A DNA stretch of 49,896 bases, taken from assembly GCA_032718475.1 (NCBI GenBank), contig JAUCBJ010000322.1:1-49896 (forward strand), written 5' to 3'. Origin of the DNA: Nemertoderma westbladi. Its lineage: Eukaryota > Animalia > Xenacoelomorpha. The position numbers and the translations under genes are program-made. Within the stretch, counting starts at the first letter, position 1. Every line of letters starts with the position of its first letter. A model generated the notes under the pieces. The model made no database searches. It was given only the letters and a program-made list of their open reading frames with translations, and had not been told where the DNA came from. This document shows positions 1 through 49,896 of the stretch, piece after piece.

Positions 1-396
1 TTTCAATAGCTAACAATTCTAAACTATACTATACGCTACGGCGGAAATACTATATACTAATTTATATAAATACTTCCTACTGTAAGGGTCCAGTAGTATA
101 CCGCTTACCAGATCCTAGTAACGATGTATCTTACTATGAGACTCTAGTAATGTATATGGGCTCGTACGGTATCTGACAACAAATCCCAGTCCAGGATATC
201 TAAACAAACAGATACAGTACACAAACGACTACTGGCGAGGAACAGAGCCTTGTATCTATTCTATGTACGTGAGCGGGTCTAATGCCTACGTACTAGACAG
301 AAGGATACCTGTCCTCTAACCGGTGAGGCAGATGTACAGTTACAGTAACAGACCAAACTCACGGGAAAACAATCCCCGCGCAGCGAATCCTAACTA

Positions 397-594
397 TCAC
401 TGACAGTCCTAAATACAGTAACTTGCCGCGGTGTGATTTATATGGTTTATATACGAGCTAGTGGGTTAACAGACCTAGCGTAACAACACTGACAGTCCTA
501 AATCAGTCGAAAAAGGGTCGTGCCTAAATGTAACAATAACTGATCCCCTTGTACGAAATCAGTCTAAAGGGTCAGGCCTAAATGTAACAATACC
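397..594. repeat. Short imperfect direct repeats inside the putative left LTR-element internal region
   Basis: CACTGACAGTCCTAAAT occurs at ~398 and ~487. AAAGGGTC..GCCTAAATGTAACAATA occurs at ~512 and ~566. Confidence 0.75.
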
Positions 595-1665
595 GTTGTC
601 CAGACAAACAACAGTTTAATAACGAAAGTGAAATACTCCTTATTTTGCCGCAACTAAATCAGATCCTAATTTTACAAATACAGATAATTTCCACCTAAAG
701 TAATGTATAGTACGCTATAGCTAGTAGAACTTTAAGGGCAATATGTTTTAGGGCGTGTGTGTGTGGGTGCGTTACAAATAAAACAATTTCGTGTAATTCC
801 TTTTACTAGGTTTTAGTGATTTTCTGACTAAATGATACCGTGCGCTAGCTACTAAAATAAACTAGTCGCGTTTGTAGAACTTTATACTCACGAATGACGT
901 CAAAGCTCTCTCCTTCCTATCCACAACCCAATGGGCAACCACAGTGTTAGTAACTACACCCGTGATCGGCACTAATACCAGATTCTGGTTGTAAGATAAG
1001 AATAGGGGTTAATCGCTACCGTACGTTAGCTGATCTGGTATACTAATTTAATTCTAGAACTTTGTTGCTGCGGTAGTTAGCAGCAATACCTATCAGTACG
1101 TGGCAAGGCGCGGTAGGATATTAATAAACCTCCCTAGGCCAAGCAGTGTGCCGGTAGCAGAAATACTCCTTGCCTGATCAAATAGCTAACTCCAGACAGG
1201 GGGGGGGGGGGGGGGTACTAATGTACGTTCTACAAAGCGAACCGGTACCAAACAGTCAGTGCTATGAATCACTAAATTATGGAACATATGCTGTCCGTAC
1301 CTAATATGTACTCGCGTACTGACGAATGGCAATAGTTCGCACCTGTAGGAAGTACAGGTTAACCCAGGGATTCGTAGGACTTGACAAAGGGTGGGGGTTG
1401 TCTGGATATAATTATTTGATCCTAAATTTGCGGCGTCCAGTACGGTGTCACGCTTACCCTGATCTATAGGTCTTACGGCGGGCAAGGGCGTCGAACAAAG
1501 TCTTACCTTTCTCACAAAGCGGGCGCTGCAAAGCAAGTTGAGCATTTCGAAGGGGCAAAGGGGGTGCGCGGTCAATCCAATGTGGGCGCTAGCGTGTTGT
1601 GGACATCCCTTCCCTGCGTTGCTTACGGCCTAACGATCTAGGCTGCCATCTCCCTGGTGTTCGGC

Positions 1666-1683
1666 TGTCCCGAAATCGGACCA
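1666..1683 (-). other. Putative primer-binding site (TGGTCCGATTTCGGGACA)
   Basis: TGG-initiated motif about 10 nt after the LTR-terminal CA on the minus strand. The cognate tRNA is not confidently identified (loose resemblance to tRNA-Phe/Tyr PBSs). Confidence 0.45.
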
Positions 1684-1693
1684 AAAGAAAACA

Positions 1694-2100
1694 TGTCAGG
1701 AAATTGCAGTTTATTTACAGTTTTACAAAGAATTATCAAACAAAGTTTCAACAAGAAACCGAATAAACTAATAACAAGTAAGAGAGAGTGTTAAGGTATC
1801 AGGTAAGATAAGATGATAACCGAAGGCAAACCGGCCCTTTTATACTAGAAATTGCACATGGAAACTAAACAGAATTTTCCACAGCTTCACCATTGAGCAA
1901 TGAAGTGCTTCGTGCTCTATGATTGGCCCAGCTCATCGTTCAACGCAGTCCGGCCCTTACACTAATCTGGGACATGGAATCCTAACAGAATTTTCCACTG
2001 CCTCACATTTGAGCAATAAGATAATTTATGCCCTATGATTGGCCTGGCTCATCATTCGCTACGTTGTACGCTTCTCATTGGCCTACCAATTAGCACCACA
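1694..2100 (-). repeat. Putative LTR (~407 bp; upstream boundary could instead be 1987)
   Basis: Minus strand reads TGTGGTGC...TTCCTGACA. CCAAT boxes at ~2078, ~2038 and ~1922; TATAAAAG at 1837-1844; AATAAA at 1710-1715. Imperfect ~116-bp duplication (1856-1945 vs 1972-2065) in the U3-like part. Confidence 0.55.
1837..1844 (-). promoter_or_regulatory. TATA box (TATAAAAG) of the putative LTR
   Basis: Consensus TATAAAAG lying downstream of three CCAAT boxes and upstream of AATAAA. Confidence 0.5.
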
Positions 2101-2117
2101 CGAAAATAAATGGCCCC

Positions 2118-2200
2118 AAAATACAAATTTCCCGACTGGGATTCGAACTCGTAACCTACGTAATGTAACCAACGCCTTAACCATCTGACCACTACGCCAC
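2118..2200 (-). mobile_element. tRNA-derived SINE-like head / degenerate Pol III unit
   Basis: Minus strand has A-box-like TGGCGTAGTGG/TGGTCAGATGG (2181-2199), B box GAGTTCGAATCC (2139-2150) and a downstream TTTT. No intact cloverleaf. Confidence 0.6.
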
Positions 2201-4693
2201 GAGAGTACCTAAGGGTTTTATGTGTACAAATATGAATAGGCATATTACATTACTATAACTTACTCAAAATACGTCGGATTTTCAAAAGTTTTTACGTTAA
2301 AGTTAAACTACAAATGCTATCTTATAGTGAAATAATTCATCAATAACTTCTAACCCACTCCACGAGATAGAGAATCTTAAACGAAAGTCATAAGAACAGG
2401 TAACACTTTCATTTATAGAAGTAATCAGCTGTTATTTGCTTCGTCTTTCCCCAGGAGATGGATGAAATTTGATTGCGTCGGAACACCCCCTTTTTGAGGC
2501 TCTCAGAGTGTAGAGAAAAGTAGCCTATCTCCCTGTTAATATTGTTGTGTTCTAGAATATTTATTGTAGTTTTATCGTATTGCCAAAGCGGCTGTAGCCG
2601 AAATTAATATGTAATGCAAATGAGTATTAAATCCTTGTCAAAATCCTTGGTGTTTTTCAGCAATAATTTATTAAAATCTTCTCTGATTTTTTACAAAAAA
2701 CGACATTGATTTTCATATTCATGTCTTCTAACCCACTCAAAGAGATAGACAATCTTAAACGAAAGTCAAAAGAACAGGTAACACTTACATTTATAGAAGT
2801 AATCAGCTATTCTTTGCTTCGCCTTTCCCCTGGAGATGGATGAATTTTGATTGCATCGGAACACCCCCTTTCTGGGGCTCTCAGAGTGGAGAGATAAGTA
2901 GCCTATTCCCCTGTTAATATTGTTCTGTTGTCGAATATTTATTATAGTTTCATCGTATTGCTAATGTGGCTGGAGTTAAAGTTATTATGTAACGCAATAA
3001 TTCACCTCAAATATCTAAGTTTTTTCATAAACATAATGAAGTATTAAAGCCATGTCAAAATCCTTGGGTTTTCAGCAATAATTTATCAAAAAATTCTCAG
3101 ATTTTTTACAAAAAACGACATCGATTTTCATATTTATAACTTCTAACCCACTCCACGAGATAGAGAATCTTAAACGAAAGTTATAAGAACAGGTAACACT
3201 TACATTTATAGAAGTAATCAGCTGTAATTTGCTTCGTCTTTCCCCAGGAGATGGATGAATTTTGATTGCGTAGGAACACCCCCTTTCTGAGGCTCTCAGA
3301 TTGGAGAGATAAGTAGCCTATCTTCCTGTTAATATTGTTGTGTTCTAGAATATTTATTATAGTTTCATCGTATTGCAAAAGCGGCTGGAGCCAAAGATAA
3401 TATGTAATGCAATAATTTACCTCAAATATCTCAGCTAGTTCATAAATATAATGAGTATTAAAGCCATGTCAAAATCCCTGGTGTTTTTCAGCATTAATTT
3501 ATTAAAATCTCCTCTGATTTTTTACAAAAAACGACATCGATTTTCATATTTATAACTTCTAACCCACTCCACGAGATAGAGAATCTTAAACGAAAGTCAT
3601 AAGAACAGGTAACACTTACATTTATATAAGTAATCCGCTGTTATTTGCTTTGTCTTTCCCCTGGAGATGGATGAATTTTGATTGCATTGGAACACCCCCT
3701 TTTTGAGGCTCTCAGAGTGAAGATATAAGTAGCCTATCTCCCTGTTAATATTGTTGTGTTCTAGAATATTTATTATAGTTTCATCATATTGCCAAAGCGG
3801 CTGGAGCCGAAGTTAATATGTGATACAATAATTCACCTCAAATTTCTCAGCTATTTCATGAATATAATGAGCATTAAAGCCATGTCAAAATCCTTGGTGT
3901 TTTTCAGCATTAATTTATACAAAATCTCCTCTGATTTTTTACAAAAAACGACATCGATTTTCATATTCATTACTTCTAACCCACTCCAAGAGATAGACAA
4001 TCTTAAATGAAAGTCAAAAGAGCAGGTAACAGTTAAATTTATAGAAGTAATCAGCTGTTCTTTGCTTCGTCTTTCCCCTGGAGATGGATGAATTTTGATT
4101 GTGTCAGAACACCCCCTTTTTGAGGCTCTCAGAGTGAAGAGATAAGTAGCCTATCTCCCTGTTAATATTGTTGTGTTCTAGAATATTTATTATAGTTTCA
4201 TCGTATTGCCAAAGCGGCTGGAGCCAAGGTTAATATGTGATACAATAATTAACCTCAAATTTCTCAGCTATTTCATGAATATAATGAGTATTAAAGCCAT
4301 GTCAAAATCCTTGGTGTTTTTCAGCATTAATTTATTAAAATCTCCTCTGATTTTTTACAAAAAACGACATCGATTTTCATATTCATGACTTCTAATCCAC
4401 TCCAAGAGATAGACAATCTTCAATGAAAGTCAAAAGAGCAGGTAACACTTAAATTTATAGAAGTAATCAGCTGTTCTTTGCTTCGTCTTTCCCCTGGATA
4501 TGGATGAATTTTGATTCTGTCAAACACCCCCTTTTTGAGGCTCTCAGAGTGAAGAGATAAGTAGCCTATCTCCCTGTTAATATTGTTGTGTTCTAGAATA
4601 TTTATTATAGTTTCATCGTATTGCCAAAGCGGCTGGAGCTGAAGTTAATATATAATGCAACAATTCACCTCAAGTATCTCAGCTATTTCATGA

Positions 4694-6160
4694 CATTCAT
4701 TCAAAATACCTGAGTGTTTAAAGCTCATCTATCCCATCATAGTAGACATGTACTGTACAACAAGAGTCCCCCAAGAAATGAAAACAAATAAGTTGGTGCC
4801 AGTTCCCAAGAAGGACAACCTAACACTCTATGGTTCTTTTCGGGGAATCTCATTGATCTCGATTGCTGCAAAGCTATACAATAGGATTCTATTAAATCGC
4901 ATCAGGGATCCCATTGAGAGACTACTCCGTGGAAATCAGAATGGGTTCCGTAAAGGTCGTGGGACCATGGAGCCCATTTTGGCACTTAGAAGGATAATAG
5001 AAGAATTATCAAAAAAGAAAGACAGGCATCTGGCTATTATCTTTGTTGACTTCTTCAAGGCCTTTGATTCAGTCTCTCGCTCACGTATGTTCAGCATACT
5101 TTCATTATATGGGATTCCTGATGAAATTATTGCAGCAATCAGATCAGTATACGATGGTTCGACAACATTTGTGTCTACTGTTGACGGTGACACAGAACCA
5201 TTTGAAGTGTTATGGGGCGTCCTCCAAGGAGACACACTTGCACCATTCTTATTCATTATTGTGGTTGACTATGTTCTACGCATGTCCTTAGATCATCATA
5301 ATGATGATGGGGTGATGATAGCTCCACCTACTGGCTCCAGAAGTCGAGGAAATCCTGCCAAGTACCTAACTGATCTAGACCTTGCTGATGACTTAGGAGT
5401 ACTCTCAGAATCATTAGAGGGAGCCCAACGGCTCCTCAGCTCATTAGAACATGCTGCTTCTAGTGTTGGTCTTTTTATTAACTCCAGAAAGACCAAAATT
5501 CTGACAGTTAACTTTGAAAGTCCTCAGCAAGTCTGTGATCGGATGAGCATAAGCTCAAAGGATGGTATGCTTGAGCATGTCGACGACTTCTGTTACCTGG
5601 GATCATGGATCCGCAAGTCAGGTGAGGACCTTCGAATACGTAAGGGAAAGGCATGGGCAGCCTTGAATAGGCTTTCCAGGATTTGGAAGTCAACGAGAAT
5701 TAATCGGAAACTTAAGGTCCGATTATTTAGAGCAGCAGTAGTTCCAGTACTCCTCTACGGGAGTCCATGCTGGGCTCTAACTGCTGAGGACACCAAATCT
5801 CTGGATGGCACATTCACAAGAATGCTACGCCGGGTTCATTGTGTCAAGTACAATGCACACATCTCCAACCAGACACTATATAACATTGGAGGTGTCTCAT
5901 TGGTTCCCCCAAGCTTGACACTAGAACAAAATCGCCTCCGCTTTGCAGGACATTGCTTTCGCCGTGAGGACCAGCCAGTGCATAATCTTGTACTTTGGCA
6001 GCCTCATGGAGTGAATAAGCATGGTGGACAGCCCATGACTTTCTTGAGACGCATCTTAAAGGACACTGGCCTTAAAGATGCGGATGATCTAGCAAATGTC
6101 ATGGGTGATAGGGAGTTGTGGCGGTGCAATTTTGTTGACAAGCCGGCACAGCATTCTTAA
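4694..6160 (+). CDS. Non-LTR reverse transcriptase (RT plus C-terminal region; endonuclease lost by truncation)
   Basis: Motifs FRGISLISIAAKLYN, QNGFRKGR, FVDFFKAFDSV, GVLQGDTLAPFLF, DLDLADD, FCYLGS and RLRFAGHC. The frame is open from the 4694 junction; first ATG at 4748. Confidence 0.92.
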   Translation, partial: HSFKIPECLKLIYPIIVDMYCTTRVPQEMKTNKLVPVPKKDNLTLYGSFRGISLISIAAKLYNRILLNRIRDPIERLLRGNQNGFRKGRGTMEPILALRRIIEELSKKKDRHLAIIFVDFFKAFDSVSRSRMFSILSLYGIPDEIIAAIRSVYDGSTTFVSTVDGDTEPFEVLWGVLQGDTLAPFLFIIVVDYVLRMSLDHHNDDGVMIAPPTGSRSRGNPAKYLTDLDLADDLGVLSESLEGAQRLLSSLEHAASSVGLFINSRKTKILTVNFESPQQVCDRMSISSKDGMLEHVDDFCYLGSWIRKSGEDLRIRKGKAWAALNRLSRIWKSTRINRKLKVRLFRAAVVPVLLYGSPCWALTAEDTKSLDGTFTRMLRRVHCVKYNAHISNQTLYNIGGVSLVPPSLTLEQNRLRFAGHCFRREDQPVHNLVLWQPHGVNKHGGQPMTFLRRILKDTGLKDADDLANVMGDRELWRCNFVDKPAQHS

Positions 6161-6199
6161 AAATGCAGCTGCAATGCAGCATGCCGATCCTAGTAGTAG
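4694..6199 (+). mobile_element. 5'-truncated non-LTR retrotransposon (RTE-like LINE) inserted in a satellite monomer
   Basis: 10-bp TSD TATTTCATGA at 4684-4693 and 6200-6209. RT ORF, 39-nt 3' end and (TAG)3 tail. The monomer continues correctly across the insertion. Confidence 0.93.
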
Positions 6200-9100
6200 T
6201 ATTTCATGAACATAATGAAGTATTAAAGCCATGTCAAAATCCTTGGGTTTTTTCAGCAATAATTTATCAAAATATCCTCTGATTTTTTTCAAAAACCACA
6301 TCGATTTTCATATTTATAACTTCTAACCCACTCCACGAGATAGAGAATCTTAAACGAAACTCATAAGAACAGGTAACACTTACATTTATAGAAGTAATCA
6401 GCTGTTATTTGCTTTGTCTTTCCCCTGGAGATGGATGAATTTGATTGCGTCGGAACACCCCCTTTTTGAGGCTCTCAGAGTAAAGATATAAGTAGCCTAT
6501 CTCCCTGTTAATATTGTTGTGTTCTAGAATATTTAATATAGTTTCATCGTATTGCCAAAGCGGTTGGAGCCGAAGTTAATATGTGATACAATAATTCACC
6601 TCAAATTTCTCAGCTATTTCATGAATATAATGAGTATTAAAGCCATGTCAAAATCCTTGGTGTTTTTCAGCATTAATTTATTAAAATCTCCTCTGATTTT
6701 TTACAAAAAACGACATCGATTTTCATATTTATAACTTCTTACCCACTCCACGAGATAGAGAATCTTAAACGAAACTCATAAGAACAGGTAACACTTACAT
6801 TTATAGAAGTAATCAGCTGTTATTTGCTTCGTCTTCTCCAGGACATGGATTAATTTTGATTGCATCGGAACACCCCCTATCTGTGGCTCTCAGAGTGAAG
6901 ATATAAGTAGCCTATCTCCCTGTTAATATTTTTGTGTTCTAGAATATTTATTATAGTTTCATCGTATTAAATATCTCAAATAGTTCATGAATATAATGAG
7001 TATAAATTCCTTGTCAAAATCCTTGGTGTTTTTCAGCAATAATTTATTAAAATCTTTTCTGATTTATCACAAAAAACGACATCGATTTTCATATTCATGA
7101 CTTCTAATCCACTCCAAGAGATAGACAATCTTAAATGAAAGTCAAAAGAGCAGGTAACACTTACATTTATAGAAGTAATCAGCTGTACTTTGCTTCGTCT
7201 TTCCCCTGGAGATGGATGAATTTGATTGCGTCGGAGTCGGAACACCCCCTTTTTGAGGCTCTCAGAGTGAAGATATAAGTAGCCTATCTCCCTGTTAATA
7301 TTGTTGTGTTCTAGAATATGTATTATAGTTTCATCGTATTGCCAAAGCGGCTGGAGCCGAACTTAATATGTGATACAATAATTCACCTCAAATTTCTCAG
7401 CTATTTCATGAATATAATGAGTATTAAAGCCATGTCCAAATCCTTGGTGTTTTTCAGCAATAATTTATTAAAATCTCCTCTGATTTTTCACAAAAAACGA
7501 CATAGATTTTCATATTCATGACTTCTAACCCACTCCAAGAGATAGACAATCTTAAATGAAAATCAACAGAGCAGGTAACACTTAAATTTATAGAAGTGAT
7601 CAGCTGTTCTTTGCTTCGTCTTTCCCCTGGAGATGGATGCATTTTGATTGTGTCAGAACACCCCCTTTTTGAGGCTCTCAGAGTGAAGAGATAAGTAGCA
7701 TATCTCCCTGTTAATATTGTTGTGTTCTAGAATATTAATTATAGTTTCATCATGTTGCCAAAGCGGCTGGAGCCGAAGTTAATATGTGATACAATAATTC
7801 ACCTCAAATTTCTCAGCTTTTTCATGAATATAATGAGTATTAAAGCCATGTCAAAATCCTTGGTGTTTTTCAGCAATAATTTATTAAAATCTCCTGATTT
7901 TTTTCAAAAAACGACATCGATTTTCATATTCATGACTTATAAACCACTCCAAGAGATAGACAATTGTAAATGAAAGTCAAAAGAGCAGGTAACACTTAAA
8001 TTTATAGAAGTAATCAGCTGTTCTTTGCTTCGTCTTTCCCCTGGAGATGGATGAATTTTGATTGTGTCAGAACACCCCTTTTTGAGGATCTCAGAGTGAA
8101 GAGATAAGTAGCCTATCTCCCTGTTAATATTGTTGTGTTCTAGAATATTTATTATAGTTTCATCGTATTGCCAAAGCGGCTGGAGCCGAAGTTAATATGT
8201 GATACAATAATTCACCTCAAATTTCTCAGCTATTTCATGAATATAATGAGTATTAAAGCCATGTCAAAATCCTTGGTGTTTTTCAGCATTAATTTATTAA
8301 AATCTCCTCTGATTTTTTACAAACAACGACATCGATTTTCATATTCATGACTTCTAACCCACTCCAAGAGATAGACAATCTTAAATGAAAGTCAAAAGAG
8401 CAGGTAACACTTAAATTTATAGAAGTAATCAGCTGTTCTTTGCTTCGTCTTTCCCCTGGAGATGGATGAATTTTGATTGTGTCAGAACACCCCCTTTTTG
8501 AGGCTCTCAGAGTGAAGAGATAAGTAGCCTATCTCCCTGTTAAAATTGTTGTGTTCTAGAATATTTATTATAGTTTCATCGTATTGCGAAAGTGGCTGGA
8601 GCTGAAGTTAATATATAATGCAACAATTCACCTCAAGTATCTCAGCTATGTCATGAACATAATGAAGTATTAAAGCCTTGTCAAAATACTTGGGGTTTTT
8701 CAGCAATAATTTATCAAAATATCCTCTGATTTTTTTCAAAAAACGACATCGATTTTCATATTCATGACTTCTAACCCACTCCAAGAGATAGACAATCTTA
8801 AACGAAAGTCATAAGAACAGGTAACACTTTCATTTATAGAAGTAATCAGCTGTTATTTGCTTCGTCTTTCCCCAGGAGATGGATGAATTTTGATTGCGTC
8901 GGAACACCCCCTTTTTGAGGCTCTCAGAGTGAAGATATAAGTAGCCTATCTCCCTGTTAAGATTGTTGTGTTCTAGAATATGTATTATAGTTTCATCGTA
9001 TTAAATATCTCAAATAGTTCATGAATATAATGAGTATAAATTCCTTGTCAAAATCCTTGGTGTTTTTCAGCAATAATTTATTAAAATCTTTTCTGATTTA

Positions 9101-12100
9101 TCACAAAAAACGACATCGATTTTCATATTCATGACTTCTAATCCACTCCAAGAGATAGACAATCTTAAATGAAAGTCAAAAGAGCAGGTAACACTTACAT
9201 TTATAGAAGTAATCAGCTGTACTTTGCTTCGTCTTTCCCCTGGAGATGGATGAATTTGATTGCGTCGGAGTCGGAACACCCCCTTTTTGAGGCTCTCAGA
9301 GTGAAGATATAAGTAGCCTATCTCCCTGTTAATATTGTTGTGTTCTAGAATATGTATTATAGTTTCATCGTATTGCCAAAGCGGCTGGAGCCGAACTTAA
9401 TATGTGATACAATAATTCACCTCAAATTTCTCAGCTATTTCATGAATATAATGAGTATTAAAGCCATGTCCAAATCCTTGGTGTTTTTCAGCAATAATTT
9501 ATTAAAATCTCCTCTGATTTTTCACAAAAAACGACATAGATTTTCATATTCATGACTTCTAACCCACTCCAAGAGATAGACAATCTTAAATGAAAATCAA
9601 CAGAGCAGGTAACACTTAAATTTATAGAAGTGATCAGCTGTTCTTTGCTTCGTCTTTCCCCTGGAGATGGATGCATTTTGATTGTGTCAGAACACCCCCT
9701 TTTTGAGGCTCTCAGAGTGAAGAGATAAGTAGCATATCTCCCTGTTAATATTGTTGTGTTCTAGAATATTAATTATAGTTTCATCATGTTGCCAAAGCGG
9801 CTGGAGCCGAAGTTAATATGTGATACAATAATTCACCTCAAATTTCTCAGCTTTTTCATGAATATAATGAGTATTAAAGCCATGTCAAAATCCTTGGTGT
9901 TTTTCAGCAATAATTTATTAAAATCTCCTGATTTTTTTCAAAAAACGACATCGATTTTCATATTCATGACTTATAAACCACTCCAAGAGATAGACAATTG
10001 TAAATGAAAGTCAAAAGAGCAGGTAACACTTAAATTTATAGAAGTAATCAGCTGTTCTTTGCTTCGTCTTTCCCCTGGAGATGGATGAATTTTGATTGTG
10101 TCAGAACACCCCTTTTTGAGGATCTCAGAGTGAAGAGATAAGTAGCCTATCTCCCTGTTAATATTGTTGTGTTCTAGAATATTTATTATAGTTTCATCGT
10201 ATTGCCAAAGCGGCTGGAGCCGAAGTTAATATGTGATACAATAATTCACCTCAAATTTCTCAGCTATTTCATGAATATAATGAGTATTAAAGCCATGTCA
10301 AAATCCTTGGTGTTTTTCAGCATTAATTTATTAAAATCTCCTCTGATTTTTTACAAACAACGACATCGATTTTCATATTCATGACTTCTAACCCACTCCA
10401 AGAGATAGACAATCTTAAATGAAAGTCAAAAGAGCAGGTAACACTTAAATTTATAGAAGTAATCAGCTGTTCTTTGCTTCGTCTTTCCCCTGGAGATGGA
10501 TGAATTTTGATTGTGTCAGAACACCCCCTTTTTGAGGCTCTCAGAGTGAAGAGATAAGTAGCCTATCTCCCTGTTAAAATTGTTGTGTTCTAGAATATTT
10601 ATTATAGTTTCATCGTATTGCGAAAGTGGCTGGAGCTGAAGTTAATATATAATGCAACAATTCACCTCAAGTATCTCAGCTATGTCATGAACATAATGAA
10701 GTATTAAAGCCTTGTCAAAATACTTGGGGTTTTTCAGCAATAATTTATCAAAATATCCTCTGATTTTTTTCAAAAAACGACATCGATTTTCATATTCATG
10801 ACTTCTAACCCACTCCAAGAGATAGACAATCTTAAACGAAAGTCATAAGAACAGGTAACACTTTCATTTATAGAAGTAATCAGCTGTTATTTGCTTCGTC
10901 TTTCCCCAGGAGATGGATGAATTTTGATTGCGTCGGAACACCCCCTTTTTGAGGCTCTCAGAGTGAAGATATAAGTAGCCTATCTCCCTGTTAATATTGT
11001 TGTGTTCTAGAATATGTATTATAGTTTCATCGTATTGCCAAAGCGGCTGGAGCCGAACTTAATATGTGATACAATAATTCACCTCAAATTTCTCAGCTAT
11101 TTCATGAATATAATGAGTATTAAAGCCATGTCCAAATCCTTGGTGTTTTTCAGCAATAATTTATTAAAATCTCCTCTGATTTTTCACAAAAAACGACATC
11201 GATTTTCATATTCATGACTTCTAACCCACTCCAAGAGATAGACAATCTTAATTGAAAATCAAAAGAGCAGGTAACACTTAAATTTATAGAAGTAATCAGC
11301 TGTTCTTTGCTTCGTCTTTCCCCTGGAGATGGATGCATTTTGATTGTGTCAGAACACCCCCTTTTTGAGGCTCTCAGAGTGAAGAGATAAGTAGCATATC
11401 TCCCTGTTAATATTGTTGTGTTCTAGAATATTAATTATAGTTTCATCATGTTGCCAAAGCGGCTAGAGCCGAAGTTAATATGTGATACAATAATTCACCT
11501 CAAATTTCTCAGCTTTTTCATGAATATAATGAGTATTAAAGCCATGTCAAAATCCTTGGTGTTTTTTAGCAATAATTTATTAAAATCTCCTGATTTTTTT
11601 CAAAAAACGACATCGATTTTCATATTCATGACTTATAACCCACTCCAAGAGATAGACAATCTTAAATGAAAGTCAAAAGAGCAGGTAACACTTAAATTTA
11701 TAGAAGTAATCAGCTGTTCTTTGCTTCGTCTTTCCCCTGGAGATGGATGAATTTTGATTGTGTCAGAACACCCCCTTTTTGAGGCTCTCAGAGTGAAGAG
11801 ATAAGTAGCCTATCTCCCTGTTAATATTGTTGTGTTCTAGAATATTTATTATAGTTTCATCGTATTGCCAAAGCGGCTGGAGCCGAAGTTAATATGTGAT
11901 ACAATAATTCACCTCAAATTTCTCAGCTATTTCATGAATATAATGAGTATTAAAGCCATGTCAAAATCCTTGGTGTTTTTCAGCATTAATTTATTAAAAT
12001 CTCCTCTGATTTTTTACAAACAACGACATCGATTTTCATATTCATGACTTCTAACCCACTCCAAGAGATAGACAATCTTAAATGAAAGTCAAAAGAGCAG

Positions 12101-15100
12101 GTAACACTTACATTTATAGAAGTAATCAGATGTTCTTTGCTTCTTCTTTCCCCTGGAGATGGATGAATTTTGATTGCATCGGAACACTCCCTTTTTGAGG
12201 CTCTCAGAGTGAAGATATAAGTAGCCTATCTCCCTGTTAAGATTGTTGTGTTCTAGAATATGTATTATAGTTTCATCGTATTAAATATCTCAAATAGTTC
12301 CTGAATATAATGAGTATAAAATCCTTGTCAAAATCCTTAGTGTTTTTCAGCAATAATTTATTAAAATCTCCTCTGATTTTTCACAAAAAACGACATCGAT
12401 TTTCATGTTCATGACTTCTAATCCACTCCAAGAGATAGACAATCTTAAATGGAAGTCAAAAGAGCAGGTAACACTTACATTTATAGAAGTAATCAGCTGT
12501 TCTTTGCTTCGTCTTTCCCCTGGAGATGGATGCATTTTGATTGTGTCAGAACACCCCCTTTTTGAGGCTCTCAGAGTGAAGAGATAAGTAGCATATCTCC
12601 CTGTTAATATTGTTGTGTTCTAGAATATTAATTATAGTTTCATCGTGTTGCCAAAGCGGCTGGAGCCGAAGTTAATATGTGATACAATAATTCACCTCAA
12701 ATGTCTCAGCTATTTCATGAATATAATGAGTATTAAAGCCATGTCAAAATCCTTGGTGTTTTTCAGCAATAATTTATTAAAATCTTCTGATTTTTTTCAA
12801 AAAACGACATCGATTTTCATATTCATGACTTCTAACCCACTCCAAGAGATAGACAATCTTAAATGAAAGTCAAAAGAGCAGGTAACACTTAAATTTATTG
12901 AAGTAATCAGCTGTTCTTTGCTTCATCTTTCCCCTGGAGATGGATGAATTTTGATTGTGTCAGAACACCCCCTTTTTGAGGCTCTCAGAGTGAAGAGATA
13001 AGTAGCCTATCTCCCTGTTAATATTGTTGTGTTCTAGAATATTTATTATAGTTTCATCGTATTGCCAAAGCGGCTGGAGCCGAAGTTAATATGTGATACA
13101 ATAATTCACCTCAAATTTCTCAGCTATTTCATGAATATAATGAGTATTAAAGCCATGTCAAAATCCTTGGTGTTTTTCAGCATTAATTTATTAAAATCTC
13201 CTCTGATTTTTTACAAACAACGACATCGATTTTCATATTCATGACTTCTAACCCACTCCAAGAGATAGACAATCTTAAATGAAAGTCAAAAGAGCAGGTA
13301 ACACTTAAATTTATTGAAGTAATCAACTGTTCTTTGCTTCATCTTTCCCCTGGAGATGGATGAATTTTGATTGTGTCAGAACACCCCCTTTTTGAGGCTC
13401 TCAGAGTGAAGATATAAGTAGCCTATCTCCCTGTTAATATTGTTGTGTTCTAGAATATTTATTATAGTTTCATCGTATTGCCAAAGCGGCTGGAGCTGAA
13501 GTTAATATATAATGCAACAATTCTTCTCAAGTATCTCAGCTATTTCATGAACATAATGAAGTATTAAAGCCATGTCAAAATCCTTGGGTTTTTTCAGCAA
13601 TAATTTATCAAAATATCCTCTGATTTTTTTCAAAAACCACATCGATTTTCATATTTATAACTTCTAACCCACTCCACGAGATAGAGAATCTTAAACGAAA
13701 CTCATAAGAACAGGTAACACTTACATTTATAGAAGTAATCAGCTGTTATTTGCTTTGTCTTTCCCCTGGAGATGGATGAATTTGATTGCGTCGGAACACC
13801 CCCTTTTTGAGGCTCTCAGAGTAAAGATATAAGTAGCCTATCTCCCTGTTAATATTGTTGTGTTCTAGAATATTTAATATAGTTTCATCGTATTGCCAAA
13901 TCGGTTGGAGCCGAAGTTAATATGTGATACAATAATTCACCTCAAATTTCTCAGCTATTTCATGAATATAATGAGTATTAAAGCCATGTCAAAATCCTTG
14001 GTGTTTTTCAGCATTAATTTATTAAAATCTCCTCTGATTTTTTACAAAAAACGACATCGATTTTCATATTTATAACTTCTTACCCACTCCACGAGATAGA
14101 GAATCTTAAACGAAACTTATAAGAACAGGTAACACTTACATTTATAGAAGTAATCAGCTGTTATTTGCTTCGTCTTTCTCCAGGACATGGATTAATTTTG
14201 ATTGCATCGGAACACCCCCTATCTGTGGCTCTCAGAGTGAAGATATAAGTAGCCTATCTCCCTGTTAATATTGTTGTGTTCTAGAATATTTATTATAGTT
14301 TCATCGTATTAAATATCTCAAATAGTTCATGAATATAATGAGTATAAAATCCTTGTCAAAATCCTTGGTGTTTTTCAGCAATAATTTATTAAAATCTTTT
14401 CTGATTTATCACAAAAAACGACATCGATTTTCATATTCATGACTTCTAATCCACTCCAAGAGATAGACAATCTTAAATGAAAGTCAAAAGAGCAGGTAAC
14501 ACTTACATTTATAGAAGTAATCAGCTGTACTTTGCTTCGTCTTTCCCCTGGAGATGGATGAATTTGATTGCGTCGGAGTCGGAACACCCCCTTTTTGAGG
14601 CTCTCAGAGTGAAGATATAAGTAGCCTATCTCCCTGTTAATATTGTTGTGTTCTAGAATATGTATTATAGTTTCATCGTATTGCCAAAGCGGCTGGAGCC
14701 GAACTTAATATGTGATACAATAATTCACCTCAAATTTCTCAGCTATTTCATGAATATAATGAGTATTAAAGCCATGTCCAAATCCTTGGTGTTTTTCAGC
14801 AATAATTTATTAAAATCTCCTCTGATTTTTCACAAAAAACGACATAGATTTTCATATTCATGACTTCTAACCCACTCCAAGAGATAGACAATCTTAAATG
14901 AAAATCAACAGAGCAGGTAACACTTAAATTTATAGAAGTGATCAGCTGTTCTTTGCTTCGTCTTTCCCCTGGAGATGGATGCATTTTGATTGTGTCAGAA
15001 CACCCCCTTTTTGAGGCTCTCAGAGTGAAGAGATAAGTAGCATATCTCCCTGTTAATATTGTTGTGTTCTAGAATATTAATTATAGTTTCATCATGTTGC

Positions 15101-18100
15101 CAAAGCGGCTGGAGCCGAAGTTAATATGTGATACAATAATTCACCTCAAATTTCTCAGCTTTTTCATGAATATAATGAGTATTAAAGCCATGTCAAAATC
15201 CTTGGTGTTTTTCAGCAATAATTTATTAAAATCTCCTGATTTTTTTCAAAAAACGACATCGATTTTCATATTCATGACTTATAACCCACTCCAAGAGATA
15301 GACAATCTTAAATGAAAGTCAAAAGAGCAGGTAACACTTAAATTTATAGAAGTAATCAGCTGTTCTTTGCTTCGTCTTTCCCCTGGAGATGGATGAATTT
15401 TGATTGTGTCAGAACACCCCTTTTTGAGGATCTCAGAGTGAAGAGATAAGTAGCCTATCTCCTTCTTAATATTGTTGTGTTCTAGAATATTTATTATAGT
15501 TTCATCGTATTGCCAAAGCGGCTGGAGCCGAAGTTAATATGTGATACAATAATTCACCTCAAATTTCTCAGCTATTTCATGAATATAATGAGTATTAAAG
15601 CCATGTCAAAATCCTTGGTGTTTTTCAGCATTAATTTATTAAAATCTCCTCTGATTTTTTACAAACAACGACATCGATTTTCATATTCATGACTTCTAAC
15701 CCACTCCAAGAGATAGACAATCTTAAATGAAAGTCAAAAGAGCAGGTAACACTTAAATTTATAGAAGTAATCAGCTGTTCTTTGCTTCGTCTTTCCCCTG
15801 GAGATGGATGAATTTTGATTGTGTCAGAACACCCCCTTTTTGAGGCTCTCAGAGTGAAGAGATAAGTAGCCTATCTCCCTGTTAAAATTGTTGTGTTCTA
15901 GAATATTTATTATAGTTTCATCGTATTGCGAAAGTGGCTGGAGCTGAAGTTAATATATAATGCAATAATTCACCTCAAGTATCTCAGCTATGTCATGAAC
16001 ATAATGAAGTATTAAAGCCTTGTCAAAATCCTTGGGGTTTTTCAGCAATAATTTATCAAAATATCCTCTGATTTTTTTCAAAAAACGACATCGATTTTCA
16101 TATTCATGACTTCTAACCCACTCCAAGAGATAGACAATCTTAAACGAAAGTCATAAGAACAGGTAACACTTTCATTTATAGAAGTAATCAGCTGTTATTT
16201 GCTTCGTCTTTCCCCAGGAGATGGATGAATTTTGATTGCGTCGGAACACCCCCTTTTTGAGGCTCTCAGAGTGAAGATATAAGTAGCTTATCTCCCTGTT
16301 AATATTGTTGTGTTCTAGAATATGTATTATAGTTTCATCGTATTGCCAAAGCGGCTGGAGCCGAACTTAATATGTGATACAATAATTCACCTCAAATTTC
16401 TCAGCTATTTCATGAATATAATGAGTATTAAAGCCATGTCCAAATCTTTGGTGTTTTTCAGCAATAATTTATTAAAATCTCCTCTGATTTTTCACAAAAA
16501 ACGACATCGATTTTCATATTCATGACTTCTAACCCACTCCAAGAGATAGACAATCTTAATTGAAAATCAAAAGAGCAGGTAACACTTAAATTTATAGAAG
16601 TAATCAGCTGTTCTTTGCTTCGTCTTTCCCCTGGAGATGGATGCATTTTGATTGTGTCAGAACACCCCCTTTTTGAGGCTCTCAGAGTGAAGAGATAAGT
16701 AGCATATCTCCCTGTTAATATTGTTGTGTTCTAGAATATTAATTATAGTTTCATCATGTTGCCAAAGCGGCTAGAGCCGAAGTTAATATGTGATACAATA
16801 ATTCACCTCAAATTTCTCAGCTTTTTCATGAATATGATGAGTATTAAAGCCATGTCAAAATCCTTGGTGTTTTTCAGCAATAATTTATTAAAATCTCCTG
16901 ATTTTTTTCAAAAAACGACATCGATTTTCATATTCATGACTTATAACCCACTCCAAGAGATAGACAATCTTAAATGAAAGTCAAAAGAGCAGGTAACACT
17001 TAAATTTATAGAAGTAATCAGCTGTTCTTTGCTTCGTCTTTCCCCTGGAGATGGATGAATTTTGATTGTGTCAGAACACCCCCTTTTTGAGGCTCTCAGA
17101 GTGAAGAGATAAGTAGCCTATCTCCCTGTTAATATTGTTGTGTTCTAGAATATTTATTATAGTTTCATCGTATTGCCAAAGCGGCTGGAGCCGAAGTTAA
17201 TATGTGATACAATAATTCACCTCAAATTTCTCAGCTATTTCATGAATATAATGAGTATTAAAGCCATGTCAAAATCCTTGGTGTTATTCAGCATTAATTT
17301 ATTAAAATCTCCTCTGATTTTTTACAAACAACGACATCGATTTTCATATTCACGACTTCTAACCCACTCCAAGAGATAGACAATCTTAAATGAAAGTCAA
17401 AAGAGCAGGTAAAACTTACATTTATAGAAGTAATCAGATGTTCTTTGCTTCTTCTTTCCCCTGGAGATGGATGAATTTTGATTGCATCGGAACACTCCCT
17501 TTTTGAGGCTCTCAGAGTGAAGATATAAGTAGCCTATCTCCCTGTTAATATTGTTGTGTTCTAGAATATGTATTATAGTTTCATCGTATTAAATATCTCA
17601 AATAGTTCCTGAATATAATGAGTATAAAATCCTTGTCAAAATCCTTAGTGTTTTTCAGCAATAATTTATTAAAATCTCCTCTGATTTTTCACAAAAAACG
17701 ACATCGATTTTCATGTTCATGACTTCTAATCCACTCCAAGAGATAGACAATCTTAAATGGAAGTCAAAAGAGCAGGTAACACTTACATTTATAGAAGTAA
17801 TCAGCTGTTCTTTGCTTCGTCTTTCCCCAGGAGATGGATGAAATTTGATTGCGTCGGAACACCCCCTTTTTGAGGCTCTCAGAGTGTAGAGAAAAGTAGC
17901 CTATCTCCCTGTTAATATTGTTGTGTTCTAGAATATTTATTATAGTTTCATCGTATTGCGAAAGCGGCTGGAGCTGAAGTTAATATATAATGCAACAATT
18001 CACCTCAAGTATCTCAGCTATGTCATGAACATAATGAAGTATTAAAGCCTTGTCAAAATCCTTGGGGTTTTTCAGCAATAATTTATCAAAATATCCTCTG

Positions 18101-21100
18101 ATTTTTTTCAAAAAACAACATCGATTTTCATATTCATGACTTCTAACCCACTCCAAGAGATAGACAATCTTAAACGAAAGTAATAAGAACAGGTAACACT
18201 TTCATTTATAGAAGTAATCAGCTGTTATTTGCTTCGTCTTTCCCCAGGAGATGGATGCATTTTGATTGTGTCAGAACACCCCCTTTTTGAGGCTCTCAGA
18301 GTGAAGAGATAAGTAGCATATCTCCCTGTTAATATTGTTGTGTTCTAGAATATTAATTATAGTTTCATCATGTTGTCAAAGCGGCTGGAGCCGAAGTTAA
18401 TATGTGATACAATAATTCACCTCAAATTTCTCAGCTTTTTCATGAATATAATGAGTATTAAAGCCATGTCAAAATCCTTGGGGTTTTTCAGCAATAATTT
18501 ATCAAAATATCCTCTGATTTTTTTCAAAAAACAACATCGATTTTCATATTCATGACTTCTAACCCACTCCAAGAGATAGACAATCTTAAACGAAAGTCAT
18601 AAGAACAGGTAACACTTTCATTTATAGAAGTAATCAGCTGTTATTTGCTTCGTCTTTCCCCAGGGGATGGATGAATTTTGATTGCGTCGGAACACCCCCT
18701 TTTTGAGGCTTTCAGAGTGAAGATATAAGTAGCCTATCTCCCTGTTAATATTGTTGTGTTCTAGAATATGTATTATAGTTTCATCGTATTGCCAAAGCGG
18801 CTGGAGCCGAACTTAATATGTGATACAATAATTCACCTCAAATTTCTCAGCTATTTCATGAATATAATGAGTATTAAAGCCATGTCCAAATCCTTGGTGT
18901 TTTTCAGCAATAATTTATTAAAATCTCCTCTGATTTTTCACAAAAAACGACATCGATTTTCATTTTCATGACTTCTAACCCACTCCAAGAGATAGACAAT
19001 CTTAAATGAAAATCAAAAGAGCAGGTAACACTTAAATTTATAGAAGTAATCAGCTGTTCTTTGCTTCGTCTTTCCCCTGGAGATGGATGCATTTTGATTG
19101 TGTCAGAACACCCCCTTTTTGAGGCTCTCAGAGTGAAGAGATAAGTAGCATATCTCCCTGTTAATATTGTTGTGTTCTAGAATATTAATTATAGTTTCAT
19201 CATGTTGCCAAAGCGGCTGGAGCCGAAGTTAATATGTGATACAATAATTCACCTCAAATTTCTCAGCTTTTTCATGAATATAATGAGTATTAAAGCCATG
19301 TCAAAATCCTTGGTGTTTTTCAGCAATAATTTATTAAAATCTCCTGATTTTTTTCAAAAAACGTCATCGATTTTCATATTCATGACTTATAACCCACTCC
19401 AAGAGATAGACAATCTTAAATGAAAGTCAAAAGAGCAGGTAACACTTAAATTTATAGAAGTAATCAGCTGTTCTTTGCTTCGTCTTTCCCCTGGAGATGG
19501 ATGAATTTTGATTGTGTCAGAACACCCCATTTTTGAGGCTCTCAGAGTGAAGAGATAAGTAGCCTATCTCACTGTTAATATTGTTGTGTTCTAGAATATT
19601 TATTATAGTTTCATCGTATTGCCAAAGCGGCTGGAGCCGAAGTTAATATGTGATACAATAATTCACCTCAATTTTCTCAGCTATTTCATGAATATAATGA
19701 GTATTAAAGCCATGTCAAAATCCTTGGTGTTTTTCAGCATTAATTTATTAAAATCTCCTCTGATTTTTTACAAACAACGACATCGATTTTCATATTCATG
19801 ACTTCTAACCCACTCCAAGAGATAGACAATCTTAAATGAAAGTCAAAAGAGCAGGTAACACTTACATTTATAGAAGTAATCAGATGTTCTTTGCTTCTTC
19901 TTTCCCCTGGAGATGGATGAATTTTGATTGCATCGGAACACTCCCTTTTTGAGGCTCTCAGAGTGAAGATATAAGTAGCCTATCTCCCTGTTAATATTGT
20001 TGTGTTCTAGAATATGTATTATAGTTTCATCGTATTAAATATCTCAAATAGTTCCTGAATATAATGAGTATAAAATCCTTGTCAAAATCCTTAGTGTTTT
20101 TCAGCAATAATTTATTAAAATCTCCTCTGATTTTTCACAAAAATGACATCGATTTTCATGTTCATGACTTCTAATCCACTCCAAGAGATAGACAATCTTA
20201 AATGGAAGTCAAAAGAGCAGGTAACACTTACATTTATAGAAGTAATCAGCTGTTCTTTGCTTCGTCTTTCCCCTGGAGATGGATGCATTTTGATTGTGTC
20301 AGAACACCCCCTTTTTGAGGCTCTCAGAGTGAAGAGATAAGTAGCATATCTCCCTGTTAATATTGTTGTGTTCTAGAATATTAATTATAGTTTCATCGTG
20401 TTGCCAAAGCGGCTGGAGCCGAAGTTAATATGTGATACAATAATTCACCTCAAATGTCTCAGCTATTTCATGAATATAATGAGTATTAAAGCTATGTCAA
20501 AATCCTTGGTGTTTTTCAGCAATAATTTATTAAAATCTTCTGATTTTTTTCAAAAAACGACATCGATTTTCATATTCATGACTTCTAACCCACTCCAAGA
20601 GATAGACAATCTTAAATGAAAGTCAAAAGAGCAGGTAACACTTAAATTTATTGAAGGAATCAGCTGTTCTTTGCTTCGTCTTTCCCCTGGAGATGGATGA
20701 ATTTTGATTGTGTCAGAACACCCCCTTTTTGAGGCTCTCAGAGTGAAGAGATAAGTAGCCTATCTCCCTGTTAATATTGTTGTGTTCTAGAATATTTATT
20801 ATAGTTTCATCGTATTGCCAAAGCGGCTGGAGCCGAAGTTAATATGTGATACAATAATTCACCTCAAATTTCTCAGCTATTTCATGAATATAATGAGTAT
20901 TAAAGCCATGTCAAAATCCTTGGTGTTTTTCAGCATTAATTTATTAAAATCTCCTCTGATTTTTTATAAAAAACGACATTGATTTTCATATTTATAACTT
21001 CTAACCCACTCCACGAGATAGAGAATCTTAAACGAATGTCATAAGAACAGGTAACACTTACATTTATAGAAGTAATCAGCTGTTATTTGCTTCGTCTTTC

Positions 21101-22937
21101 TCCAGGAGATGGATTAATTTTGATTGCGTCGGAACACCCCCTATCTGTGGCTCTCAGAGTGAAGATATAAGTAGCCTATCTCCCTGTTAATATTGTTGTG
21201 TTCTAGAATATTTATTATAGTTTTATCGTATTAAATATCTCAAATAGTTCATGAATATAATAAGTATAAAATCCTTGTCAAAATCCTTGGTGTTTTTCAG
21301 CAATAATTTATTAAAATCTCCTCTGATTTTTTACAAAAACGACATCGATTTTCATATTCATGACTTCTAATCCACTCCAAGAGATAGACAATCTTAAATG
21401 AAAGTCAAAAGAGCAGGTAACACTTACATTTATAGAAGTAATTAGCTGTTCTTTGCTTCGTCTTTCCCCTGGAGATGGATGAATTTTGATTGCATCGGAA
21501 CACCCCCTTTTTGAGGCTCTCAGAGTGAAGATATAAGTAGCCTATCTCCCTGTTAATATTGTTGTGTTCTAGAATATGTATTATAGTTTCATCGTATTGC
21601 CAAAGCGGTTGGAGCCGAACTTAATATGTGATACAATAATTCACCTCAAATTTCTCAGCTATTTCATGAATATAATGAGTATGAAAGCCATGTCAAAATC
21701 CTTGGTGTTTTTCAGCAATAATAAATTTATTAAAATCTCCTCTGATTTTTTACAAAAAACGACATCGATTTTCATATTCATAACTTCTAATCCACTCCAA
21801 GAGATAGACAATCTTAAATGAAAGTCAAAAGAGCAGGTAACAATTAAATTTATATAAGTAATCAGCTGTTCTTTGCTTCGTCTTTCCCCTGGAGATGGAT
21901 GAATTTTGATTGTGTCAGAACACCCCCTTTTTGAGGCTCTCAGAGTGAAGAGATAAGTAGCCTATCTCCCTGTTAATATTGTTGTGTTCTAGAATATTTA
22001 TTATAGTTTCATCGTATTGCCAAAGCGGCTGGAGCTGAAGTTAATATATAATGGAACAATTAACCTCAAGTATCTCAGCTATTTCATGAACATAATGAAG
22101 TATTAAAGCCATGTCAAAATCATTGGGTTTTTTCAGCAATAATTTATCAAAATATCTTCTGATTTTTTTCAAAAACCACATCGATTTTCATATTTATAAC
22201 TTCTAACCCACTCCACGAGATAGAGAATCTTAAACGAAAGTCATAAGAACAGGTAACACTTACATTTATAGAAGTAATCAGCTATTCTTTGCTTCGCCTT
22301 TCCCCTGGTGATGGATGAATTTTTATTGCATCGGAACACCCCCTTTCTGAGGCTCTCAGAATTGAGAGATAAGTAGCCTATTTCCCTGTTAATATTGTTC
22401 TGTTGTAGAATATTTATTATAGTTTCATCGTATTGCCAAAGCGGCTGGAGTCGAAATTAATATGTAATGCAATAATTCACCTCAAATTTCTCAGCTATTT
22501 CATGAACATAATGAAGTATTAAAGCCATGTCAAAATCCTTGGGGTTTTTCAGCAATAATTTATCGAAATATCCTCTGATTTTTTTCAAAAAACGACATCG
22601 ATTTTCATATTCATGACTTCTAACCCACTCCAAGAGATAGACAATCTTAAACGAAAGTCATAAGAACAGGTAACACTTACATTTATAGAAGTAATCAGCT
22701 GTTCTTTGCTTCGCCTTTCCCCTGGAGATGGATGAATTTGATTGCGTCGGAACACCCCCTTTTTGAGGCTCTTAGAGTAAAGATATAAGTAGCCTATCTC
22801 CCTGTTAATATTGTTGTGTTCTAGAATATTTAATATAGTTTCATCGTATTGCCAAAGCGGTTGGAGCCGAAGTTAATATGTGATACAATAATTCACCTCA
22901 AATTTCTCAGCTATTTCATGAATATAATGAGTATTAA

Positions 22938-24488
22938 CCCTATTAAACCCGGGGGGGGGTCAATATGACCCCCCCCGTGGTTTTTTTATTATAATTCTGA
23001 AACAAACGCAGTTGGGAATCTGAAATTTTATGACTTTTCCTAAAAATCTATTGTCTTCCTAGTAGTGAAAACCGTTTTCAAAAATATTGGGTACTTTTCG
23101 AGTTATAGCACCATTTTTTAACCGTACTTTTGGCACTTTTTTTGAGACGTTTTTTGAAAATTACATTTCATTAAATATGAATTGTATCATCTCTATTTTT
23201 GATTTACACCGGTTTTTTGGTGTTAGAAATTTGATGGAATTCATATAAATTGATTTAGAAATTTCAAACTTGTTTTTTTCGGTGGGTGCCAAATTTTGGT
23301 GCCAGCACCAAATTTTGAATTATGTCAATTTTGTAAATTGATTGTTTGAAACTTGTTTTTTACGCAATTGGGGTTTTTTGGGGTTCTGGATTCGATGAAA
23401 TATATACGAGTTGCACCAAGCGTATTAAACTTGTATTTTTCGGTGCTGTGTGCAAATTTTGGTGCTAGCACGAAATTTTGAAAATTCATTCGATAGATAA
23501 AATTGCTTGTGACAATTTATTTCTTGCGTTTTAGAGGTTTATGGCTGTTCTGAATTCAATGGAATAAATAATTATCGAACTAGACATCTCAAACTTGTAT
23601 TTTTCGGATGTGGGTGCAAAATGTGGTGCTAGCACCAAATTTTGAAAACCATCAAATATATCAATTGATTGTGTCACCTTGTTTCTTGCGTTATACGGGT
23701 TTGTGATGGTTCTGAATTCAATGGAATCAGTAAAAATTTCATAAGAGTTCTCAAACTGGTATTTTTCGCCAGTGGGTGAAAATTGTTGTGCCAGCACCAA
23801 ATTTTGGAAAATATGCAAATTTATCAGTAGATAGTATCACCTTGTTTCTTGCGTTATACGGGTTTATGAGGGTCCTGAATCCGATGGAATCCATAAAAAC
23901 AGCACTGGACATCGCAAACTTGTACTTTTTGGTGATGGGTACGAAATTTGGTGCTAGCACCAAAATTTGCCAAATTACGCCGAAAAATACAAGTATCAAT
24001 GATCTGGCATATTAGAAATGTATTCCATTAGAATCAGCGCAATCGAAAACCTGAAAATGTGAATTTATAGCATCGTATAAATGAATTAAAAATTTTGTGT
24101 TCTACCTGAAAAGTGCTGGTTACTTGTTTTTTTCATTTTTTTCCTACGCAGAGAGGACTAAACGGCCATTTATAGTAATCATATCATTTTTAAATATTTT
24201 CCAATGTTTTTTGCACCCCAGAAAACCTGTATTGAAAAATAATTCGCCGAAAATGTAACTTTCAAATTTTGTGAAAATTGTGCACTACTTGTAATTTTGG
24301 TGCTGCAATATAACCACCCCAGTACATTTTTTCGAAAATTTTTTTTTCGGTCGAATCCAGACAAGTGATACCTACGTACAAACAGAAAATCAGACGTTTT
24401 CGTAAATATTTGTAGATTTTAGAGGGGGGGGTCAATATGATCCCCTCCCGGTATTTGTACAGCATTTTATAGCCCGGTACTAATAGGG
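22938..24488. mobile_element. Non-autonomous piggyBac-like DNA transposon (1551 bp)
   Basis: TTAA at 22934-22937 and 24489-24492. Termini CCCTATTA(AAC)CCGGG and CCCGG(TAC)TAATAGGG. Subterminal G-run-TCAATATGA-C-run palindromes near both ends. No transposase ORF. The empty site GAGTATTAAAGCC is present in other monomers. Confidence 0.92.
23200..24050. repeat. ~162-bp diverged internal tandem repeat (5 copies) with a palindromic core
   Basis: AAACTTGTATTTTTCGG...TTTGGTGCTAGCACCAAA-like units at ~23266, 23427, 23591, 23753 and 23916. Confidence 0.85.
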
Positions 24489-27400
24489 TTAAAGCCATGT
24501 CAAAATCCTTGGTGTTTTTCAGCATTAATTTATTAAAATCTCCTCTGATTTTTTACAAAAAACGACATCGATTTTCATATTTATAACTTCTTACCCACTC
24601 CACGAGATAGAGAATCTTAAACGAAACTCATAAGAACAGGTAACACTTACATTTATAGAAGTAATCAGCTGTTATTTGCTTCGTCTTTCTCCAGGACATG
24701 GATTAATTTTGATTGCATCGGAACACCCCCTATCTGTGGCTCTCAGAGTGAAGATATAAGTAGCCTATCTCCCTGTTAATATTGTTGTGTTCTAGAATAT
24801 TTATTATAGTTTCATCGTATTAAATATCTCAAATAGTTCATGAATATAATGAGTATAAAATCCTTGTCAAAATCCTTGGTGTTTTTCAGCAATAATTTAT
24901 TAAAATCTTTTCTGATTTATCACAAAAAACGACATCGATTTTCATATTCATGACTTCTAATCCACTCCAAGAGATAGACAATCTTAAATGAAAGTCAAAA
25001 GAGCAGGTAACACTTACATTTATAGAAGTAATCAGCTGTACTTTGCTTCGTCTTTCCCCTGGAGATGGATGAATTTGATTGCGTCGGAGTCGGAACACCC
25101 CCTTTTTGAGGCTCTCAGAGTGAAGATATAAGTAGCCTATCTCCCTGTTAATATTGTTGTGTTCTAGAATATGTATTATAGTTTCATCGTATTGCCAAAG
25201 CGGCTGGAGCCGAACTTAATATGTGATACAATAATTCACCTCAAATTTCTCAGCTATTTCATGAATATAATGAGTATTAAAGCCATGTCCAAATCCTTGG
25301 TGTTTTTGAGCAATAATTTATTAAAATCTCCTCTGATTTTTCACAAAAAACGACATAGATTTTCATATTCATGACTTCTAACCCACTCCAAGAGATAGAC
25401 AATCTTAAATGAAAATCAACAGAGCAGGTAACACTTAAATTTATAGAAGTGATCAGCTGTTCTTTGCTTCGTCTTTCCCCTGGAGATGGATGCATTTTGA
25501 TTGTGTCAGAACACCCCCTTTTTGAGGCTCTCAGAGTGAAGAGATAAGTAGCATATCTCCCTGTTAATATTGTTGTGTTCTAGAATATTAATTATAGTTT
25601 CATCATGTTGCCAAAGCGGCTGGAGCCGAAGTTAATATGTGATACAATAATTCACCTCAAATTTCTCAGCTTTTTCATGAATATAATGAGTATTAAAGCC
25701 ATGTCAAAATCCTTGGTGTTTTTCAGCAATAATTTATTAAAATCTCCTGATTTTTTTCAAAAAACGACATCGATTTTCATATTCATGACTTATAACCCAC
25801 TCCAAGAGATAGACAATCTTAAATGAAAGTCAAAAGAGCAGGTAACACTTAAATTTATAGAAGTAATCAGCTGTTCTTTGCTTCGTCTTTCCCCTGGAGA
25901 TGGATGAATTTTGATTGTGTCAGAACACCCCTTTTTAAGGATCTCAGAGTGAAGAGATAAGTAGCCTATCTCCCTGTTAATATTGTTGTGTTCTAGAATA
26001 TTTATTATAGTTTCATCGTATTGCCAAAGCGGCTGGAGCCGAAGTTAATATGTGATACAATAATTCACCTCAAATTTCTCAGCTATTTCATGAATATAAT
26101 GAGTATTAAAGCCATGTCAAAATCCTTGGTGTTTTTCAGCATTAATTTATTAAAATCTCCTCTGATTTTTTACAAACAACGACATCGATTTTCATATTCA
26201 TGACTTCTAACCCACTCCAAGAGATAGACAATCTTAAATGAAAGTCAAAAGAGCAGGTAACACTTAAATTTATAGAAGTAATCAGCTGTTCTTTGCTTCG
26301 TCTTTCCCCTGGAGATGGATGAATTTTGATTGTGTCAGAACACCCCCTTTTTGAGGCTCTCAGAGTGAAGAGATAAGTAGCCTATCTCCCTGTTAAAATT
26401 GTTGTGTTCTAGAATATTTATTATAGTTTCATCGTATTGCGAAAGTGGCTGGAGCTGAAGTTAATATATAATGCAATAATTCACCTCAAGTATCTCAGCT
26501 ATGTCATGAACATAATGAAGTATTAAAGCCTTGTCAAAATCCTTGGGGTTTTTCAGCAATAATTTATCAAAATATCCTCTGATTTTTTTCAAAAAACGAC
26601 ATCGATTTTCATATTCATGACTTCTAACCCACTCCAAGAGATAGACAATCTTAAACGAAAGTCATAAGAACAGGTAACACTTTCATTTATAGAAGTAATC
26701 AGCTGTTATTTGCTTCGTCTTTCCCCAGGAGATGAATGAATTATGATTGCGTCGGAACACCCCCTTTTTGAGGCTCTCAGAGTGAAGATATAAGTAGCCT
26801 ATCTCCCTGTTAATATTGTTGTGTTCTAGAATATGTATTATAGTTTCATCGTATTGCCAAAGCGGCTGGAGCCGAACTTAATATGTGATACAATAATTCA
26901 CCTCAAATTTCTCAGCTATTTCATGAATATAATGAGTATTAAAGCCATGTCCAAATCCTTGGTGTTTTTCAGCAATAATTTATTAAAATCTCCTCTGATT
27001 TTTCACAAAAAACGACATCGATTTTCATATTCATGACTTCTAACCCACTCCAAGAGATAGACAATCTTAATTGAAAATCAAAAGAGCAGGTAACACTTAA
27101 ATTTATAGAAGTAATCAGCTGTTCTTTGCTTCGTCTTTCCCCTGGAGATGGATGCATTTTGATTGTGTCAGAACACCCCCTTTTTGAGGCTCTCAGAGTG
27201 AAGAGATAAGTAGCATATCTCCCTGTTAATATTGTTGTGTTCTAGAATATTAATTATAGTTTCATCATGTTGCCAAAGCGGCTAGAGCCGAAGTTAATAT
27301 GTGATACAATAATTCACCTCAAATTTCTCAGCTTTTTCATGAATATGATGAGTATTAAAGCCATGTCAAAATCCTTGGTGTTTTTCAGCAATAATTTATT

Positions 27401-30400
27401 AAAATCTCCTGATTTTTTTCAAAAAACGACATCGATTTTCATATTCATGACTTATAACCCACTCCAAGAGATAGACAATCTTAAATGAAAGTCAAAAGAG
27501 CAGGTAACACTTAAATTTATAGAAGTAATCAGCTGTTCTTTGCTTCGTCTTTCCCCTGGAGATGGATGAATTTTGATTGTGTCAGAACACCCCCTTTTTG
27601 AGGCTCTCAGAGTGAAGAGATAAGTAGCCTATCTCCCTGTTAATATTGTTGTGTTCTAGAATATTTATTATAGTTTCATCGTATTGCCAAAGCGGCTGGA
27701 GCCGAAGTTAATATGTGATACAATAATTCACCTCAAATTTCTCAGCTATTTCATGAATATAATGAGTATTAAAGCCATGTCAAAATCCTTGGTGTTTTTC
27801 AGCATTAATTTATTAAAATCTCCTCTGATTTTTTACAAACAACGACATCGATTTTCATATTCATGACTTCTAACCCACTCCAAGAGATAGACAATCTTAA
27901 ATGAAAGTCAAAAGAGCAGGTAAAACTTACATTTATAGAAGTAATCAGATGTTCTTTGCTTCTTCTTTCCCCTGGAGATGGATGAATTTTGATTGCATCG
28001 GAACACTCCCTTTTTGAGGCTCTCAGAGTGAAGATATAAGTAGCCTATCTCCCTGTTAATATTGTTGTGTTCTAGAATATGTATTATAGTTTCATCGTAT
28101 TAAATATCTCAAATAGTTCCTGAATATAATGAGTATAAAATCCTTGTCAAAATCCTTAGTGTTTTTCAGCAATAATTTATTAAAATCTCCTCTGATTTTT
28201 CACAAAAAACGACATCGATTTTCATGTTCATGACTTCTAATCCACTCCAAGAGATAGACAATCTTAAATGGAAGTCAAAAGAGCAGGTAACACTTACATT
28301 TATAGAAGTAATCAGCTGTTCTTTGCTTCGTCTTTCCCCAGGAGATGGATGAAATTTGATTGCGTTGGAACACCCCCTTTTTGAGGCTCTCAGAGTGTAG
28401 AGAAAAGTAGCCTATCTCCCTGTTAATATTGTTGTGTTCTAGAATATTTATTATAGTTTCATCGTATTGCGAAAGCGGCTGGAGCTGAAGTTAATATATA
28501 ATGCAACAATTCACCTCAAGTATCTCAGCTATGTCATGAACATAATGAAGTATTAAAGCCTTGTCAAAATCCTTGGGGTTTTTCAGCAATAATTTATCAA
28601 AATATCCTCTGATTTTTTTCAAAAAACAACATCGATTTTCATATTCATGACTTCTAACCCACTCCAAGAGATAGACAATCTTAAACGAAAGTAATAAGAA
28701 CAGGTAACACTTTCATTTATAGAAGTAATCAGCTGTTATTTGCTTCGTCTTTCCCCAGGAGATGGATGCATTTTGATTGTGTCAGAACACCCCATTTTTG
28801 AGGCTCTCAGAGTGAAGAGATAAGTAGCATATCTCCCTGTTAATATTGTTGTGTTCTAGAATATTAATTATAGTTTCATCATGTTGTCAAAGCGGCTGGA
28901 GCCGAAGTTAATATGTGATACAATAATTCACCTCAAATTTCTCAGCTTTTTCATGAATATAATGAGTATTAAAGCCATGTCAAAATCCTTGGGGTTTTTC
29001 AGCAATAATTTATCAAAATATCCTCTGATTTTTTTCAAAAAACAACATCGATTTTCATATTCATGACTTCTAACCCACTCCAAGAGATAGACAATCTTAA
29101 ACGAAAGTAATAAGAACAGGTAACACTTTCATTTATAGAAGTAATCAGCTGTTATTTGCTTCGTCTTTCCCCAGGAGATGGATGCATTTTGATTGTGTCA
29201 GAACACCCCATTTTTGAGGCTCTCAGAGTGAAGAGATAAGTAGCATATCTCCCTGTTAATATTGTTGTGTTCTAGAATATTAATTATAGTTTCATCATGT
29301 TGCCAAAGCGGCTGGAGCCGAAGTTAATATGTGATACAATAATTCACCTCAAATTTCTCAGCTTTTTCATGAATATAATGAGTATTAAAGCCATGTCAAA
29401 ATCCTTGGTGTTTTTCAGCAATAATTTATTAAAATCTCCTGATTTTTTTCAAAAAACGACATCGATTTTCATATTCATGACTTATAACCCACTCCAAGAG
29501 ATAGACAATCTTAAATGAAAGTCAAAAGAGCAGGTAACACTTAAATTTATAGAAGTAATCAGCTGTTCTTTGCTTCGTCTTTCCCCTGGAGATGGATGAA
29601 TTTTGATTGTGTCAGAACACCCCATTTTTGAGGCTCTCAGAGTGAAGAGATAAGTAGCCTATCTCCCTGTTAATATTGTTGTGTTCTAGAATATTTATTA
29701 TAGTTTCATCGTATTGCCAAAGCGGCTGGAGCCGAAGTTAATATGTGATACAATAATTCACCTCAATTTTCTCAGCTATTTCATGAATATAATGAGTATT
29801 AAAGCCATGTCAAAATCCTTGGTGTTTTTCAGCATTAATTTATTAAAATCTCCTCTGATTTTTTACAAACAACGACATCGATTTTCATATTCATGACTTC
29901 TAACCCACTCCAAGAGATAGACAATCTTAAATGAAAGTCAAAAGAGCAGGTAACACTTACATTTATAGAAGTAATCAGATGTTCTTTGCTTCTTCTTTCC
30001 CCTGGAGATGGATGAATTTTGATTGCATCGGAACACCCCCTTTTTGAGGCTCTCAGAGTGAAGAGATAAGTAGCATATCTCCCTGTTAATATTGTTGTGT
30101 TCTAGAATATTAATTATAGTTTCATCATGTTGCCAAAGCGGCTGGAGCCGAAGTTAATATGTGATACAATAATTCACCTCAAATTTCTCAGCTTTTTCAT
30201 GAATATAATGAGTATTAAAGCCATGTCCAAATCCTTGGTGTTTTTCAGCAATAATTTATTAAAATCTCCTCTGATTTTTCACAAAAAACGACATCGATTT
30301 TCATTTTCATGACTTCTAACCCACTCCAAGAGATAGACAATCTTAAATGAAAATCAAAAGAGCAGGTAACACTTTCATTTATAGAAGTAATCAGCTGTTA

Positions 30401-33400
30401 TTTGCTTCGTCTTTCCCCAGGGGATGGATGAATTTTGATTGCGTCGGAACACCCCCTTTTTGAGGCTTTCGGAGTGAAGATATAAGTAGCCTATCTCCCT
30501 GTTAATATTGTTGTGTTCTAGAATATGTATTATAGTTTCATCGTATTGCCAAAGCGGCTGGAGCCGAACTTAATATGTGATACAATAATTCACCTCAAAT
30601 TTCTCAGCTATTTCATGAATATAATGAGTATTAAAGCCATGTCCAAATCCTTGGTGTTTTTCAGCAATAATTTATTAAAATCTCCTCTGATTTTTCACAA
30701 AAAACGACATCGATTTTCATTTTCATGACTTCTAACCCACTCCAAGAGATAGACAATCTTAAATGAAAATCAAAAGAGCAGGTAACACTTAAATTTATAG
30801 AAGTAATCAGCTGTTCTTTGCTTCGTCTTTCCCCTGGAGATGGATGCATTTTGATTGTGTCAGAACACCCCCTTTTTGAGGCTCTCAGAGTGAAGAGATA
30901 AGTAGCATATCTCCCTGTTAATATTGTTGTGTTCTAGAATATTAATTATAGTTTCATCATGTTGCCAAAGCGGCTGGAGCCGAAGTTAATATGTGATACA
31001 ATAATTCACCTCAAATTTCTCAGCTTTTTCATGAATATAATGAGTATTAAAGCCATGTCAAAATCCTTGGTGTTTTTCAGCAATAATTTATTAAAATCTC
31101 CTGATTTTTTTCAAAAAACGACATCGATTTTCATATTCATGACTTATAACCCACTCCAAGAGATAGACAATCTTAAATGAAAGTCAAAAGAGCAGGTAAC
31201 ACTTAAATTTATAGAAGTAATCAGCTGTTCTTTGCTTCGTCTTTCCCCTGGAGATGGATGAATTTTGATTGTGTCAGAACACCCCATTTTTGAGGCTCTC
31301 AGAGTGAAGAGATAAGTAGCCTATCTCCCTGTTAATATTGTTGTGTTCTAGAATATTTATTATAGTTTCATCGTATTGCCAAAGCGGCTGGAGCCGAAGT
31401 TAATATGTGATACAATAATTCACCTCAATTTTCTCAGCTATTTCATGAATATAATGAGTATTAAAGCCATGTCAAAATCCTTGGTGTTTTTCAGCATTAA
31501 TTTATTAAAATCTCCTCTGATTTTTTACAAACAACGACATCGATTTTCATATTCATGACTTCTAACCCACTCCAAGAGATAGACAATCTTAAATGAAAGT
31601 CAAAAGAGCAGGTAACACTTACATTTATAGAAGTAATCAGATGTTCTTTGCTTCTTCTTTCCCCTGGAGATGGATGAATTTTGATTGCATCGGAACACTC
31701 CCTTTTTGAGGCTCTCAGAGTGAAGATATAAGTAGCCTATCTCCCTGTTAATATTGTTGTGTTCTAGAATATGTATTATAGTTTCATCGTATTAAATATC
31801 TCAAATAGTTCCTGAATATAATGAGTATAAAATCCTTGTCAAAATCCTTAGTGTTTTTCAGCAATAATTTATTAAAATCTCCTCTGATTTTTCACAAAAA
31901 TGACATCGATTTTCATGTTCATGACTTCTAATCCACTCCAAGAGATAGACAATCTTAAATGGAAGTCAAAAGAGCAGGTAACACTTACATTTATAGAAGT
32001 AATCAGCTGTTCTTTGCTTCGTCTTTCCCCTGGAGATGGATGCATTTTGATTGTGTCAGAACACCCCCTTTTTGAGGCTCTCAGAGTGAAGAGATAAGTA
32101 GCATATCTCCCTGTTAATATTGTTGTGTTCTAGAATATTAATTATAGTTTCATCGTGTTGCCAAAGCGGCTGGAGCCGAAGTTAATATGTGATACAATAA
32201 TTCACCTCAAATGTCTCAGCTATTTCATGAATATAATGAGTATTAAAGCTATGTCAAAATCCTTGGTGTTTTTCAGCAATAATTTATTAAAATCTTCTGA
32301 TTTTTTTCAAAAAACGACATCGATTTTCATATTCATGACTTCTAACCCACTCCAAGAGATAGACAATCTTAAATGAAAGTCAAAAGAGCAGGTAACACTT
32401 AAATTTATTGAAGTAATCAGCTGTTCTTTGCTTCGTCTTTCCCCTGGAGATGGATGAATTTTGATTGTGTCAGAACACCCCCTTTTTGAGGCTCTCAGAG
32501 TGAAGAGATAAGTAGCCTATCTCCCTGTTAATATTGTTGTGTTCTAGAATATTTATTATAGTTTCATCGTATTGCCAAAGCGGCTGGAGCCGAAGTTAAT
32601 ATGTGATACAATAATTCACCTCAAATTTCTCAGCTATTTCATGAATATAATGAGTATTAAAGCCATGTCAAAATCCTTGGTGTTTTTCAGCATTAATTTA
32701 TTAAAATCTCCTCTGATTTTTTACAAACAACGACATCGATTTTCATATTCATGACTTCTAACCCACTCCAAGAGATAGACAATCTTAAATGAAAGTCAAA
32801 AGAGCAGGTAACACTTAAATTTATAGAAGTAATCAGCTGTTCTTTGCTTCGTCTTTCCCCTGGAGATGGATGAATTTTGATTGTGTCAGAACACCCCCTT
32901 TTTGAGGCTCTCAGAGTGAAGAGATAAGTAGCCTATCTCCCTGTTAATATTGTTGTGTTCTAGAATATTTATTATAGTTTCATCGTATTGCGAAAGCGGC
33001 TGGAGCTGAAGTTAATATATAATGCAACAATTCACCTCAAGTATCTCAGCTATGTCATGAACATAATGAAGTATTAAAGCCTTGTCAAAATCCTTGGGGT
33101 TTTTCAGCAATAATTTATCAAAATATCCTCTGATTTTTTTCAAAAAACGACATCGATTTTCATATTCATGACTTCTAACCCACTCCAAGAGATAGACAAT
33201 CTTAAACGAAAGTCATAAGAACAGGTAACACTTTCATTTATAGAAGTAATCAGCTGTTATTTGCTTCGTCTTTCCCCAGGAGATGGATGAATTTTGATTG
33301 CGTCGGAACACCCCCTTTTTGAGGCTCTCAGAGTGAAGATATAAGTAGCCTATCTCCCTGTTAATATTGTTGTGTTCTAGAATATGTATTATATTTTCAT

Positions 33401-36400
33401 CGTATTGCCAAAGCGGCTGGAGCCGAACTTAATATGTGATACAATAATTCACCTCAAATTTCTTAGCTATTTCATGAATATAATGAGTATTAAAGCCATG
33501 TAAAAATCCTTGGTGTTTTTCAGCATTAATTTATTAAAATCTCCTCTGATTTTTTACAAAAAACGACATTGATTTTCATATTCATGACTTCTAACCCACT
33601 CCAAGAGATAGACAATCTTAAATGAAAGTCAAAAGAGCAGGTAACACTTAAATTTATAGAAGTAATCAGCTGTTCTTTGCTTCGTCTTTCCCCTGGAGAT
33701 GGATGAATTTTTTGATTGTGTCAGAACACCCCCTTTTTGCGGCTCTCAGAGTGAAGAGATAAGTAGCTTATCTCCCAGTTAATATTGTTGTGTTCTAGAA
33801 TATTTATTATAGTTTCATCGTATTGCCAAAGCGGCTGGAGCTGAAGTTAATATATAATGCAAAAATTCACCTCAAGTATCTCAGCTATTTCATGAACATA
33901 ATGAAGTATTAAAGCCATGTCAAAATCCTTGGGGTTTTTCAGCAATAATTTATCGAAATATCCTCTGATTTTTTTCAAAAAACGACATCGATTTTCATAT
34001 TCATGACTTCTAACCCACTCCAAGAGATAGACAATCTTAAACGAAAGTCATAAGAACAGGTAACACTTTCATTTATAGAAGTAATCAGCTGTTATTTGCT
34101 TCGTCTTTCCCCAGGAGATGGATGAAATTTGATTGCGTCGGAACACCCCCTTTTTGAAGCTCTCAGAGTGTAGAGAAAAGTAGCCTATCTCCCTGTTAAT
34201 ATTGTTGTGTTCTAGAATATGTATTATATTTTCATCGTATTGCCAAAGCGGCTGGAGCCGAACTTAATATGTGATACAATAATTCACTTCAAATTTCTCA
34301 GCTATTTCATGAATATAATGAGTATTAAAGCCATGTCAAAATCCTTGGTGTTTTTCAGCATTAATTTATTAAAATCTCCTCTGATTTTTTATAAAAAACG
34401 ACATTGATTTTCATATTTATAACTTCTAACCCACTCCACGAGATAGAGAATCTTAAACGAATGTCATAAGAACAGGTAACACTTACATTTATAGAAGTAA
34501 TCAGCTGTTATTTGCTTCGTCTTTCTCCAGGAGATGGATTAATTTTGATTGCGTCGGAACACCCCCTATCTGTGGCTCTCAGAGTGAAGATATAAGTAGC
34601 CTATCTCCCTGTTAATATTGTTGTGTTCTAGAATATTTATTATAGTTTCATCGTATTAAATATCTCAAATAGTTCATGAATATAATAAGTATAAAATCCT
34701 TGTCAAAATCCTTGGTGTTTTTCAGCAATAATTTATTAAAATCTCCTCTGATTTTTTACAAAAACGACATCGATTTTCATATTCATGACTTCTAATCCAC
34801 TCCAAGAGATAGACAATCTTAAATGAAAGTCAAAAGAGCAGGTAACACTTACATTTATAGAAGTAATTAGCTGTTCTTTGCTTCGTCTTTCCCCTGGAGA
34901 TGGATGAATTTTGATTGCATCGGAACACCCCCTTTTTGAGGCTCTCAGAGTGAAGATATAAGTAGCCTATCTCCCTGTTAATATTGTTGTGTTCTAGAAT
35001 ATGTATTATAGTTTCATCGTATTGCCAAAGCGGCTGGAGCCGAACTTAATATGTGATACAATAATTCACCTCAAATTTCTCAGCTATTTCATGAATATAA
35101 TGAGTATTAAAGCCATGTCAAAATCCTTGGTGTTTTTCAGCATTAATTTATTAAAATCTCCTCTGATTTTTTACAAACAACGACATCGATTTTCATATTC
35201 ATGACTTCTAACCCACTCCAAGAGATAGACAATCTTAAATGAAAGTCAAAAGAGCAGGTAACACTTAAATTTATAGAAGTAATCAGCTGTTCTTTGCTTC
35301 GTCTTTCCCCTGGAGATGGATGAATTTTGATTGTGTCAGAACACCCCCTTTTTGAGGCTCTCAGAGTGAAGAGATAAGTAGCCTATCTCCCTGTTAATAT
35401 TGTTGTGTTCTAGAATATTTATTATAGTTTCATCGTATTGCGAAAGCGGCTGGAGCTGAAGTTAATATATAATGCAACAATTCACCTCAAGTATCTCAGC
35501 TATGTCATGAACATAATGAAGTATTAAAGCCTTGTCAAAATCCTTGGGGTTTTTCAGCAATAATTTATCAAAATATCCTCTGATTTTTTTCAAAAAACGA
35601 CATCGATTTTCATATTCACGACTTCTAACCCACTCCAAGAGATAGACAATCTTAAACGAAAGTCATAAGAACAGGTAACACTTTCATTTATAGAAGTAAT
35701 CAGCTGTTATTTGCTTCGTCTTTCCCCAGGAGATGGATGAATTTTGATTGCGTCGGAACACCCCCTTTTTGAGGCTCTCAGAGTGAAGATATAAGTAGCC
35801 TATCTCCCTGTTAATATTGTTGTGTTCTAGAATATGTATTATATTTTCATCGTATTGCCAAAGCGGCTGGAGCCGAACTTAATATGTGATACAATAATTC
35901 ACCTCAAATTTCTTAGCTATTTCATGAATATAATGAGTATTAAAGCCATGTAAAAATCCTTGGTGTTTTTCAGCATTAATTTATTAAAATCTCCTCTGAT
36001 TTTTTACAAAAAACGACATTGATTTTCATATTCATGACTTCTAACCCACTCCAAGAGATAGACAATCTTAAATGAAAGTCAAAAGAGCAGGTAACACTTA
36101 AATTTATAGAAGTAATCAGCTGTTCTTTGCTTCGTCTTTCCCCTGGAGATGGATGAATTTTGATTGTGTCAGAACACCCCCTTTTTGAGGCTCTCAGAGT
36201 GAAGAGATAAGTAGCCTATCTCCCTGTTAATATTGTTGTGTTCTAGAATATTTATTATAGTTTCATCGTATTGCGAAAGCGGCTGGAGCTGAAGTTAATA
36301 TATAATGCAACAATTCACCTCAAGTATCTCAGCTATGTCATGAACATAATGAAGTATTAAAGCCTTGTCAAAATCCTTGGGGTTTTTCAGCAATAATTTA

Positions 36401-38543
36401 TCAAAATATCCTCTGATTTTTTTCAAAAAACGACATCGATTTTCATATTCATGACTTCTAACCCACTCCAAGAGATAGACAATCTTAAACGAAAGTCATA
36501 AGAACAGGTAACACTTTCATTTATAGAAGTAATCAGCTGTTATTTGCTTCGTCTTTCCCCAGGAGATGGATGAAATTTGATTGCGTCGGAACACCCCCTT
36601 TTTGAAGCTCTCAGAGTGTAGAGAAAAGTAGCCTATCTCCCTGTTAATATTGTTGTGTTCTATAATATTTATTATAGTTTCATCGTATTGCCAAAGCGGC
36701 TGGAGCCAAAGTTAATATGTGATACAATAATTCACTTCAAATTTCTCAGCTATTTCATGAATATAATGAGTATTAAAGCCATGTCAAAATCCTTGGTGTT
36801 TTTCAGCATTAATTTATTAAAATCTCCTCTGATTTTTTATAAAAAACGACATTGATTTTCATATTTATAACTTCTAACCCACTCCACGAGATAGAGAATC
36901 TTAAACGAATGTCATAAGAACAGGTAACACTTACATTTATAGAAGTAATCAGCTGTTATTTGCTTCGTCTTTCTCCAGGATATGGATTAATTTTGATTGC
37001 GTCGGAACACCCCCTATCTGTGGCTCTCAGAGTGAAGATATAAGTAGCCTATCTCCCTGTTAATATTGTTGTGTTCTAGAATATTTATTATAGTTTCATC
37101 GTATTAAATATCTCAAATAGTTCATGAATATAATAAGTATAAAATCCTTGTCAAAATCCTTGGTGTTTTTCAGCAATAATTTATTAAAATCTCCTCTGAT
37201 TTTTTACAAAAACGACATCGATTTTCATATTCATGACTTCTAATCCACTCCAAGAGATAGACAATCTTAAATGAAAGTCAAAAGAGCAGGTAACACTTAA
37301 ATTTATAGAAGTAATCAGCTGTTATTTGCTTCGTCTTTCCCCAGGAGATGGATGAAATTTGATTGCGTCGGAACACCCCCTTTTTGAAGCTCTCAGAGTG
37401 TAGAGAAAAGTAGCCTATCTCCCTGTTAATATTGTTGTGTTCTATAATATTTATTATAGTTTCATCGTATTGCCAAAGCGGCTGGAGCCAAAGTTAATAT
37501 GTGATACAATAATTCACCTCAAATTTCTCAGCTATTTCATGAATATAATGAGTATGAAAGCCATGTCAAAATCCTTGGTGTTTTTCAGCAATAATTTATT
37601 AAAATCTCCTCTGATTTTTTACAAAAAACGACATCGATTTTCATATTCATAACTTCTAATCCACTCCAAGAGATAGACAATCTTAAATGAAAGTCAAAAG
37701 AGCAGGTAACAATTAAATTTATATAAGTAATCAGCTGTTCTTTGCTTCGTCTTTCCCCTGGAGATGGATGAATTTTGATTGTGTCAGAACACCCCCTTTT
37801 TGAGGCTCTCAGAGTGAAGAGATAAGTAGCCTATCTCCCTGTTAATATTGTTGTGTTCTAGAATATTTATTATAGTTTCATCGTATTGCCAAAGCGGCTG
37901 GAGCTGAAGTTAATATATAATGGAACAATTCACCTCAAGTATCTCAGCTATTTCATGAACATAATGAAGTATTAAAGCCATGTCAAAATCCTTGGGTTTT
38001 TTCAGCAATAATTTATCAAAATATCTTCTGATTTTTTTCAAAAACCACATCGATTTTCATATTTATAACTTCTAACCCACTCCACGAGATAGAGAATCTT
38101 AAACGAAAGTCATAAGAACAGGTAACACTTACATTTATAGAAGTAATCAGCTATTCTTTGCTTCGCCTTTCCCCTGGTGATGGATGAATTTTTATTGCAT
38201 CGGAACACCCCCTTTCTGAGGCTCTCAGAATTGAGAGATAAGTAGCCTATTTCCCTGTTAATATTGTTCTGTTGTAGAATATTTATTATAGTTTCATCGT
38301 ATTGCCAAAGCGGCTGGAGTCGAAATTAATATGTAATGCAATAATTCACCTCAAATTTCTCAGCTATTTCATGAACATAATGAAGTATTAAAGCCATGTC
38401 AAAATCCTTGGGTTTTTTCAGCAATAATTTATCAAAATATCTTCTGATTTTTTTCAAAAACCACATCAATTTTCATATTTATAACTTCTAACCCACTCCA
38501 CGAGATAGAGAATCTTAAACGAAAGTCATAAGAACAGGTAACA

Positions 38544-39104
38544 TGTGACGGGATCATCCAGAAAGGATCCCGATTTATCCTTGTTAGTTCACGCGTCCCC
38601 GCCGTGTGTGAAAGAGTGTAAAAGGTAAAGCTGCTGTTGTTCGTTATATTGTGATCTCCGGGATATGATATAGATATAGATGATATATAGATATTGGTGT
38701 ACACAGAAGGCGGGATATGTATGACGTACATACGTTGACGGTAACTAAAATCCCGGTACTTCCCTAGCTAATGTATGCTTACTGTACCACCAGTAACACT
38801 GAGATAACTGAAGTACTATGATTACTGCTTAGTGGTTATATTGCACGGTGGCCTTATTGTTCTACTCAATCGGTGCCAGCCCCCCTCTGATTGGTTGCTA
38901 CCCTTGTTGGCGCCCTTTGGGGTGTTCCCGTTCACCCCAGCTATTCTCTCTCTTGTCAGGGTACTAACCCCTGACCCTCACTGTGTGCCTCTCCTTCCCA
39001 TTCTGTTGGGGAGACACGAGTTGGTTGGCACCTAATCTCGTGTCCCCCAATATTGCTTATTGGCTTAACTTTGTGGAGTATTGGCGGGATTGAATAAGCT
39101 AACA
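38544..39104 (-). repeat. 3' LTR (561 bp)
   Basis: Minus strand reads TGTTAGC...CGTCACA. It is immediately preceded by a PPT, and satellite homology stops exactly at 38543 (GGTAACA|TGTGACG). The partner LTR is not in the window. Confidence 0.8.
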
Positions 39105-39115
39105 CTCCCCCCCAT
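39105..39115 (-). other. Polypurine tract (ATGGGGGGGAG)
   Basis: G-rich tract directly adjoining the TGT start of the LTR on the minus strand. Confidence 0.8.
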
Positions 39116-39848
39116 GCTATCTTCCCGGTGAAAAGATAGCATCAAACCAAAAAAGTGCGCTACAATCCCGCTGGATCCCGATCTAGCATCGGGTGTGGGG
39201 CGGAAATCTTTTCTTTCGGAGTCGGCTTTCCTGACCGCTCCCTCTGATAACGCTGATATGATATGATATGATAACGCTACCCTTTACGCCTGGCGTCCAC
39301 GTCGGACCGATCGTGCTCACCTCTCACACGATTTTTGTTTCCCCAACACTTTCGCCCTTGACTCTTACTCTTCTCTCACTCTAATCTCGGACTTCTCTGT
39401 CCCTTACTCAGCCTCTTACTCCTTCCCCCCACACGCTAGAATTGCATCCGCACCCTCTCCGCACTCCGCACTATCTGATTCTCTCACTGACTACCTCATT
39501 GACTACCTCATTTGCTCTGACGAATGTCACCTCCCCTCCCGTGCCGTCGCACTCAAGAAGTGTGAAGTCGTCTCATGTCTTGTCCATAGTCCCATAGTCA
39601 AGTTAGCCCCCCATTCCCAGTAGCTAATTGAGAAAGGTTGTATGACTATAGTACTTACTCCGAACGTATGTATTTTACTGCTAATTACTACGTACGTACA
39701 TACAAATTGCACTTATATGATTATTTGCATTAATTAAATTTGTACTTAGTTTAATTAAGTTTGTACTTAGTAGTTCGTACGTTCCACGCGGCGCCTTCCA
39801 GGCGGCCCACGTCCCATTCTCAGTTTCACTCCCTTGGCTCTCGGGAAC

Positions 39849-40547
39849 CTATCTGTTCCCCCGGGGGTAGTTCCCCCTAACGTCCTCTTCCCTGGGCCGT
39901 TTCTTGGTTATCACCGTACCTCTGACATCATCCGCTTTCTGCTTTCGGACCTTCGCCGCCACTTCCTTACTGATCCCGGTCGTTGGCTCCTTGGGCGCTG
40001 GTGTTATTAATGCCCGATACCGCTTCGCCGGTGGCCCCTCAGAATGGCCTGGCTGTCTCCCTCGGGTGGCATCCCATAGGATCATTTTCATTCTCTTTGG
40101 TACGTGCTCCGCCAAGAAGTCCCTAAACTCCCTCCGGTTCTCTGGCGTCCACCTGTCCAGGTACCGTTGCGTGTTCATAACTCCGGCGAACGACGCCGCC
40201 GTTGCTACCTCTTGATAGGTAAACGGTAACCTTCGCTTTATGATTTCCATGTGGGTCTCCTGGTTTATAAGAAAGAAACCCCACTTGAACTCCTGGGCCT
40301 TCATGCGCTGGCGCGTCATAGCCCCGACGTCGGCCCACTCCTCGAATCTTGCGAACTTCTCCTCGTCGTCCATCCAGTCGCACTGGCGTCCGTAGTGTCC
40401 CCGAAAGTGGCACTTTGGACATCGGTTGTGTAACCGTGGACACGCCCCCATCCTGTGGCTTGGTTCTCGGCAGTAGAGACAAAAGGTTCCTTTCTGGAAC
40501 CGATACAAACAGCTCCTTTCCCGGTGGGTCTGTCTCCCACCTCTCAT
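39849..40547 (-). CDS. Tandem CCHC zinc-knuckle protein segment (probable C-terminal part of the accessory gene)
   Basis: CLYCREPSHRMGAC and CPKCHFRGHYGRQC both fit C-x2-C-x4-H-x4-C. Basic C-terminus (PPAKRYR, KKRPR). Confidence 0.72.
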   Translation of the reverse strand: MRGGRQTHRERSCLYRFQKGTFCLYCREPSHRMGACPRLHNRCPKCHFRGHYGRQCDWMDDEEKFARFEEWADVGAMTRQRMKAQEFKWGFFLINQETHMEIIKRRLPFTYQEVATAASFAGVMNTQRYLDRWTPENRREFRDFLAEHVPKRMKMILWDATRGRQPGHSEGPPAKRYRALITPAPKEPTTGISKEVAAKVRKQKADDVRGTVITKKRPREEDVRGNYPRGNR

Positions 40548-40749
40548 ATGGTGTATCCACGTCCCTGTCTACCAGATGTCGGTGGTTATAGTACACCGAC
40601 TCGCCCTTCAGCCCCGGGTGGTCTACCAGACCCTCGAAAGCTATCTTAAAGGCCCTTCTGTAGCTCAGGGGTGATCCCAATAGCAGGAATGCCGTTGGTT
40701 CCTTCCCAATGACAATGGTCATGAATAGGTTCAGTAGACCCATCATATC
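40507..40749 (-). CDS. Probable middle segment of the accessory gene (frame of ORF 40123-40746)
   Basis: Supplies the Asp that completes an ExoIII-like Q-K-R-Y-I-L-x-D motif and bridges to the zinc-knuckle frame. Requires two frameshifts. Confidence 0.5.
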
Positions 40750-41623
40750 GCAGGATATATCGCTTCTGATATATCTTTATCGCTCCTCTCCGGAATTGGT
40801 ACACCTCTTGTTTCCCTGGTCTCGCTCCCCACTTCAGCGAGATCGCTAACTCTGCTCCGTACTCCTCTCTGAACTTTCCCCAGTCCGTCGGTTTATGGCA
40901 TACGAGCCCCAATAGCTGGCCCATCGCCACCGCTCCGCACTGGCCTGTGTTCTCCACTAGTCCCAACCCGTCTGGCGCTGTCATAGCCATATAGACCGTC
41001 TGCGTGTCCAGAAGGTTGGGGGTGTACAGACCAATGATTCTCTCCGCGTCGTCGCGAATCGCCGATCCCACCTTCGTCGTTGACTTCTCTCTTACCAAGG
41101 CTTGTACCGCCTTCGGTAGTCGGTTCAGCTTCGGCCCGTCCTTGCTCCCATACGTTCCTAGATCGAATAAGAAAATGTCCCCATTTGGTGCGGCCAAATG
41201 TAGGAGTATGGTCCTTGCCGACGCCGCTGATCCTCGTCTCGAATCCCTCTCGTCTTCCACGGTTCCCTCGTCATCTAGGATCATATATCCTCCTCTACTG
41301 ACGGACTCTACGAACCTCTTCCAATCCTTCTTCGGCGAATCCCTTGCGTACCTCGGAATCCCGAACTTCTCCTCGTCTCCCTTTACTTCGTAGTGGAAGT
41401 GTTGGAATATCGCGTTGTCCAGCGACGGTGTCCCGTAGGTTCCGACCAGCCGCTGTTCGTGCACTTCCCTGAAGTGGTCTTGTAGCGCTCGCGCTGCGTG
41501 ACCCCTCTCCAACCGTTTGTAGTATCCTCTTGTCTTTTCTTCCGGATGTCTCTTGGTGAAGTCCACCAGTATCTCCTTTCCTCCTGACTCTGCCTTTCTC
41601 TTCCTAATCAACTTACTCGCCAT
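40646..41623 (-). CDS. DEDDy 3'-5' exonuclease-like protein (WRN-exo/EXD/Mut-7/RNase D fold)
   Basis: Ordered motifs: YMILDDEG (ExoI DxE), LLHLAAPNGDIFLFDL, LPKAVQALV, KVGSAIRDD (ExoII), NLLDTQ, GAVAMGQLLGL..K, QKRYIL (start of ExoIII). First ATG at 41623. Confidence 0.75.
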   Translation of the reverse strand: MASKLIRKRKAESGGKEILVDFTKRHPEEKTRGYYKRLERGHAARALQDHFREVHEQRLVGTYGTPSLDNAIFQHFHYEVKGDEEKFGIPRYARDSPKKDWKRFVESVSRGGYMILDDEGTVEDERDSRRGSAASARTILLHLAAPNGDIFLFDLGTYGSKDGPKLNRLPKAVQALVREKSTTKVGSAIRDDAERIIGLYTPNLLDTQTVYMAMTAPDGLGLVENTGQCGAVAMGQLLGLVCHKPTDWGKFREEYGAELAISLKWGARPGKQEVYQFRRGAIKIYQKRYILRYDGSTEPIHDHCHWEGTNGIPAIGITPELQKGL

Positions 41624-42122
41624 TCCGAACACTACACTCGCTCACCTGCAGGGTGGTGCCTTACCAAGGCGCAGTACAGATGAGTGATGTATTAAGGTGT
41701 TCCGTACGGTTCGATAATGGCCTATATTCTACTTAATTGCGCCCTTTTATCTTATACTATTGCTTACCTAATTCTGTAGCTAACAAATGCACCCTAATTA
41801 CGATTTCTGTCCGTTACTTTTATTATGTTCCAGAATAATTTCTCTACTGTTACCACAATTTGTAACTTTCAGCCATATACTATTTATTTCTTGCCCTACC
41901 GTGCTACTACTTACTATTGCCTGTGAATTACCCTACTCTCTAATCCACATTCTGGCCTACTCTGTGGGTCTATGCAGTACAGCAGTATATGTCGCGTGGC
42001 CTACACGATCTATCCGACTGTACTCACATGCCCCCCTCTAACTGCTAACTAATATCTATATCATATATACATATCCCCCTAGTTCTAACTCTTATTAATT
42101 AGTACTTTCCTACTAATTCTCA

Positions 42123-42743
42123 CCAGCTAACTAGCGGACGTACCCTTAACTAATTAACTAACTATCCTAACTCTTACTTTCTAGCTAGTTAGCGGTACTA
42201 CGTACCCTCAACTAACTAACTACTCCAGCTAACTAGCGGACGTACCCTTAACTAATTAACTAACTAACCCTTACTCTCTAGCAAGTTAGCGGTACTACGT
42301 ACCATCAACTAACTAACTACTCCAGCTAACTAGCGGACGTACCCTTAACTAATTAACTAACTAACCCTTACTCTCTAGCAAGTTAGCGGTACTACGTACC
42401 CTCAACTAACTAACTACTCCAGCTAACTAGCGGACGTACCCTTAACTAATTAACTAACTAATCCCTACTCTCTAGCAAGTTAGCGGTACTACGTACCCTC
42501 AACTAACTAACTACTCCAGCTAACTAGCGGACATACCCTTAACTAATTAACTAACTAATCCCTACTCTTTAGCAAGTTAGCGGTACTACGTACCCTCAAC
42601 TAACTAACTACTCCAGCTAACTAGCGGACGCACCCTTAACTAATTAACTAACTGACTCCTACTAACTGGTGGTACTACGTACCCTCTAACTACTCTAGCT
42701 AACTAGCGGTACTACGTACCCTTGACTAATTAACTAGCTGACT
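42123..42743. repeat. 97-bp tandem repeat (~6 copies) made of two related ~48-bp subunits
   Basis: CCAGCTAACTAGCGGAC at 42123, 42225, 42322, 42419, 42516 and 42613. Rich in AACT/CTAA micro-repeats. Confidence 0.95.
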
Positions 42744-42867
42744 ATTTTTTTATTTTATTTTTTATTATTTTGTGTGGGGAAGGGCGTCTAGCCCTCAATC
42801 CCACCCCCCTCAGTCCAAAAATGGACGACTAAAAACACACACAAATCTACTCTCTCCGCTTTTAGGT

Positions 42868-45800
42868 TTAAGGTGCTCCCTCCAAAAGACAACATTTACC
42901 TACAGCTCTCCTGTAGGTCTTTCTGTCTTTCGCACCTATCTTTCCACCTATCCGCACTTCTACCGATCGGACTCTTCCGTCCTTATCGGTGTATGTGCCT
43001 ACTACCCTCGCCAACCGCCACTGGTTGTTGATGATTGTATCATCCGTAACGATCACGAGATCTCCCTCTCTTAACTCTCTGTTTGGTTTCCTCCACTTGC
43101 TTCTTTTGTGAAGTGTGGGTAGGTATTCCTCAACCCACCTTCTCCAATACTCCGCGCTTATTGCTTTAGCGACTTTCCAACTCTGCTGGGAGTGTATGTC
43201 GTCTGGGTCTACACCCCGCATGTCGATTGTCACTGGCCTCTCCATTAGAAAATGGCTTGGCGTAAGCACCTCTAGTGACTCTGGGTCATCATTCTCCGGA
43301 TATAGCGGTCTGCTATTAATGATACCCTCACACTTTGCAAGTACCGTTCTCAAAATGTCCTCTGTGACCATATGGGTGTTCATCAGCTTCGTCATGAGAC
43401 GCTTCGAACTGCCCACCAGTCTCTCGACGCATCCTAGTGTATGTGGTGCATACGGCGTCCTTCTCTCCCATTTTACTTGACGTCGCCTCATGGCTGCCTT
43501 GACTTCCTCCCCTTCCAAGATGTCCAAGGCCTCTGCCATCTCGTTCTCTGCTCCCACAAAGTTGGTTCCGCTGTCGGAGTACATTACTTCGATTGTTCCA
43601 CCTTTGCGGTCTCTGAACCTTTCCAGCGCGTTTATAAACGCTGATGATGATGCATCTTGGGCGAGTTCTATGCCTACCGCCCTCGTGTTGTTACATACGA
43701 AGATTATCCCGTGGCGTTTCTCCGTGTGTCGCATCACCTTGATCTTTATTGGCCCGAACATGTCCACACCGCAATGCGTAAATGGCGGGTCGTGCTGTCT
43801 TACTCTACTCGCCGGTAGTGGTGCCATCTCCTGTATGGCTATCTCCTTCTTCGCTCGCCTGCAGGTCTGGCACTGCCCCACTACCGCTTTCACTTTCTTC
43901 CTTAGTTGCTTGACCCAGTAGGTCCTTCTTATTTCTGCGAGGGTTCGGTTGGTGCCCCCGTGCAATATCGACTTGTGGTAGTCCCAGATAATCTGGTGGA
44001 TTATCGGCGATCCTGTAGGAATGATGATGGGTTTCGGTGGTACCACAATGCTATTGTTGTATCCCACCCTAGAGTTCATTACTAGGATCCCGTCATCGTT
44101 TAGTTGTGGTGACAGCGTGATCAACTCGCTGTCTCGTCGAAGATGCTGTTTCTTACTGACGCGCTCCACTTCGTCGCCATAGTTCTTTCGTTGTTCGTAG
44201 CGGATGATTGCTCTAGCCGCTCCTTCCAGATCTATGGTCGTCCTGATTTTCTTCCTGTCGCCGACTCCCGCGAGGAAATTCCCGAAGGCTCTCCAGTACG
44301 CCACTAATTTCTTGGTCTTGTACCAGCTAGAGCTGTAGCTGAGGAGTTTATCCGTTGGGTTATTGCACACTTCCACTGATTTGGGTCGCACGTCCCTTAT
44401 CTCCCTCGCCATCTGGGAGTATATCTCTTCTCCCTCTGAATCTCCCTCTTCTCCTTCCGATATTACTTCTTCTGAGCATGGGTCCACCTTTCTCATCGGC
44501 GGCCAGGCCTCCTTGTCGCTCAGAAACTGTGGCCCGTGTTGCCACAATACTTCCTTCTTCAGGAAAGTGTGGCGTGCCACGCCCCTCGATAACAAGTCCG
44601 CTGGGTTCTCGTCCGTAGGGCAGTAGTGCCACCTTTCTAGCTCCGTCTTCGCCCTTATTTCGTCCACTCTATTCGCGACGAATATAGGGTATCGCGTTTT
44701 CTCGTTATGCAGCCAACCGAGTACTACCATGGAGTCCGTCCAGTAGTGTGTCTCCACTATGTTGGGAATAGCGTCCATTATGTAGGCTGTGGCTCTAACT
44801 CCTAATCTCGCCGCTGTCAATTCTAGTTTGGGAACTGACGCCGAATCTGGTGGCGTTGACTTCGCCTTGCTGAAGGCAAGTCTGGATTTGTGAGACCCCT
44901 CGTGTTGTACTAAGTAGAGTGCCGCTCCGTATGCCTCTAGCGACGCATCGGAGAACATGTGCAGATCCAGGTTCGTCATGTCCCCGTCCGGGAAATACAC
45001 TCTAGGCATGTTGTATGTTCCCATATCCTCTAGACCCTCTGTCCACTTGCACCATTGTTTCTTAATCTCTTCTGGCACCTCTTTGTCCCACTCGTCTTTT
45101 AGCTTGTATACTCTTTTGAGTATTTGTTTCCCCGTTACTAGTAGTGGGGATGCTAGGCCTAGGGGATCGTATATTCTTGCTATGTATGACACATAGCCTC
45201 TCTTTGTGTGGATGTCTGCGCCCTCCTGGCTTAGTTGGTACCTTAGTTCGTCTGTCTCTTTGTTCCACACGATTCCCAGTGCCTTTTGTTGGGACTCTGT
45301 CCTCCTACTCGCCATGTCCTGCCCCTTTGCTGTCGTGGGATTATCCATGGTCGATTGTGGTCTCTCGTCCTCTATCGCTTTGATAAATTCCTGCGAACTG
45401 GACTGGAATTTGGTCAGGTTAAAGCCGGATCCTCTTAGGATGTCGCGAACCTCGCGCCCCGTATCCAGTATCTCTTTAACCGTGTTTCCCGAGTCCATCC
45501 CGTCGTCTACGTAGAAGCCGCGTCGAATCATGTCGACGGCCCTAGTGCTATATCTATCCTCTTTCCCTTTTACCGTGTCTCTTACCGCCATAGTCGTTGT
45601 GAAGGAAGACGACTTGGCGCCCATGTTCTGCACTATCATCTTGTACATTGGTATGATCGACGGTTCTTCGTCGCCGTTGTACCATAAGAAGCGTTGACTA
45701 TCGCTGTCTTCTTCCGTTACACGGACTTGGTTGAACATGCCCTCTATATCGCAGGTGAAGGCGTGTTTTCCGTTCCTGAATCTTAATAGGACCTCGATCC

Positions 45801-48255
45801 CTGAGTTGTAAATATTGGGACCCTCCAGTAGATAGTCGTTTAGGCATTTTCCGTTGGTTTTTGCCGACGCATCTACTACCATTCTCAGCTTACCTTTCTT
45901 AGGATCTAAAGCCACGTGGAGTGGCAGGTAATATGTCCTGTCCGTATTTGGTTCGTCAACCGGTAGCTCCATGGCCCATCCCTTCTCAATGTACTTCTTG
46001 ATAGTTCTATGGATGTACTCATTCTTCTCGGGGCTCCGTTTTAATGTCTGTTTCAACTTACGAAGCCTCGTAAGTACCATCCCTTTATTATCGGGCAGCG
46101 GTAGCTTTGGTAGCTTCCATACCATCCCTATGGTATACCGTCCCTCGTTACACGTCATTGACTCCTCTACGCTCTGTCGAGCCTGCTTGTCCTCCACCGA
46201 GGTCCCTACCCCGGTCTCTTTTAATCCCTCAAAATCTTGTTTGAGCAGTCTTTTAAGCTGCTCCTCTGCTTTCTCATCGCCTATTTCCTGCATGGTTCCC
46301 GCGAACATGCATCCTGATGTCTCCGACATCCTAAATGGTATCTTACTCTTGATTGGGCCACTCAGTGTCCACCCGAATGGTGTCAATATCGCCACTGGGT
46401 CACACTCCCTGTCTTCGCCGAAGACCGTTTGCATTCTCTTGTGGGCCGTCGGGCAGTCCATGCCTACTATGATGGATACTTTCCTGACGTCCACCTCCGG
46501 GATTGAGAAGTCAATACTATCCAGGAATTTATATTGCTCGACCTCGATGTTGGTTGGTCGCCTGGCATTGATATTGATTGACTCTATCACTTGGATGGGG
46601 TCGATAGTTGCCCCGTAGTTACATCCCGGTGCCACTGTTGCAATCGCGCACCGTCCGGTTCTCATCTCTAGGACCTCGTCTTTGCTCGAGATGGTTGTTA
46701 CTGCCATTCTACTTGGCCTCGTCCTCAATCCTATTTCTTCGGCCACCCAATCTTCAACTAAAGTGAAGGCAGCTCCGCTATCGACCAGCATCAGAGTGGT
46801 TACTGATCGATTGCCTTCCCCAATCACTCTCACCGGTACTACCCCAAGTAGCACCGTTCCTCTCTTCTTCGCCCCTACTGTGCTCGTTGCCATTGTTTGG
46901 CCTTTATTTCGACGGTACTTAACCGGCGTCTCCTTGCATTGCCTTGCTCGATGTCCACTCATCACACATCGCGAGCAGATCTCATTTCTGTCCGCGTATA
47001 TTACCTGATCTTCTCTGGGTAATGCTTGCCAGTAGCTGCAGTTCATGGTTAGATGTTTTGCATTTGCATGTAGCTGGCATTTAGCCTTTGGGTCGTAGCC
47101 ATCCTTGTACAGTGCATCGCGTATCGCAACTGCATTTGTACTAAAGTCCCTACTGTTTTTATAGCTTGTGTTCGGCCTACTTGATGTATTGGGGTTATGT
47201 TTATTCGTGTTGTTGTTTTTCCCCTGTCCGGCCTTACCCTCTGCTACCTGTGGACTCGCAGTCCCTTGCGTCGCTGCATATGGCAGTGATTGTCTGAGCT
47301 TTGGTAATGCATTCGACGTGTTGTGCTCTTGTTTCGGTCGATGGTAATCCGTCTTCGGTCCCTTTCCCAGACTGTCTTCGCTATAGACTGGGTCGGTTAT
47401 TAGTTCAGCCTCGTAGCTCAGGATGCTAGACATTTCTTCTAGGCCCGGTTCCGCACCCTTTCTGTCTCTAGTGGAGAAAGCGACTCTTCTCCACTTATTG
47501 CGCAGCCAGATCGGCAGTGCCTGCGCTATCGTGGTGATGTTGTTGGAAGCGTTGAGCTCATATGGTGCGTCCAACGTCTTTAGCACGATCAGCGCCTTTT
47601 CGACTTTGTTAGCAAACGTCTTAATGCTAACAGGATTATCCTGTAGGCCACCCGTTGTTATGCCTCTCAGGGTTTGCCTGATGATCTTAGCTGGGTGCCC
47701 GTATTCCCTATCCAGTGCCCGCCATGCTGTCGTGAAGCCCCCTTCTATACCCTGGTATTGCCTCACGATGTCATATGCTGGGCCTCCTGTGTATACTTGC
47801 AGATACTTTAGGCACTCCGCCTGCGTCAAGTTTTTCGTTAGTATCTCGTTACTATACATGCGCCAAAACTGTAGATATTCTTCCGGCCTACTCCCATCGA
47901 ATTTGAATGGTTCCACGGGTGGTAACTCGATCCTGGTTTTTAACGCATCGATTAACGTGGCCATCCCCACCGCCTGCGCCTCTAATGGGCTCGATGGATG
48001 TTGCATAGTTTCCCTTGTTTGGTGCGGTCCATCCATTCTATTCCCTGTTCTTCTCTGACTTGGGTATATCATTGGGGGTAGCGGCCCCCTCCATATTTCC
48101 GTGTCGCACGATTTATTTTCGTCCAAGGGATTCGTTGTCCTCGCTCCTATTGGGGTATATTGTTGATATTGCGATGGGGGAATGTCACCCTGTCCCCCCC
48201 CCCCACCGGTATGTTTGGTACTGGGGTCGATGTTAATATATTGGGGCCCATGCAT
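42868..48255 (-). CDS. BEL/Pao Gag-Pol polyprotein (Gag, aspartic protease, RT, RNase H, integrase)
   Basis: Gag LPPVEPFKFDG and Cys/His knuckles. Protease LVDSGA. RT YLPLH, LRMVVDAS, DIEGMFNQV, QRFLW, FYVDD. RNase H FSDAS, PKLEL, WTDS, NPADLLSRG. Integrase H..H/CQTC, GVDMFGP, SDSGTNFVGA, GCVERLV. BEL-type C-terminus YWRRWVEEYLPTL..GDLVIV..DGRVRSVEV. Confidence 0.96.
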   Translation of the reverse strand: MHGPQYINIDPSTKHTGGGGGQGDIPPSQYQQYTPIGARTTNPLDENKSCDTEIWRGPLPPMIYPSQRRTGNRMDGPHQTRETMQHPSSPLEAQAVGMATLIDALKTRIELPPVEPFKFDGSRPEEYLQFWRMYSNEILTKNLTQAECLKYLQVYTGGPAYDIVRQYQGIEGGFTTAWRALDREYGHPAKIIRQTLRGITTGGLQDNPVSIKTFANKVEKALIVLKTLDAPYELNASNNITTIAQALPIWLRNKWRRVAFSTRDRKGAEPGLEEMSSILSYEAELITDPVYSEDSLGKGPKTDYHRPKQEHNTSNALPKLRQSLPYAATQGTASPQVAEGKAGQGKNNNTNKHNPNTSSRPNTSYKNSRDFSTNAVAIRDALYKDGYDPKAKCQLHANAKHLTMNCSYWQALPREDQVIYADRNEICSRCVMSGHRARQCKETPVKYRRNKGQTMATSTVGAKKRGTVLLGVVPVRVIGEGNRSVTTLMLVDSGAAFTLVEDWVAEEIGLRTRPSRMAVTTISSKDEVLEMRTGRCAIATVAPGCNYGATIDPIQVIESININARRPTNIEVEQYKFLDSIDFSIPEVDVRKVSIIVGMDCPTAHKRMQTVFGEDRECDPVAILTPFGWTLSGPIKSKIPFRMSETSGCMFAGTMQEIGDEKAEEQLKRLLKQDFEGLKETGVGTSVEDKQARQSVEESMTCNEGRYTIGMVWKLPKLPLPDNKGMVLTRLRKLKQTLKRSPEKNEYIHRTIKKYIEKGWAMELPVDEPNTDRTYYLPLHVALDPKKGKLRMVVDASAKTNGKCLNDYLLEGPNIYNSGIEVLLRFRNGKHAFTCDIEGMFNQVRVTEEDSDSQRFLWYNGDEEPSIIPMYKMIVQNMGAKSSSFTTTMAVRDTVKGKEDRYSTRAVDMIRRGFYVDDGMDSGNTVKEILDTGREVRDILRGSGFNLTKFQSSSQEFIKAIEDERPQSTMDNPTTAKGQDMASRRTESQQKALGIVWNKETDELRYQLSQEGADIHTKRGYVSYIARIYDPLGLASPLLVTGKQILKRVYKLKDEWDKEVPEEIKKQWCKWTEGLEDMGTYNMPRVYFPDGDMTNLDLHMFSDASLEAYGAALYLVQHEGSHKSRLAFSKAKSTPPDSASVPKLELTAARLGVRATAYIMDAIPNIVETHYWTDSMVVLGWLHNEKTRYPIFVANRVDEIRAKTELERWHYCPTDENPADLLSRGVARHTFLKKEVLWQHGPQFLSDKEAWPPMRKVDPCSEEVISEGEEGDSEGEEIYSQMAREIRDVRPKSVEVCNNPTDKLLSYSSSWYKTKKLVAYWRAFGNFLAGVGDRKKIRTTIDLEGAARAIIRYEQRKNYGDEVERVSKKQHLRRDSELITLSPQLNDDGILVMNSRVGYNNSIVVPPKPIIIPTGSPIIHQIIWDYHKSILHGGTNRTLAEIRRTYWVKQLRKKVKAVVGQCQTCRRAKKEIAIQEMAPLPASRVRQHDPPFTHCGVDMFGPIKIKVMRHTEKRHGIIFVCNNTRAVGIELAQDASSSAFINALERFRDRKGGTIEVMYSDSGTNFVGAENEMAEALDILEGEEVKAAMRRRQVKWERRTPYAPHTLGCVERLVGSSKRLMTKLMNTHMVTEDILRTVLAKCEGIINSRPLYPENDDPESLEVLTPSHFLMERPVTIDMRGVDPDDIHSQQSWKVAKAISAEYWRRWVEEYLPTLHKRSKWRKPNRELREGDLVIVTDDTIINNQWRLARVVGTYTDKDGRVRSVEVRIGGKIGAKDRKTYRRAVGKCCLLEGAP

Positions 48256-49896
48256 TTATCCGCAATAATTCCCCCCTCCCCTGGGTATATGTTATAACCT
48301 TTGGTGCTGTAGTCATACTGCTGCACTGGTACCGGTATAGGCCTATCAGCTTCTGGCCTACCCACCGGAATGTATTCCGCGACTTCCGGGTCTAATCCCG
48401 TTGTCCGCGCTATCCTATCGCCTACGTTGCTTCTGTCAGCATGGCCTACGGTATGTGCAGTAAGGCCTACAGTATGTCCTACAGTCTGTATGTACTGCTC
48501 GGGATCGAAGTTTATTCTTCTCGAATAGTCCTCTCCGCGGCTACCGTATTCTCGATCGGTAGGTACATCCCGACGGAAAGTTTCCCTCCGGCCCCCTCTA
48601 CTGCTCTCATCTTCGCGTCGGTACATCACGTATCTCTCTCTCGGCGTGTAGTGCGCCTCGTCGGGTCGCGTTTCTCCGGGGCGACGGCAATCTCCCGTAG
48701 TTCGACCCCACCGACTCTCTTCTTCCATCTCAATCACCGACGGCTCACTATCCGTTCTCGCTCTTCTATCGTTCGCGGCGATACTTCTTCCATCATCTTC
48801 TCCTCTTCTTCTCTCAGTGCAGTATTCCCGCTCGTGAGATCTCTCGTCGACCTCCCGGTTAAACTCCACCGTTCTTCTTCCCTCTTCCGATCGGGCTTGA
48901 CGCTCCGTCCGCCCTCTCGCGACGTCAACCTGCATCTCTCTGCTCGATCGCACGTCGCTGGGGACACTCGCGGTCCCCCTATTACTTTCCGTCGCCGGGT
49001 GTTGCGGTTTACCTACTTCGGCCCGCGCATTATCCGCCGACGCTTGTGGGACACTCTCTGCCCCCCCCCTTTCGTCACTAACTTCTCGCGGTGGGGTGCT
49101 CGTAGCCCCCCCCCCCCCCCACCCGCCACTTCTAACTTCGGTACCTCTTACTACACTTCTGTACCCTTCTCGTGGGGCGCTCTCTGTCCCCCCCCCCTCT
49201 CGCCGCTAATCTCGCGTGGTGGGGCGCTCGTAGCCCCCCCCCCACTCGCCACATCTAACTTCTTTATCTCTTACTCCACCTCCGCACTTTTCTCCCGTCG
49301 ACACAACGTTTGCATTGGGGCTGGGTCCGCTTACCCCCGCCCCTCTCTCTACTACTACCTGGCCTACCAGGCCTACTTCGGGTTGTCTCAACCCCGCCGT
49401 TTCCGGCCTACTAACTACGAGGCCTACCAGGCCTACCTCGGGTTGGCTCAACCCTGCTACTTCCGTCCTACTGACTACGCGGCCTACCAGGCCCACCTCG
49501 GGTTGGCTCAACCCCGCCGTCTCCGGCCTACTCACTACGTGGCCTACCAGGCCCTCGCCCGCTGGGCTATGTACGTTGGACGCGTCTATATTAATAATAC
49601 CACTGTGATTACCCTGCGCACCAAAGTTAGAAACAATATCTTGCGTTATAACACTACTTGGATTATTTTGTAAAATCGAATTCGGGTTATTATTTAAGTT
49701 ATTTGGATTACTTTGCAAAATCGAATTCGGGCTATTATTTAAATTATTCGGATTACCTTGTATAACTACATCATTAGAATTATTCTGTACGTTAATATTA
49801 GAATCGTTCTGATTTAAGATAAGTTTATTACTATTAGGTAAAGTATTTCCTGCAATAAAGATTTGGTTAGAGTCGTCCAATACAGTATTATTAATA
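48147..49896 (-). CDS. Low-complexity N-terminal Gag extension, broken only at G homopolymers
   Basis: ORFs 49206-49880 and 48147-48953 share a frame and are separated by one TAG lying between two G10 runs. The second overlaps the polyprotein across a G11 run (48194-48204). The frame is open to the window edge. Confidence 0.65.
49360..49555 (-). repeat. 60-bp coding tandem repeat (~3.3 copies of EVGLVGxVVSRPETAGLSQP)
   Basis: GGCCTACCAGGCC recurs at 60-bp intervals (49361, 49421, 49481, 49541). Confidence 0.9.

Follow-up and report, generated by a model that had tools for sequence, protein, structure and literature searches.

Organization of the BEL/Pao element

The analysed window is the whole stretch of 49,896 nucleotides of the Nemertoderma westbladi contig JAUCBJ010000322.1. 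It consists of animal-type DNA, and a 416-bp satellite occupies 2.2–38.5 kb. A retroelement located on the minus strand extends from 38544 past the end of the window, which falls inside gag, so that the 5′ LTR lies beyond the window. The element is at least 11.35 kb long, the 5′ LTR not counted, and comprises the following features:

48147–49896, minus strand: N-terminal gag region with a stop at 49206–49208 and a change of frame near 48200; continues beyond the window
42868–48255, minus strand: BEL/Pao gag-pol open frame, 1795 aa open, with capsid DUF1759, knuckles, protease, reverse transcriptase (YVDD), RNase H, integrase and DUF5641
42123–42722, minus strand: tandem array of a 97-bp unit (5.5 copies) and a 37-bp pair, in the spacer that separates pol from ORF3
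39105–39115, minus strand: polypurine tract (PPT), G-rich, ending at 39105
38544–39104, minus strand: candidate 3′ LTR of 561 bp, TG...CA, abutting a satellite unit

Family matches in gag-pol were obtained for Peptidase_A17 (1e-41), DUF5641 (1e-23), Integrase_H2C2 (1e-13) and DUF1759 (9e-11). The order of motifs in Pol (protease, reverse transcriptase, RNase H, integrase) is that of BEL/Pao (Belpaoviridae), the Pao-type Gag/Pol domains PF05380, PF03564 and PF18701 are present, and the best protein matches carry the same set. Its sequence identifies the retroelement as a divergent member of BEL/Pao: its RT-RNase H identity is at most 36% to the best of 30 protein matches and at most 39% to 79 metagenome loci. 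It agrees with Belpaoviridae in Pol order, Pao-specific Pfam domains, the PPT and an LTR within the range of 0.2–1.2 kb (PMC8742986; PMC3118150) but exceeds the 4.2–10 kb given as the length of these elements, and the only third genes named in the family profile are env-like (PMC8742986).

To compare other copies with the element, contigs of four out of six listed sequencing runs (X1, X2, X3 and X5) were used. X1 and X3 come from one sample, so that three studies are represented; the best-matching run may be the source of the window itself, and all the sequences compared are contigs. The segment 38544–39104 has deeper contig cover than the body of the element, and one loose end stops at the first letters of the LTR. 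A 4.3-kb LTR including ORF3 was rejected because the extra cover is confined to 38544–39104. A possible relic PPT, 55 bp past the pol stop, was also dropped, as ten other sites with a G run and TG occur in the same 4.3 kb (the search pattern overlooked 28 of 51 control loci). The contigs of other copies vary in length at a G run (48194). As gag is broken twice and ORF3 is broken as well, the copy in the window is decayed.

ORF3, a broken gene in the env position

Three frames, designated A, B and C, occupy the env position on the sense strand of the element, after pol and before the PPT/3′ LTR. The preliminary description presented them as three overlapping frames. Such frames are present, but they are pieces of one gene with two breaks, ORF3, of about 590 codons, and not three genes. 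The subdivision of the region is as follows:

41623–41700, minus strand: ORF3 leader with a pyrimidine-rich patch, CAG ending at 41646 and ATG at 41623
41623 (ATG) to 40646 (stop), minus strand: frame A, open reading frame
40776–40123, minus strand: frame B, open reading frame
40568–39849, minus strand: frame C, open reading frame, stop at 39849
41291–41623, minus strand: N-terminal region of ORF3, about 110 aa, basic RKRK at 41605; no family match; synonymous variants
40751–41290, minus strand: predicted DEDDy 3′-5′ exonuclease domain (frame A)
40746–40750 (about), minus strand: break 1, a frameshift where the ExoIII helix is likely to lie; an X5 contig is longer here, depth trough in X1–X3
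40562–40745, minus strand: middle piece, end of the nuclease domain and linker (frame B); 3 of 5 variants synonymous, 4 of 5 at third positions
40528–40561, minus strand: break 2, where frame B gives way to frame C; the X5 contigs stop at 40527 and resume at 40562, and none listed bridges it
40380–40481, minus strand: pair of zinc knuckles in frame C, each CX2CX4HX4C, separated by six residues
39849–40379, minus strand: C-terminal region, about 175 aa, NLS-like basic KRYR (40025) and KKRP (39905); no family match

The length of about 590 aa proposed for the joined product is reproduced by the sum of about 291, 61 and 225 codons and a 34-bp junction, within which the change of frame falls. The start was placed at 41623 on account of single-base indels found in other copies at 41634 and 41637. 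At break 1 one X5 contig (depth 17.5) exceeds the present copy by a frame-changing stretch, and break 2 may be a natural frameshift or a small intron. Most of the elements that had been listed for this region were found where they had been reported: the pol stop at 42868, the minus-strand frames, ILDDEG, KVGSAIRDD, QKRY, both knuckles, NLS-like basic ends (here RKRK, KRYR and KKRP), the PPT ending at 39105 and the repeat end at 39104, which belongs to the 561-bp TG...CA segment. The basic ends of ORF3 would fit a nuclear role on DNA and on RNA equally well.

The start of ORF3 lies 1.2 kb past the pol stop and is preceded by seven ATGs, so that the gene would need an RNA of its own; a sub-genomic RNA, either spliced or transcribed from an internal promoter, might serve. 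The leader is 60% pyrimidine, compared with 39% for the element. The CAG ending at 41646 ranks 25th among 462 YAG sites and also reads as a donor, which makes it a weak candidate for a splice acceptor.

The N-terminal half as a predicted DEDDy exonuclease

Searches of Pfam, NCBIfam and PHROG returned no significant family match for frames A, B and C, and this includes DNA_pol_A_exo1 and zf-CCHC, the two profiles that the preliminary description had proposed as a check; the DEDDy call consequently stands on weaker tests. Frame A has no homologues detectable by word search (proteins of 178–569 aa), among 1.84 billion representatives, in PDB sequences or in metagenome contigs. It gave one chance match in plasmids and phages and three in 151 Pseudomonadota genomes, and nothing in pairwise BLAST against a Mollyvirus exonuclease and a bacterial WRN-type protein; viral contigs contained no relative of the element pol or of the WRN seed.

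When residues 95–300 were compared with the ESM Atlas, three unnamed clusters (0.95) were followed by a cluster named "Werner syndrome-like exonuclease" (0.94, 189 of 256 features in common). Twenty-five of the 30 matches fell in clusters with that family set, PF01612 being assigned to 38% of members, although shuffled proteins reach 0.9 in 4–10 cases per 100 and the comparison is uncalibrated for parts of proteins. Five profiles in all were tried on frame A, based on bacterial DEDDy domains (13 of RNase D type, 9 of Pol I type and 30 of the 67 listed matches of a WRN-type seed that itself matches WRN at E 1e-18). Frame A was not reported by the Pol I-type profile. It scored -0.7 bits with RNase D + Pol I (35 of 1000 shuffles as high), 2.6 bits with RNase D only (4 of 1000), 5.7 bits with WRN (0 of 1000) and 9.0 bits, E 5e-5, with WRN + RNase D in hmmsearch (0 of 1000). 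In hhalign it aligned over 93 columns with a score of 34.6 and E 6e-5 (E 0.0017 with a smaller alignment), and the controls stayed lower: the maximum of 150 shuffles was 20.6, so that none scored as high, the reversed sequence gave 10.6 and nine pieces of pol at most 19.5. The aligned core consists of the strand pair after ExoI, then KVG, the ExoII residue D192 and LLD, and identity of frame A to the WRN-type rows is about 15–24%.

As for the catalytic motifs, the ExoI-like ILDDEG occupies 41281–41264, with D117 and E119 at 41275 and 41269. These residues sit 23 positions before the conserved strand, as against 18 in the WRN-type rows, and fall outside the scored local alignments; from its sequence ExoI is likely to be present in ORF3. 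ExoII (KVGSAIRDD, 41074–41048) places D192 (41050) in an invariant column of the WRN-type alignment. For ExoIII, QKRY is encoded at 40768–40757 and the candidate tyrosines are Y275, which has Arg at the Asp position, and Y289, which is followed by break 1. MAFFT put a third Tyr into the ExoIII column, also without an Asp in place, and did not put D117 into the ExoI column. The ExoIII-like motif "QKRYILxD" proposed in the preliminary description has its Asp read across the frame-changing lesion at about 40746–40750 and therefore provides no evidence of ExoIII.

The fold predicted for frame A from its sequence by itself had low confidence (pLDDT 35). When guided by 30 WRN-type rows the model had a pLDDT of 59, and all its leading structural rows were DEDDy nucleases (EXD2 at E 8e-4, best Z 4.9, which is low), but these matches are circular because WRN-type rows went into the model. 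WRN, TbRND, RNase D, Egalitarian, EXD1 and Nibbler were tied within 0.5 Z on the guided model, and the special kinship to Mut-7/Nibbler or EXD1 suggested earlier did not emerge. Among the host DEDDy proteins (WRN, EXD2, Mut-7/Nibbler, EXD1, Egalitarian) none stands out as nearest to ORF3, the blocks of which around ExoII align with WRN-type bacterial nucleases.

On the strength of the language-model match (0.94) and of a directed profile test in which frame A outscored each of 150 shuffles, the N-terminal half of ORF3 is very probably a WRN/RNase D-type DEDDy fold. The WRN/EXD-like identity originally assigned to it agrees with the Atlas, hmmsearch and hhalign results and not with Pfam; with ExoIII lying on the frameshift, an intact active site and catalysis are putative.

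Zinc knuckles

Frame C contains two exact CX2CX4HX4C knuckles at 40481–40440 and 40421–40380. Among 100,000 shuffles of frame C none had two knuckles and 12 had one. The best PDB matches of the knuckle region are retroviral nucleocapsids, at weak E values of 0.096–3.6, and no homologues of frame C were found among longer proteins, which is a weak test. The Gag of the element has a single exact knuckle. WRN, EXD2, Mut-7/Nibbler, EXD1 and Egalitarian are not known to carry a knuckle pair.

ORF3 in other copies of the family

In X1–X3 all 30 bins of the region 39750–41750 are covered, by 3400, 2140 and 2226 contigs, respectively, mostly 90–99% alike and with 0–1% continuing into unlike DNA. X5 contributed 42 contigs, longer and more distant, of which 36% continue into unlike DNA. 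Single sites of ORF3 are each covered by dozens of distinct contigs. The tandem-array spacer is shorter in other copies (joints from about 42062–42070 to 42662–42697 in X1, X2 and X3), and joints across the array connect the spacer after pol with the ORF3 leader in two studies. No single contig of these runs spans pol, ORF3 and the LTR, or the whole element. Together with the contigs of three studies, the joints support a link of the env-position gene to the BEL/Pao family. The ORF3/pol ratios of contig depth (0.68, 0.83 and 0.78) were given no weight, contig depth not being copy number.

The variants in ORF3 were scored at 43 sites (40 shown of 324 and three more), picked by support and not by effect on codons; they form a small, non-independent sample. 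Four in the 3′ untranslated region were dropped. In the proposed frames 28 of the 39 coding variants are synonymous (16 of 23 in A, 3 of 5 in B, 9 of 11 in C), whereas in alternative frames the same variants give 0–4. Random transitions would give 32–37% synonymous changes (binomial p about 1e-5); in pol, taken as a control, 13 of 24 variants are synonymous. The third-position base use of ORF3 is like that of pol (T3 0.09–0.14 vs 0.13), and no terminal inverted repeats flank the gene. Given the thousands of contigs from three studies and the 28 of 39 synonymous variants, ORF3 is a long-standing cargo of this BEL/Pao family and is under purifying selection.

Comparison with known systems

DEDDy exonucleases encoded by ORF3 have been described in bdelloid rotifers, in the Gypsy-like LTR elements Juno and Vesta and in Athena/Terminon elements (PMC5408684), as the preliminary description had indicated, and the DEDDy exonuclease is cited as a known accessory domain (PMC6338049, PMC6431247). 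In Juno, Vesta and Athena, as in the present element, a DEDDy-like exonuclease of predicted function forms a separate ORF after pol in the place of env; in contrast to the present family the rotifer elements are low-copy and do not belong to BEL/Pao (PMC5408684). In the available part of the same paper a fusion of these ORF3s to CCHC knuckles is not described, although Vesta2 and Vesta5 are said to have a Cys-His-Cys motif, and the test of variation covers only env and GDSL ORFs, which are neutral, whereas ORF3 in the present family is selected (PMC5408684). Dada DNA transposons of Laccaria and Ectocarpus also carry a DEDDy domain, but it sits inside the DDE transposase and is not a separate gene of a retroelement (PMC3706591).

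A like arrangement of domains, the one solved precedent found, occurs in RNase D of Trypanosoma brucei (TbRND, PDB 7C42), where a linker joins a DEDD exonuclease to tandem CCHC fingers behind it, a pairing that its authors call very unusual (PMC7797062). TbRND trims guide RNAs and its overexpression lowers their level; it is, however, a cellular mitochondrial enzyme and has four fingers as against two in ORF3 (PMC7797062). In phmmer neither frame A nor frame C matched 7C42, so that the likeness is probably due to convergence and TbRND serves as a model, not as a family.

The word "exonuclease" is absent from the main text of PMC3118150, PMC6238403, PMC8556966 and PMC12440569, and full-text literature searches found no exonuclease ORF in BEL/Pao; Repbase or subscription papers could hold one. 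We have thus found no description of an exonuclease ORF3 in BEL/Pao, or of one fused to knuckles. In a survey of BEL sequences the best 80 of 555 stretches yielded 79 loci, 62 with the end of pol and 24 with at least 800 bp after it. None of the 79 matched the WRN or the WRN + RNase D profile (E up to 1) or ORF3 (below E 0.03). These loci are distant relatives and many of their flanks may already lie past the 3′ LTR; the result makes ORF3 look lineage-specific.

Possible role of ORF3

The choice among an anti-silencing role, a role in the element's own replication and an adaptor role is one that we make by inference. As most BEL/Pao elements are without ORF3 and yet selection keeps it here, the gene is most simply a factor in conflict with the host, and on this ground small silencing RNAs are favoured over the other explanations as the object of its action. 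Our best explanation, held at somewhat short of an even chance, would be that the product of ORF3 trims or destroys small silencing RNAs of the host or their precursors, and that the gene, kept by selection, has suffered two breaks in this copy. Single-stranded RNA would be held by the knuckles, which would pass the 3′ end of the RNA to a two-metal active site, as in the trypanosome RNase D, and guide-type RNAs directed against the element would be shortened or removed, raising the chance of transposition. What counts against this reading is that mature animal piRNAs bear a 3′ 2′-O-methyl group, which hinders many such nucleases. The absence of a clear link between the DEDDy ORF3 of rotifers and copy number (PMC5408684) points in the same direction. 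In TbRND the CCHC fingers are required for RNA binding and efficient 3′ trimming (PMC7797062), and ORF3, if analogous, would trim RNA at the 3′ end. The more specific proposal that this BEL/Pao lineage encodes a nuclease trimming guide RNAs, TbRND-like by convergence, as a suppressor of piRNA/siRNA silencing is possible but doubtful.

It is rather unlikely that ORF3 encodes an active DEDDy nuclease acting in the element's own replication, by trimming element RNA or primer at the 3′ end, or the cDNA at its ends before integration. The evidence for the fold serves this explanation just as it serves the anti-silencing one, and WRN-type domains act on DNA too. With retroviral nucleocapsids as the closest matches of the knuckles and one exact knuckle in Gag, ORF3 could add nucleocapsid-like binding. 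Processing of the 3′ end of element RNA was the function named first by Rodriguez et al. (PMC5408684), and the DEDDy domain of Dada transposons is thought to process cleaved ends (PMC3706591). BEL/Pao elements, on the other hand, normally replicate without ORF3, such a gene was absent from all 24 distant BEL loci that extended 800 bp or more past pol, and it is not obvious how the product of a separate gene would be packaged into particles. A catalytically weak or dead module resembling EXD1 or Egalitarian, which would work as an RNA-binding adaptor or decoy and, for example, bring RNA of the element to the germ line or sequester piRNA factors, is quite unlikely: dead DEDDy members usually lose the ExoI DxE and the ExoII Asp, and ORF3 retains a DxE at the ExoI position and the Asp in the invariant ExoII column. 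Such a role would nevertheless agree with an ExoIII that is unreadable at the break and lacks the Asp when Y275 is taken, with Egalitarian and EXD1 among the structural rows tied on the guided model, one Egalitarian structure being titled as bound to I-factor RNA, and with the precedent of EXD1 and Maelstrom, inactive derivatives in piRNA biogenesis (PMC5408684).

The two other explanations deny either the fold or the link to the element. An accessory protein of another kind, with knuckles and a partial resemblance to the motifs, is improbable; the lack of any library match, the low confidence of the single-sequence fold and the Atlas shuffle rate, uncalibrated for parts of proteins, speak for it, but two methods that have no input in common (the Atlas and the profile tests) agree on DEDDy, no shuffle, reversed copy, other frame or piece of pol comes near the score of frame A, and the conserved blocks follow in the right order across 93 columns. 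Highly improbable is a separate insertion, or a captured host gene, private to this copy. It would draw on the location of the 5′ LTR beyond the window and the absence of a contig spanning pol, ORF3 and LTR, and it is opposed by the dozens of contigs at each ORF3 site, almost none of which enter unlike DNA, as well as by the synonymous bias of variation, the pol-like codon use and the lack of flanking inverted repeats.

DEDDy ORF3 cargo had already been published for other LTR elements, and what is new here is the BEL/Pao host, the fusion to knuckles and the evidence of selection; non-env third genes are thereby extended to BEL/Pao elements. The resistance of animal retrotransposons to piRNA silencing is an open question for which few element-encoded candidates exist. 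A multi-copy family that keeps a DEDDy-type gene under purifying selection and adds to it an RNA-binding module with a solved mechanistic model makes the substrate and effect of ORF3 testable with one protein and small-RNA sequencing. If ORF3 is a silencing suppressor, it would be the first accessory gene of Belpaoviridae to encode an exonuclease, and a counter-silencing nuclease would occupy the env slot in both of the major LTR groups of animals that share this Pol order.

Neighbouring sequences and the gag region

The window opens with what is likely the 5′ end of a second LTR element (1-2100, minus strand), unrelated to the BEL/Pao element. Its repeat ends near 1694 and is followed about 11 bp on by a TGG-type PBS candidate; the element also has a long leader. 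The LTR candidate of this element was compared with the 3′ LTR candidate of the BEL/Pao element and no match was found, and a search for 8-mer pairing between the PBS-candidate region and the element's own LTR found none. By eye, 2125-2200 has a SINE-type, tRNA-like look with a B-box-like GGATTCGAAC; ARAGORN called no tRNA there. Repeats and an insertion located in the window include the following.

2245-38543: satellite, 416-bp unit, about 80 units
4740-6200: 5′-truncated LINE inserted in the satellite
49046-49762: tandem repeats of 123, 60 and 45 bp, making up the gag N-terminal region

The reverse-transcriptase frame of the LINE is open over about 470 codons, and the junction of the satellite with the BEL/Pao element is clean, at 38543/38544. 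Pattern search of Gag identified two knuckles (46936-47079), the first an exact match to CCHC and the other a variant with a C-x2-H start, and no third, whereas three are typical of BEL/Pao.

Head-to-tail elements

Among the surveyed BEL relatives (79 loci from the best 80 of 555 stretches), BEL/Pao elements lie head-to-tail at L146, L182, L189, L209 and L210, where a second gag-pol-like frame begins 550-1000 bp past the first pol end, as if the two elements had one LTR in common.
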